In this document: in pieces, positions 1 to 64,000 of the stretch | Position numbering within the stretch: the stretch's first letter is position 1 | Layout: the number at the start of each line of letters is the position of its first letter | Source of the DNA: Nostoc sp. DedSLP01 | GTDB taxonomy: Bacteria > Cyanobacteriota > Cyanobacteriia > Cyanobacteriales > Nostocaceae | DNA length: 64,000 bases | Reading direction: 5' to 3' | NCBI GenBank assembly: GCA_034530875.2 | Contig: JAVRCJ020000012.1 | Span: 1 to 64,000 of the forward strand | Notes under the pieces: model-generated | The model's input: the letters and a program-made list of their open reading frames with translations, nothing else | Told to the model about the DNA's origin: nothing | Databases searched by the model: none | Program-made: the position numbers and the translations under genes

Positions 1-470
1 TCGCGGTCTTGAGCAATTTGAGTCTACCTTTTTTGGCTGGAAACTCGCTCTGGGTCTACTTGTGTGTACACCGTAGCCTTGCCAAGGGGAGGGGAGGTTT
101 TGCGTCAGCAAAGCCGGGGTGGGGTGATGCTCATCAGGGTTTCAGGTTAAGTTGACATCAATGCAAAGCTTTGCGCTCCTACCGAAAATTGTGGTTCAAA
201 TAGATGAAAAACGCTGTAAAAGTGCATCAGCTTACCCTATACCCAATTGATAGACTTTCCAGCAAAAACTTTATATAATAAATGACGCAACAAGAGCATA
301 AAACCTCTTGACCCCTAAACCCCGTAGTGGTTTGGCATTGCTAAACCACTACTCCCCATTACCTATTTTGAAGCTAGTTAATAACGGCAAAATTCCCCAA
401 CCAAACATCAAAAAGGTTGCTTCCCTACTCCCCACTCCCTACTCCCTATTTTGCAGCTAGCTTTTTCAAC

Positions 471-713
471 ATGTCTAAAGAATTCCCTATTGGTAGTAAA
501 GTCCGTGTTGTAGCATTACCACCCTACGTCAAAACTGCTGAACCTATGCCCATGCTACGCCCCCCCGATGTAATTCACATCGGCGAAGAAGGTATAGTTC
601 TTGACCGTAGACCTGGTGGATATTGGGGTATTCGCTTCGCAAAAGGGGCGTTTCTCCTAGATAGTCAATACATCGAAAGCACAGATACACCTCCACAATC
701 TGACTCTGAGTGA
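471..713 (+). CDS. sipA: SipA, NblS-interacting regulatory protein (DUF3148)
   Basis: PPYVKTAEPMPMLRPPD and RRPGGYWGIRF motifs. ATG 471 preferred because the upstream in-frame part is CCCTACT STRR repeat. Confidence 0.85.
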   Translation: MSKEFPIGSKVRVVALPPYVKTAEPMPMLRPPDVIHIGEEGIVLDRRPGGYWGIRFAKGAFLLDSQYIESTDTPPQSDSE

Positions 714-1089
714 GATTAGTAGCAACCAGGAATTGTAAACTTGTTTCAAGAAGCAGGAGATAGGAGGCAGTTCTTGCAGGAAGAATCCACGTTTTAAAAC
801 GTAGGACTAAGTAGGTGGACGCGACTTGACGGCAGTTGCTACCCTGCGGGAACGCCAAGGGCGAACAAGTCGGGCATTGCCCACCCAACGCACTGCCTCC
901 TTTATGTTGCCAAACCCGTCCACCGCAGTGGCTTTGCTTTGTATCTCGCGCACTTTGGGCTGATACAATTTCTCTTTTAAACTGGGCTTTATAGCCAGAA
1001 AAGACAGTTTTAATTAATACTCTTAACCTCCTGCCTCCTGCCCTCTGCCTCCTGCCTTCTTTGGTAAAGTTGTCATTCTGGTTTGCACC

Positions 1090-1647
1090 ATGATTTCCCG
1101 CCGCACTTTTTTAAGCATATTATTTGCCAGCTGTATTTCTATTATTAGCTGGCTGAATTTTACTCCTGCTGCCGATGCTTTAGGTGGTAAACTCCCAGCA
1201 ATTAATCAACCCGCACCAGAGTTTACTTTGCCAACCAACACAGGTGATGGTAAAATCTCCCTCTCTGATTTTCGTGGCAAGTGGGTAGTTTTGTACTTTT
1301 ATCCCAAAGACTTCACCTCTGGTTGTACTATAGAAGCTCGTCGCTTTCAGCAAGATTTACCGCAATATATAGAGAAAAACACCCAAATTCTGGGTGTAAG
1401 TGCTGATGACATTGACTCCCACGCTAAATTTTGTGATTCAGAAGGATTGAAATTTCCTTTGTTGGCTGACACTGATGGTTCGGTGAGTAAAGCTTACGGT
1501 TCGTGGGTGAGTTTCTTATCTATGCGCCACAGCTTTATCATCGATCCTCAAGGCATCTTGCGCGAGACTTTTGTCAAAGTCAACCCAACTATTCACAGTT
1601 CAGAAGTACTAGCACGATTAGAAAAATTGCAATCGGCAGCTTCTTAA
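1090..1647 (+). CDS. bcp: Peroxiredoxin, BCP/PrxQ family, with Tat-like signal
   Basis: YFYPKDFTSGCTIEA peroxidatic motif; N-terminal SRRTFL. Confidence 0.92.
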   Translation: MISRRTFLSILFASCISIISWLNFTPAADALGGKLPAINQPAPEFTLPTNTGDGKISLSDFRGKWVVLYFYPKDFTSGCTIEARRFQQDLPQYIEKNTQILGVSADDIDSHAKFCDSEGLKFPLLADTDGSVSKAYGSWVSFLSMRHSFIIDPQGILRETFVKVNPTIHSSEVLARLEKLQSAAS

Positions 1648-1664
1648 ATGATTACTGTAATTGG

Positions 1665-1691
1665 CATCCCACGCCTTAAACGGCGTGGGAT
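1665..1691. terminator. Hairpin between convergent genes, probable bidirectional terminator
   Basis: ATCCCACGCC-N6-GGCGTGGGAT inverted repeat between the bcp and modA stop codons. Confidence 0.6.
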
Positions 1692-1699
1692 TCTTGGGC

Positions 1700-2491
1700 T
1701 TAACGGACAATAAACCCATATTTTTTGAGTATATCTTTAGCTTGAGGCCCGGATAAAAACTGCACGAACTCCTTGGCCGCAGAAGGATTTTTACTGCTTT
1801 TGAGAACAGCCAACGGATAGACTATCGGTGAGTGATACTTTTCATCAGCAGTGACTACAACTTTTACCTTTTTGGAGATTTTGGCATCAGTAGCATAAAC
1901 TAGACCGGCTTGGGCATTACCAGTTTCTACTGCTGCTAAGACTTGGCGCACATTATTAGCAAAAACTAATTTGGATTTGAGGCGATCGTAAAGTTTCAAT
2001 TTCTTTAAGACTTGCTCTGCATATTGCCCTGCGGGTACGCTTCTGGGTTCTCCGATCGCAATTTTCTTAATTTTCTCATCTGTTAAATTATAGAAGCTAG
2101 TAACACCCACAACATCCTGAGCCACTACCAAAACCAGACGGTTATTTGCTAAATTGGCACGAGTACCTGGCAAAAGGAGTCCTTTTTGTTCTAAGGCATC
2201 CACTTGTTTTTTACCAGCCGAAATAAAAATATCTGCTGGTGCACCTTGCTCAATCTGTTGTTGCAAAGCACCAGAAGCCCCAAAATTATAAGTAATATTC
2301 ACATTTGATTTACTTTGTTGGTATAGAGGCTTAATTTCTTCCAGTGCATCTTTTAAGCTAGCGGCAGCTGAAACAAGTATGTTGTTTGACTGGGCAACTG
2401 CGGGAGAAGGAGTAACTAACCGTAAACCAATTGCTAGCAATAAACCAGCAAATGCTATACCCAAAAAGCCAAGAATTTGTCTTCTTTTCAT
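1700..2491 (-). CDS. modA: Molybdate ABC transporter substrate-binding protein
   Basis: SAAASL, FGASGALQQQIEQGAPADIFISA, VPAGQYA and VYATDA motifs. Confidence 0.95.
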   Translation of the reverse strand: MKRRQILGFLGIAFAGLLLAIGLRLVTPSPAVAQSNNILVSAAASLKDALEEIKPLYQQSKSNVNITYNFGASGALQQQIEQGAPADIFISAGKKQVDALEQKGLLLPGTRANLANNRLVLVVAQDVVGVTSFYNLTDEKIKKIAIGEPRSVPAGQYAEQVLKKLKLYDRLKSKLVFANNVRQVLAAVETGNAQAGLVYATDAKISKKVKVVVTADEKYHSPIVYPLAVLKSSKNPSAAKEFVQFLSGPQAKDILKKYGFIVR

Positions 2492-2792
2492 GTAAAAAGC
2501 GCTTAAGAGGTTTTTTTCATCAAATTGATGCTAGGTAGAATCCTACCAAAAATACCAATAATTCACCAACTATATAGGTAAAATAGCGCTTATATACCAA
2601 AACGGATACGACACAGAGTCTTTGTTAATCCCTCAGAACTTACCTCAAGATTGATATTTTGAAGTTACAAACAATACAGTAGCCTGTTCCAAATGGGTGC
2701 AAAGCAAAAAGGGCAAGAGGTAAAGGAGGTATCCCTCCTTTTCGGTTTAACCTTTCCTCTTTCCCTTTCTTGCAAACAAGCTACAAAAAAAT

Positions 2793-3059
2793 TTATCCGA
2801 ATACTAAATCTGGTTCTTCACAGAAGTTAAATAAGGCTGATTCGCTTTCTGAGTCATCTTCAAATACAGCAGAGATATACCATTCACAAGGTGAATCATT
2901 AGTATATTCTGCCCAAGCAATTGTTACTGCTTCCCCGATGGGAATACCTTCGTCAGAAAGGGTAAATTGAGACCATTGGTCGTCATCAGGAGATGCCCAC
3001 AACTCTGTAATTGCTAAGTCGGTATTGTTAGTGACGGTAAACGTGAACTGATCTGACAT
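2793..3059 (-). CDS. Hypothetical small acidic beta-rich protein
   Basis: ORF starting MSDQFTFTVTNNT, with a GAAAAAAGG purine tract upstream and two Cys. Confidence 0.6.
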   Translation of the reverse strand: MSDQFTFTVTNNTDLAITELWASPDDDQWSQFTLSDEGIPIGEAVTIAWAEYTNDSPCEWYISAVFEDDSESESALFNFCEEPDLVFG

Positions 3060-3340
3060 GTATGTTCTGCCTTTTTTCAAGTAGATTGCATCCTGAGATT
3101 ATCCAATTACTAATTGTGAGGTGGGCGTCTTGATGCCTGCAATAAAGGGCAGGTAATACCAATCCAAAATTCATGCATTAAGAAAACTAGATATCACAAG
3201 GGTTTGAGCTTATGTATAGGGAGCATTCTTTTTTCAAATTGGTATAAGATACTTACTCCACAAGATTGGACAATTTATCCCCAGGAGTCTTTAATGCTTC
3301 TTTTTCCAGTTTGGGATTAGAAGATAATGACTGTTCTAAA

Positions 3341-3727
3341 TTATTCAAACTTAAGCTGACCGTCAATATTGGCAATATGCTCGTCAAGATTGATGTATGT
3401 TCCTAAATATGTTTCTTGGTCTGCTCTTTCACACTCAGCACGGAGTCTGTTTGTACCAGCTAGGCCAATATTGTCGCAAGTGAGAGCAAATTTATTTCCA
3501 TCCCAACTTAAAGTTCCGTCCAAATTGGCGATGTATGGATTTAAGTCAATAGAACTTGCAGAAATAGTATATCCATCGGCTTTTTCGCAACTAGCAGTTA
3601 GGGTTGAACCCTCAACACTAATATCATTACAGGTTTGAGAAAATTCACCAGTTGCCCAAGCGTTAGCGATCGCTATATTAAAGCTCATCAAGATGGCACA
3701 CAAAAAAGCCACGCAAATTTTCAGCAT
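3341..3727 (-). CDS. CVNH (cyanovirin-N/microvirin-like) secreted lectin
   Basis: Signal peptide; FSQTC, IDLNPYIANLDGTL and INLDEHIANIDGQLKFE tandem CVNH half-repeats. Confidence 0.88.
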   Translation of the reverse strand: MLKICVAFLCAILMSFNIAIANAWATGEFSQTCNDISVEGSTLTASCEKADGYTISASSIDLNPYIANLDGTLSWDGNKFALTCDNIGLAGTNRLRAECERADQETYLGTYINLDEHIANIDGQLKFE

Positions 3728-3970
3728 TAGTTATTTCTCCTCAAAATTGATGAAACTAACCAAGCGCAGATTTTATACTCTATTATTTTTTCAGCTCCGA
3801 AAAAATAATAGTTTTTTAATGATGGCTGATTTTAGGCTTTAGTTCGCTTTTACGGATATTTAAAGCGCTATAGCCCCCTACTGTTAACTTTGCCAAGCCC
3901 AACAATAGATGTGCTAATTATAACGTTTTGTAAATTCAAAACACTGACTATCTGATTTGTTCAAAAAATT

Positions 3971-4019
3971 TGTAGTATCCCCTTGACACCATGTAATTTA
4001 TGTATTACAAATGTAATAT
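3971..4019 (+). promoter_or_regulatory. Sigma70-type promoter overlapped by TGTA(G/A/T)TA direct repeats, candidate repressor operator
   Basis: TTGACA at 3983-3988; TGTAGTAT (3971), TGTAATTT (3992), TGTATTAC (4001), TGTAATAT (4012). The same motif recurs at 12179 and 12189. Confidence 0.55.
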
Positions 4020-4030
4020 GAAAACAAAAG

Positions 4031-4080
4031 CCTCTTCAAGAGGTCAAACCAAAACATCTCAGAACCTAGAAAACTGAATA
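4031..4080 (+). promoter_or_regulatory. rrn-like boxB hairpin plus boxA antitermination signal
   Basis: CCTCT-TCA-AGAGG hairpin, then GAACCTAGAAAACTGAATA, close to the recalled cyanobacterial rrn boxA GAACCTTGAAAACTGCATA. Confidence 0.5.
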
Positions 4081-4097
4081 ACTAGTTAGGACTTTTT

Positions 4098-4178
4098 GGG
4101 GTCGCGATTGGCGTTCGCCTACTCCGAAACCAACAAACGGACGGTTGTAGGATTCGGGTTCAATTCCCGACGACTCCA
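4098..4178 (+). ncRNA. Mini tmRNA-like tRNA(Ala) domain with no mRNA-like domain
   Basis: GGGGTCG/CGACTCC+A acceptor with G3:U70 and A73; unpaired D-loop-like segment; CCTAC/GTAGG helix; TCGGG-TTCAATT-CCCGA T arm. Confidence 0.6.
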
Positions 4179-4182
4179 TTTC

Positions 4183-4285
4183 CAATACGGTTCGGTTAAA
4201 GGGGAAAGGGTAAGGGGAAAAGGGTAATTTCAAACCTTTTCCCAGCCCAAATCAGAGATGAAAAATGCTTATCGGAACCGTATTG
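4183..4285. mobile_element. MITE (Nezha-like) with terminal inverted repeats and 10-bp target duplication
   Basis: CAATACGGTTCGGTTAA...TTATCGGAACCGTATTG ends, flanked by ACTCCATTTC and ACTCCACTTC. Confidence 0.7.
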
Positions 4286-4354
4286 ACTCCACTTCCAGCA
4301 GAATTCAGAAGTAAAACAAGTTTACTAATTTTGAATTTTGAATTGATATAACTT

Positions 4355-4563
<209 letters not shown>

Positions 4564-4606
4564 CTAAATAATTCGTAATGGGCTGCGCCCCGCTACGCTA
4601 ACGTAA

Positions 4607-4834
<228 letters not shown>

Positions 4835-4847
4835 AACGTTTATTTAT

Positions 4848-5028
4848 CCGTGCCCTGACAGAAGAAGCATACATACACATTTATAACGGCCCTAAGGTAG
4901 TAAAATTCGAGCGATCGAACTAGCGACAGTATGATTTCTAAATCTCTCGCAGATTTAGCATACGTGCCCACTGCCAATAATTGGTAAGAGCGACCGTAAG
5001 CTGTAAAAAACTTCTTAAACTTGTACGG
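4848..5028 (+). ncRNA. Scaffold RNA unit B carrying a permuted 23S rRNA H68-H71 mimic
   Basis: Scaffold arms present. TATAACGGCCCTAAGGTAGTAAAATTC at 4882-4908; TGCCCACTGCC...GGTAAGAGCGACCGTAA near the 3' end. Confidence 0.65.
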
Positions 5029-5043
5029 TTTAATTCAAGAATT

Positions 5044-5187
5044 AATTCCGCGCCCTAACTTGTAAAGCATACACACTACTATCCGGAAACGGAATACAGG
5101 TTCGACTCCTGTTGCTCCCGTTAATGGGAGCATAGCCAAAATGGTAAAGGCAAATGTGAAAACTGCTTTGCTAACTTGTGCGGAATT
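5044..5187 (+). ncRNA. Scaffold RNA unit C: circularly permuted tRNA (YrlA-like architecture)
   Basis: Order is variable arm (TCCG-GAAA-CGGA), T arm (ACAGG-TTCGACT-CCTGT), loop-closed acceptor (TGCTCCC-GTTAAT-GGGAGCA), D arm (GCC-AAAATGGTAAA-GGC). Terminal stem AATTCCGCGC/GTGCGGAATT. Confidence 0.75.
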
Positions 5188-5315
5188 CCAATTATTTAAA
5201 TTGTATTTATCTATTAACCCTGACTCAATTATCAATACGGAGGTGAGTTCAATGATGTTCGCAAATTTATGTTTAAGCAAAAATCAATCTTTAAAACTAT
5301 ATTTAAACAACTTGA

Positions 5316-6086
<771 letters not shown>

Positions 6087-6091
6087 AATTT

Positions 6092-6221
<130 letters not shown>

Positions 6222-6402
6222 TTAAAAATAAGAATTCAGAATTCAGAATTCAGGAGTCAGAATTCAGTAATAAAAAAGCTTTATATCTACAGGATTGAGG
6301 TTGTTTGTTTGATGTTACTTCAAATCTGCGGTAGTTACAAAGCTGTTTTTTGGAAATAAAAACAAAACTAATTATTGCTATTTGGTATGGGTAGAGGCTG
6401 CT

Positions 6403-6783
<381 letters not shown>

Positions 6784-6784
6784 T

Positions 6785-6900
6785 GGTGATTAGGGACTAG
6801 GGACTGGTGACTGGGGAATAATTTGATTAAAAATACTATTTCCCAATACCCAATCCACAGTCCCCAATTCCCACTTCCCAGTCGCCAATCCCCAACCACT
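6785..6900. repeat. STRR heptamer tracts in inverted arrangement
   Basis: GGGACT(A/G) repeats followed by CCCAAT(A/C)C repeats; similar tracts at 7020-7085, 36740-36880 and 40200-40330. Confidence 0.7.
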
Positions 6901-6908
6901 TGGCAGTT

Positions 6909-8535
<1,627 letters not shown>

Positions 8536-8674
8536 AATACTTAACTTATCCCACTCCTAAAAGGGATTTAGCTTGCGAATGGAGGGTGAGATCCCTCGTT
8601 TACATACAAAATGGTTTGTAGAGACGTTGCAATGCAACGTCTCTACTTCTATTCATTGAAGTAGTTGAAAGAGA

Positions 8675-9058
8675 TTAGTTTATGCAAATAAGGTACATCC
8701 TTACGGTTTTGACTACATTAGTTGTGTTTTTATACCGTATTGTCCATTGCTTATCACTACTAGGGTAACTAGCTATCAGAGTAATTCCATCAATTTGTGA
8801 TGATATGTTAAAAGGTGGAATCAATCCACCGTTGATAACGAAACCACTAGGACAGTTGTACTTATAAATGTAAGTTCCTCCTGGAGCACCACCGAGGGAT
8901 CCTACATCAGGAAAGCTATAGTACTTTATATCTGCTGTACCTGTATTCCCTCCTGTATAAAGTGTTATGGCAGATGCACCCGAAGCAAGTAAAATATTGG
9001 ACGCTAATACACCAAAGAAGGTGGTTGCTATAGATAATAGATTAAATTTCATTTTCAA
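8675..9058 (-). CDS. Hypothetical secreted protein
   Basis: Signal peptide ending ASA; CPSG...GG motif and a C-terminal Cys. Confidence 0.6.
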   Translation of the reverse strand: MKMKFNLLSIATTFFGVLASNILLASGASAITLYTGGNTGTADIKYYSFPDVGSLGGAPGGTYIYKYNCPSGFVINGGLIPPFNISSQIDGITLIASYPSSDKQWTIRYKNTTNVVKTVRMYLICIN

Positions 9059-9669
9059 TTCCTCAGCTTAATTTTCAAGAGATGCTGTATAGCAATCCTA
9101 TTTTTAGTTGTGAAAAATATCAGTCGTGGCTGTTAACTGTTAACAGTCTGGGCAGCAAAATTTCATAAATGATTTAAGACTGCTATATAATATCTGTTTA
9201 ATACAAATAATTATTTCATAAACTACTATTAAAATTTACTTCATGAAAATAAAATAAAATAAAACAACACGCATATACATATTAATAAGAACGAATTTAG
9301 TCAATGTTATTAAGTATTACTATCAAAAATTAAATATTATTTGATTTATTATTATTTTCTAAATGCTTCAGTAAATATTTAAGTAGTGGCGTGACAAGCC
9401 TAAAATGTTGCATTAGATTTTGTAGGTTGGGGAACCATTGCGTTGGACGGGTTTCCCAGCTTAAAGCAAGTGGCGTTTGAGGAACGCAACCCAACCTACG
9501 CTATTGCACTATTTTAGCTATGTCAGTCCACTACGATTTAAGGTTTACTTTATAAATAAACTCTTAGACTTTGGACTCTTGACAACCCTAGCCTTGATTT
9601 AGCGTGCCAGTTCTGTAAGTTCTAATAGTGATACATTCTGTAATGTTCATTCTTGGGAAACAGTGACTG

Positions 9670-10386
9670 ATGTATGTAGTAATTGGTGGAGCCGGAATGA
9701 TGGGGCTGGGGTTAGCTCAGCAGTTATTGCAACTGGGTCATACAGTTGCAATTATTGATTTAGACCCGCTAGCCTGTCGCTTTGCGCGCGAAAAAATTGG
9801 GGTAATGGCATTTGAGGGAAGTGCAGTCAGCACTACGGTACTTCTGGAAGCGGGAATCAAACAAGCAAATGCGGTCGTTGCTGCACTCAGAGATGATGCG
9901 TTGAATTTAGCGCTGATTGTGTTGTCCAAGAGCTATGGGATTTCCCATATTGTCGTGCGGATGCGCGATCGCGAATTTATGGAAGCCTATCGTCTTGCTG
10001 GAGCGAGTCACATTATCAGCACGATTGATTTGGCAATTGCAACTATGGCGAATGCCATTGAATACCCGGAAGTTGAGTCGATGATGCACTTTGAGCAAGG
10101 GCAAGTCGAGGTGCTGAAGTTGCCCGTTCCAGCCGATTGCTATGTCGCAGGTCGCACCGTTGCCCAAATTGCTCAAGATCCGCGCTTTCCTACAGGTTCG
10201 CTGATTATTGGCTACCAGTGTCATGCCTGCGCGAATCTAGAGATTCCCAACGGCAATACTGTTCTGGAAGCAAACTCGACTATCCTGGTCGTCACTCGCC
10301 CCGAACTAGTCCATACTATGATTGATTACCTTGGCATTCACGCTAGTCATCTTCCAACGATAGAAGTCTCTCATCCAAATCTTTGA
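9670..10386 (+). CDS. trkA: TrkA/RCK-domain protein
   Basis: VVIGGAGMMG Rossmann motif; TrkA-N and TrkA-C domains. Confidence 0.88.
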   Translation: MYVVIGGAGMMGLGLAQQLLQLGHTVAIIDLDPLACRFAREKIGVMAFEGSAVSTTVLLEAGIKQANAVVAALRDDALNLALIVLSKSYGISHIVVRMRDREFMEAYRLAGASHIISTIDLAIATMANAIEYPEVESMMHFEQGQVEVLKLPVPADCYVAGRTVAQIAQDPRFPTGSLIIGYQCHACANLEIPNGNTVLEANSTILVVTRPELVHTMIDYLGIHASHLPTIEVSHPNL

Positions 10387-11974
10387 TGTAGGGCTGCACC
10401 AAATCTTCTGGAACAATTCGTTTGCGGAGGGCATCGCTAACGGCAACCTTTTCCGCTAGAAGCAATCGCCGTCGAATTCTATCTAGTCCGCTGCGATCGC
10501 CCGCTAGTTTACCTGCCCGATATTGATTGTAGAGATCCCGCAGTACCCGTTCCGACTGTGCTACCCGCGCCTGATAGGATGCCCATAGCTCCTCATACAC
10601 TGCTTTCGGCAATACGCCCGATTTTAGCAAACTATCTAACTCATCCTGAGCAGCTTTAGCAGCAATTAATTGAATCTGCAACTGCCCAGTTTCCTGGATA
10701 GTTTCTGAAATACGGCTGATGTTGAGCCGTTTGATTAACCAGGGTAAGGCTAATCCCTGTACTACCAGGGAAAATAAAACGGAACCGAACACCAGCTCGA
10801 TCAACAGTTCCCGTCCTGTTAGGGATAAAGGAATAGCAACTGCTAACGCCATCGAGAGAGAACCTTTAATATTGCCTAAAACCAAAACGTGTTGCCAGGG
10901 TAGAGGAATGGGGCGATCGAACCAGCGCAGTCCTGCTAATAACGAATAGACTGAGATAATCCGTCCCAGTTGATAGGCTAAAATGACGAACAAAATGGAG
11001 GGTAAAATTCTCCACAGCGTCACAGGGTTAATTTCAATCCCAATTAGCAGGAAAATAAATGTATTGACGCTAAAACCAGCGTATTCCCAGAAACTCAACA
11101 AGGTAATTCGATCCGAGGCAGACGAACTGCGAGGAAGCCCAAGATTGCCAAAAATAAGTCCGGCGATGACCACAGCCACCGCACCCGATACACCCAAAAA
11201 TTGCCCAATTTGAAAGGTTCCTAATGCTAGAGCGACGGTTAGCAAAAGGCTACTCAACGGATCGTTTAAGCGAACCAATATCGGCAAGCTTAAGTAGCCT
11301 AAGATTGCTCCCACAAGTCCCCCGCCTAAGGCAACTACAAGCAGTTCCTTGATACCTTGTGCAGCAGTGAGAGAGCCTGTAGCATAAATGGCTAAAACCA
11401 AATTGAATGATATTAGAGCAGCCGCATCGTTAAACAGCGTTTCTCCTTCAACAATAGTGGTCAATCGAGAAGGCACGCGGATCTCTTTAAAAACTGCAAT
11501 CATCGACACAGTATCCGTGTTTGCTAGAATGACTCCAATCAGTACAGCAGGAATCCAGTCTAGTCCCAGCCCAAATTTAATCGAAACCGCGATAATTGCC
11601 GAAGAAAAAATAGAGCCGGGACCTGCTAAAAGGGCGATCGCTTTAAAAGTGCTGCGAAGACGGCTGATATCAGTATTGATAGATGCCTCAAAAATCAGAA
11701 TCGGCAGAAAAAGGTTTAATACTAAGGACGGATCTAACCCAATGCGATGCGACCAAAGTTCTGTAATGGGTAACCCTGCCAGCACTAAGCCTGTTACATA
11801 AGGAATTCGTAGTCGCTGAGTTATCAATGCAACAGCAGTTGCAATCAGTAGCAAAATAATCAAAATGATGACCAGTTCTGGAATGCTTCCTGCCGTTTGG
11901 CTAGCTACAGCAGAATTGCTGTCCAAAGGAGTTTGTTGCGCTACTATCCATCCCATTGCCGATCCTCCTTCCAT
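10343..11974 (-). CDS. CPA1 family Na+/H+ antiporter (NhaP-like)
   Basis: LFLPILIFEA, NTDTVS, VEGETLFNDA motifs; many transmembrane helices. Confidence 0.9.
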   Translation of the reverse strand: MEGGSAMGWIVAQQTPLDSNSAVASQTAGSIPELVIILIILLLIATAVALITQRLRIPYVTGLVLAGLPITELWSHRIGLDPSLVLNLFLPILIFEASINTDISRLRSTFKAIALLAGPGSIFSSAIIAVSIKFGLGLDWIPAVLIGVILANTDTVSMIAVFKEIRVPSRLTTIVEGETLFNDAAALISFNLVLAIYATGSLTAAQGIKELLVVALGGGLVGAILGYLSLPILVRLNDPLSSLLLTVALALGTFQIGQFLGVSGAVAVVIAGLIFGNLGLPRSSSASDRITLLSFWEYAGFSVNTFIFLLIGIEINPVTLWRILPSILFVILAYQLGRIISVYSLLAGLRWFDRPIPLPWQHVLVLGNIKGSLSMALAVAIPLSLTGRELLIELVFGSVLFSLVVQGLALPWLIKRLNISRISETIQETGQLQIQLIAAKAAQDELDSLLKSGVLPKAVYEELWASYQARVAQSERVLRDLYNQYRAGKLAGDRSGLDRIRRRLLLAEKVAVSDALRKRIVPEDLVQPYIKDLDERLLSLEDD

Positions 11975-12203
11975 AAAGTGCTTTCCTCAAAGAGAAGTTG
12001 AAGAATTGACTACTGTTTGAGTTTACAGGAGGGCATACCCTGGTGGATGCAGTGTAATTGGATGAATGTTAATGAAGCTAAAACACGATGTTGGGCTTTG
12101 TTGAGCGATTATCGCGCATCTCGGCTCAATACCTGCATTCGAGATTGCGAAATCTCTGTTTTCATCTGTTGCAATTTTTGTAGTATATTGTATTATATGA
12201 ATA

Positions 12204-12413
12204 TCCTGCGTGTCCCAACTCGTGTGAGCCTACATACTAGTACGAGAGGAAGGTAACGCTGCCAAATGCAGTGCGCGTTTGCGAACGAGGAGTGCGAAGA
12301 ACCTGGAAAGTCGGCTTAGAAGTAGCCATCTTTGAAAGAGTGTGTAACAACTCACCAGCGGAGTCCCTCTAGTAACTGAGAAAACGCAATGCTCCACCAA
12401 CTTGCACGCGGGA
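12204..12413 (+). ncRNA. Scaffold RNA unit F carrying sarcin-ricin loop plus GTPase-associated-centre mimic
   Basis: TCCTGCGTGT/GCACGCGGGA stem; CTAGTACGAGAGGA at 12237-12250; CTGGAAAGTCGGCTTAGAAGTAGCCATCTTTGAAAGAGTGTGTAACAACTCACCAG at 12303-12358. Confidence 0.75.
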
Positions 12414-12622
12414 AATAATTTGTAATTCGTAATTTGTAATTCGTAATTAAGAAGGTTATACGAATTGGAAAAAATAATGCGATAAATCAGTCATTTGTAG
12501 AGACGCGATTCATCGCGTCTTCACCTAAGGATATGTTGCGATCGCTAATTGAATTTGTATTAGATTTTATCCAGATTTTAGCATTGTATTTGTAGCGTTA
12601 TTTTAAATAATTCATATTAGTT

Positions 12623-13456
12623 ATGACTAACATATTTCAGCTAATCAACCAAATTGCTAACGCAGAAGGACAGTTGTGTAATACTCAATTTCTTGCACCT
12701 TGTGTAAAAGGTGGACGAGTTCGCACGCGAGTAGCAGGGATGGTCTACACTTTCAGACCAAAGCCTAGTAAATTTGAAGGTTGGGGTATCTTTCAAGCTG
12801 TGGATGAGAAAACAGCAATGGTTGTGGAAGAGGCAGATTTACCTCAAATAGCCGAATACCTGCAACACTTTCCCCAAATACGGTTGCGGTTAGCATACCA
12901 ATTGCAAGGACAAACTTGGTTAGCGTACCCTGTAAATGAAGCAGATATGCGTCAACGGTTGCACGTAGTTAAACCGATCGCCATTCATTTAGTAAGCGAA
13001 GGTATCATCTTTGACCAGATTATCGCCCGCTGGAATGGAAATTCCTGCTGGTTTGAAGAAATCGATCGCCGCACAGATCCCGCTATTGTTGAAACTCTGC
13101 AATCTGCGCTTAAGGAACTCGTTCCCGTTGAAGAATTGCAGTTCAAAGGTATGACGCCAGAAATTCGCACAGTGTATGAATTAGCAACTGCGCGGATTGA
13201 GGAATTCGATCGACCCAAACAGGATGAAAAGCGGCTAAGAAAAGCATTGCAGATGGGCGGCGGCGAATTAAAGCAATTTCAAGACCGCGGCGACTACTGG
13301 ACAGTTGACTGGACAACCGCTGATGGCGTTCGCCACAGTAGTGCGATCGCTAAAACTGACTTGACTGTAATCAGTTCTGGTATTTGCCTAAGTGGATACG
13401 ATCGCGACTTCGACTTGCAATCTTTAGTTGCTGTCATCGAACAACAAGAGTGGTGA
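12623..13456 (+). CDS. Hypothetical protein upstream of ThiF/E1
   Basis: 277-aa ORF with C-terminal SSGICLSGYDRDFDLQSL; no family recognised. Confidence 0.8.
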   Translation: MTNIFQLINQIANAEGQLCNTQFLAPCVKGGRVRTRVAGMVYTFRPKPSKFEGWGIFQAVDEKTAMVVEEADLPQIAEYLQHFPQIRLRLAYQLQGQTWLAYPVNEADMRQRLHVVKPIAIHLVSEGIIFDQIIARWNGNSCWFEEIDRRTDPAIVETLQSALKELVPVEELQFKGMTPEIRTVYELATARIEEFDRPKQDEKRLRKALQMGGGELKQFQDRGDYWTVDWTTADGVRHSSAIAKTDLTVISSGICLSGYDRDFDLQSLVAVIEQQEW

Positions 13457-13546
13457 ATTCAGAATTCAGAACTCAGGAGTCAGAAGTAAAACAGGTTTAA
13501 TACCGAGTACACAATCTAAAATCCAAAATCTAAAATCTAAAATCGA

Positions 13547-14185
13547 ATGAGTGTCTTTTTTCACGAACAGCTTTACCGCAGCAATGCTGTGATGGCAAAA
13601 TTGAAAAACTATCCTGTAACAATTTGTGGGGCGGGAGCATTAGGAGCTAATATTGCGGAAAACTTGGCTCGGTCTGGTTTTGAGAAACTTACAGTCATTG
13701 ACCGCGATCGCATTGAGGAACGTAACCTTTCCACCCAACCTTACTACCGTTCTGATGTGGGAGCATTCAAAGCCAAAATCTTGGCGAACAATTTATATAG
13801 AGCAATTGGTACTAAAGTTGATGCCAAAACCAAAGAATTGACATCAGCAAATGTAAATCAATTAATTCAAGATAGTCAGCTAATTATTGATGTTTTTGAC
13901 AATAGTATCGCCCGTCAAATACTAAAAGATTATGCCGATAAATTTAGCATTTCTTGTCTTCATGTTGGATTAGCGGCTGATTATGCAGAAGTGATTTGGA
14001 ATGAAGTTTATCGCGTGCCTTCTGAGGTAAATGATGATGTTTGCGATTATCCCTTAGCGCGAAACTTAGTAATGTTAACCGTTGCTGTAGCATGTGAAGC
14101 GATTGTCTCATTCATTGCCACAGCAGAACAACGTAACTTCACCATTACCTTAAAGGATTTGACTGTTCAATCTCTGTTTTTTTAG
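13547..14185 (+). CDS. ThiF/MoeB/E1 family adenylyltransferase
   Basis: ICGAGALGA, IDRDRIEERNLSTQ, DVGAFKA, DVFDN; Cys in DDVCDY. Confidence 0.88.
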   Translation: MSVFFHEQLYRSNAVMAKLKNYPVTICGAGALGANIAENLARSGFEKLTVIDRDRIEERNLSTQPYYRSDVGAFKAKILANNLYRAIGTKVDAKTKELTSANVNQLIQDSQLIIDVFDNSIARQILKDYADKFSISCLHVGLAADYAEVIWNEVYRVPSEVNDDVCDYPLARNLVMLTVAVACEAIVSFIATAEQRNFTITLKDLTVQSLFF

Positions 14186-14210
14186 ATGGCGAGGAAATCA
14201 AACAAGATAG

Positions 14211-17200
14211 TTAATTTATTTTAAGTCGTCCAGTCAAACAAGCAACTACAAGTAATAGTCGAGATGGTTCGACGGGTTTGGCTAGATGCACTTGGAAACC
14301 TGCACTTAGAGCCTCTCCACGTTCTCGATCTCTGGCGTGGGCGGTAAGTGCTACGGCGGGAATTTGTCCTCCTGATTCAGGACTCAGCGCCCTTACCTGA
14401 CGAATTAGCGTATAACCGTCTTCCTCTGGCATACTGATATCAGACAAAAGTAAGTCATATCCACCAGGGTTTGCCGTTAGGATTGATAATGCTTGCCTTG
14501 CAGATGCAACGGCTGTGACTTCAATTCCATAGACTTCAAGCATTGTAATCAATAATTCGCGTACATGCGTTTCGTCATCTACTACAAGTACGCGCAGACC
14601 ATCGACCGATGGTATAGCATCTTGGGATAGCAGCTGTTCTTCTAAAATTGCTGGCTGTGTAGCATTCGGTGCAGAAGTTGCTTTGAGGTTAGTTTCCAGG
14701 GGTAATTTGATGATAAACGTTGCCCCTTGTCCTTCGCCTGGGCTGTGGGCTTCAACTGTTCCGTCGTGGAGTTCTACGATGCTACGCACAATCGAAAGCC
14801 CTAGTCCCAGTCCAGTTTTTGAGCGAGTTTTGCTGGTATCTGCCTGACTGAAGCGATCGAAAATATATGGCAGAAAGTCAGCGCTGATGCCTTGACCTGT
14901 ATCGCTAACTTGAAGTTGAGCTTGTTTGTCAGTGTATTGTAGTAAAACTTCAATTCTGCCGCCGTCGGGGGTGAATTTAATGGCGTTAGTCAGTAAATTC
15001 CAAATAACTTGTTGCAAGCGATCGCCATCTCCTAAAATTCTTCTGGTGGAAGGTTGCAGTTGAGATTGAATTTGAATATTTTTCGAGTCTGCCAAGGAAC
15101 GCACTAGACGTATGGTTGCCTCAACTACAGGAGCAAGTTCTATCGATGCAGTCACCAAACGTAGCTTACCTGAGGTAATGCGGGAGATATCTAACAGATC
15201 CTCAATTAGCCTGGCTTGAACCTTGATGCTTTTTTCGATCGCTTCCAACCCCTGACTAATGCTATCTTCATCGAGCTGATGCGTTCGTAGCAGTTGCGCC
15301 CACCCCAGCATAATATTGAGTGGGTTTCGCAGTTCGTGGGAAAGAATTGATAAAAACTCATCTTTGGCGCGATTGGCTGTTTGGGCGGCAGTTCGGGCTA
15401 ATTGCTCTTGAGCCAACAGATGAGTGCGTTCTCTGTCCCACTCCTTGCGTTGCGTGATGTCTTCAATCATCAAGAGAATCAGTTGTTGCTCGTCTATTTT
15501 AGGTATTTTTCGAGCATTAAACCGAATGGTTTTTTGCACATTCTCAAAGTTATACTCGGCCTCAACGTCTTGAGATGGGATGTCATTGGGGAGAAAACTG
15601 TCTAAAAGCGATCGCAATGATTCCAGATTCCACTCTCCGTTGCCGATTTCAAAGATTAAGCGCCTTTCTGTTTCTAGTGGTAAAACATTGAACATTTCGT
15701 AGAAAGTTTGATTGGCACTAACTACTCGTAATTCTGTATTCAGAACTACCAAAGCTTCCCGGACGGTATTTACAATTGCTTCAGCGTAATCGCGAGACCC
15801 TCTAAGCTGCGCCGCAGTGCGTTTCATGGCGTCAATGTCAAGCAACACGATCGTCACACCATCAATTTTGTTATCTATTGTGCGATAAGGTCGAATTCGC
15901 AGGTCGTAGAAATGACCTTCTTGGTCTTCGACTTCCTGAGCTTTCAGGTTGAGGTTGCTAATCACTTCTAAGATTTGTTTCTCTAAATCTGCGATATTGA
16001 GACTATGGTTAATATCGCTCAGGGGTCGCCCTACATCTGTGGGAATCAAATTAAAGATTGGCTGCGCTGAAGGTGTAAAACGCCGAATCCGCAAATCGCC
16101 TCCTAACATGAGGATGGGAATATTAATGCTGCTGAGTAGATTTAGTAAATCGTTAGTGACTTGAGTCGATTCGATATTCCGCCGTTGCAGTTCGTCGTTA
16201 ATGGTACTCAGTTCTTCATTAGTTGCTTGAATTTCTTCTTTGGCAGTTTCCAATTCTTCATTGGTACTTTGCAACTCTTCGTTACTTGAGAGGATCTCTT
16301 CGTTGGCAGCTCTCAGGTTTTGATTGGTGGCTTGCTGTTCCTCAATAATTGATTGCAGATGTTCTTTGGTGGTTGCCAACTCCTGTTTGAGTTGAATAAT
16401 TTCTTGGTCTTGTTGCGACGATCGCTTAGATTTGAGGCGGCGATCGCCAGTTGCTTGTGGTGCAGTATTTAATGGGGAGGGGATCTCTTCAAATAAAATT
16501 AAAAAGTAGGATTCTCCTGTGGAAGATTTAAACGGAATTACATTCAACTTAACCTGCTTAAATCCATCGCCATCTCTAAGTTGTAAACCTTCCTTGGTGA
16601 TGGAATGTTGCTCCTTTTTGGCCTGGTGAATTGCTGTGCGTAATTCTAGCCGCAAATCTTCTTTGACCATCTTCAGCACATTAAAGCTTGGTCTTCCTGG
16701 TGCAGGTTGGAGATAGGAACTAGTCTGTCCTCTAAATTGCAGAATTTCTAAATCGCTGTTGATAATTACACCAGCCGGAGAGTATCGATTTAACACAATC
16801 CCATCGGCTTCTTTTTGGATTTCTAAATCGTTAGATACATCGTTGTTGACTGGGCGTCGAGAGTTTATAGTTTCTACAGGATAGGGGTTGGGAAGCAAAT
16901 CGATATTCGGTTGAGCAAATGCTCTTTTCCGTAAATAAAGCTTGTACTTTCTGTCTATTAAAGCAAACAAGTCTGTAAACTCACCGACTGTTTCTGAAGT
17001 ACCTAACATCAAATAGCCCGTTGACTGAAGAGCATAGTGGAAGATTGGTAAGAGTTTCTTTTGCGCTCTAGATCCTAAATAAATTAAAACATTTCGACAA
17101 GTAATCAAATCCATTCGCGAAAAAGGTGGATCGACGATCGGGTTTTGTCTGGCGAAGACACACAACTCGCGTACTACTTTACTAATTTGGTAACCGTTTT

Positions 17201-18425
17201 CTACCTGAACAAAAAAGCGCTGTAGGCGTTCTGGAGAGATATTTGCTACTTGAGAGGGTTTGTAAATGGCGTTGCGTGCTTTCTCAATCGCCACTTCATT
17301 AATGTCTGTAGCAAAAATTTGAATCGGCAGATTGATTCCTTGAGTTGTTAAATACTCCAGCAAGCAAATGGCTATGGAGTAAGCTTCCTCGCCTGTCGAA
17401 CATCCTGCTACCCAAATTCGCAACGGCGATTGTGGGGTTCGATTCTTGCTAATGTTGGGAAATACGTTAGTTTTTAAAGCCTCAAAAGCTTCGCTATCCC
17501 GGAAAAAGCTGCTGACAGGGATCAGCACATCTTGATACAAAGCCTTGACTTCATCAGGTTGTTCTTGAAGATACTTGACATAATCTTCTAGTCTTTCAAG
17601 CTTGTACACAATCATCCGGCGCAAGATCCGCCGCTTCACAGTAGTTTCCTTGTAGTAGCTAAAGTCAACTCCTGTAGAAATTCGCAGCAGGCTAAAGATT
17701 TTAGACATAGCATCCGTATTTTCTGCTGGCAATACCTCGCTAGGTTTGATTGGGGTAGAGCTAGCGACATAAGGATGATTGCTAATTTTCACCAGTTCTT
17801 CGGCGATCTCTTGTGGGGGTAAGATAAAGTCTACATAACCATAAGCGATCGCGGTATTCGGCATATTAGCGACTTGTGCTGTATCTTCAGACTGGGCAAA
17901 GGTAATGCCCCCAGCTCCCTTAATTACTTCCAAGCCCCTTGCGCCATCTGCATCGCCTCCTGATAGTACCACTGCGATCGCTTTGCTTCCCCGTTCCTCT
18001 GCCAACGAAATAAAAAAAGCATCCACTGTCATACAATGGCCGCGTATCTTCTCCCGTGGTGACAGTTTCAACACCCCCTGAGAAATAGTCATCTTGGCAT
18101 TGGGCGGAATCACATACACATGATTTGGCTCCACCACCATCTCATCCTCCACCTCATGTACGGGCATCTGAGTTTTTTTAGAGAGAATCTCACTCAACAA
18201 ACTTTTTTGATTGGGGCTTAAGTGCTGAATCAGCACAAACGCCATGCCTGTATCAGTTGGCAAATGGTCGAGCAATTGTGTAAACGCCTCCAATCCACCC
18301 GCAGAGGCTCCAATTGCCACAATTGGAAATAATTCTTTGGCTTCGTCTTGATTTTCTCCGCTATTGCTAGCTTCCCCTGTAATGGAATTAGATTGAGACT
18401 TTTTGGAAGACCGCCGAGATGTCAT
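14211..18425 (-). CDS. CheB-CheR-PAS hybrid histidine kinase with receiver domain
   Basis: IGASAGG (CheB), WVAGCSTGEEAYS (CheR), SHELRNPL H-box, GLGLGL G2 box, C-terminal REC domain. Confidence 0.92.
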   Translation of the reverse strand: MTSRRSSKKSQSNSITGEASNSGENQDEAKELFPIVAIGASAGGLEAFTQLLDHLPTDTGMAFVLIQHLSPNQKSLLSEILSKKTQMPVHEVEDEMVVEPNHVYVIPPNAKMTISQGVLKLSPREKIRGHCMTVDAFFISLAEERGSKAIAVVLSGGDADGARGLEVIKGAGGITFAQSEDTAQVANMPNTAIAYGYVDFILPPQEIAEELVKISNHPYVASSTPIKPSEVLPAENTDAMSKIFSLLRISTGVDFSYYKETTVKRRILRRMIVYKLERLEDYVKYLQEQPDEVKALYQDVLIPVSSFFRDSEAFEALKTNVFPNISKNRTPQSPLRIWVAGCSTGEEAYSIAICLLEYLTTQGINLPIQIFATDINEVAIEKARNAIYKPSQVANISPERLQRFFVQVENGYQISKVVRELCVFARQNPIVDPPFSRMDLITCRNVLIYLGSRAQKKLLPIFHYALQSTGYLMLGTSETVGEFTDLFALIDRKYKLYLRKRAFAQPNIDLLPNPYPVETINSRRPVNNDVSNDLEIQKEADGIVLNRYSPAGVIINSDLEILQFRGQTSSYLQPAPGRPSFNVLKMVKEDLRLELRTAIHQAKKEQHSITKEGLQLRDGDGFKQVKLNVIPFKSSTGESYFLILFEEIPSPLNTAPQATGDRRLKSKRSSQQDQEIIQLKQELATTKEHLQSIIEEQQATNQNLRAANEEILSSNEELQSTNEELETAKEEIQATNEELSTINDELQRRNIESTQVTNDLLNLLSSINIPILMLGGDLRIRRFTPSAQPIFNLIPTDVGRPLSDINHSLNIADLEKQILEVISNLNLKAQEVEDQEGHFYDLRIRPYRTIDNKIDGVTIVLLDIDAMKRTAAQLRGSRDYAEAIVNTVREALVVLNTELRVVSANQTFYEMFNVLPLETERRLIFEIGNGEWNLESLRSLLDSFLPNDIPSQDVEAEYNFENVQKTIRFNARKIPKIDEQQLILLMIEDITQRKEWDRERTHLLAQEQLARTAAQTANRAKDEFLSILSHELRNPLNIMLGWAQLLRTHQLDEDSISQGLEAIEKSIKVQARLIEDLLDISRITSGKLRLVTASIELAPVVEATIRLVRSLADSKNIQIQSQLQPSTRRILGDGDRLQQVIWNLLTNAIKFTPDGGRIEVLLQYTDKQAQLQVSDTGQGISADFLPYIFDRFSQADTSKTRSKTGLGLGLSIVRSIVELHDGTVEAHSPGEGQGATFIIKLPLETNLKATSAPNATQPAILEEQLLSQDAIPSVDGLRVLVVDDETHVRELLITMLEVYGIEVTAVASARQALSILTANPGGYDLLLSDISMPEEDGYTLIRQVRALSPESGGQIPAVALTAHARDRERGEALSAGFQVHLAKPVEPSRLLLVVACLTGRLKIN

Positions 18426-18660
18426 GTTATGTACTATATATAGTTTGGGGTGCTTCGTTTTTAATTAAAATGAATTATATATTTCTATTGTGATTAATTT
18501 TATTAGCTTTAACTGAATGGGGCTAATGTTATACCCATAGTAGTAGAAATGTCATAATTCAAAAGTAACATTTGCGAACACTTTAGATCCAAACCAACAC
18601 TTATAGTAATCCGGTTTGATTTTTGAACTGAATTGCCTAAACCGCCCCTCCCAAGGCATC

Positions 18661-18812
18661 CAACGGTGTACGCGCAAGTCGAATTACCCCACCCTAGCCC
18701 TCCCCTTGTAAAGGGGAGGGAACAATATCTCTTTTTCCCCCTTTGACAAGGGGGGATTAAGGGGGGTAATGTCCGGGATTTAAGAAGAAATTCGACTTGT
18801 GTGTACGCCCAC
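18661..18812. mobile_element. MITE-like inverted-repeat element
   Basis: ACGGTGTACGCGCAAGTCGAATT...AATTCGACTTGTGTGTACGCC ends; the same end motif occurs at about 59-77 and 27409-27428. Confidence 0.55.
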
Positions 18813-18991
18813 ATTTGATTGCGTGAAAAAAATCAGTACATCCAGACAAGGCTTCTGTACTACTCCCTGTCTACACAAATAAATTCTTCAAATCAAAGCG
18901 GATTCCTAATATATATGGAGCGATATCGTAGACATCGCTCCATCAATTCCGAGCAAATAATATTCTGAATATCACCAGAAGAATTTGATAG

Positions 18992-20965
18992 TTATGCCTC
19001 GCTCAGACTAGATAAACTTTCTTCTACTTCAGCACGATCTGTTGCGTTGGGATTCAGCCGAAGATAAGTCTGGAGGTCGGCTGATGCGGCATCAGACTGA
19101 CCTAAACTAATTAATACGATCGCCCGATTTTGATATAAGTCTGGATTGTCTGGGGATAAAGCGATCGCAGCTGATAAATCGCTCAAAGCTTCTGGTAATT
19201 GTCCGAGTTCGTAGTGAACTGTAGCCCGATTTGCTAATAATAAAGGTTGCTGTGAATTTAAATCAAGCGCAGCATTATAATCTAATAAAGCTGCTTCTAA
19301 ATTTCCCGATGCTTCCAATGCTTGAGCGCGACCAATCAATGCTGGAATTTGAGTAGGTTGTAAATCGATAGCAACTGAATAAGCCTTGATTGCTTCTTCG
19401 ATTAAACCTTTTAAAGCATAGCAATGTCCGATATTCATCCAGACTTCATAGTATGGCGGACTAAGTTCAATAGCTTGGTGATAATCGTGCAAAGCATTTT
19501 CTAATTGACCCATACGTTGGTAAGCATTACCGCGATCGTTGTAGTATTCTGAGTAGTTTGGATCGGCGTTAATGGCAGCAGTAAAATAAATTATAGCTTC
19601 TTCTAATTCACCCATTGCTGCATATACTTGAGCAATGTTATAGTCCAAAACTGAGCGATGCAATCGATGTTTCCCTTCACTCAAATGAATTTTGAATTCT
19701 TCAATTGCCGACTTACAAAGTGCGATCGCTTCTTGAGGAAGACCTTGACGGTGTTTAACAAGTGCTAAACCGTTCATATCGAAAGCCGTCATAAAATGTT
19801 TATCATCAGCTGGAATATCCGCAGTCGGGTCTGCTAAGATGCTCAGACTGCGATTGAGATAATCTTCAGCTAAAGCGTGGTCGTGTTCCGGCAAAAAGCG
19901 AGTATGGAACATAGCCATTATGTAATAAGCTCGAACTAACTGCGCTGGTGCATCAAGTTTGAGCAGAGCTTCTTCTTGAACTATTTGATATGCCTTGTCA
20001 ATATTTTTTGTTGTTGCGTAGCAATTAAAAAGATTGCCAACCATATTCCATCGCATGTTATTGTCTGTTCCACAAAGATGGTCAAGTTGAGTAGCAACAG
20101 ATTCACAGTAAACTAATGCATCTTCATAAAAACCTTGATGGTTATAAATTCCTAAAAGTCTTGCTTGCCAAATCAATGCTTTTTCAGGTTGGTCGCTTTT
20201 TAACCAATAGGAAACCAGCCGCGGCCCGTGAATTTCCAGTTCAATAGCATCTCTACCAATTTGTTCCTCTAACTTTTGTGCCAGTTGGGACATTTTTTCT
20301 GGAGAAATTACTACTTCTGGTGCTGTTGGTAATTCCAAGCTAATCTTTTGTGCCAAAAACTTTTGATTTAAGTGAATAATGGCAGTTTCACCAGTCTTAG
20401 GAGCAGTAGCAAAGAGCAAACTTAACTTTAGTTTTTGTCCCCGACGACGAATCAGTTCGGCAAAAAAGCGGCGTACTAAAAATCCTGCTTGCTCGTAATT
20501 ATTACAAGCAATTACCCAAGGAGAACCATCGGTGCGATCGTACCAGGAATCGAGTAAATCTATTACACCATGTATTATCCTATAAGCTCGATCCAAAGGA
20601 TAATTGCGTACCCTTTCATCATCAATAGAACTATCTGTTAAATTCGGGTTTCTTACCGATATTTGACGCCTTAAAGCAGGCAAAATCATTGCTAATTCAT
20701 AACTATGTTTAGTAATTAAATGTGGTGCTTTTGCTTGAATATCTGGTAAAATTTGATTTAGCCATTCATTTAATCCAGCCCATAATCCATCTTCTTGGGT
20801 ATTAAATGATAAGAGCCAAGTTTTTGCCTTATTTTCTTCACTTACCCGTAACCATTCCTGCAAAACTTCTAACCTGGCACTACCGGATTCTGCCTCTAGT
20901 AAAATTACCTTACCAATTTCTGGCTGTTGTAAAATAGTTTGTTCGAGAGTATTGTGGCGCTTCAT
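18992..20965 (-). CDS. TPR protein with a degenerate N-terminal P-loop-like domain
   Basis: Clear C-terminal TPRs (YYNDRGNAY...AIELSP); N-terminal VILLEAESGSAR. Confidence 0.8.
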   Translation of the reverse strand: MKRHNTLEQTILQQPEIGKVILLEAESGSARLEVLQEWLRVSEENKAKTWLLSFNTQEDGLWAGLNEWLNQILPDIQAKAPHLITKHSYELAMILPALRRQISVRNPNLTDSSIDDERVRNYPLDRAYRIIHGVIDLLDSWYDRTDGSPWVIACNNYEQAGFLVRRFFAELIRRRGQKLKLSLLFATAPKTGETAIIHLNQKFLAQKISLELPTAPEVVISPEKMSQLAQKLEEQIGRDAIELEIHGPRLVSYWLKSDQPEKALIWQARLLGIYNHQGFYEDALVYCESVATQLDHLCGTDNNMRWNMVGNLFNCYATTKNIDKAYQIVQEEALLKLDAPAQLVRAYYIMAMFHTRFLPEHDHALAEDYLNRSLSILADPTADIPADDKHFMTAFDMNGLALVKHRQGLPQEAIALCKSAIEEFKIHLSEGKHRLHRSVLDYNIAQVYAAMGELEEAIIYFTAAINADPNYSEYYNDRGNAYQRMGQLENALHDYHQAIELSPPYYEVWMNIGHCYALKGLIEEAIKAYSVAIDLQPTQIPALIGRAQALEASGNLEAALLDYNAALDLNSQQPLLLANRATVHYELGQLPEALSDLSAAIALSPDNPDLYQNRAIVLISLGQSDAASADLQTYLRLNPNATDRAEVEESLSSLSEA

Positions 20966-20968
20966 AAT

Positions 20969-22195
20969 TTATCTCCTTTTAATATGACGAAAACTATTAA
21001 TCCACAGGAAAATACCAATACCTTGAATTCCAAAAACCAGCAATCCCATTATTAAGGCATCGGTGAAGGCATAAGGATTAGATTCATATCCTGCACTCAA
21101 CGTGCCTAAAAGTAGAGAAGCATAATTCCACATAGTTGGAATACCGATGAAGAACAGCGACCAAAATGCAGCGATGTGACCGAGAACGTAGATAACAGAG
21201 TAACAGCGAATCACTCGCATCTCGCCTTTAGGAATAGACGATTGGTCGGTGGGATGAGAAAATCTGAATAATCGCAATATTTGGTTTTGTACGAAAACCT
21301 TTGTATCCTTCATCAGACTTCTACATCTAAAAAAGTTGGCAATTACGTAATAAAAATCAGTCCGAAGAAAGAAATAACATTGCCAAAGTATAGCTAGGAG
21401 ATAAGTCAAAGCGATCGCCTGCATCAACTGCAAAGCAAAAGGAGCGAAAGCTAGCCATTTTTGTTGTTCGGCAAACAAAACCAGTAGCAAGATAGAAGCT
21501 GATACAAGATCTAGTAAAGGTCCTGCAAGAAAAGGTAAATATCGCTGATTTCGAGGAACACCCCATATCCCCGTCATATCTGTTTCTGCTACAAGCATCC
21601 AAAGGCGATTGCTAAGTCTTAATTGACAAGAAACACCCACTGCTTTAGCAGCTAATAAATGAGCCATCTCATGCAGAAACACTGCAATCACATTAATCCC
21701 AGTTAAAATTAATGCCATCATCGTGACATTCTTGTTAAAGACAAGAGCTTGATAACCAGGCATAATTGTAGGCTGCAAGCAAACAGCAACTAAAGCCAGA
21801 AATATGATTAATCCACAACCAATTAATACTTGATTACTAAATAAAAGCCGGGCAAAATCTTGAGAAATCCAAGTGAAGTGATTTATTTGCTTCGGTTGCT
21901 TAGTATATGTTGGTAAAATTGTTTTTTTTGCAGATAGAATATTAACAAAATCGTTTAATTCTAAAACTTCTAACAGACCTTCAATATCTGGCACTTCATT
22001 ATACTTTTGCTCGTAAAGCCATTGTGCCTGTCCGATAGTTTTGCCAGCAGCCAAATAGTCCAGTAACTCTATTGCATCAGAAGGCAATGCTAGAAAAATA
22101 TTAGTATCTACTCTACCAATAATGAATTCATCTCCTTCAGGTTGGCGAGTAAATGGATAAATAGAAACCAGAGCATCGGCAGGATATCTGGTCAC
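20969..22195 (-). CDS. Membrane metalloprotease (M50-like) with probable PqqD/RRE N-terminal domain
   Basis: FLHEMAH, FLAGP and RTDFYY motifs within transmembrane segments; N-terminal strands-then-helices pattern. Confidence 0.7.
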   Translation of the reverse strand: MTRYPADALVSIYPFTRQPEGDEFIIGRVDTNIFLALPSDAIELLDYLAAGKTIGQAQWLYEQKYNEVPDIEGLLEVLELNDFVNILSAKKTILPTYTKQPKQINHFTWISQDFARLLFSNQVLIGCGLIIFLALVAVCLQPTIMPGYQALVFNKNVTMMALILTGINVIAVFLHEMAHLLAAKAVGVSCQLRLSNRLWMLVAETDMTGIWGVPRNQRYLPFLAGPLLDLVSASILLLVLFAEQQKWLAFAPFALQLMQAIALTYLLAILWQCYFFLRTDFYYVIANFFRCRSLMKDTKVFVQNQILRLFRFSHPTDQSSIPKGEMRVIRCYSVIYVLGHIAAFWSLFFIGIPTMWNYASLLLGTLSAGYESNPYAFTDALIMGLLVFGIQGIGIFLWINSFRHIKRR

Positions 22196-22457
22196 GTCAA
22201 ATTTCCTTCCTAATTGAATGTTGTAATAATTCTGAATTCAGGAGTCACAATCAATAGACTTGTTGTTATAAAACTCCTAATTTTCAACTTTTTTCTCTAC
22301 ACTTACCCTATGTAAACGCCTAAAAGCAAATGCATAAGAGAAAAATTTTTATTAATTAATGGTGGATTGCAATCCACCACTAATTTCACGTGGAGCTAGC
22401 TCAATGAACTATTTACAATATCAAGTTAAAATTCAATAGTTCATTGATTGTCTTAGC

Positions 22458-22580
22458 TTACCAACAACTACTGCATATCCAGCAGACATAAGCAGCAGCA
22501 GCGGTAGTTTTGAGAGTTTCAACTTCACGAATCGCAAATTTCTTCAATGTTTTAGGTTGACTAGCTTGTACGGTTTTCAT
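22458..22580 (-). CDS. Precursor peptide copy 3 (40 aa)
   Basis: MKTVQASQPKTLKKFAIREVETLKTTAAAAYVCWICSSCW*, translated by hand; below the ORF-track cutoff. Confidence 0.85.
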   Translation of the reverse strand: MKTVQASQPKTLKKFAIREVETLKTTAAAAYVCWICSSCW

Positions 22581-22693
22581 TATTTTTTCCAGAGTTTAAT
22601 GTTTGTTTTGGGCAATGTTATCTACCCTTATGTTGATGAATATAAATAACAATCGGGTAAAACTAGGGGAGGTAATTGAATTAATTTCCAAAA

Positions 22694-22816
22694 TTACCAA
22701 CAACTACTGCATATCCAGCAGACATAAGCAGCAGCAGCAGTAGTTTTTAGAGTTTCCACTTCACGAATCGCAAATTTCTTCAATGTTTTAGGTTGCTTAG
22801 CTTCTAGAGTTTTCAT
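22694..22816 (-). CDS. Precursor peptide copy 2 (40 aa)
   Basis: MKTLEAKQPKTLKKFAIREVETLKTTAAAAYVCWICSSCW*. Confidence 0.85.
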   Translation of the reverse strand: MKTLEAKQPKTLKKFAIREVETLKTTAAAAYVCWICSSCW

Positions 22817-22928
22817 TGTTTTTTCCTGATTTTGATGTGTGGACTGGGCAATGTTCTCTGCCCTTGTGTTTATGAATATAGAGAGCGATCGGGTAAAACT
22901 AGGGGAGGTAATTGAATAATTTCAGAAA

Positions 22929-23051
22929 TTACCAACAACTACTGCATATCCAGCAGACATAAGCAGCTGCTGCGGTAGTTTTTAGAGTTTCAACTTCACG
23001 AATCGCAAATTTCTTCAATGTTTTAGCTTGACTAACTTGTACAGTTTTCAT
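22929..23051 (-). CDS. Precursor peptide copy 1 (40 aa)
   Basis: MKTVQVSQAKTLKKFAIREVETLKTTAAAAYVCWICSSCW*. Confidence 0.85.
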   Translation of the reverse strand: MKTVQVSQAKTLKKFAIREVETLKTTAAAAYVCWICSSCW

Positions 23052-23308
23052 TGTTTTGTGCTGATTTTAATGTGTGTGTATTGGGCAATGTTCTCTGCCC
23101 TTGTGTTTATAAATATAGAGAGCGATCGGGTAAAACTAGGGGAGGTAATTGAATTAATTTCAGAAATTTCCAGCAGTCTTTTAATGCATTTAAAAGCACT
23201 GTGTATTTGTGGTCTTAACCAGTCAGGACTTAATTTTACCAAACGTTCTTATTCCACTAAAAAGGGGCTGTAACATTACAACCCCAGTGGCTGAGCAAGA
23301 TTTTTTAA

Positions 23309-26300
23309 CTAAAAAATCAAGTTATTCTGGCTGAAGTTACTAGCATTAAAATTATTGAGTATGACAAAAGTGCTAAAACTTGCGCTACTACCAACGCCAT
23401 CAGTGTCAAATTGAACCAGGGTACTTGCCCCAGATTGTATACTTCGGATGTAACCGTCAGCAATTGGATTTGTACCCGTGTAATTCAGGTTATCGAACAG
23501 AGTTTGCACTACCAGAACATCGTCTGTACTGCTGAAGTCGGTAATCGTAGCAATCCCCGCATTGAGGCTGGAAATAACAAATCGCTCTTTACCAGTGCCA
23601 CCAGTTAGGGTGTCATTGCCATAACTAGTGGTGATGATATCGTCACCCTTACCCCCATCTATCGTATCGTTGCCACTGTATGCCGAGAGCGTATCGTTGC
23701 CATTGCTTCCCACAATGAAGTCATCGTAGAATGTACCTGAGATATCCAATCGTTCAATATTCTTGTAGCTAACCCGATAATTCTCTAGTGTCATTTCTCC
23801 GGTGTTAGTAGTGGCATTGAATGTCGAAGTGATTCCGCTTCCATCATTGGGGTAACTATTGGTGTAATTGACTCTCAACAAATCATCGCCCTTGCCCCCA
23901 TCTATCTTTTGAGTTCCTGAAAGAGGAAGATACCCTGTAACAGGGGAGAAGATGCTTAAGGTGGTTAAATACAACAAATCATTGCCATTACCACCAGAGA
24001 GTAAGTTGTTACCTGTTGAATTATTGGTAAGAGCCAATGTATCGTCACCAGCGCCACCGTTGAGAGTGTTATTGCCTTTTGAATCATCCGCACTTAAAGT
24101 ATCGTCACCAGCATCACCGTTGAGAGTGTTATTGCCTGTTGAACCATAGGCACTCAAGCTATCGTTGCCAGAACCACCATTAAGGATTTTATTGCCGTCT
24201 GAATAAGCATTCAAGTTATCATTACCTGCACCGCCAATAATCGTATCATTGCCACCGCTATAGCTCGAAAGCGTATCGTTGCCATTGTTCCCTACGATGG
24301 AGTCATCGTAGGCTGTATCTGAGATATCTAATCTTTCGATATTCTTGTAGCTAACCCGATACGTGCCAGCTGTAATTTCTCCAGTGTTACTAGTGGCATT
24401 GAATTTGGAAACAATTCCTTTTGTAGCATTGATGTAACCGACGGACAATACATCGTCACCCTTACCCCCATCTATCGTATCTTTGCCACCGCTACCTGTG
24501 GAGAGTATATCGTTGCCATTGTTCCCTACGATGGAGTCATCGTAGACTGTACCTGATATAATTAAGGTCGCTCGTTCGATATTCTTGTAGCTAAGACTAT
24601 TTGTGCCCCCTCTAATCGCTCCAATGTTAGTAGTGGCATTGAAAGTCGAAGTAATTCCTCCGGTAGTATCCGTAAAATAGAGAGATAAATAATCGTCACC
24701 TTTACCCCCATCTATCGTATCTTGACCAGTAAAGCTTTCAGATAACGTTACAGAGAAGTAATCGTCACCGTTACCCCCATTTATGGTGTCATTGCCACCC
24801 CATGTATAGAGCGTATCGTTACCATTGCTCCCTACGATGGAGTCATCGTAGACTGTACCTTGGATATTTAATCCTTCGATATTCTTGTAGCTAACCCGAT
24901 ACTTGCCCGCTGTAATTTCTCCAATATTAGTAGTAGCATTGAATGTCGAAGTGATTCTGCCTGTAACATATATGTAATCGAGATACAATACATCGTCTCC
25001 CTTGCCCCCATTTACTGTTTGAGTTACTAAATAAGCAGGGGCAGTATCTTGAGATGAAGGGCCTAAATATAAAGAATCATTGCCATCGCCGCCAGAGAGT
25101 ACGTTATTACCTGTTGAATACTCAGCACGCAATGTATCGTTACCAGCGCCACCATTAAGGGTGTTATTGCCCGAGCTGGCATCATAAATATTGGACAAGA
25201 CATAATCAGAGAGGGAAAGATAATCATTGCCATCGCCACCACAGAGTAGGTTATTGCCTGTTGAATATTGAGCACGCAATGTATCATCACCAGCGCCACC
25301 GTTGAGGGTGTTATTGCCTGAAGACCTATAACTATAGAAAGCTGTGTTTTCATCATAGCCGTAGACAAAGAGGCGATCGTCGCCATCGTCCCCAGAGAGC
25401 AAGTTATTGCCTTTGGCACCACCCATCAAAAGATCGTCACCAGCACCACCGTTAAGGGTGTTATTACCTGAGGATGGAATATTACCGGAATTTACAAAAA
25501 TAGAGGCATCAAGATAATCATTGCCATTGCCACCAGAAAGTAAGTTATTACCTTGTGAACCCATAGCAGACAATCGATCGCCACCAGCACCACCAATGAG
25601 GGTGTTATCGCCATCTGAACAGATAACAGATAATTCATCGTTACCAATACCACCAACAAGAGAGTTATTGCCAGTAACATCAGTGAGGAAGTCATCCCCC
25701 ACACCACCAAGGAGAGTATCATTGCCCGTACCACCGCGCAGCAAGTCGTTGCCACTTAAGCCATCGATTTTGTCATTACCACCTTGACCATTAATGACAT
25801 CATCTGAGTTGTCTAAACCCCTAATGTTATTGTTTAGGTCGTTGAGGAAGGTCACTGTATTCTTGATGCTGATGCTCGTTTGAGTAGAGTTGGCGTCTAG
25901 AAAATGAAAGCTATCGTTAATGCTTGTTTCTCCATCAAACAAGATATTACCAATGGCTGGTTTTGTACCAGAAGCTTTGAGGTTATTTAAGTCTTCTAGT
26001 TTGAAGTTTTGCAGGATAATTTTTGTATCACTTACCACTCCAAAGCTAATTTCCAGATTGCTGCCATTCTGAGTCAGCACCAGATTTCGGGCAGTAAAAT
26101 CAGAGACGGCATTGTTATCAGTATTGAATTTGATGGTATCGACTTCGGCAATAACTGCTGCTGTTGGGTTTATAGCCTGACCGACGCCACCGAAATCAGT
26201 AATAGTAACAGTGCCGTCACCAGAGTTGTAAACAAAGATATCGTTGCCGCCACCACCAGTCAGGGTGTCATTGCCATAAGTAGTTGTAATGATATCGTTC

Positions 26301-26380
26301 CCGGCTTTACCATTAATTGTATCTGTGCTATCAGTACCCACTAGGGTATCGTTACCTTGAGTTCCAATGATATTTGCCAT
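23309..26380 (-). CDS. RTX-type calcium-binding repeat protein
   Basis: Many GGxGxDxL nonapeptides and internal SYKNIERL repeats. Confidence 0.92.
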   Translation of the reverse strand: MANIIGTQGNDTLVGTDSTDTINGKAGNDIITTTYGNDTLTGGGGNDIFVYNSGDGTVTITDFGGVGQAINPTAAVIAEVDTIKFNTDNNAVSDFTARNLVLTQNGSNLEISFGVVSDTKIILQNFKLEDLNNLKASGTKPAIGNILFDGETSINDSFHFLDANSTQTSISIKNTVTFLNDLNNNIRGLDNSDDVINGQGGNDKIDGLSGNDLLRGGTGNDTLLGGVGDDFLTDVTGNNSLVGGIGNDELSVICSDGDNTLIGGAGGDRLSAMGSQGNNLLSGGNGNDYLDASIFVNSGNIPSSGNNTLNGGAGDDLLMGGAKGNNLLSGDDGDDRLFVYGYDENTAFYSYRSSGNNTLNGGAGDDTLRAQYSTGNNLLCGGDGNDYLSLSDYVLSNIYDASSGNNTLNGGAGNDTLRAEYSTGNNVLSGGDGNDSLYLGPSSQDTAPAYLVTQTVNGGKGDDVLYLDYIYVTGRITSTFNATTNIGEITAGKYRVSYKNIEGLNIQGTVYDDSIVGSNGNDTLYTWGGNDTINGGNGDDYFSVTLSESFTGQDTIDGGKGDDYLSLYFTDTTGGITSTFNATTNIGAIRGGTNSLSYKNIERATLIISGTVYDDSIVGNNGNDILSTGSGGKDTIDGGKGDDVLSVGYINATKGIVSKFNATSNTGEITAGTYRVSYKNIERLDISDTAYDDSIVGNNGNDTLSSYSGGNDTIIGGAGNDNLNAYSDGNKILNGGSGNDSLSAYGSTGNNTLNGDAGDDTLSADDSKGNNTLNGGAGDDTLALTNNSTGNNLLSGGNGNDLLYLTTLSIFSPVTGYLPLSGTQKIDGGKGDDLLRVNYTNSYPNDGSGITSTFNATTNTGEMTLENYRVSYKNIERLDISGTFYDDFIVGSNGNDTLSAYSGNDTIDGGKGDDIITTSYGNDTLTGGTGKERFVISSLNAGIATITDFSSTDDVLVVQTLFDNLNYTGTNPIADGYIRSIQSGASTLVQFDTDGVGSSASFSTFVILNNFNASNFSQNNLIF

Positions 26381-27428
26381 TACTTTATTCCTACCTGAAT
26401 CGATTTTTAGAGTAATTTAAGTTCTCAAGTTGCGGTTAATGTTTTGCAGCGCACAAAAATTTGCCGAAAGTTGATGTTCTCGACAGATTTCATATCACCG
26501 TTGAGGATTATGAATTTTTGATGACGATTCTCCTTTTGATTTGCTTGCAAGTATTACTTATTCAACTATCTGCGGCTGTGTACGTCTTAAGCACTCTACA
26601 AATTTCTGAGTCTGTGGATTCACAAAAACAACTAGTTTCAGGCTTGTTTTAAGTATCTTTCTTCAATAGTGCTGGTAAGCATTTAGCCTCAACCTACTGA
26701 AGAACGGTTGAAAAGCCAAGCTCGAATGTCCCAAACCAAAATTTGATAATTTGATTGGGCAAATGCTTAAGTCGTACTAGTTTGAAAATAGGGAACACTT
26801 GACAAGAATCGGAGAAATAATCTCTATACCTTTTTTGTAGGCGATGCCTTCTCTTCCAGAGACGCTACCGCGTAGCTTGCTTCTCCGTAGGAGTACGGCG
26901 GGCTTCTCCAACGCCCTTGGCTATTTGGCTTACAAATAGAAAATATCTTCAGATAACATCATACTAAATCAATCTAGAGTATTTACTTAGATTTGTAGAT
27001 TTAGACAGATATCTTTGCATATTCTTTATATTAATTGCTCGTAAATCTATACATAATCACTGAACTTTGTATATGCTTTATATTTTGCGAGCCAGTAGAT
27101 CGAAAACTTTTGTCAGTTGACGAAAGAATGAAGGTTTGGGCCGTCGATTTTGGGACAGCATCGCGGTAAAGCATAATCAAAAGAAAATCTCAGGCTGCGA
27201 TCGCTTAAGCCAAGCCAGGAGGATAGCATGAAAAGACAGACTAAGGGAAAACTAACACTAGAAGCGATCGCCCCAATTCAAGCGAGGAAAACGCAGCAGC
27301 GATGCCTATCGCACACGGGTACGCTTTAAAGTAGACATCGCTTTTTATTCAAGCGATCGCACAACAAGATAGCTAGGCGACGAAACCAAGTGTTAGGTAG
27401 GATTTCAAGACTTGTGTGTACACCGTAG

Positions 27429-27529
27429 CAGTTATAGGTAAGGGTGGCATGACTAACAACCGCCCGAATTACAGCATTGAGTCCCGGACAGTCACCACCA
27501 CTAGTCAAAATGCCAATTCGTTTTTGCAT
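27429..27529 (-). pseudogene. pfkA: 5' fragment of ATP-dependent 6-phosphofructokinase
   Basis: [25 protein letters not shown]; similarity stops after about 33 codons, exactly at a CTACGGTGTACACACAAGTC repeat end. Confidence 0.8.
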
Positions 27530-28009
27530 AGTTATCGTACCTCAACAACAAAGGCAGAGGGACAGTAGAGAGGAGGCAGAAGAGAGTATTTCTTCTGCCT
27601 CACTGTTGAACCCTGTTTTAGCTATGTCTTGAGACTAAGGCAAAAATCTGAGGAATTTGTGAAGATCTAACTTAGGTATTACTGAAATTTTGCAAAATTC
27701 CTGTTACATTCCTCAACTAGTAGTTTGCGAAGGAAACTTTGCGTTGTGGTCAGCAGAGGAGCGGAGGGGCAGAGGGGTAGCTGACAGCTGTAGGTTTATT
27801 ACACAGGCGTGAGTGTTCAATCTCAAAGTCACAGAATAGAAACATAAAACTTGGGTGTAGATAAATGAGACTCAAATGCTAAAGAATGAGTATCTCAAAC
27901 AATGTACATGCATTTGGCTAATCGCTTAGCGATCGCCACATCTGTGCAAAAATCCCAAAAATCCACGAAGCTCAAAAACTCATTCATGAGGTCAAACACT
28001 TGTTAACTG

Positions 28010-28265
28010 AGTCTCCAATACCCAGCGACGATTTCCAAAGACTCGTTAATCGGCAAAATATCCTCGTTAACGAGCAAAATATCCTCGTCAACCGGCAAAA
28101 TATACTCGTCAACGAGCAAAATATACTCGTCAATCGGCAAAATATACTCGTCAACTGGCAAAATATCCTCGTCAACCGGCAAAATATACTCGTTAATGAA
28201 TATCAAAGACTCATTAATGGAGTTCCGAGCCTCATTAATGAGTATCAAAGACTCATTAACGAGTC
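28010..28265 (+). repeat. 21-bp tandem repeat array (heptads such as NRQNILV)
   Basis: About 11-12 units like CTCGT(T/C)AA(C/T)CGGCAAAATAT(A/C). Confidence 0.85.
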
Positions 28266-28614
28266 AACTTGAGTATTGGTAATGCTAAATTCTTTTTAAA
28301 ATTACGTAAAAATTATTATTGCCCATGTATTGTAATACAACATGGGAGCTTGGTTTGACATCTTGGAGTATTCTCAATTAGCGCCCTCGTCCGCCTGGAA
28401 CTCAAAGTTTCAGGCTGATAGCTTAAGTCCACTTCAGTGGACTAAAAATATAAATCTAGAAAGAATTTAGTCTTCTTAGGAGGACTTTCGCTATGAGTGG
28501 TATGTTTCTAACCTATAACGGTTGTTGGGATTAGTAAAAAACATCAGTGGTTGCGAGATTGTTCAGGCAATTAGGGGCATTAAATTTAATTTTCGTTAAC
28601 AGGTGAACCTCAAT

Positions 28615-31600
28615 ATGGCAGATACGCCTCAACGTTACCTTGAAAAAATCCGAGAAGCAAAAGAGAAACAGCTTAAAGAATTAGATTTAAGTAATAGTTG
28701 GCGGACTGATGACAAGGAAAAATTAACAGAGATTCCTGCTGAGGTGTTTGAACTGGAATGGTTGGAGGTTTTGAATTTAAGTGGCAACCAATTAACGACG
28801 CTGCCAGAAGCCATCACCCGCCTGCAACAACTCACCACCCTGGATTTAAACGACAACCCCATTGAAAAGCCACCGCCAGAAGTTGTTGCAAAAGGTATTG
28901 AGGCAATTAAGGATTATTTCCGAGAGCTAGAACAAGGTACAGATTATCTTTATGAAGCAAAGTTATTAATTGTCGGTGAAGGAGGAGCAGGGAAAACAAC
29001 ACTAATCAAGAAAATCGAAAATCAAAATTATCAACTTCGAGAGGAAGATATTACAAAGGGAATTCAGGTAGTTCGGTGGAGTTTCCCAATGGAAAATGGG
29101 CGAGAATTTCGAGTCAACATTTGGGACTTTGGGGGGCAAGAGATTTACCATGCTACTCACCAGTTTTTCCTCACCAAGCGTTCACTCTATGTTTTAGTGG
29201 CAGATACCCGCAAGGAAGACACGGATTTTTATTACTGGTTGAATGTAGTAGAACTGTTGAGCGATAACAGTCCGTTGTTAATAATCAAAAATGAGAAGCA
29301 AAACCGCCACCGAGATATCAATGAACGTCAGTTACGGGGGCAGTTTACTAATTTGAAGGAGACTTTAGCAACAAACCTTGCTACCAACAGAGGTTTAGAA
29401 AAAGTTTTAGAACAAATCAAGCATTACGTTAAAAACTTGCCTCATATTGGCACTAAGCTCCCAACAACCTGGGTTAAAGTTAGGAAAGCTTTGGAGAGTG
29501 ACGCACGCAATTACATCAGCTTGGATGAATACCTGAATATCTGCCAACAAAATGGCCTCACCCAAAGGTATGACAAGTTGCAATTGAGTGAGTATCTGCA
29601 CGATTTGGGAGTATGCTTACACTTTCAGCAAGACCCACTTTTATACAATATCGTTATCCTCAAACCCAACTGGATCACTTATGCAGTCTACAAGGTGCTG
29701 GATAACGAAAAGGTGATTCGCAACCTGGGCAGTTTCACATGGTCTGACTTGGTAAATATCTGGTGTGAAGAAGAATATGCCGCTATGCATGGTGAAATCT
29801 TGCACCTGATGATCAAGTTCAACCTGTGCTACGAAATTCCGAGAAGCCAAGGAAAATATATTGCCCCACAATTGCTATCTGCTAATCAACCCTCTTATGA
29901 CTGGGATGAAAATAAAAATCTGATTCTGCGTTACACTTACGATTTCATGCCCAAGGGCATCATCACCCAGTTCATCGTCGCTATGCATGAGCTAATTAAC
30001 GAACAAAAATGTGTCTGGAAAAGCGGCGTTATTCTCAGCACAGACCAAACGAAGGCAGAGGTTATTGAATATTATGGCAAGCGAGAGATTAAGATTCGAG
30101 TTTCAGGTCGTCACACAAGAGATTTGATGACCATAGTGACACATGAACTCGATAAAATTCATGACTCATATCAGGGACTGAGGTATAACAAGTTAATTCC
30201 CTGTAGTTGCCGCACCTGCAAAGATAGCCAAGAGCCACACTTTTACTCTTTTGAAATATTACGAAAATTTCTAGCCGATAAACAAGAACATATTCAATGT
30301 CAAAAAAGCTACGATTTAGTAAGTATATTGGAACTACTTGATACTCCTTTTGATATAAAAGTTTTAACAAATATTAATAAACCAAATGAACAAACCAATT
30401 TAGTGCCTGAAATTTTAGCAATTCCAAATCAAAGTTTGAACGTCATTGCTAATTTCCTAAAACAAGGAAAAACACAAAATCTTGTACCTTTATACGAAGC
30501 TAAAATTTTAATAGTAGGTGAACCAGGTGCTGGAAAGACTTCTTTAATGAAAAAATTAATTGACCCTACTTATCAAGTACCTAATGATGAGAGATCAACT
30601 CTAGGTATTAAAGTACACTTTGGTTATACCTTTCAATACTCTAAAGATAAATCTATTAGTTTTAGAGCTAATATTTGGGATTTTGGAGGGCAGGAAATTC
30701 AATATGCGCTGCACCAATTCTTTCTAACTACTGACTCCCTATATATACTAGTAGCTGACGATCGCGAACAACGTACAGAATTTAATTATTGGTTCGATAT
30801 TATTAAATTACTTGGAGGAAATAGTCCTGTTTTAGTTGTACTAAATGAAAAAAATTATAATTCTATTACTAATTTTGATTTACACACTTACCGTCAGCGA
30901 TATTCTGAACTCAAAATAGAGTGTTGCAGTGTAAATTTATCATCAAATGATAACCGAATTAAAATTTTGACCAATAAAATACAAAATATGTTATCTAACT
31001 TAGAACATATTGGCCGTAAGGTTTTACCTGAAGGATGGTTATTAGTAAGAAGTGAATTAGAAAAGATTAAAGATAAAAAGAACCATATAACTATTGAAGA
31101 ATATTTTCGTATATGTGAAACTTCTAAAATTAGAGAGGAAACAAATAAATTATTATTAAGTAAATATTTGCATAATTTAGGTATTATAGTACATTTTCAA
31201 AATGATAGTCATTTATATAGCTTTATAATACTAAATCCTCAATGGGCAACAGATGCAATATATGCTTTTCTATCAAATAAACTTTTGATAAAACGAGGGG
31301 GTAGATTTAATAAAGAATTGTTATTTAGCCTTTGGTCTAAAAAATATAGTTTTAATGAAAAAAATCAATTGCTAAATTTAATGAAAAAAAATAATTTTGA
31401 TATTTGTTATTCAATAAATACTTCAGATAACTATGAATTTATTATTCCACAGCTACTACCAAATAAAAAAATTAATTATCAATGGAATGATAATGATAAC
31501 TTGAGATTTCGTTTTAAATTTCCATTTATGCCAAAAGGCATTCTTGCTCAATTGATTGTCCAGTTATCAACTTATATTGCCCAGAATCAGCGAGGTAAAC

Positions 31601-32466
31601 ATATAGTCTGGAAAACAGGAGTTGTTTTTGTCCAAAATGATGCAGATTTACAATCAGAAAATGTTACACAAGCAGAGGTTATAGAAAATCTTGATCTTCG
31701 AGATAGAACTCAGGTAATTGATATCAGGGTATCAGGTTTAATTGACAACAAAAAAGCTCTACTTGTTATCATACGTCAAAAAATATTAGAGATATGCAGA
31801 ATAAGATTTCCTGGCATCTTGTTTACAGAGCAGATTCCTTGCAATTGTTCAAGATGTAATAAAAATAGTGAACCACATTTTTATGATTACTATGAAGAAT
31901 TAATAACGCGTGTTGCTAATGGCTCTAATAAAATTGAATGTCGTAAGAGCTTAAAAAAGGTAAATATTCAAAAATTAATTTATGGTGTAATTGGCAAAGA
32001 ACAATATGAAAAAGAACGCAATGTATCTAGGGATACACATATTCATATTGAAAAGATAATATATGGCAACACAAAGTCAGGAGATAATATTTTGAACGTT
32101 TCAACTTTTGAACGTGGAATAGCACTTGCTATGGCTCTAGCGGTCTTAGTGACCTTTATTTTTCTTGTACTCAACCCACGCGCAATGGAAGGTAGTACTT
32201 TAGCAATAATTAGATTTTTAGCAGCTACATTTGCTGGAATATCAGCTTATTTTTTCACAGGTACTCTTGGTTTAGAAGCACACGTACCTTTGAATAAAAC
32301 TAATATTAAAGCTGGAGGAGCATTTGCAGCGTTTGTCCTTGTATTACTTCTATTCTTTTATGGAGTTCCAGCATCGGAGAATCAAAATAACTCTAAACCT
32401 GTTTCAGATGCCAACACAACCAGAACAACGATCGCTAGCCTCAATCAACACAGCGATCGCCTTTGA
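28615..32466 (+). CDS. Roco-family protein: short LRR, two Roc-COR modules, C-terminal TM helices
   Basis: GEGGAGKT/WDFGGQ and a second GEPGAGKT/WDFGGQ; two IPCxCxxC COR-end motifs; hydrophobic C-terminus. Confidence 0.88.
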   Translation: MADTPQRYLEKIREAKEKQLKELDLSNSWRTDDKEKLTEIPAEVFELEWLEVLNLSGNQLTTLPEAITRLQQLTTLDLNDNPIEKPPPEVVAKGIEAIKDYFRELEQGTDYLYEAKLLIVGEGGAGKTTLIKKIENQNYQLREEDITKGIQVVRWSFPMENGREFRVNIWDFGGQEIYHATHQFFLTKRSLYVLVADTRKEDTDFYYWLNVVELLSDNSPLLIIKNEKQNRHRDINERQLRGQFTNLKETLATNLATNRGLEKVLEQIKHYVKNLPHIGTKLPTTWVKVRKALESDARNYISLDEYLNICQQNGLTQRYDKLQLSEYLHDLGVCLHFQQDPLLYNIVILKPNWITYAVYKVLDNEKVIRNLGSFTWSDLVNIWCEEEYAAMHGEILHLMIKFNLCYEIPRSQGKYIAPQLLSANQPSYDWDENKNLILRYTYDFMPKGIITQFIVAMHELINEQKCVWKSGVILSTDQTKAEVIEYYGKREIKIRVSGRHTRDLMTIVTHELDKIHDSYQGLRYNKLIPCSCRTCKDSQEPHFYSFEILRKFLADKQEHIQCQKSYDLVSILELLDTPFDIKVLTNINKPNEQTNLVPEILAIPNQSLNVIANFLKQGKTQNLVPLYEAKILIVGEPGAGKTSLMKKLIDPTYQVPNDERSTLGIKVHFGYTFQYSKDKSISFRANIWDFGGQEIQYALHQFFLTTDSLYILVADDREQRTEFNYWFDIIKLLGGNSPVLVVLNEKNYNSITNFDLHTYRQRYSELKIECCSVNLSSNDNRIKILTNKIQNMLSNLEHIGRKVLPEGWLLVRSELEKIKDKKNHITIEEYFRICETSKIREETNKLLLSKYLHNLGIIVHFQNDSHLYSFIILNPQWATDAIYAFLSNKLLIKRGGRFNKELLFSLWSKKYSFNEKNQLLNLMKKNNFDICYSINTSDNYEFIIPQLLPNKKINYQWNDNDNLRFRFKFPFMPKGILAQLIVQLSTYIAQNQRGKHIVWKTGVVFVQNDADLQSENVTQAEVIENLDLRDRTQVIDIRVSGLIDNKKALLVIIRQKILEICRIRFPGILFTEQIPCNCSRCNKNSEPHFYDYYEELITRVANGSNKIECRKSLKKVNIQKLIYGVIGKEQYEKERNVSRDTHIHIEKIIYGNTKSGDNILNVSTFERGIALAMALAVLVTFIFLVLNPRAMEGSTLAIIRFLAATFAGISAYFFTGTLGLEAHVPLNKTNIKAGGAFAAFVLVLLLFFYGVPASENQNNSKPVSDANTTRTTIASLNQHSDRL

Positions 32467-32511
32467 TTCAGGTGCGTTATGCTACTGCTAACGCACCTAT
32501 GCAACGCCAAA

Positions 32512-33660
32512 TTACTTATGTAAAACTTGCCGTAATGCTGCTATCAGTTGGTCAACACTTTCCTTACGACTATTAAAGCCCATCAGTCCGACGCGCCAGA
32601 CTTGACCGGCGAGTTCGCCAAGACCGCCGCCAATTTCAATATTATGTTCGTTGAGTAACTGCCGAGCGATCGCTTTGCCATCTACTCCTGCGGGAATGCG
32701 GACGGTGGTAAGAGTTGGCAGTCGATATTCGCGCTCAACGTGCATACTCAATCCTATGTCTTCCAAGCTTTCCCAAAGATATTCTACGTTCTTTTGATGG
32801 CGCTGCCAGCAGCTTGCTAATCCTTCTTCGGCGACTAAACGCAGTGCTTCCCGCAATGCATAGTATAAGTTAATCGGTGCTGTGTGGTGATAAACGCGAT
32901 CGCTCCCCCAATATTTACTCAGCAAAGACATATCTAAATACCAATTAGCAACTTTCGTGCGACGCTTTTGCAATTTCTCGAATGCACGCGGACTCATGGT
33001 AAAAGGCGAAGCACCAGGGGGGCAGCCCAACCCTTTTTGACTGCAACTATAAGCGAGGTCAACACCCCAAGCATCTAATAATACAGGAGTACCACCCAGA
33101 CTTGTCACGGTATCTACTAATAGCAAAGTGCCAAATTCACGACACAAATCAGCAACTCCTTCCAAAGGTTGCCGCGCGCCTGTGGAAGTTTCGGCATGAA
33201 CCAAAGCTAGAATCGCTGGGCGATGAGTTTTAAGTGCGGTTTCCAGTTCTTCCAAGCTGAAAACTTGTCCCCAAGGCTTAGTAATGGTTCGCACATCAGC
33301 GCCATAACGTCCAGCCATATCCACGAGGCGATTCCCGAAGTAACCTGCTACACCAATCAAAACCACATCGCCGGGTTCGACGCTATTGGCGATGGTTGCT
33401 TCCATTGCGGCCGTTCCCGTACCGCTGACTGCAATAGTCAGTGGGTTTTCTGTTTGCCATACGTAACGTAGCAAAGACTGGATTTCATCCATGAGTGCGA
33501 GAAAAGCCGGGTCAAGATGCCCGACGGGTGAAGTATTCATCGCTTGCAGCACTGTGGGATGGGCATTGGAAGGGCCTGGCCCCAACAGTAAACGAGATGG
33601 AATTTCTAAAGGTGAAAGTTGCAAGCGCCCAGAATCGTTAATTGAAATTGTTGGCGTCAT
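32512..33660 (-). CDS. Alanine-glyoxylate / serine-pyruvate aminotransferase, class V
   Basis: [28 protein letters not shown] motifs. Confidence 0.93.
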
Positions 33661-33935
33661 AATCTGTCTTTGCTTATACGGTACTTACCGCATCATAAAG
33701 CGATCGCAGACAATGGGGAATAGGGTAAAGATTAACTGCTTATTCCTGAAGGTAATAGGTGATTTTTACCATAATCAAATAAAATTCTTTTATCGGGCAT
33801 CTTAAAACAAGAGGGACAATGGTGAGAAAACCTTTATCCTTTTCCCAAAACCAAATTTTGAGTTAAAAATTATTAACAGAGTAGTCTTGCTTAACTAATT
33901 ACTTTGGAATTATTCACTTAGTAAGAAACACAATT

Positions 33936-34325
33936 ATGATTTTTGCAGGTAAACGGCCGAATAATTTAGGTGTGAGTAATGGGAAATTGGCATCTTGTCC
34001 TAACTCTCCTAACTGCGTTTCTAGTTACAGTACAGATGAAGTCCATCAAATTGCACCGCTAGCTTTTAACTCTAGTCCAGAATCAGCATTAGCGAATTTA
34101 AAAACGATTATTGAGTCTTTACCAAGAACCAAAATAATTACCGAAAGCCAAGACTATATTTATGCAGAATTTAAAAGCGCTTTAATGGGATTTGTGGATG
34201 ATGTAGAATTCTTTCTAGACAGGAATGCTAATGTAATTCAAGTGCGTTCCGCTTCACGTTTGGGTTATGGCGATTTGGGCGTAAATCGCCAAAGAATAGA
34301 GACAATTAGAGCCAAACTCAAATAA
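33936..34325 (+). CDS. DUF1499 protein
   Basis: CPNSPNCVSS, GFVDDVEF, RSASRLGYGDLGVNRQR. Confidence 0.9.
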   Translation: MIFAGKRPNNLGVSNGKLASCPNSPNCVSSYSTDEVHQIAPLAFNSSPESALANLKTIIESLPRTKIITESQDYIYAEFKSALMGFVDDVEFFLDRNANVIQVRSASRLGYGDLGVNRQRIETIRAKLK

Positions 34326-34523
34326 AAACTCTGCCTTTCCAGTTCTGATTCGGATGATTATATTGGCAGGATAATCTAACTCAACATATTAAACTATACT
34401 ACTCCCTCTTCTCAGAAAAGTCAGTCCAAAGTATGAGAATTTAGTCTCTATACTTACAGAAAGAGGAAATTGGACTTTAAGTTTTTTACCATGAACTTAC
34501 GTGAAGAGAATCGGAGTAAGTTT

Positions 34524-34769
34524 ATGCCAGATCAAACAACAAATCAATTACCTGAAGATATCAAACAACAATTGCCCGAACACGCACAGCAGATTTTTGC
34601 AGCAGCCTTCAGCGCTGCCCAAAAAGATGGTTTGAGCGAAGAAGGCGCTCGTGAAGTTGCTTGGAATAGCGTCAGAAATGAGTACGAACCAGGCAGCAAT
34701 GGTCAATGGCAGAGAAAGGGTGAAGATACTGCCATACATAATAAATCTGTTACCTCTGGTGGCAATTAA
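34524..34769 (+). CDS. ChaB family protein
   Basis: LPEHAQQIF...A...VAWNSV motif. Confidence 0.85.
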   Translation: MPDQTTNQLPEDIKQQLPEHAQQIFAAAFSAAQKDGLSEEGAREVAWNSVRNEYEPGSNGQWQRKGEDTAIHNKSVTSGGN

Positions 34770-34933
34770 TTAAACATAATCCTTTCCAGTTCTAGCGTAA
34801 GACTTTAAGGGGAATTTTATTCTAACGAAGCAAGGATAAAATTCTCCTTTACTTTTTTACCAGTTCTGCAACAAAATAGAGACTTAGAGAAAGTATAATA
34901 ATTCAATATTAGCGATAAAAAGTATAAATAAAA

Positions 34934-35512
34934 ATGTTAATTCAAAAAGACGAAATTACAATTCGTCTCATGCAAGATGAAATGTATGATTATGAGTTGA
35001 TGGCAAAATGGCTGACCGATAAAAAAGTATTGGAATTTTATGAAGGCAGAGATAATCCTTTTCCCTTAGAAAGAGTTATAGAAACATACAAACCGATAAC
35101 TCAAGGAGATGAGCCAATAATTGGCTGTCTATTTTCATATCAAAATATTGTCATTGGTTATTTACAGTATTGTGCCCTCAATGACTTACTAGAAACAGAT
35201 AGGCAATTATATCATTTAGAACAAACTGATGGCGTTTATGCCATTGACTTATTTATCGGGGAAAGCCAGTATTGGAATCAAGGAATTGGCACAAAAATCG
35301 TGTCGTTAATTGTCAACTATCTTTTTGAAGAACTAGAAGCAAAGAAAATTGTCATTGACCCCCACGTTGACAATTCCCGCGCTCTGCGCTGCTATGAAAA
35401 GTGTGGTTTTGTAAAGGTAAAGTTATTGCCTGACCACGAACTCCATGAGGGAGAATATTCTGATTGTTGGCTGATGGCAATCGAGCCAAAGAAATCATTA
35501 CACTTAAGTTAG
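34934..35512 (+). CDS. GNAT acetyltransferase, AAC(6')-like
   Basis: IDLFIGE..YWNQGIGT and DP..DNSRALRCYEKCGF. Confidence 0.85.
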   Translation: MLIQKDEITIRLMQDEMYDYELMAKWLTDKKVLEFYEGRDNPFPLERVIETYKPITQGDEPIIGCLFSYQNIVIGYLQYCALNDLLETDRQLYHLEQTDGVYAIDLFIGESQYWNQGIGTKIVSLIVNYLFEELEAKKIVIDPHVDNSRALRCYEKCGFVKVKLLPDHELHEGEYSDCWLMAIEPKKSLHLS

Positions 35513-35546
35513 TTGCCCTGCTACCATTGACTGTCCCATAGAATCG

Positions 35547-36740
35547 ATGACTCAACAAACTTCTAGAATCTGCATCCTTGGTGGAGGCTTCGGTGGTCTC
35601 TACACAGCCTTGCGTTTAAGCCAGTTACCTTGGGAATCTACACAAAAACCCGAAATTGTTTTGGTAGATCGAAGCGATCGCTTTCTATTTTCTCCTTTAC
35701 TTTACGAATTACTCACTGGCGAACTGCAAACCTGGGAAATTGCCCCGCCTTTTGAAGAACTTTTACAAGGCACAGGAGTACGTTTTTATCAAGGAGCCGT
35801 ATCTGGAATTGACATCGACCAGCAACGGGTAAACTTACACGAAGGGCCAGAAATTGCTTACGACCGATTAGTGCTGGCGCTAGGAGGAGAGACACCGCTA
35901 GATTTAGTACCCGGTGCAGCAGCCTACGCCTACCCATTCCGGACAATCTCCGACGCCTATCGTTTGGAAGAACGCCTGCGATTTTTGGAAGAATCTGACG
36001 CTGATAAAATTCGAGTGGCGATCGTTGGGGCTGGCTACTCTGGTGTAGAGTTAGCTTGTAAGTTAGCCGACAGACTCGGCGAGAAAGGACGCTTTCGGCT
36101 GGTTGAAATCACCGACCAAATCTTACGAACTTCCCCAGAATTTAACCGTGAAGCAGCAAAGAAAGCTTTAGAAGCCCGCGGCGTATTTCTCGATTTAGAA
36201 ACCAAAGTAGAATTAATCGGGCCAGATACCATCTCCCTAGAGTATAAAAATCAGGTAGACGCAATTCCCGTGGAATTAGTCATTTGGACAGTAGGAACGC
36301 GAGTCGCACCAGTAGTAAAATCGCTTCCCCTCAAGCAAAATCAGCGCGGCCAAATTATCACCACATCGACTTTGCAAGTCTTTGAACATCCAGAAATCTT
36401 CGCCTTGGGAGATTTAGCAGAGTCTCATGATGCCGAAGGACAGCAAGTCCCCGCCACCGCCCAAGCAGCTTTCCAACAAGCTGATTACACCGCTTGGAAT
36501 ATCTGGGCTTCTTTAACGAATCGTCCCCTACTTCCCTTCCGCTATCAACACTTAGGAGAAATGATGGCACTGGGGAAAGACAACGCCACCCTTACCAGCT
36601 TAGGAATCAAGCTAGACGGACCTTTTGCATACATCGGTCGTCGTCTTGCTTATTTATACAGATTGCCGACTTTAGACCATCAGCTGAAAGTTGGTTTTAA
36701 TTGGCTAGTCCGTCCTATTATAGATACACTTTCTAAATAG
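35547..36740 (+). CDS. Type II NAD(P)H dehydrogenase family (NdbB-like)
   Basis: ILGGGFGG, IVGAGYSGVELA, FALGD, PATAQAAFQQ. Confidence 0.88.
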   Translation: MTQQTSRICILGGGFGGLYTALRLSQLPWESTQKPEIVLVDRSDRFLFSPLLYELLTGELQTWEIAPPFEELLQGTGVRFYQGAVSGIDIDQQRVNLHEGPEIAYDRLVLALGGETPLDLVPGAAAYAYPFRTISDAYRLEERLRFLEESDADKIRVAIVGAGYSGVELACKLADRLGEKGRFRLVEITDQILRTSPEFNREAAKKALEARGVFLDLETKVELIGPDTISLEYKNQVDAIPVELVIWTVGTRVAPVVKSLPLKQNQRGQIITTSTLQVFEHPEIFALGDLAESHDAEGQQVPATAQAAFQQADYTAWNIWASLTNRPLLPFRYQHLGEMMALGKDNATLTSLGIKLDGPFAYIGRRLAYLYRLPTLDHQLKVGFNWLVRPIIDTLSK

Positions 36741-36881
36741 GGACTGGGGACTGGATACTGGGTATTAGGAAGAGGCAAGGGTAGAGGAAATTCGGACAAA
36801 GTAAAAACACTGACTGTAACTTCTCCATTGCTACCCATTTCCCAGTCCCTAGTCCCCAGTCCCCAGTCCCCAGTCCCCATT

Positions 36882-37529
36882 ATGGAACAACCGAAAGTTA
36901 TTTTTTTAGATGCTGTGGGCACACTGTTTGATGTTAAAGGCAGTGTGGGTGAAGTTTACAGTCAAATAGCTCAAGATTTTGGCGTTACAGTTTCTCCTGA
37001 GATCTTAAATAAAGCTTTCATCCAAAGCTTTAAAGCATCGCCGCCACCTATGTTTCCAGACGCAGAACTCCAAGATATTCCCCAACGCGAGTTTGATTGG
37101 TGGCGGATAATTGCCCTGAATACTTTTGAAAGTGCGGGCGTTCTCGACCAATTTTCTGACTTTTCGGCTTTTTTTAGTGAATTATATATCCACTTTGGTA
37201 CCGGCGAACCGTGGTTTGTTTATCCTGATGTCATGCCAGCTTTAATAAATTGGCGACAGTTAGGAATTACCTTAGGAGTGCTTTCTAATTTTGATTCGCG
37301 GATTTATTCAGTATTGCAAAGTTTGGGATTGAGAGATTTTTTTAGTTCTATCACGATTTCTACCCACGTGCGTGCAGCTAAACCCGATCCTCAAATTTTT
37401 GCTATTGCCTTAAACAAACATAAATGTTCCCCAGAAGCAGCATGGCATATTGGCGATAGCATTGTTGAAGATTACCACGGAGCGAAAGCTGCTGGCTTGA
37501 AAGCTGTTTGGATTAACCGTGGGAAATGA
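36882..37529 (+). CDS. HAD-superfamily hydrolase
   Basis: FLDAVGTL, SNFD, KPDP, HIGDS..D. The upstream in-frame extension is STRR repeat. Confidence 0.9.
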   Translation: MEQPKVIFLDAVGTLFDVKGSVGEVYSQIAQDFGVTVSPEILNKAFIQSFKASPPPMFPDAELQDIPQREFDWWRIIALNTFESAGVLDQFSDFSAFFSELYIHFGTGEPWFVYPDVMPALINWRQLGITLGVLSNFDSRIYSVLQSLGLRDFFSSITISTHVRAAKPDPQIFAIALNKHKCSPEAAWHIGDSIVEDYHGAKAAGLKAVWINRGK

Positions 37530-37608
37530 TGAGTGCTGACACGATTTGCTCGTCTGGCTTGGGTTTGAGTAATCTGCTGTCTCGTAAAGCTGGAAAATCG
37601 CTTAATCT

Positions 37609-38652
37609 ATGAGTAAGTTTTCACCTTATCGACCTGATTACACTTTTGTAGAAAAAGTTAATCGTACACGTGTATTAGTGGGAGCAAGCAGCAAGGCAAT
37701 TTGGAAATTAATCAGTCAAGGTTGTGGGTTTGCTGCTTCAGTTGAAATCACCGACCGTTGTAATGCAGGCTGTCACTACTGTTATGTGTATCCTTCCCAT
37801 TGGGATCAGCAGCAACGAATGGCTGGCTATCTCCAGTTAACTCCTCAAGAACATCGCAACAATGAACTACAAGTATTTGAGGTACTAGAAAAACTCCACA
37901 AAAAAGGAGTTGTGCATTTAACTCTTGTAGGTGGCGAACCTGCTTTAGCGCCGAAAGTTATCCAACATGCCGCACAGATATTTCCTATTGTTTGGGTTGT
38001 CAGCAATGGGGCTGCTAAATTACCCCCGCTACCCAATTCAGTTAGTGTATTTATCAGCCTTGATGGTCTCAAAGAGTATCACAACCGATCGAGAGATCCC
38101 AAGGGATATTTCGATAAGAACCATTATGGCAACTTGACGGGTATGAGTGCGGCGATCGCGCGAAATATTAATGAATCAGAACGAGGTGCATTTATTCATC
38201 TAACCCTTACCCCACCTGTAATTTCTCAGTTTTCTGAAATTGTTGATTGGCTAGTAGCAGATATTAAGAAGTTAAGAGGAATTGTTGTGTCGGGTGCAAC
38301 CGTACAAAATCATCTCGACCCTTTGGCTTTCAAATTAGAAGATAGGCAACGATTAAAACAATTGATTGCAAACAAAGCCCAAGAATACGGGTGGCAATTG
38401 TTTCCTTTTAACAAACCGAAAGTTAATCAATTTTTATTTGATGAGAAATACATTATTCGCAAAGCTTCAGATTGTGTAATTGCCCGCAGAATTGAGAGTT
38501 TAGATTTTAACGGCAACAGTGTTGGCAAGTGTATATTGCGAAACCAAGCAGTTTGTGAAACTTGTGTCTGCAACATGACAGGCTTACAAAGAGCGATAGA
38601 AAAGTTTGATATTTCTACTATCCGTGGGGTAATTTCTACGTTATTTAGTTGA
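37609..38652 (+). CDS. Radical SAM protein with C-terminal Cys cluster
   Basis: CNAGCHYC, GGEP, and C-terminal C...C...CETC.C. Confidence 0.88.
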   Translation: MSKFSPYRPDYTFVEKVNRTRVLVGASSKAIWKLISQGCGFAASVEITDRCNAGCHYCYVYPSHWDQQQRMAGYLQLTPQEHRNNELQVFEVLEKLHKKGVVHLTLVGGEPALAPKVIQHAAQIFPIVWVVSNGAAKLPPLPNSVSVFISLDGLKEYHNRSRDPKGYFDKNHYGNLTGMSAAIARNINESERGAFIHLTLTPPVISQFSEIVDWLVADIKKLRGIVVSGATVQNHLDPLAFKLEDRQRLKQLIANKAQEYGWQLFPFNKPKVNQFLFDEKYIIRKASDCVIARRIESLDFNGNSVGKCILRNQAVCETCVCNMTGLQRAIEKFDISTIRGVISTLFS

Positions 38653-39263
38653 TACCAAGTTGCAATCAAAGATAGTAACTTGGGCTGGCAGTAGAGAGTG
38701 GGGAGTGGGGAATAGGAATACTATTTCTGAACGCAACTTAGTATGAACTACAAAATTCAACTTTACTATTTGCTAAAACCCTACCTTATATCTTGCATCA
38801 AGCGATTAGAAATCGCGGCTACACAGACAAAACCCGCCTGCGCGGATTGAAAAAACTTGATTTTGTGTTAGTCCGCGTAGGCTACCCGCTGTATTTGCCG
38901 CATCCTTTTTTTAAATTTATCTTAGTACTTTAGTACTACTAAAAGTAAAGTATTAAGCAAATATTAAGCATATCTACTTATACGTCTTGAGAAAGTAGTT
39001 TAGAAATAAGGAGAGGTATATTGTATAGATATTATAAATTATTTTGACAAAAGAGAAAAAATATGAATAAAAGACCAGAAATCCCCAATAAAGCTTACAT
39101 TTGGGCAAATATTGATTTTGATAAAGTTAAAAATAGAATAAACGTGGTAACTTCTAAGATTGAGCATGTTATCGAGAAGTACCACTTTTCAAGTAAACCT
39201 CGTGACTCAGGCAAAAAAAACTCTTAGGTTGTCTTTAGGGCGATTGCAATTGAGATTTTTTGC

Positions 39264-40184
39264 TTAAGAACGCCTGACATTCAAGCAACACCATTCTTTG
39301 CGCTTCCACAAGGTAGCAACCACCCAACCATGTTTTTCTAAGGTGTCAGCGACAGCTTTAGATTGTTCGAGTAGAATACCGCTGAAAATAGCCCAAGTGT
39401 CAGGCTTAGCGATCGCACTTATTTCTGGAACCAACTCGATTATCACGTTCGCCAAAATATTGCAAACGATTCCATCGACTGGGCTTTCCAGCAGTTTTGT
39501 CAAAACGTCTACACTTCCTAGTGCGGGTATTAAACGTTCTGCACTAATCTCATTCAAGGTGCGATTGCTGATAGTTGATTGTACTGCCAATGGGTCATTA
39601 TCAACCGCGTAGACTTTCTCTGCCCCTAGTAGCAATGCTCCAATAGAAAGGATACCGGAACCGCAGCCAATATCTGCAATTACCGCATGTTCTTGTTTGG
39701 TGCTATTGCCCACAAATGATTGTGCTATTCCACCCAGACGCATTTCCAGGGATTCTAGACACAGCTGAGTCGTGGCATGGTTTCCCGTACCAAATGCTAC
39801 ACCAGGGTCGAGACGGATTACTAGCCGTTCGGTTGTTTCTGGTAATGGTAACCAAGCGGGGTTAATGAGAAAGCGATCGCCAATTTCTTGGGGTTGCCAG
39901 TATTGCTTCCAGCTAGTCGCCCAATCTTCTTCATCAATCAATTGCCAGCGCAGGGTAGGAGTTGCAAGTCCTACACACAGCGCATCTTGACGCAGCCGCA
40001 GCGATAGTGCTGCCAAATCTAGTAGTTGTGTTTGAATTGTCGGCAAGTAACCCCTGATTAAAGAGGAATTTCCTTTACTTTCACTGGCTGTGCCACGACA
40101 GCCAAAATCTTCCAGCCGCCAAAAGATAGAATCTTCTAGGTCTGGTTCGCATAAAATTTGTAATTCCCACCAGGTGTTTGCCAT
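39264..40184 (-). CDS. prmA: Ribosomal protein L11 methyltransferase
   Basis: [28 protein letters not shown]. Confidence 0.95.
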
Positions 40185-40330
40185 ATTTGAGTGCTGAGTG
40201 CAGAGTATGAGAGAGTTAGGAGTTAAGAGTTAGGAGTTAGGAGTTAAGAGTTAGGAGTTAAGAGTTTTAGTTTTTAACTTTTAACTTCTCACTACTCACT
40301 CCTAACTTTTTTCACTCAACACTCAGCACT

Positions 40331-41911
40331 TTACAGAGTTACTGTATACGCATCCCGAATGCCAGGGACTTTAATAATCTCATCTAAGATGCCCTCAGGT
40401 AAAGGGTCATCTATGCTCAGAGCCATGACTGCATCACCACGGACGATTTTTCGACCGACTTGCATACTGGCAATGTTCACATTAAAACTGCCGAGTAGCG
40501 AACCGAGTTTACCGATAATTCCCGGCATGTCGCGGTGGAGAGTAAACAGCATATATTTACTGGGTGGAACGTTAATCGGAAAGCCATCAACGTCGGTGAG
40601 ATGGATTTCTCTCTCGCCCAACAAAGCGCCTGTGACAGAATGAGTACCTAAAGTACCTGTAGCTTCTAGATGCAGCGTACCTGCATAATCTCTAATGGAA
40701 GTATCGCGGGTTTCAATTACCCGAATTCCGCGTTCTTTGGCTTCGATGCTGGCATTGACGTAATTTACACGTTCGCGCAAAGCTTGGTAAAGCAATCCTT
40801 TGAGGGCAGCTACTACCAAAGGCTGACTTTTGTTGGTTGCAAGTTCGCCTTGGAGTCGCACATTTAGGACTTCAACTCGTCCGCCAGCTAGCTGTCCGAC
40901 TAGATTACCTAGAGTTTCTGCTAGTTGCATGTAGGGTTTGAGTTCTTCCAAGACATCGGGGCCGAGTCCGGGGATGTTGACGGCTGAACGTGCGGGTAGC
41001 CCTAACAGTACATCCCGAATTTGTTCGGCGACATCAATGGCTACATTTACTTGCGCTTCCGTTGTCGATGCTCCCAAGTGGGGGGTGAGGATGACTTCCT
41101 TACCTAGCGATCGCAATTCCGATTCTCCCAGCGGTTCTGACTCGAATACATCTAAGGCTGCACCTGCGATTTTACCAGCTTTGATTGCTGCTGCCAAAGC
41201 TGTTTCCTCAATAATCCCACCACGAGCGCAGTTAACAATCCGGACTGTGGCTTTCATCTTTGCCAGAGTTACGGCATTGATTAAGTGGGTGGTTTCTGGG
41301 GTTTTTGGGATGTGTAGGGTGATATAATCTGCTTGCTGGAAGAGCAAGTCTAGTTCTACTAACTGACAGCCAATTTGTTCGGCCCGTTCTGTGGAGATAA
41401 AGGGGTCATAAGCGAGTAATTTCATCCCCATAGCCTTAGCCACAGCAGCTACATGGGAGCCAATTTTACCCAAACCGACAATACCGAGAGTTTTTTTGTA
41501 GACTTCTGCACCGATAAAGCTATTGCGATCCCATGCGCCACGTTTGACTGAAGCATTTGCATCGGGGATGTGGCGAGACAAAGCTAGAATCATGGCTATA
41601 GCATGTTCGGCAGCAGCGATGGTATTTCCTTCGGGAGAATTGACTACAACAATTCCTCGGCGTGTGGCGGCGGGAACATCCACATTATCCACACCTACCC
41701 CAGCGCGGCCGATGATTTTTAGCTGGGTACCAGCTTCAATAATTTCTTGGGTGACGCGCGTACCAGAACGAATCATTAGCGCGTCGTACTCACCAATAAT
41801 TTCTATCAATTCTGCTGGTTTTAGACCTGTTTTGACATCAACAGTTGCAACTTGGGAAAGAATGTCAATTCCAGCTTGGTCAATGGAATCAGAGACAAGA
41901 ACCTTAGACAT
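40331..41911 (-). CDS. serA: D-3-phosphoglycerate dehydrogenase
   Basis: RAGVGVDNVD, GLGKIG, TPHLGAST, C-terminal ACT domain. Confidence 0.96.
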   Translation of the reverse strand: MSKVLVSDSIDQAGIDILSQVATVDVKTGLKPAELIEIIGEYDALMIRSGTRVTQEIIEAGTQLKIIGRAGVGVDNVDVPAATRRGIVVVNSPEGNTIAAAEHAIAMILALSRHIPDANASVKRGAWDRNSFIGAEVYKKTLGIVGLGKIGSHVAAVAKAMGMKLLAYDPFISTERAEQIGCQLVELDLLFQQADYITLHIPKTPETTHLINAVTLAKMKATVRIVNCARGGIIEETALAAAIKAGKIAGAALDVFESEPLGESELRSLGKEVILTPHLGASTTEAQVNVAIDVAEQIRDVLLGLPARSAVNIPGLGPDVLEELKPYMQLAETLGNLVGQLAGGRVEVLNVRLQGELATNKSQPLVVAALKGLLYQALRERVNYVNASIEAKERGIRVIETRDTSIRDYAGTLHLEATGTLGTHSVTGALLGEREIHLTDVDGFPINVPPSKYMLFTLHRDMPGIIGKLGSLLGSFNVNIASMQVGRKIVRGDAVMALSIDDPLPEGILDEIIKVPGIRDAYTVTL

Positions 41912-42444
41912 GATTACTTTATTTAAAGCTACAGGTTTTGCTGCACAAGACTTTTTAGTTTAGTCTTTATCTGCCGCAATTCAGCAAAAATTATTCGTTT
42001 GAATATCAACTTAACCTTGAGTTACAGTGCGTGCTGATAGTATGCGATCGCCAGTTGCTTGGTAGTAATGGCTGCTGCCTCCTAGTCCTTAAACATGAGT
42101 GGGTGTTTACACTACCCTGTCGCTAAATATAAAGCATGAATGGCATCCCACTCTATATATTTATCAATAGTTAAGAGTTACCAAAGAATTTTGTCGGCTT
42201 CAGCAACTTTGCGGAATATGGCAGATTGGTCAGCTAAACTAGCCGAGGCTTTTGTTTGCTTGCTGGAGGTATTTTAGACGAGGCTAAGCAATACGTTTTG
42301 GTTAAAAGGGAAAGGGTTTTTTCTTATCCCTTTCCCCTTTCCCCGACTTCTGCAAGAAGTCTAATATGTGTTCCACTAAAAATCGCTATAATTCTGGTGA
42401 CCCAAAAAAACCCAGTATTATTTGAGTTTTCGGGAAACCAAGCC

Positions 42445-43143
42445 ATGTTAGAGTACAACTTGCCAAGGTACTTGCCTTCAGCCGAAGAACTACCCGACTC
42501 TGATGAAACCCCTGTGGATAATGAGCTACAAGAATTAATACCAGGTTTGCTGAAGTCGATACTGCTGATACTCTGGGCAGAACGTATGGACTGGTTTTTT
42601 GGCATAGATATGGGTATTTATTATCACCCGGATAAACCTGCGATCGTGCCAGATGGGTTTTTAAGTTTAGGAGTAGAGCGATTTTATGATGAGGAACTAC
42701 GTCCCAGCTATGTGCTATGGGATGAAAACGTTCTACCAATTTTGGTACTAGAAGTTGTTTCCCAAAATTATCGCAAAGAATACACCACTAAATTGGATGA
42801 ATATGCAGCATTAGGCGTACTTTACTACGTGATTTATTCTTCTCGCCGCCGCCGCAAACCTCGATTAGAAGTGCATAAATTAGTTAATGGTAAATATGAA
42901 TTGCAACAAGGAAACCCCGTTTGGTTACCAGAAATTGGTTTAGGAATTGGTTGCGAAAGGGGAAACTATAGCGGCATAACACGAGAATGGATGTATTGGT
43001 ACGATGAGGCTGGAAAACGCTATACCACACCAGCAGAACAAATTAAACAAGAAGCACAACGCGCCGAGCTTGCAGAACAACGCGTTCAACAGTTGGCAGA
43101 ACAATTAAGAGCGCTGGGAATCGATCCAGATAATCTCGGTTAG
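42445..43143 (+). CDS. Uma2 family endonuclease
   Basis: LPDSDETPVDNE, VPDGF, VLEVVS, coiled-coil tail LRALGIDP. Confidence 0.9.
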   Translation: MLEYNLPRYLPSAEELPDSDETPVDNELQELIPGLLKSILLILWAERMDWFFGIDMGIYYHPDKPAIVPDGFLSLGVERFYDEELRPSYVLWDENVLPILVLEVVSQNYRKEYTTKLDEYAALGVLYYVIYSSRRRRKPRLEVHKLVNGKYELQQGNPVWLPEIGLGIGCERGNYSGITREWMYWYDEAGKRYTTPAEQIKQEAQRAELAEQRVQQLAEQLRALGIDPDNLG

Positions 43144-43202
43144 CTAGTTTTCAATATTTTCACAAAGTTTTTGTTCTAAAAACTCTCAGAAAATAAAAAC
43201 TA

Positions 43203-44054
43203 TTACTTTTTAGGAATAACGTTTCTGATTCCACTTTTGGTAGAAACAGTATCCCCTTTGTAACGAGGAATAATATGAATACTGGCGTGCATAATATTTT
43301 GGCCTGCTTCTCGATTAATATTCATTCCTACATTAAAACCATCAGGTTCAAATTCCGCTTTGAGGATTTCTTGTACTTTATTTACCATAAACCAACAAGC
43401 GGATTGTTCTTTAAAGGGTAGTTCAAAATAATTGCTAACATGACGTTTAGGAATAACTAAAACATGTCCTTTACTGAGAGGATAGCCATCAAATATAGCG
43501 TAAGCTGTTGCCGATTCAGTTAAGAGAGTAAGATTTTTACGAGGATTACAAAATATACAATAATTGGATGAATTTTGCTGATAATTATAGTGAATATATT
43601 CATAAACTTCGCGGCTCTCATCTGAATATATTGAAGAAAAAGGAAGTTTGACAATACATTGATAGGTAGGTTTTTTGTGAACGTAATGTTCGCGAAAACC
43701 TTCTTTTTTAATGTCTCTTCTCACAGCATAATAAGCTTTACCTCCTGCTTTTAATAAATGTGATACTTGCATCAGAGTATTAGCTTGTTCTTGGGCAAAT
43801 AAAACATTTAAAACATAAAAGCAAATTATTGTATCAAATTTATTTTGAGGATATTCTGGAAAATAATAAGGGTCATATCCTGTAATATCACATCCTTTCT
43901 GGCGTAAAATTTTCACATCATTACCAAAGCCACAACCAAAGTCTAGTATTTTCCCTCGCAGCAGATTTTGATTTAATAAAAACTGTGCTGGAAATGATAG
44001 ATAAGTTCTTTCGATCGCAGTTAGATGGCTGTATTGATTTTTTTGCTGTTTCAT
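43203..44054 (-). CDS. SAM-dependent methyltransferase / HIT fusion protein
   Basis: LDFGCGFG; CIFC...GHVLVIPKRH...HASIHIIPR, with the middle His of the triad replaced by Ser. Confidence 0.85.
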   Translation of the reverse strand: MKQQKNQYSHLTAIERTYLSFPAQFLLNQNLLRGKILDFGCGFGNDVKILRQKGCDITGYDPYYFPEYPQNKFDTIICFYVLNVLFAQEQANTLMQVSHLLKAGGKAYYAVRRDIKKEGFREHYVHKKPTYQCIVKLPFSSIYSDESREVYEYIHYNYQQNSSNYCIFCNPRKNLTLLTESATAYAIFDGYPLSKGHVLVIPKRHVSNYFELPFKEQSACWFMVNKVQEILKAEFEPDGFNVGMNINREAGQNIMHASIHIIPRYKGDTVSTKSGIRNVIPKK

Positions 44055-44126
44055 AGAATTTTGGTGCAGATGTGCCAAAATTATTATTCCCAGCATTTTT
44101 TGAGGTTATGCGATGTCTACGGCAGG

Positions 44127-44422
44127 CTACGCCAATGCATCAGGGTCAACACCTAATTCTCGTAACTTAGCTGCTAATATATCAGCACGTTGACGTTCTT
44201 GTTCGGCACGTTGACTTTCTTGTTCTGCACGTTGGCGTTCCTGTTCGGCACGTTGGCGTTCCTGCTCAGCTTTTTCGCTACTCCACAACAGCAAATTTCC
44301 TTCTTTATCCCACCACCGCAGCCAATTTGTCGTTTGGCAAAGTCTTTCGCCATACCAAATTCCCAAGAATAAATCCAACTCAGGAATCCAAAAGCGTCCA
44401 TTATTATCTGCTTGCTGCAAAG
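44127..44422 (-). CDS. Uma2 endonuclease, 3' exon
   Basis: FWIPEL, WLRWWD and EQERQRA repeats; joins the 5' exon in frame once the intron is removed. Confidence 0.85.
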
Positions 44423-46892
44423 ATTAAACTCAACGAAGCTGTCACCAACTCCGTTGGTCTTCAAAACCGGACGTGAGACTTTCACCTCATCCGGCTCCTC
44501 AGTGATTTGGTGTTATTGTTAAACATACCTCATTACCCATTTATCCTGAATTTTTCAGTGTTTTTGGTGGGCTTAGGCTTGGCGCTATTGCATCCAGATT
44601 GGTTGCCTGACTGCTATCGTTAGCAGTTTTTGTATCGTGGCAATGTCTGTGAAGGAGTTGCCTGTTGTCGTATGAATCCTTTCCACCTTGCGATTTTGGG
44701 ATTCTATGGTCAACTTCCATCACGTCACCTTCTCGGAAAAACATTTTGCAGTGGTTACACTTCCCTTTTTGCTTTTTTAGAAGTTTTGAAACTCTAATCG
44801 GCATTTCTGGATTGTTTCCCATTCTTGTACTCCAGTAAACCAGGTTTCCGTCGTAAGGTGACGATTCGCTTTTAACCTTGATATGTCGCACTATAGGGGT
44901 GGTTGCATGGTCAAGTAACCTCAATTCTGTTACTTCTCCCTTTTTGGTTGTTGCGAATACCCAGTTATTACCGTTTATGGATTTCCAATACTTCTTGGCA
45001 ATCCATTTTCCACCTTTTGTTGAGTGGCGACGTTTTGCCCAAGCTTTTAGCTTTTGGTATATGAGGTTATCAATTTCTTTGTAAGCTTCCTTACTTACAA
45101 CGGTCGCATAGTAATTTGCCCATCCCCTAATAATTGGGTTAAGTCGGTTAATTAGTGCCGCTTGCGGTGCTGCCTTATGGGATTCAATAATACTGGCGAT
45201 TTCGTCGTAATGTACCTTTTGCTTTTCTTTGCTTGGGGTGATGATTGTTTTAAAACCTAGTAAATTCCCTTTTGTATCTTTACTCGACTGATTTTTTCCT
45301 TTCGGAAATTGTCGGATATTATAACCGAGGAAATTAAACCCTTCCTGTTCTTGCTCGTACTTATTTAAGGTATGAGTAAGTCTTGTTTTACTTGGTTTTA
45401 GTTCAAGACCCATGCCTTCTAACCATTCAGAGATGATGCTCTGGCATCTTTGGACTACGGACACATCTTTGTGGAGAATTACAAAGTCGTCGGCATAACG
45501 AATTAAGCTTATCGATCGGATGTTGTCTCTTTTATTGCCAGGTAGGGTTTCCGCGTACTGTTTAATTCGTTCTTCCATTCCGTGGAGGGCGATATTTGCC
45601 AATAATGGAGAAATTACCCCACCTTGTGGCGTACCCTCAGATGTCGGAAACAGTTGCTTACCATCCATCACCCCCGCTTTTAACCATGCTCGAACTTGTC
45701 GGCGGATGGTGGGGGATGTATTTAATTTTCTTAGCAGTGCTTCTTGGTTGATACGGTCAAAGCATTTGGCAATGTCTGCATCAAGCACGTATTTAGCTTT
45801 CTGCTTAATTGCGTTGAATATTGCTTGAATCGCATCATGGCATGAGCGTCCGGCTCTAAACCCGTATGAGTTGGGTTCAAATCGCGCTTCCCATTCTGGC
45901 TCTAGTGCCAGTTTTACCAGCGCTTGCAAGGCTCGGTCTTTCATTGTAGGTATGCCCAAAGGTCGCTTCTCTTCCATCCCAGGCTTGGGAATCCATACCC
46001 GCCTGGTTGGGCTGACCTTTGTACCCAAGTTTAATTTTCCAGTAAGCTCTAGACGTTGCTTTGGAGTTAGCGATTTAACGCCATCTACACCAGCCGTCTT
46101 TTTCCCCTGGTTATCCTGGGTGACTCTACGAACCGCTAAAGCTCTTGCTGACCATGACTTCATCAGCGTCTTTTGGAGTCTGCGATATGCTTTTACATCA
46201 CCACGGATAGAGGCTTGATAAATTCTCTTTTGGAGCTTATACACGCTACGCTCTAGCTTGCGCCAGTTAATAGAGTGCCATTCCACCATCAGTTGTTTAG
46301 ACTGTGTATTAGACATATATACTCACTACTTGGTACTTTATCTTCCAAATCACCGTAAGTCTGTTTGCATATTCTGGGCATTACCCCAGTCATTCGCTTT
46401 TGACTTAATCTCTCCTACTCGCTGCATCCGGTTAGCACCTACTCAGGGATTTGACCACCTGAGAGCATACGAGAGGTTACTTCGTTCCAAATGACCATAC
46501 TGTGCATCTTTAGAGTGACACTCTTCGCCGGGTTTATAGGAAGTGCATATTGGTCAAAATACAACTTGCCAACTCCTTATCCTGTGCCTTTTTGGCTCCA
46601 GCGCATTAAGCCTTTTTCGCTGGTCAACGCTAACGACGATTCTGATGTGTCTTCAAGCTTTTGCTTTACTCATGGATGCCTTGCTCGATGGATACCAGAT
46701 TAGGCTACCAGTAGTACCACCTTTTCACCCCGCTTTACGGATTGATGACTAGTCGCTACCGCAGGGGTGATGCTTTCAACACTGCACTTGCGTGGTAGGA
46801 TTCTCACCTACAAGGTCATTTAGTTGTCTGGCTAATGAAACCAGCTAACCGTCCCTAAGTATTTCTACTTATTTAGGCTAAACGAATCGCAC
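44423..46892 (-). mobile_element. Group II intron, 2470 nt
   Basis: 5' GTGCG; domain V GAGCCGGATGAGGTGAAAGTCTCACGTCCGGTTT; domain VI; 3' end ...TTTAAT. Removal restores ...GRY-T-LQQ. Confidence 0.93.
44541..46316 (-). CDS. ltrA: Intron-encoded reverse transcriptase/maturase with HNH endonuclease
   Basis: RPLGIP, GTPQGGVISPLLANI, RYADD, RGWANYY, CNHC...DH...HRHCH. Confidence 0.95.
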   Translation of the reverse strand: MSNTQSKQLMVEWHSINWRKLERSVYKLQKRIYQASIRGDVKAYRRLQKTLMKSWSARALAVRRVTQDNQGKKTAGVDGVKSLTPKQRLELTGKLNLGTKVSPTRRVWIPKPGMEEKRPLGIPTMKDRALQALVKLALEPEWEARFEPNSYGFRAGRSCHDAIQAIFNAIKQKAKYVLDADIAKCFDRINQEALLRKLNTSPTIRRQVRAWLKAGVMDGKQLFPTSEGTPQGGVISPLLANIALHGMEERIKQYAETLPGNKRDNIRSISLIRYADDFVILHKDVSVVQRCQSIISEWLEGMGLELKPSKTRLTHTLNKYEQEQEGFNFLGYNIRQFPKGKNQSSKDTKGNLLGFKTIITPSKEKQKVHYDEIASIIESHKAAPQAALINRLNPIIRGWANYYATVVSKEAYKEIDNLIYQKLKAWAKRRHSTKGGKWIAKKYWKSINGNNWVFATTKKGEVTELRLLDHATTPIVRHIKVKSESSPYDGNLVYWSTRMGNNPEMPIRVSKLLKKQKGKCNHCKMFFREGDVMEVDHRIPKSQGGKDSYDNRQLLHRHCHDTKTANDSSQATNLDAIAPSLSPPKTLKNSG

Positions 46893-47385
46893 TATATCGT
46901 CCATTTTGCAAGCAGCGTACTTCTAAATTTGGTTCGTAGGGGTCATAAGTTACGTAAGTTGGAACTTTGAGAATTCGTTCGTAAAAATAGAGCTTACCAT
47001 AAGGTGGAGTTGAGCGAACCGAGAGTTCTCCACCTTCTGTATCTGAGAGAAATTCCATCACCACAGCAACAGCAGCACCTTCTAAATTCTGGGTATAGCT
47101 ACGCCGAATTACATCAGCCGCTACAGGGTGGACTTGAGGGACGTAAAACCAGTCTGGTGCTTTGACGACGATTTTTTTATTGACTGTGGCTACCAGTCCA
47201 AAATTAGAGCCAATTAACATCTGCGGTTGGATGCGTTCTGCGGTTCCCAAAGCATCGGTAAGCGCCGCAGCAAGAACGGGTTGTTGAATATTTTCCACTG
47301 GATCGTCAGGTAAAATGAAGTCAGCTGGGAGTGCTTCCCAAGTAACAATTGGTTCTTTTTGGGTGGGTTGAATTTGCAGAACCAT
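46893..47385 (-). CDS. Uma2 endonuclease, 5' exon
   Basis: LPDDPVEN, APDWFYV, VMEFLS, GKLYFYERILKVP. Confidence 0.87.
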
Positions 47386-47485
47386 AAAACGACTCCTAAT
47401 ATTAATTTCTAAGTTATCAGTTATTAGGGCTGTCTAATTCTTGAAGTTTGAGAGTTTTGATTCAATCTAGGTATTCTCATTTGGT

Positions 47486-49237
47486 GTGCTACTCATGCTC
47501 AGACGCTTAGGCAGCCGTAAAATCTCTTCAGTAGTTATGCTTTGCCTTGTTATATGCTTTACTCTAATAAGCGTGCATTCATGTGGGCAAACAAATATGA
47601 TATCAGCGCCTCATTTGCTGACGGATCCATTTTTGCAGCTGCCAACTGAAAATTCAGTCCGAGTAGTTTGGTTTACTGAGTTTGCTGGTACTCAACACAC
47701 AGTGTCCTACGGTGAAAATCTCAAACAAACTGCTAAGGCAAATACTATCAAACTCAGTCGCACGCGTGAAGACCAGAAATCAAGAGTTGCAAACCAAACC
47801 CAAGACGGCCAAGTTTATCAAAAACCTGTTAGGCGGGACATTTGGAGACATGAAGCTGAGGTAACTGGGTTAACTCCTGGCGTGCGAGTAAACTATCGCG
47901 TCACAAGTGTGCGGGAAGATGGTGAAACCGTTAGCAGTGATGTTTTTAGCCTCGCAGCTACTCCAAAACCTGGTACACCTTTAAAAATTCTACTTACCTC
48001 AGATCATCAACTCAAGCCAATGACATCTGCAAATCTGCAAAAGGTAGTGGAGACTGTTGGACGAGTTGATGGGGTATGGTTTGCTGGCGATTTGGTCAAT
48101 GTTAGCGATCGCGCCTCAGAATGGTTTGATGATAATAGTGGTGGTGCGTTGTTTCCCGGTTTGCAAGGTCGTGCTAAATATGAAATCACTCACGATGGTG
48201 TAAAGACCACCTACACTGGCGGACAAATAATTCAACATGCACCCATGTTTACTTGTATTGGCAATCATGAAGTCATGGGGCGATATGCCAGAACTGAAAA
48301 TTTAAATGATGAATTTGATGATACCATTCCTCATGCAGTTGCCCAAAAATTTTATCCTGGCAAATCTCTAATAGATAATTCTTTTAATACTATTACCTAC
48401 GAAGAAATTTTGACTCTGCCAACCAGCCAAGAAGGTGGCAAAAAATATTATGCAGTGACTTTTGGTGATGTGCGTCTGGTAGTACTATACATTACGAATA
48501 TGTGGCGCACTCCCAAATTAGACGCACGTGCAAAAGGTAGATATAAAGAAGCAGAAAAGGATTTAAATAATCCAGAAAATTGGGGCTATGGACAGGTGAT
48601 TTACGAGCCAATTGCTAAAGGTAGCAAGCAGTATAATTGGCTAAAAACAGAACTCAACAGCCCTGAATTTCAACAGGCAAAATACAAAGTTGTCATGTTT
48701 CATCATCCTCCCCATACTCTGGGTGATAATATAGTTCCTGCTTATACAGATCCAGTACAAATAATCGAACGAGATGGTGACAATATTAAAGCAGTGCGTT
48801 ACGAGTACCCCAAAGACGCAGATTATATCATTTGCGATGTTTTACCTTTGCTGGAAGCAGCTAACGTGCAATTAGTATTTTATGGTCATTCCCATTTATG
48901 GAATCGCTTTGTTAGTCCCAATGGAATGCACTTTTTAGAAACATCTAATGTTGGTAATACTTATGGTGCTGCTTGGGGTAATAGAAAGCGAGAAGTACCA
49001 ATTGGCTATCGAGAAAATTACGTTCAGCTTGGCGACCCCAATGGTTTAGAACCAATGCGCCCAACAATTGCCCCTTTATTAGGTGAAGATGGTAAAGCGA
49101 TGCCTTATATTGCCAGTAACGACCTTACAGTTTTCAGTATCTTTGATACAGGCACAGGTATAGTAAGTAGTTATCGTTTTGATACTCGCAAGCCGAATTC
49201 AGAAGTTATGAAATTTGATGAATTCCAATTGCAATAG
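47486..49237 (+). CDS. Metallophosphoesterase with FN3-like N-terminal domain (purple acid phosphatase-like)
   Basis: TSDHQ, AGDLV, IGNHE, HHPP, YGHSH; start codon uncertain. Confidence 0.88.
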   Translation: MLLMLRRLGSRKISSVVMLCLVICFTLISVHSCGQTNMISAPHLLTDPFLQLPTENSVRVVWFTEFAGTQHTVSYGENLKQTAKANTIKLSRTREDQKSRVANQTQDGQVYQKPVRRDIWRHEAEVTGLTPGVRVNYRVTSVREDGETVSSDVFSLAATPKPGTPLKILLTSDHQLKPMTSANLQKVVETVGRVDGVWFAGDLVNVSDRASEWFDDNSGGALFPGLQGRAKYEITHDGVKTTYTGGQIIQHAPMFTCIGNHEVMGRYARTENLNDEFDDTIPHAVAQKFYPGKSLIDNSFNTITYEEILTLPTSQEGGKKYYAVTFGDVRLVVLYITNMWRTPKLDARAKGRYKEAEKDLNNPENWGYGQVIYEPIAKGSKQYNWLKTELNSPEFQQAKYKVVMFHHPPHTLGDNIVPAYTDPVQIIERDGDNIKAVRYEYPKDADYIICDVLPLLEAANVQLVFYGHSHLWNRFVSPNGMHFLETSNVGNTYGAAWGNRKREVPIGYRENYVQLGDPNGLEPMRPTIAPLLGEDGKAMPYIASNDLTVFSIFDTGTGIVSSYRFDTRKPNSEVMKFDEFQLQ

Positions 49238-49686
49238 GTAGGCTTTATTACTAGTAATTAATAGTGAATTTATGCATAAAAAAACAGTTAATTTTTGTGC
49301 ATATTTTTTCAAAATACTCGATTTTAAAGTATGTGAGTGAGGTTACGAGATGTTGCTTCACAGGAAATATGCACACAGAGGTATGGAACAACTAGTTAAA
49401 GCTCCCAAATTTCATATTACTAATTAACTTTGTAGCCTTAACTGAATCGTATTGCCTTAAAAAAGATGGCTTTGATTTCGGTTTCCCCGGTTTCTTGGGG
49501 GTTAGGGGGGACTTACAAAACCCTATTTTCAAATTAGTTTAGGAGGTGGATTTTGCCTGTATAAATGAGACTTCCAGCCGCCTTAATTATTCTTTTTATA
49601 GAGTCATTAAGTAGCATTAAAATACTTGACAAGATTATTGGCTTGTAACATACTACCATTGTTTGTAGTATTTGGAAAAAATTATC

Positions 49687-50067
49687 ATGCCAAAAACAAA
49701 TTTTTCAACAGAAAAAGAATATTTTTCTGTTAACTCTGATGGCCTTAATGAAAATTCATTATCTGAATTAAGCTCGGATGAAGCCTCTGAAATTATGGGA
49801 GGTTTTACAATTAGGAATGATTCAGGAAGTACGAGAAGGTTTTTTATTTTTGGAGCATTCTTAGACCCAGAAGTTCAACTTTTACAACCTGGAGAAACCG
49901 GTGATTATGATGGAGAATATATTTTATATAATTCTTCAAGAACCTCATTTAGCCCAACATTATCATCGAGAATCAATCCAGATGACGCACTAAGGTTTGA
50001 ACGTCAGGGAAATAAAATAGCTATTGGGCCTGGATTTGCCTTCTCCCTTGCCAACGGGCCAGCCTAA
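49687..50067 (+). CDS. Hypothetical protein with double-glycine-type leader
   Basis: LSELSSDEASEIMGG followed by a beta-rich domain. Confidence 0.65.
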   Translation: MPKTNFSTEKEYFSVNSDGLNENSLSELSSDEASEIMGGFTIRNDSGSTRRFFIFGAFLDPEVQLLQPGETGDYDGEYILYNSSRTSFSPTLSSRINPDDALRFERQGNKIAIGPGFAFSLANGPA

Positions 50068-50077
50068 AAACTAAAAC

Positions 50078-50252
50078 TGGTGTAGGTTAAGGAGCCAGGA
50101 CGAATAAAATTCGCGGCTACACAAACAAGAGCTACACCTTTGTGGGCTAAAATAAAATAAGCTTTTTGAAGCCCACATAGGCGGCTTTTGGGTGTGTAGA
50201 CGCGGTTTTTTTTAACCGCAGATTTAACGTTAAGTTGATACGTATGACAGTT
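50078..50252. repeat. Dispersed repeat/MITE; inverted related copy at about 63128-63232
   Basis: CGTTAAGTTGATACGTATGACAG versus CTGTCATACGTGTCAACTTAACG; the internal segment is also similar to about 38810-38885. Confidence 0.55.
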
Positions 50253-50532
50253 GTACGCCGTTACAAGGTGGTCTATCTACCTAGATAATTATCACCTCTG
50301 CGTTAGGCAATCAAGCAATCATCACAGAATAACGAATTTGAACGCACTCCAGCTATAATCTCTGATTTAGTTGGGGTGCGTTCAAGTATTTTTAGGTGGG
50401 GACTGCGCGAAAAATTTTTCGTTAAAGCCAGTAGTTTAAATTTATATACATAAAATAAAGTAAAAATATCAACTAAATCTGAAAAAATTGATAGAAATTG
50501 TGATTTTTTAAGTACTTGTGAGGCTTGAACCT

Positions 50533-51885
50533 ATGACTCATGCTTGCTGCGGCCCTGGCTACGCTTCTCCAGAAGCAGCCATCAAAGCCGAAAGAGAAAA
50601 GGTGCTTTATGCGATCGCCCTTTATACTGGTACTGGTATCGAAGAACCAGATTATCTTGCCACGGTAGACGTTGACCCCAATTCGCCCACTTATTCCCAA
50701 GTGATTCATCGTCTGCCTATGCCTTATATTGGCGATGAGTTACATCACTTTGGCTGGAATGCTTGTAGTTCCTGCCACGGCGATACTAGTAAATCGCGGC
50801 GATTTATGGTGATACCCGGCCAACGTTCTAGCCGCATCTATATTGTTGATACCGCAGACGCCAAAGCCCCAAAATTGCATAAAGTCATCGAACCACAAGA
50901 AATTGTCGAAAAAACTAATTTAACTGCTCCCCACACAGTACACTGTCTAGCAGATGGTCATGTGATGATTTCCATGCTGGGCGACAGGAACGGAGATGGC
51001 CCTGGTGGGTTTTTGTTACTCGACGATAATTTTGATATTGCTGGACGTTGGGAACGCAATGCTAACACCATGCAGTTTAACTATGACTTTTGGTATCAGC
51101 CGCGTCATAACGTCATGGTGAGTAGTGAGTGGGGCGCACCCAAAACCTATTATCCTGGTTTTGACCTCAACGATGTAGCAGATGGTAAATACGGTCACCA
51201 CGTACATTTTTGGAATTGGTCAACACGGGAAATTATCCAAAGCTTTGATTTAAAAGAAGAAGGATTAATTCCCTTAGAAGTGCGTTTTCAGCATAACCCC
51301 GATAGCACTCATGGATTTGTCGCCGCAGCACTCAGCAGTAATGTTTGGCATTGGCACAAACCTAACGGCCATTGGCATATAGAGAAAGTAATTGATATAC
51401 CTTCAGTAGAACTGGATGGATGGCCGATACCAGTGCCATCATTGATTACTGATATCTTAATCTCAATGTGCGATCGCTATATTTACTTTTCCAATTGGTT
51501 GCATGGAGATATTCGCCAATATGATATCAGCGACCCAACTCATCCTCGACTCACCGGCCAAGTTTGGTGCGGTGGTTTGTTAGGTAACAGCGGTGAAGTT
51601 CAAGGTCATAAATTAGCTGGCGGCCCGCAAATGCTACAGCTGAGTTTAGATGGCAAACGGCTTTATGTGACCAATTCTCTATTTAGCACTTGGGATAATC
51701 AGTTTTATCCTGAGTTATCTAAAACCGGCTCATATTTATTACAAATTGATTGCGACACTGAAAATGGCGGATTAAAAATCAACGAAGACTTCTACGTTGA
51801 CTTTGGTAAAGAACCAAGAGGCCCCTCTCGCGCCCATGAGATGCGCTATCCTGGTGGTGATTGCACTTCAGATATCTGGATTTAA
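50533..51885 (+). CDS. Selenium-binding protein SBP56 / methanethiol oxidase family
   Basis: [46 protein letters not shown]. Confidence 0.93.
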
Positions 51886-52046
51886 TTTCAAAGCGAATAT
51901 TGCGCTTGAAAAGATGGAAACTTGTCAAGGCAGGGTGTAGGGTGGAGTGTTTTAAGACAATTGAATTTGAGTTCGCTATACAAAACAAAATTTTCTTAAT
52001 TCCCCACACCCTAGACCCTTTTTAACTGAAAATTGCTGTAATTTCT

Positions 52047-52367
52047 ATGAAAAGTTACCGAATAGAACTCGTTAATCGCAATAACTTGGTTGTAGAGGTG
52101 GCAGAAAGCCAATACATATTAGATGCTGTAGAAGCCACGGGTTTGCGTTTACCTGTGGGTTGCCGATACGGTGCTTGCATTACTTGTGCAGCGCGTCTAA
52201 TTGAGGGTAAAGTCGAGCAATCGGAAGCGATCGCACTCAAATCTGCACAACAAGCAATGGGTTTTGTTTTACTTTGTATTGCCTATCCCCGTTCGGATTG
52301 CAAGTTTGAGGTGGGTGTAGAGTGCCAAGAGCAACTTTATATCAATCCGTTCAAAGGTCGTCGCTGA
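52047..52367 (+). CDS. Plant-type 2Fe-2S ferredoxin
   Basis: CRYGACITC...LLC. Confidence 0.92.
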   Translation: MKSYRIELVNRNNLVVEVAESQYILDAVEATGLRLPVGCRYGACITCAARLIEGKVEQSEAIALKSAQQAMGFVLLCIAYPRSDCKFEVGVECQEQLYINPFKGRR

Positions 52368-53094
52368 TATTAATTTTAGAATTTACGCATTGACAAAAAA
52401 CTAAATACATGTACATATAATTTCGGATTATACTATTTCACCAAATTATTGATACAAATCATTCTTCTTGCTCCCCCTGCCTTCGTTAACTCAATTAAGC
52501 TGTAAAGCCCTTACAACGCGGTCTATTTACCTGAAAATTGCTGTAACACTAGGCTTGGTAACCTAGTTTGCATACTTCATTAACTTGAAAAATGCTGTGA
52601 TTTTAGATATTAATAGATTAAATTTTTTACCTTCAAATTTATTGAATATTTATATTATAAATATTGCTACTATCTAAAGATATAGTGCATAAAATTTTAT
52701 TTCCTCCTCATGGATGAATTTTGAGAATAAATAACATTCTATTTGGGTTAGAGAATATTAATTTCAGCCATATAATACCTGAAAATCGCCCGTCAAGAAA
52801 TATCGATGGATGAATTGATGAAACGTTTCATTACAAGCTGATACAGAGTCTGCGCAATTTCAAATACATCTATTTAAATTAAATGTAGTATACAAACTAG
52901 GCTCAAAACCTTTGCACAAAGCCTACTTCACTACTGATTTCTGAATTCAGACTCCTGACTTCTGACTTCTGAATTCAGACTCCTGACTCCTAAATTCCAC
53001 TTCTTTAACAGACTGATAATTTGTGCCATAATAACTTTTAAATATTATTGGCAATTTTTGCCACCGTCAGGAAAAAAGTAAGGAGAAAAGTGAC

Positions 53095-56000
53095 GTGAAC
53101 CGCCAACGTACAACCCTTAACGTATCACTGACTCCTGATTTTAACGATTTTATAACCTCGCTTTTAGGGTCAGGAAAGTATAAATCATCAAGCGAAGTTG
53201 TTCGCCAAGCATTGCGGCTACTTCAAGAAGAGATATCAACCTCAAAGCCCGAACAACAAATCAGTTCCCACCAGGAATATGTAATAGAAGATAAACAATT
53301 AGATCCGTTTCCTGGTTCTGGCGAAATGAGGGAACGCATACGCAATTTTGACTGGGCAAATACATCTGTTGGCTGTATAGAAACATGGCCGCAAAGCTTG
53401 AAATCAACGATACGCACTTTGTTGGGTTCGCGTTATCCGATGATTTTGTTATGGGGACAGGATTTAATCCAAATTTATAATGACGCATACACCAGCCTGA
53501 TTGGGGCGAAACATCCTCTGGCACTGGGTCGCTCGATTCGAGAAACGCAATCGGAATCATGGAATGTCATCGGGCCAATGATTACCGAAGTGATGACAAC
53601 TGGCGTTCCCAACTGGGTAGAAGACCAGATGTTAATGGTGAACCGAGCTAATTATAACGAGGAAGCGCACTTTAGTTTGTCTTACAGCGCTGTAGAAGAT
53701 GATGAAGGCGTAATTAAAGGGATGCTTTGCGTGTGTAGCGAAGTGACACAGCAGGTATTAGGAGAGCGTCGCTTGCGCTTGCAACGCGATTTGGCAGCAA
53801 AGGCCAGCGATACCCGTAGCGTAGACATTACTTGTAAAGATATTCTCTCTGCCATAGCCGAATATCCCCTAGATGTGCCGTTTGCGTTACTCTACTTGGG
53901 CGAATCAGATTGTAAGACAGTGCGATTATTTGGTAGTGTGGGTGTGAAGGAAAGCGATCGCATTGCACCAAATACTGTCCTGGTTGAAGAATTCACGGAT
54001 ATATGGCCATTTGCACAAGCGATGGCAGGCCAAACAGTTCTAGTTGAAAATCTCAACGAGTATATCAACATTGGTGGCGGCCCTTGGGGCGAAATTGTCC
54101 ATCGCGCCTTAGTCCTGCCCATTCCCTCATCAAATATTACCGCACCGCTTGGGGTATTAATTGCCGGAATCAGCCCCAACCGTGCCTTAGATGAAGCTTA
54201 TAAATCGTTTTACGAGCTGTTAGCCGGACAGGTTTCGGTTTCGCTGCGCAATGCTGGAGCTTATGAAGAAGAACGCAAAAAAGCCGAAGCCCTAGCCGAA
54301 CTCGATCGGGCGAAGACAGCATTTTTTAACAATGTTTCCCATGAATTCCGCACGCCTTTGACGTTGATGCTGGGGCCTTTGGAGGATTTTTTAAGTAAGG
54401 AAAACGGGTCATTAACAACAGAGGAACGGAGACAATTGCAACTAGTCCACCGCAATAGTCTGCGATTGCTCAAGTTAGTCAATACATTATTAGACTTTTC
54501 GCGGATTGAAGCAAGTCGGATACAAGCGGTTTACGAGCCAACAGACTTGGCTGTATTTACCAGCGAACTGGCCAGTGTGTTTCGTTCCGCAATTGAAAAA
54601 GCAGGTTTGCGTCTGGTTGTAGATTGTCCGCCTTTGCCACAACCAGTCTACGTAGACCGCGAAATGTGGGAAAAGATTGTCTTGAATTTGTTGAGCAATG
54701 CCTTTAAGTTCACCTTTGCCGGAGAAATTACCGTTACCTTGCGCTGGTATGCACAACGCGTAGAAATGGAAGTCCGAGATACAGGTACCGGAATTCCCGC
54801 AGCAGAGTTACCGCGCTTATTCGATCGCTTTTACCGCGTACAAGGCTCCCGCGGTCGGACTTACGAAGGCTCTGGTATTGGGCTATCCCTGGTACAGGAT
54901 CTCGTTCGACTCCACGGTGGCGAGGTTCGCGTCAGTAGCCAAGTAAACCAAGGAAGTTCATTCATAGTTGTACTACCCACTGGCACTGCTCATTTACCCG
55001 CAGACCGTATTGGCGCTAGCCGGAATTTGCCTTCGACAGCTTCCGGAGCAGCTGCTTTTGTTGAAGAAGCATGGCGCTGGCTACCGGAAGAAAGTGTGGG
55101 GAGTGTGGGGGGAGAGGGGAGTGTGGGGGGAAAGATTTCTTCCCCATCCTCCCACACCCCCCACACCTCCCACACCTCCCACCCCTCCCACACCCTCCAC
55201 ACCCCCCACTCCTCCCCCGCCCGCATCCTCCTGGCTGATGACAATGCAGATATGCGCGATTATCTCAAGCACCTACTCCAGCCGTATTATGAAATAGAAG
55301 CGGTGACGGATGGATTAGCGGCCTTAGCAGCAGTCCGCAGGCAAATACCGGATTTAGTACTTAGCGATATCATGATGCCGGGGATGGATGGCCTGCAATT
55401 GCTGCATGAGTTGAGAGCTGATTCAACTACAAAAGAGATACCGATTATTTTGCTGTCTGCTCGTGCAGGTGAGGAGTCTCGCGTTGAAGGGCTAGAAATG
55501 GGTGCAGACGATTACCTGATTAAACCTTTCTCGGCGCGAGAACTGCTGGCACGAGTACGAGCAAACTTAGAATTGTCTCAACTGCGTAAAGATGCCTTAG
55601 CTCAACGAGCCGAATGGATTAGAGAACAGGCGGCACGGGTTGAGGCTGAGGCCGCAAACCGGATGAAAGATGAATTCCTGCAAGTGCTTTCCCATGAAAT
55701 TCGCACGCCCCTCAATGGTATGTTGGGCTGGGTGAAGTTGCTCAGTCAAGGCAAACTCGACTCGGCTACGACTGTTCGCGCCCTACAAACTATCGAGCGT
55801 AATGCCAAAGCTCAAGCGAAATTAGTCGATGATTTGTTGGACGTGTCACGTATTATTCGGGGACAACTGCGCCTAGAGAAGCGTCCGGTTTCTCTAATCT
55901 CGGTGATTGCAGAAGCTATTGAAACTGTAAGACCGCAAGCTGAGGCTAAAGATATTACCATCGAGTCTGTGCTTGACCAAAACGCCAGTTGTGTTTCTGG

Positions 56001-56790
56001 AGATGATAGCCGTTTACAACAAGTAGTGTGGAATCTGCTGACTAATGCAGTGAAGTTCACACCATCGGGAGGACAGGTTAAAGTCTGTCTGCAAGTCGCA
56101 GGTACAGATGCGCTGCTCCTGGTTAAAGATACGGGTATTGGGATTAAGGCTGAGGTATTACCGTACATCTTTGACCGCTTCCGTCAAGCCGATGCAAGTA
56201 CGACTCGAACTTATGGAGGGCTGGGTTTGGGGCTGGCAATTGTTCGGCATTTAGTAGAAATGCATCATGGAACGGTACAGGCCGAAAGTGCAGGGCTGGG
56301 GCAAGGCTCGACCTTTAGCGTGCGGTTGCCTTTGATAAATCGCCCAAACATTTCTCCTGGTACAGAATCAATGTCTGCAAAGGCTAACGAGGGAGTTTTA
56401 CTCAACGGTTTACAAGTTTTAGTAGTCGATGATGAAGCTGATGGGCGCGACCTTGTGAGTTTTATCTTGCAGCAACATGGTGCTTTAGTAACGGAGGCAG
56501 TATCGGCAGCCCAAGCATGGAGAGTGTTAGAAAAAGGAATACCACACATACTGATTTCAGATTTGGGAATGCCAGACGAAGACGGTTACAGCCTGATTCG
56601 TCAAATTAGGGCATTACCACAAGATAAAGGAGGAAGAATTCCAGCGATCGCTCTTTCTGCTTATGCTAAGGAAGAAGACCGCAGGCGAGCGCTACTTACC
56701 GGCTTTCAAATGTACTTAACCAAACCATTCGATCCAGATGAATTATTAATTATGGTTGCAAGTTTGGCTGGTATATTTCAGCAGAGTTAA
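53095..56790 (+). CDS. Hybrid histidine kinase (PAS-GAF-HK-REC-HK-REC) with N-terminal ParD-like RHH domain
   Basis: Two H-boxes (SHEFRTPL, SHEIRTPL), two REC domains; N-terminal NVSLTP...SGKYKSSSEVVRQALRLL; AAGGAG RBS. Confidence 0.88.
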   Translation: MNRQRTTLNVSLTPDFNDFITSLLGSGKYKSSSEVVRQALRLLQEEISTSKPEQQISSHQEYVIEDKQLDPFPGSGEMRERIRNFDWANTSVGCIETWPQSLKSTIRTLLGSRYPMILLWGQDLIQIYNDAYTSLIGAKHPLALGRSIRETQSESWNVIGPMITEVMTTGVPNWVEDQMLMVNRANYNEEAHFSLSYSAVEDDEGVIKGMLCVCSEVTQQVLGERRLRLQRDLAAKASDTRSVDITCKDILSAIAEYPLDVPFALLYLGESDCKTVRLFGSVGVKESDRIAPNTVLVEEFTDIWPFAQAMAGQTVLVENLNEYINIGGGPWGEIVHRALVLPIPSSNITAPLGVLIAGISPNRALDEAYKSFYELLAGQVSVSLRNAGAYEEERKKAEALAELDRAKTAFFNNVSHEFRTPLTLMLGPLEDFLSKENGSLTTEERRQLQLVHRNSLRLLKLVNTLLDFSRIEASRIQAVYEPTDLAVFTSELASVFRSAIEKAGLRLVVDCPPLPQPVYVDREMWEKIVLNLLSNAFKFTFAGEITVTLRWYAQRVEMEVRDTGTGIPAAELPRLFDRFYRVQGSRGRTYEGSGIGLSLVQDLVRLHGGEVRVSSQVNQGSSFIVVLPTGTAHLPADRIGASRNLPSTASGAAAFVEEAWRWLPEESVGSVGGEGSVGGKISSPSSHTPHTSHTSHPSHTLHTPHSSPARILLADDNADMRDYLKHLLQPYYEIEAVTDGLAALAAVRRQIPDLVLSDIMMPGMDGLQLLHELRADSTTKEIPIILLSARAGEESRVEGLEMGADDYLIKPFSARELLARVRANLELSQLRKDALAQRAEWIREQAARVEAEAANRMKDEFLQVLSHEIRTPLNGMLGWVKLLSQGKLDSATTVRALQTIERNAKAQAKLVDDLLDVSRIIRGQLRLEKRPVSLISVIAEAIETVRPQAEAKDITIESVLDQNASCVSGDDSRLQQVVWNLLTNAVKFTPSGGQVKVCLQVAGTDALLLVKDTGIGIKAEVLPYIFDRFRQADASTTRTYGGLGLGLAIVRHLVEMHHGTVQAESAGLGQGSTFSVRLPLINRPNISPGTESMSAKANEGVLLNGLQVLVVDDEADGRDLVSFILQQHGALVTEAVSAAQAWRVLEKGIPHILISDLGMPDEDGYSLIRQIRALPQDKGGRIPAIALSAYAKEEDRRRALLTGFQMYLTKPFDPDELLIMVASLAGIFQQS
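55095..55218. repeat. In-frame 9-bp repeat tracts forming an inverted pair
   Basis: GTGTGGGGA-like units followed by CCCCACAC(C/T)-like units, encoding SVG and HTP linkers. Confidence 0.75.
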
Positions 56791-56952
56791 TCTGTTAATT
56801 CCTCATACCTAAGTTAGATTTTCAATAGAAAGACTAAAAGGTTCAAGTGCGATAAATAAACTCCTAACCTCCTGCCTCCTGCCCTCTGCCTCCTACCTTC
56901 TTTGGTAAGTAAAGGCTTTACAATATTAGCTACGACGTAGGAGCGTAAAGTA

Positions 56953-59900
56953 GTGAACCTAAAATTACCTGGATTTACCATTACTAGCTGGCTGCAAGAA
57001 GGTACAAAAACATTTACATGCCGTGCTATTAGAGATGTTGATGGTTGTCCTGTAATTGTTAAAGGGCTACGCTCAGAGCAATGTACTATTGGCAATATCG
57101 AGCAACTTAAGCATGAATATGCGATCGCCCAAAAGCTAAATCTGCCGGGAACTGTCCGTGTGCTTTCCTTAGAATTATATAGAGGAATGCCTTTTTTAAT
57201 TTTGGAAGACTTTGGCGGGCAATCTTTAGATCGGGTTTTAGACCGGTTTCAAGAAATTAGGCAGTTTCTCAAATTGGCGCTGCAAATTGTGGCAGCAATA
57301 GCTCAAATTCATCAAAATCATATTGTTCATAAAGATATTAAACCGCAAAACATTATTATTAATCTGGAAACAGAACAGGTAAAAATTGGTGATTTTGGGT
57401 TAGCAGCATTTATTCCCTATAACAGCCAGCTTGTCATTAGTTCTAATCGAATTGAAGGTAGTTTGCCTTATATTTCACCGGAACAAACCGGACGGATGAA
57501 TCGCGGGATCGATGGCCGCAGCGATTTATATTCTCTGGGAGTAACTTTTTATGAAATACTAACTGGGCAATTGCCTTTTGCTGGTAACGATCCTTTAGAG
57601 TGGATTCACTGTCATATTGCTAAAGAAGCGATCGCACCGAAAGAAATTAATCCTTATATTCCTCAGGCAGTCTCTGATATCATCATGAAGCTACTAGCAA
57701 AAGTGGCAGAAGCTAGATATCAAAGTGCGGCAGGTTTGCAGTTTGACTTAGAGCGATGCTGGCAATCTTTGGAAACAACAAGGCAAATTCAAGCATTTAA
57801 TCTTGGCGAACAAGATATCTCAGACAGGCTACAAATTCCCCAAAAACTCTACGGACGAGAGCAAGAAATCAATCAACTTCTGGGAGCATTTACTCGCGTT
57901 GTCACTCAAGGAACCCCAGAATTAATTCTTGTTTCTGGCTATTCTGGTATTGGTAAATCTTCTTTAGTCAATGAATTGCACAAACTAATTGTGCAAACAC
58001 GCAGCATTTTTCTTTCTGGTAAATTCGATCGATACAAGCGCGATATTCCTTACGCCACCATTATCCAAGGATTTCAACAATTAGTGCGGCAATTACTCAC
58101 CGAACCAGAAGATAAATTAGCAATTTGGCGACACCGCATCCAAGCATGTATCGGCAAAAATGGCAAGTTAATTACAGATGTAATCCCAGAAGTTGAGCTA
58201 ATTATCGGCCAGCAAGCGCCTGTACCGGAATTAGGCCCCGCAGAATCACAAAACCGCTTCAATTTAGTTTTTCAAAATTTTATCAGTGCCTTTGCTCAAA
58301 GCGAACATCCCCTAGCGATTTTTTTGGATGATATGCAATGGGCAGATAGTGCTACTTTAAATTTAATCGAAGCGATCGCCACTGGCTCAAATATTCAATA
58401 TTTGTGCTTTTTGCTTGCCTATCGGGATAACGAAGTCGATGCTTTCCATCCCTTCGGTCTGATGTTACAAAAACTGCATCAGCAAGGCATTCAAGCAACA
58501 GAAATTGTTTTGTCGCCACTGGCTCTAAGATATGTGAATGAATTGATTTCAGATACCCTCAGGTGTTCGTTATTCAAATCACAACCATTAGCACAGCTTG
58601 TTTTTGACAAAACTGCTGGAAATCCTTTTTTTGTCAATGAATTTCTCAAAACTTTGTATCAAGAAAATCTATTAAGTTTTGACTATTCCCAGAGAGCTTG
58701 GCAATGGGATTTAAAGCAAATAGAAGCGCAAGATATCACTGATAATGTAGTGAACCTGACGATTAAATGCTTGCAAAAACTACCATCAGTCACTCAAAAA
58801 GTACTCCAATTAGCATCTTGTATAGGCAATCACTTTGATTTAGAAAATTTAGCGATCGTTGCCGAAGAATCAGAAGCAAGTATTATAGATACTCTCAAAG
58901 AAGCAGTTTTGAGAGGTTTAATTGTCGCAATTGAGCAACCTCCAGAAACTCCAAAACATTATTACTTTGTTCACGATCGCATTCAACAAGCAGCCTACGC
59001 TTTGATTCCAAACGAGCAAAAACAAATTGTTCATTTGCAAATTGGTAGATTGCTGTTAAAAAATTTCAGTTCCCAGCAACTGCAAGAAGAACTATTTGAT
59101 GTTTTAAATCAATTGAATTTGGGGCGCGATGAAATTACAGAACAAAGCGAAAAAGACGAACTGGTACGATTAAATTTATTGGCAGGGAAACGAGCAAAAG
59201 CATCTACAGCTTACGCTCCTGCTTTAAAATATTTTCAGACAGCAGCTATTTTGTTATCATCGGATGCGTGGCATAAACAATATTGTCAAACTTTTGATTT
59301 GTTTATAGAACTCGCTGAATGCCAATATTTAACAGGAAATTTAGACTCAGCCGAAGTTTTATTTAAATTGTTACTTAATAAAGCTAGATCCAATTTGGAT
59401 AAAGCAAATATTTACATGCTGCAAGTCAGACTCTACCAAGTTGCAAGTAGATTTGCTCAGGCTTTTGAGGTGGGTTTAGAAGCGTTGAAATTATTTAACA
59501 TCGTGCTTCCTAAATCCGATGAAGAGGTAGAAGCAGCCATTGCGACTGAACGCAATCGGACAAAGATAAATTTAGGCGATCGCCAAATTGCCGATATAAT
59601 AAATGCGCCAATAATTCAAGACCCGTTCCTCAAGGTTCCCATTAGCTTGCTGACATCATTGGGGCCGCCGGCTTATTTAAGCAAGCCGAATCTTTTTCCC
59701 CTAATTGTCCTCAAAGCCCTCAATCATTCCCTACAGTTTGGTAATACAGAAGAATCCTGTTTTGCCTACAGTATGTATTCCATGCTGTTAGTGTCTATTT
59801 TTCGGGATATTCCAGGCGGTTATGCCTTTTCTGAGATGACAATTCGCTTGAATCAAAAATTAAACGATCCTAAATATAAAGGAACAGTTTTACATATTCA

Positions 59901-62900
59901 TGGCAGTCATATCAACGTTTGGTGTAATCATATAGCGACAGATTTACCATTTTTAGAACAAGGGTTTCTCGGTTGCATCGAAGCCGGAGATATCACAATG
60001 GCAAATTATAATGGTTTCCAAGGTTCCTGGCAGATGATTGAAGCCATTTTTCCCCTCACAGAAGCGTATCAAGCAACTCAAAAATATACTAGCTTTGCCC
60101 AACAGTCTAAACATCAAGCTGCCTATCAAACAATTCGCTTACAACAACAATTTATTCAAAATTTGCGGGGGCTAACTGATAATTATCGTACTTTAAATGA
60201 TGCTCATTTTGATGAATATTGGTCGGTAGAAATTATTGCCAATGCAGGATTTACGAGTGGAATTGTTTTTTATCATATTATTAAATTAATTATATTTTTT
60301 ACTTATGAATGCTATTTAGAGGCTTTTGATTCTGCATTAGCAGCACATAAGGTTTTAGGAGCAATACTATCATTACCAATTGAAGCAAATTATTTATTAC
60401 ATCATTCTCTGGTTTTGGCAGCACTTTATCCAAATCAATCGAGCCAAACCAAAGCGGAATTTTTAGCAACTCTACAGCAGCATCAACAGCAACTTCAATA
60501 TTGGGCAGAACATTGTGCCGCTAACTTTTTGCATAAATCATTATTAGTAGCAGCAGAAATTGCCAGAATTGAAGGGCGCGACTGGGAAGCAATGCGCCTA
60601 TACGAACAGTCAATAAATTCAGCCCGCGAACATCAGTTCGTGCAATATGAAGCATTATCCCACGAACTAGCAGCCAAGTTTTATTTAAGTAGAGATTTTG
60701 AAGCGATCGCCAAAACTTATTTACAAGAAGCCAAAAATTGTTATTTACGCTGGGGCGCAACCAGAAAAGCACGCCAGCTTGAAGAAAAATACTATAACTT
60801 GTTACCTGTTGAACAGCCAACAGTAAGTAAAAATAATTTCTCTTCTTCTAATGCAACATTTATCAGTAGCGGCGTCCAACTCGATATATTATCGGTGGTG
60901 AAAGCATCACAAACAATCTCCAGCGAAATTATTTTACCCGATTTATTGAAGACCTTAATGCAGATTGTCATCGAACAAGCTGGAGCCGAAATAGGCTATT
61001 TATTACTAAAACGTAATGGAAATTTAGTCATTGAAGTTGAAGCAAAAGCCAATCAAAAAACCGAACAACTCAGTATTAATCATTTTACTGCTAGCGTCCA
61101 AAGTTCTAAATTTGTTCCTCAATTGATTTTGAATTACGTCCAGCGGACGCAAGAAGTTGTGATTTTAGATAATGCTGCTAAACCAAACTTATTTTCCGAA
61201 GATGAGTATTTAATTCAAAATCAGCCCAAATCAATTTTGTGTTTACCTATTACTTATCAATCGAATTTAATTGGGATTTTATATCTCGAAAACAATTTAT
61301 TTACTAAAGCATTTACCCAAACCCAGCTTTCTGCTTTAGAAATTTTATCGACACAAATTGGTATCTCTTTAGAAAATGCTCGTCTTTATCAGGAACTTGC
61401 CGAAAGCCAAGAACAACTCAATTTGGCATTGCAAGCCGGACAAATTGGAATTTGGAGTTGGGATATTCTCAACGATCGCGTTGAGTGGGACGAGCAAATG
61501 TATCAGTTATTTGGAGTTTCTCCTGAGAGTTTCGATTGCACTTTAGAAGCTGTAGTTGCCTGTTTGCACCCAGACGATCGCGATTATTTCCAGCAACGCT
61601 TAAATCAAACTCTCACTCAAGGAGTAGAACACAATATAGAATATCGTGTCATCTTAAATAACGGCAATATTCGTCATATTGCAGCTCGCGGACGACTCTT
61701 TTTTAATGACGCACGCCAGCCAATTCGGATGCGGGGGATTGTCCTAGATATTACAGAGCGCCAACTCGCAGAACAACGGCAATTACAGTTAGTGCGGGAA
61801 CAGACTGCACGCGCCGAAGCCGAAGCCGCTAACCGCATAAAAGATGAATTTTTAGCGGTACTGTCTCACGAATTGCGATCGCCCCTGAATCCGATTTTGG
61901 GTTGGTCAAAGCTACTGCAAAGAGGTAAACTCAATCCTGCCAAGACTGCTGAAGCTTTAGCAACAATTGAACGCAACGCCAAACTGCAATCCGAACTCAT
62001 TGAAGACTTGCTAGATGTTTCTCGGATTTTGCAAGGAAAACTCAGTCTTAATATTGCGCCAGTTAATTTGGTTGCAACCATACAAGCAGCCAAAGAAACG
62101 GTACGTTTAGCAGCCGAAGCCAAATCAATTGAGATTATAACTAACCTCGATTCTCAAGCAGCACAAGTGTTAGGAGATGCAAATCGTCTACAGCAGGTAG
62201 TTTGGAATTTGCTCTCCAATGCAGTTAAATTTACTCCCATTGGCGGCCGCGTTGAGGTGCGATTAGAGCAGGTGGACTGGGAACCGGGAAAAATCAAAGA
62301 ATCGAAGACTCAAAAATCCATCGCTGCATCGCCTCATTTTTCAATCTCTGCTTCATCACTCACCTACGCTCAAATTACGGTGGCTGATAACGGCAAGGGT
62401 ATTGAGCCAGATTTTTTACCTCATGTGTTTGAGTATTTCCGCCAAGCAGACAGTGCAACTACGCGCAAATTTGGCGGACTAGGATTAGGGTTAGCAATCG
62501 TACATCATTTAGTTGAACTGCACGGAGGCACTATTTGGGCAGAGAGCGAGGGTGAAGGAATGGGAGCAACCTTTAGAGTTAGGCTACCGATGAGAGCTGC
62601 ACCCGCAACTAAATCCGATACCGAAATCTCTGAATCATCATTGAATTTAGAGGGAATTGAAATTCTTCTGATTGATGATGATAATGATACTCGCGAGTTT
62701 GTTGCCTTTGTCTTAGAACAAGCGGGAGCTAAAGTTATAGCTACCTCCTGCGCTACCGAAGCACTAACTGCATTAACTCAATCCCTACCAGATGTATTAG
62801 TGAGTGATATCGGAATGCCGGAAATAGACGGTTATATGTTGATTCGGCAAATCAGAGCTTTACCTCCCGAACAAGGAGGAGAAATTCCCGCGATCGCTCT

Positions 62901-63024
62901 TACCGCTTACGCTGGAGACATGAATCAACAGCAAGCCTTAGCCGCAGGATTCGAGCAGCACCTTTCCAAACCTATAGATCCTGAAAAGTTGATCTCGGCG
63001 ATTGTTAATTTAGTTCGGATCTGA
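56953..63024 (+). CDS. Ser/Thr kinase-AAA-GAF-PAS-histidine kinase-REC (HstK-like)
   Basis: HKDIKPQN/DFG, GYSGIGKS, LDDMQWAD, GNPFF, SHELRSPL, REC domain. Confidence 0.93.
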   Translation: MNLKLPGFTITSWLQEGTKTFTCRAIRDVDGCPVIVKGLRSEQCTIGNIEQLKHEYAIAQKLNLPGTVRVLSLELYRGMPFLILEDFGGQSLDRVLDRFQEIRQFLKLALQIVAAIAQIHQNHIVHKDIKPQNIIINLETEQVKIGDFGLAAFIPYNSQLVISSNRIEGSLPYISPEQTGRMNRGIDGRSDLYSLGVTFYEILTGQLPFAGNDPLEWIHCHIAKEAIAPKEINPYIPQAVSDIIMKLLAKVAEARYQSAAGLQFDLERCWQSLETTRQIQAFNLGEQDISDRLQIPQKLYGREQEINQLLGAFTRVVTQGTPELILVSGYSGIGKSSLVNELHKLIVQTRSIFLSGKFDRYKRDIPYATIIQGFQQLVRQLLTEPEDKLAIWRHRIQACIGKNGKLITDVIPEVELIIGQQAPVPELGPAESQNRFNLVFQNFISAFAQSEHPLAIFLDDMQWADSATLNLIEAIATGSNIQYLCFLLAYRDNEVDAFHPFGLMLQKLHQQGIQATEIVLSPLALRYVNELISDTLRCSLFKSQPLAQLVFDKTAGNPFFVNEFLKTLYQENLLSFDYSQRAWQWDLKQIEAQDITDNVVNLTIKCLQKLPSVTQKVLQLASCIGNHFDLENLAIVAEESEASIIDTLKEAVLRGLIVAIEQPPETPKHYYFVHDRIQQAAYALIPNEQKQIVHLQIGRLLLKNFSSQQLQEELFDVLNQLNLGRDEITEQSEKDELVRLNLLAGKRAKASTAYAPALKYFQTAAILLSSDAWHKQYCQTFDLFIELAECQYLTGNLDSAEVLFKLLLNKARSNLDKANIYMLQVRLYQVASRFAQAFEVGLEALKLFNIVLPKSDEEVEAAIATERNRTKINLGDRQIADIINAPIIQDPFLKVPISLLTSLGPPAYLSKPNLFPLIVLKALNHSLQFGNTEESCFAYSMYSMLLVSIFRDIPGGYAFSEMTIRLNQKLNDPKYKGTVLHIHGSHINVWCNHIATDLPFLEQGFLGCIEAGDITMANYNGFQGSWQMIEAIFPLTEAYQATQKYTSFAQQSKHQAAYQTIRLQQQFIQNLRGLTDNYRTLNDAHFDEYWSVEIIANAGFTSGIVFYHIIKLIIFFTYECYLEAFDSALAAHKVLGAILSLPIEANYLLHHSLVLAALYPNQSSQTKAEFLATLQQHQQQLQYWAEHCAANFLHKSLLVAAEIARIEGRDWEAMRLYEQSINSAREHQFVQYEALSHELAAKFYLSRDFEAIAKTYLQEAKNCYLRWGATRKARQLEEKYYNLLPVEQPTVSKNNFSSSNATFISSGVQLDILSVVKASQTISSEIILPDLLKTLMQIVIEQAGAEIGYLLLKRNGNLVIEVEAKANQKTEQLSINHFTASVQSSKFVPQLILNYVQRTQEVVILDNAAKPNLFSEDEYLIQNQPKSILCLPITYQSNLIGILYLENNLFTKAFTQTQLSALEILSTQIGISLENARLYQELAESQEQLNLALQAGQIGIWSWDILNDRVEWDEQMYQLFGVSPESFDCTLEAVVACLHPDDRDYFQQRLNQTLTQGVEHNIEYRVILNNGNIRHIAARGRLFFNDARQPIRMRGIVLDITERQLAEQRQLQLVREQTARAEAEAANRIKDEFLAVLSHELRSPLNPILGWSKLLQRGKLNPAKTAEALATIERNAKLQSELIEDLLDVSRILQGKLSLNIAPVNLVATIQAAKETVRLAAEAKSIEIITNLDSQAAQVLGDANRLQQVVWNLLSNAVKFTPIGGRVEVRLEQVDWEPGKIKESKTQKSIAASPHFSISASSLTYAQITVADNGKGIEPDFLPHVFEYFRQADSATTRKFGGLGLGLAIVHHLVELHGGTIWAESEGEGMGATFRVRLPMRAAPATKSDTEISESSLNLEGIEILLIDDDNDTREFVAFVLEQAGAKVIATSCATEALTALTQSLPDVLVSDIGMPEIDGYMLIRQIRALPPEQGGEIPAIALTAYAGDMNQQQALAAGFEQHLSKPIDPEKLISAIVNLVRI

Positions 63025-63747
63025 ATGCTCTTCACCAGCCGTTGTGTAGATTGATACCGTTAATAAAATAAATTCCATTATAGCGGTTCTCAATTGGGTA
63101 AAATACGCCGATTCGTAGGGGCTTTACAGCTGTCATACGTGTCAACTTAACGCAAAACGGGCGGTTTCTAACCGCAGGGTAGCAAGTGGCGCGCGAATTC
63201 TATTCGCCACGGCTTAAGTTAACTTAGACCAAGATAACTATTTTGGAAAAATTTTTTCAAAAAGTGCTTTAACTGCTCGACAAATTTGCACAATTTAGGT
63301 TATAACCCAGCAGTTAAAACTATATTCATTGGCCTATTACTTAATTTACATAATGATACTAAATATCCTTTTTGACCGTTATCTAATCAGTAGCAAGCGG
63401 ACTAGATAAATTTGTCAAATATTGACAGAAGTTTATCGTCATGAGCGTTGGAATGATTGGTACATTTACCTATCGGCTAACAATACACAAATGTAATTAA
63501 AGTAAGTTAGCTCTGTTATTAGAGTTGTAATTTCCAAAAATCTTAGGCGCGTAAAAACTCGGATCTTTTACAAAAAACTTCTTCAATATTAATTTCAGCA
63601 GAGCATTTGGGAACAATTTATTGGATTCAGGTTTTTTCAGGTACTTAATACTTACTAAGCGCCTCAAAAAAGCAAACAAACCTGTTTTAAAACAGCCTGA
63701 GTTTCTCTAAAAGAAAATAAATTACCCAACTTGCAACATCTATAAAA

Positions 63748-64000
63748 ATGCTCAATTCTGAAATTGACAAAGACCTGCGGCATAACTTTACTGTCAATAT
63801 TATTGAGAGTGGATTTTTTGGTTTAGGGAGTGGTTTTGCTTCATTTATCACGATAATTCCTCTATTTGTCAGCACTTTCACTACTTCTGCACTACTCATC
63901 GGTTTGATCCCAGCCATTCCCCGCTTAGGCTGCCAACTACCGCAACTATTAATAGCTGATAAAATAGCTTCTCTACAGTGTTACAAACCAACTTTAATGT
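63748..64000 (+). CDS. MFS transporter, 5' part (runs off the window)
   Basis: MLNSEIDKDLRHNFTVNIIESGFFGLGSGFASFITIIPLFV...LIGLIPAI, translated by hand. Confidence 0.7.
   Translation, partial: MLNSEIDKDLRHNFTVNIIESGFFGLGSGFASFITIIPLFVSTFTTSALLIGLIPAIPRLGCQLPQLLIADKIASLQCYKPTLM

Follow-up and report, generated by a model that had tools for sequence, protein, structure and literature searches.

The locus at 12204-12413 on the plus strand of the window, that is, of the whole 64,000-nt stretch of Nostoc DNA analysed here, raises the question of whether two parts of 23S rRNA, the sarcin-ricin loop (SRL) and the H42-H44 arm of the GTPase-associated centre (GAC), have been brought together in one small RNA by selection and, if so, for what role. 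The answer reached is that the RNA is a real, selected mimic of the factor-binding centre of the ribosome and one of a panel of framed mimics encoded beside a Ro60-fold protein. Its role is read, tentatively, as that of a decoy for enzymes that attack this centre.

Two parts of 23S rRNA in one small RNA

The RNA gene as a whole (12204-12413, +) has a conserved core at 12208-12409, described by covariance model R1, with a length of about 205 nt and the SRL placed 5′ of H42. In the window copy, the ends given in the first-pass annotation, 12204 and 12413, form the last base pair of the terminal stem. The 5′ strand of an end frame common to its sibling RNAs (12204-12234), which comprises the terminal stem, an internal loop and a 4-bp helix at 12226-12229 and is the predicted binding site of a Ro60-like protein, is followed by the SRL hairpin (12235-12255) with its bulged-G motif, a GAGA tetraloop at 12244-12247 and a closing stem formed by 12235-12237 with 12253-12255. 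Next to it lies a variable spacer hairpin that is not rRNA-like (12257-12273), with two-sided change at 6 of 6 pairs in all three alignments, and then a linker helix (12275-12280 with 12382-12387; two-sided change at 3-4 of 6 pairs) carrying the H42 arm. The arm itself (12287-12369) mimics 23S H42-H44 with a base helix, kink-turn 42 (12294-12302 with 12359-12364), a three-way junction, H43 and H44 (12303-12358), in which A1067 corresponds to 12318, A1095 to 12346 and a base triple to 12323/12343/12350, while the 3′ strand of the end frame occupies 12388-12413; all of these features are on the plus strand. Residue numbers follow E. coli 23S rRNA and were mapped onto the RNA via the Rfam alignment.

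The SRL core had been placed at 12237-12250 and was found there, and the resemblance of 12288-12364 to H42-H44 is supported by a match of 12303-12358 to positions 1093-1148 of the Rfam LSU rRNA model (distal H42, H43 and H44) with 51.4 bits against a gathering score of 50 (E 2.1e-12). The host assembly holds only the 3′ end of its 23S gene, from 68 nt before the SRL, and is missing the GAC, so the 23S genes of 10 relatives were used for comparison. Identity to these over distal H42, H43 and H44 is 42-44 of 56 nt. The two elements, put about 1600 nt apart in 23S by the first-pass annotation, lie 1473-1561 nt apart in 10 of 10 relatives, where the SRL comes second, as against about 75 nt in the RNA gene, where it comes first. 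The replacement of CCAG/CTGG by CTGG/CCAG described in the first-pass annotation holds against the 23S of 6 of the 10 relatives but not against the other 4, which read CTAG/CTAG. A second CCCTCTAGTA (12365-12374) is indeed present near the 3′ end, yet the permuted second SRL helix at which it had seemed to hint was ruled out, since its CCUC pairs as the 3′ strand of the H42 base helix, with two-sided change at 4 of 4 pairs, and is followed by a variable linker, CTAGTA, kept in only 70 of 101 sequences.

The SRL 12-mer occurs at four places in the genome, namely the true 23S, the RNA gene and two sites without rRNA-like context, and by itself is weak evidence of rRNA mimicry. Folding of the single sequence was not significant (z -1.63, with 12 of 200 shuffles folding equally well). 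The joint arrangement of SRL and GAC is far beyond chance, because the covariance model matched over its full length at 79 of 79 pattern loci submitted to it. With its order reversed relative to 23S, its non-rRNA linkers and its compensatory changes, the RNA is neither a colinear 23S gene nor a randomly decaying pseudogene. Apart from the LSU fragment, Rfam has no family that covers it. A protein-coding reading of the minus strand (a 56-aa ORF at 12230-12400) was rejected because the lengths of the 57 copies compared are spread over all three frames (27, 7 and 23).

Covariation, tertiary signature and distribution

Pairing was scored at 46 pairs named from the rRNA structure plus the alignment, for which slid controls were 28-58% paired. 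Paired cells made up 95.4% in 30 BLAST-found copies, 96.4% in 101 distinct model-aligned copies and 95.4% in 78 metagenome copies, with two-sided change at 19, 26 and 33 of the 46 pairs, respectively, figures to be read with the alignments (A2, A6 and A7) having been fitted to the proposed structure, the later ones leaning towards the model, and with the sequences being related rather than independent. Substitution at random with respect to pairing, which the first-pass annotation had set against its own proposal, is not what these compensatory changes describe. Unconstrained folding with RNAalifold recovered the terminal stems, the spacer hairpin, the linker helix and H42-H44; the SRL closing stem was absent from this fold, the SRL being mostly non-canonical, and was 97-99% paired across the three alignments. 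Terminal helices 1 and 2 were 92-98% paired, with two-sided changes. Compared with one same-genus 23S, the 56-nt core carries 13 differences with 0 of 13 pairs broken (simulated chance 2.2e-4), including two-sided swaps at 1054-1105, 1058-1080 and 1092-1099, with 1072 changing alongside.

The triple 1072-1092-1099 and the pair 1082-1086 covary in rRNA itself, and a literature search on this covariation returned nothing usable. Among 191 pooled copies, from which 4 rows that were truncated or without H43/H44 had been left out, the triple reads U.U-A in 175, C.C-G in 10, U.U-G in 3 and C.U-A in 3, and U1072 was never seen together with a C-G pair. C1072 is described as contacting C1092 and G1099 (PMC2952862), and the 23S of the relatives reads C.C-G in 10 of 10. 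The switch amounts to about three events on a quick tree, and an independent-pairs test on 2 pairs was not significant. The pair 1082-1086 is swapped to C-G in 3 of 78 metagenome copies. The triple 1071.1091-1100 is G.G-C in 57 of 57 copies, U1060 is kept in 56 of 57, A1088 in 57 of 57 and the 3′ GA of the kink-turn in 57 of 57. As the GTDB set had been picked on SRL and GAC letters, these residue counts were taken from an unselected set of 57 intact copies and from the metagenome set, in which the GAC was unselected. The sequence features expected of an L11- and L10-binding GAC fold (the triples, 1060-1088, 1082-1086 and the GA/GA of the kink-turn) are all present, and such a fold is predicted for the RNA.

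Conservation differs between the parts of the RNA. Of 57 intact full-length copies not chosen on the motif, 56 have the SRL core without change, whereas among truncated duplicates without the 3′ frame it is mutated in 2 of 3. Such decaying duplicates lie about 1.7 kb from an intact copy at L046, L047 and L048. In the arm, conservation is highest in kink-turn 42 and at the junction residues and looser at the loop tips, with A1067 kept in 157 of 191 copies and A1095 in 179 of 191. The spacer hairpin holds a 65-nt insertion in some copies. One copy from the class of Acidobacteriota noted below (L222:1501-1715) has lost both H43/H44 loops with the SRL and kink-turn kept. At L280:731-929, the SRL and kink-turn are kept and H43/H44 are replaced by a plain hairpin. 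The first-pass proposal of selected three-dimensional mimicry rather than debris is upheld by the compensatory pairs, the joint switch of the triple and the invariance of the SRL, and there is very little doubt in our view that the RNA is a selected rRNA mimic.

By BLAST, 51 of 101 related genomes carry the element (38 of 61 within the genus and 13 of 40 in other families, a few of them partial at contig ends), and the covariance model gave full-length matches in 11 of 151 genomes sampled from the phylum. Scanning GTDB genomes for the pattern yielded at least 120 loci, with about 220 estimated; 79 of the loci were run through the covariance model. Among the matches listed, 114 were cyanobacterial, 4 were from an ‘uncultured bacterium’, 1 from Acidobacteriota and 1 from Actinomycetota, assignments in which binning errors are possible; the class of the Acidobacteriota record held 2 full-length copies in 101 genomes, one of them that record. 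Within 28 same-genus loci conservation is sharply bounded, with a median identity of 0.91 in the RNA against 0.56 upstream and 0.58 downstream. Scanning metagenomes for the frame together with the SRL led to 116 loci and 117 matches, which by regular-expression classes were 86 with SRL and GAC, 13 short and SRL-only, and 18 truncated, unclassified or due to chance; some of the copies are on contigs of 58-69% GC. The existence of the short SRL-only form (13 of 117 metagenome matches) marks the SRL as the core module. These framed RNAs of about 111 nt were seen on high-GC metagenome contigs (L239, L259, L269, L271, L303, L329, L332 and others), with no Ro60-like gene in the flanks examined and many near-identical copies. 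Viral contigs gave no match to the joined SRL-GAC pattern or to the Ro60-like protein.

Framed siblings, a Ro60-fold neighbour and the tRNA-array setting

Beyond what the first-pass annotation had described, the analysis found a common end stem, five sibling RNAs, a Ro60-fold neighbour and a tRNA-array context. The end-frame pattern occurs at 6 places in the 8.57-Mb genome, all of them within 4392-12410 of the window, and the cargos of the five siblings, all on the plus strand, are two tRNA-like domains, one YrlA-like permuted tRNA, one minimal hairpin and one permuted 23S H67-H71. The tRNA-like cargos are carried by the framed RNAs at 4392-4509 (ARAGORN: Asn-att) and 6097-6216 (ARAGORN: Ser-tga), the permuted tRNA by that at 5048-5183 (Rfam YrlA E 1.1) and the short hairpin by a 70-nt RNA at 6913-6982 that has little besides the frame. 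Rfam YrlA scored E 1.5e-4 to 6e-3 in the loci of four relatives, all under the gathering score. In the framed RNA at 4848-5028 the cargo mimics the 23S domain IV core (H67-H71) in circularly permuted form, H69 being opened at the loop; this cargo shows modest BLAST similarity to the 23S of a relative (E 0.026 to 1.5e-5), and its H69 stem is paired in 97 of 102 cells, with two-sided changes, among 17 aligned copies. The ‘tRNAs’ that ARAGORN calls at 4414-4488 and 6119-6193 sit inside the common frame and are likely to be mimics, for which reason annotation pipelines will miscall them.

Across the fetched loci 283 distinct framed RNAs were gathered. Cargos that could be assigned to neither tRNA nor rRNA are found at L033:11061-11180 (-), L215:3348-3489 (-) and L212:2483-2749 (+), and none of these three framed RNAs had an Rfam match. 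A separate short RNA at 4098-4181 (+) resembles the tRNA-like domain of tmRNA without its message part (Rfam tmRNA 33 bits, E 1.9e-10, below the gathering score), with similar matches in L214 and L215.

Between the siblings and the RNA gene lies a gene for a 476-aa protein (7105-8535, +) whose predicted model is a Ro60/TROVE fold consisting of a helical ring and a vWA domain. Its sequence similarity to phage Ro60, a protein identified via PMC12135203, is weak (phmmer E 0.0014), its identity to solved Ro60 structures amounts to just 15-19%, and the Pfam TROVE profile gave no match, with only vWA families appearing at E up to 0.001. The model has a pLDDT of 89 and the best 12 Foldseek matches were all Ro60, with TM scores of 0.63-0.70, while the residues D299, S301 and S303 of the DxSxS motif of the vWA domain are invariant in 72 sequences. 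As modelled, the protein would have the architecture that defines Ro60, a helical-repeat ring closed by a vWA domain with DxSxS. Among 101 genomes, in which kin are not independent, 50 have both the RNA and the Ro60-like gene, 1 has the RNA alone, 10 have the gene alone (10 of 60 with the gene, by the query used) and 40 have neither; the gene is within the flank at 46 of the 93 loci with long flanks. When metagenomes were searched with a single distant Ro60-like protein, no match resulted. By analogy, the framed modular RNAs beside the Ro60-fold gene are likely to work like Y RNAs.

Neighbours were counted as genes within the fetched flank at the same 93 loci. Arrays of at least 6 tRNAs surround the RNA at 43 loci, genes for KptA, NADAR, RNA ligase, PARG or macro proteins are near it at 30, and the main contexts are all missing at 7. 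Three further neighbours, each in 38 of 93 loci, are a small conserved protein of 67 aa with a conserved terminal Gly (4631-4834, +), a conserved 277-aa protein directly downstream of the RNA (12623-13456, +) and a ThiF/E1-like adenylyltransferase (13547-14185, +; Pfam ThiF E 5e-27). The first of these had no Pfam, NCBIfam or PADLOC match and is a likely ubiquitin-like partner of the ThiF protein. The 277-aa protein, with two invariant cysteines (C27 and C255), had no match in Pfam, NCBIfam, PADLOC or Atlas, and its model, of low confidence (pLDDT 54), had no fold match. Together the three may form a ubiquitin-like conjugation module. The same operon of Gly-ending protein, ThiF and 277-aa protein was also seen in the 66%-GC contig L243.

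An extra ribosomal protein L7/L12 is encoded at 6403-6783 (+), a paralogue 45-48% identical to the housekeeping copy, and an extra L12 gene is near the RNA at 10 of 93 loci; L10 and L11 are both single-copy in the genome, with no extra gene for either. An EF-Tu gene is near the RNA at 5 of 93 loci, where it stands at the end of a tRNA array within 6 kb downstream of the RNA (L118, L124, L149, L169 and L170); in the L124 genome it is a second copy apart from fusA-tufA and in the L169 genome one of two copies. A group II intron domain V/VI was found by Rfam at 44423-44500 (-). No cognate toxin was found near the RNA loci.

A sigma-70-like promoter site, with its -35 box at 12169 and its -10 box ending at 12196, precedes the RNA (12169-12197, +) and is overlapped by two direct repeats; 3 such sites were found where 2.1 were expected. 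The first of the repeats is the exact 8-bp TrcR site described for the trn operon of Anabaena (PMC10272220). The gap between the two repeats, which lie over the -10 box, is 1 nt, whereas in the published TrcR motif two 9-nt repeats covering the -10 box and start site are separated by 2-3 nt (PMC8421152). The TrcR 8-mer occurs 219 times in the genome and the tandem pattern twice, and the repeat is found within 40 nt upstream in 37 of 103 copies of the RNA. The other genomic site of the tandem pattern (G000:C8:2714, -) is followed by a short hairpin and is possibly another member of the regulon. Three similar direct repeats at 3993-4021 (+), ahead of the sibling cluster, probably form a second promoter with the same regulation.

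Two studies of a related organism yielded RNA-seq contigs that span the RNA and continue into the genes downstream of it; they end about 22 nt (X7) and about 17 nt (X13) before 12226, near the predicted start, with X8 and X14 ending further inside. These contigs, from a comparison covering 7 of 24 listed runs, give a weak hint of expression, being contigs only, in which DNA may be present. Their lack of coverage over 8758-12200 was left out of account, since the genes there may be missing from the organism concerned. High depth at 12308-12375 in the soil runs X3 and X5 was set aside as real 23S rRNA with loose ends rather than the RNA gene. No terminator-like site was found for the RNA gene.

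Possible roles and known systems

The role that we favour, though we would put it somewhat short of an even chance, is that of a decoy resembling Y RNAs that baits enzymes which cut or modify the factor-binding centre of the ribosome. The RNA would be transcribed from a repressed promoter of the TrcR type or within a tRNA array, as the partial motif match and the weak RNA-seq hint suggest, and the neighbouring Ro60-like protein would bind its end stem and protect or display it. The H42-H44 arm would load the L10-L12 stalk and L11 of the host, so that the particle resembles the real site, and under translation stress SRL nucleases or glycosylases and H44-modifying enzymes would be drawn to the RNA instead of to ribosomes. 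The co-encoded ligase, KptA and ADP-ribose hydrolases would repair the damage, and the arrays would supply spare tRNAs. A decoy is favoured because the cargos copy surfaces attacked by toxins and the neighbours undo RNA breaks and ADP-ribosylation: H44 is ADP-ribosylated by Tre23 (PMC8661411), titles cited in the same paper speak of toxin nucleases cutting the SRL and the 23S A-site region, and tRNA cleavage occurs in the same stress (PMC8421152). Nuclease inhibition has been proposed as one possible role of YrlA (PMC7790460). The relaxed loop tips (A1067 and A1095, with both loops gone in one copy) are awkward for a bait based on H44. Also counting against the decoy are the canonical Ro60-binding motif of Y RNAs, seen in just 1 of 191 copies, the search for a cognate toxin near the loci, which found none, and the 10 of 60 gene-bearing genomes in which the query used turned up no RNA.

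Close behind the decoy, as a less probable role, comes a sponge or tether for translation factors, which is suggested by extra genes for L12 and EF-Tu that accompany the RNA and by an L10 site better kept than the rest of the arm. Loaded with L10-(L12)n and L11, the RNA would bind translational GTPases (EF-G, EF-Tu or relatives). It would then either store or throttle these factors in stress or dormancy or link them to the Ro60-like protein and the enzymes for ubiquitin-like tagging, just as Ro60 is tethered to PNPase by a Y RNA. Variation at A1067 and A1095, which we take to be EF-G contacts, speaks against it, as do the SRL-only forms, which have no stalk site, and a genome without extra L10 or L11, and it leaves the repair genes unexplained. 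L10 is reported to span the junction to Kt-42 (PMC2952862), the part of the arm that is kept best, and Y RNAs are described as tethering Ro60 to an effector through their mimic domain (bioRxiv 312249). The extra L12 and the EF-Tu genes, the latter a second copy in the 2 genomes checked, fit factor binding equally well as a decoy, and the decoy and sponge or tether roles may coexist. A related proposal, unlikely in our estimate, is that the RNA is a miniature, free-standing GTPase centre that would recruit an L12 stalk of its own and interact with elongation factors away from the ribosome, as one of a Ro60-carried panel copying tRNA, H67-H71 and the SRL.

An RNA that with L10-L12 and L11 acts in trans, triggering GTP hydrolysis by factors off the ribosome or replacing a damaged factor site, would account for the presence of both RNA halves of the GTPase centre in one molecule with their tertiary contacts conserved, and for the dedicated L12 encoded at some loci. 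GTPase activation, however, normally needs the whole ribosome, and the spacer hairpin between the halves accepts a 65-nt insertion in some copies. Such an activator is quite improbable. It is also very doubtful that the RNA is a cis-acting leader sensing free L10, L11 or a factor and controlling the genes for the 277-aa and ThiF proteins: its own promoter-like site and the run of RNA-seq contigs into the downstream genes would suit a leader, but 43 of 93 loci lie among tRNA genes with varied neighbours, the ends of the RNA pair together as in the stand-alone siblings, and the RNA stops about 210 nt ahead of the start codon. More implausible again is a sponge role towards thiopeptide antibiotics, whose binding site is L11-H43/H44. 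The L11 platform is kept and the related regulon is induced by ribosome-targeting antibiotics, but changes at A1067 block thiostrepton binding, and a binding role is weakened because that position is A in only 157 of 191 copies and replaced in the other 34; the SRL, the most invariant part, would moreover be superfluous. Recombined rRNA debris without function, with which the unremarkable folding of the single sequence and the patchy spread (51/101 and 11/151) might agree, deserves practically no credence, being refuted by the covariation, unless this is an alignment artefact, and being at odds with the sharp conservation, the triple switch and the mutation of the SRL in truncated duplicates (2/3) as against intact copies (1/57).

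Full-text literature searches, outside whose coverage lie subscription papers and supplements in which a prior mention is possible, found no description of a Y-like RNA that mimics rRNA, and no free RNA copying the catalytic-factor sites of the ribosome was found in the literature searched. To our knowledge, the Y RNAs described so far are tRNA mimics and the described mimics of rRNA are mRNA leaders. In the parts of the sources concerned, ROT/TROVE platforms are mentioned with a tRNA-like partner only (PMC7824862), and PMC7159879 holds nothing relevant to an rRNA-mimicking RNA. If confirmed, the decoy or tether role would mean that natural decoys or tethers exist in cells for the most conserved site at which toxins and factors act on the ribosome, and a function could be assigned both to an uncharacterised Ro60-like family and to the tRNA arrays that cyanobacteria induce under stress. 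As an evolved minimal SRL-plus-GAC construct, the RNA also lends itself to testing what portion of the ribosome is required for binding or activating EF-G and EF-Tu.

Several known systems share features with the RNA. Its likeness to the GAC and SRL of 23S (RF02541) extends to the kink-turn, the base triples and the SRL core, from which it differs in standing alone, in having its SRL 5′ of H42 where 23S has it about 1550 nt 3′, in having a U.U-A triple where cyanobacterial 23S has C.C-G, and in its relaxed loop tips. L10 leaders are cis elements of ribosomal-protein operons and are without an SRL. The RNA likewise mimics the L10 site on H42-H44 but is closed-ended, changes contexts and has an SRL. 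The long tRNA arrays and TrcR regulon of cyanobacteria (PMC8421152, PMC10272220) have in common with it the arrays, HNH, RNA ligase, a PARG-type protein and the 8-bp operator; the repeat spacing is 1 nt here, no rRNA-like RNA, Y RNA or TROVE protein is mentioned in the portions of those accounts consulted, and the main text of PMC8421152 has 0 occurrences of ‘TROVE’, ‘Y RNA’ and ‘23S’. The rsr-yrlBA-rtcBA operons (PMC7790460) likewise combine a Ro60-type protein, several small RNAs, RNA repair genes and stress control, but RtcR, RtcA and RtcB are not among the common neighbours here and the Gly-ending protein, ThiF and the 277-aa protein are found instead.

There is also a likeness to Y RNA and YrlA (RF02553; PMC4201824; bioRxiv 312249), which share with the RNA paired 5′ and 3′ ends with an internal loop, a central mimic of a translation RNA and clustering beside a Ro60-fold gene, one of the siblings being itself YrlA-like. 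Of the features that define a Y RNA, the end stem with internal loop and a nearby, co-occurring Ro60-fold gene (46/93 loci, 50/51 genomes) are present. The Ro60-binding motif GNCGAA(N)G, described near the 5′ end of Y RNAs (PMC4201824), occurs in 1 of 191 copies of the RNA and 0 of 283 framed RNAs, which have another conserved frame, and Rfam YrlA gave no match on 12204-12413 at E up to 5, the cargo being rRNA-like, here the SRL and H42-H44 of 23S where that of Y RNA and YrlA is tRNA. As it lacks these two defining features, the Ro60-binding motif and a tRNA-like domain with a YrlA score, the RNA was not filed as a Y RNA. What is new is the rRNA-mimic cargo, while the carrier, a Ro60-fold protein with small RNAs, varies a known kind.
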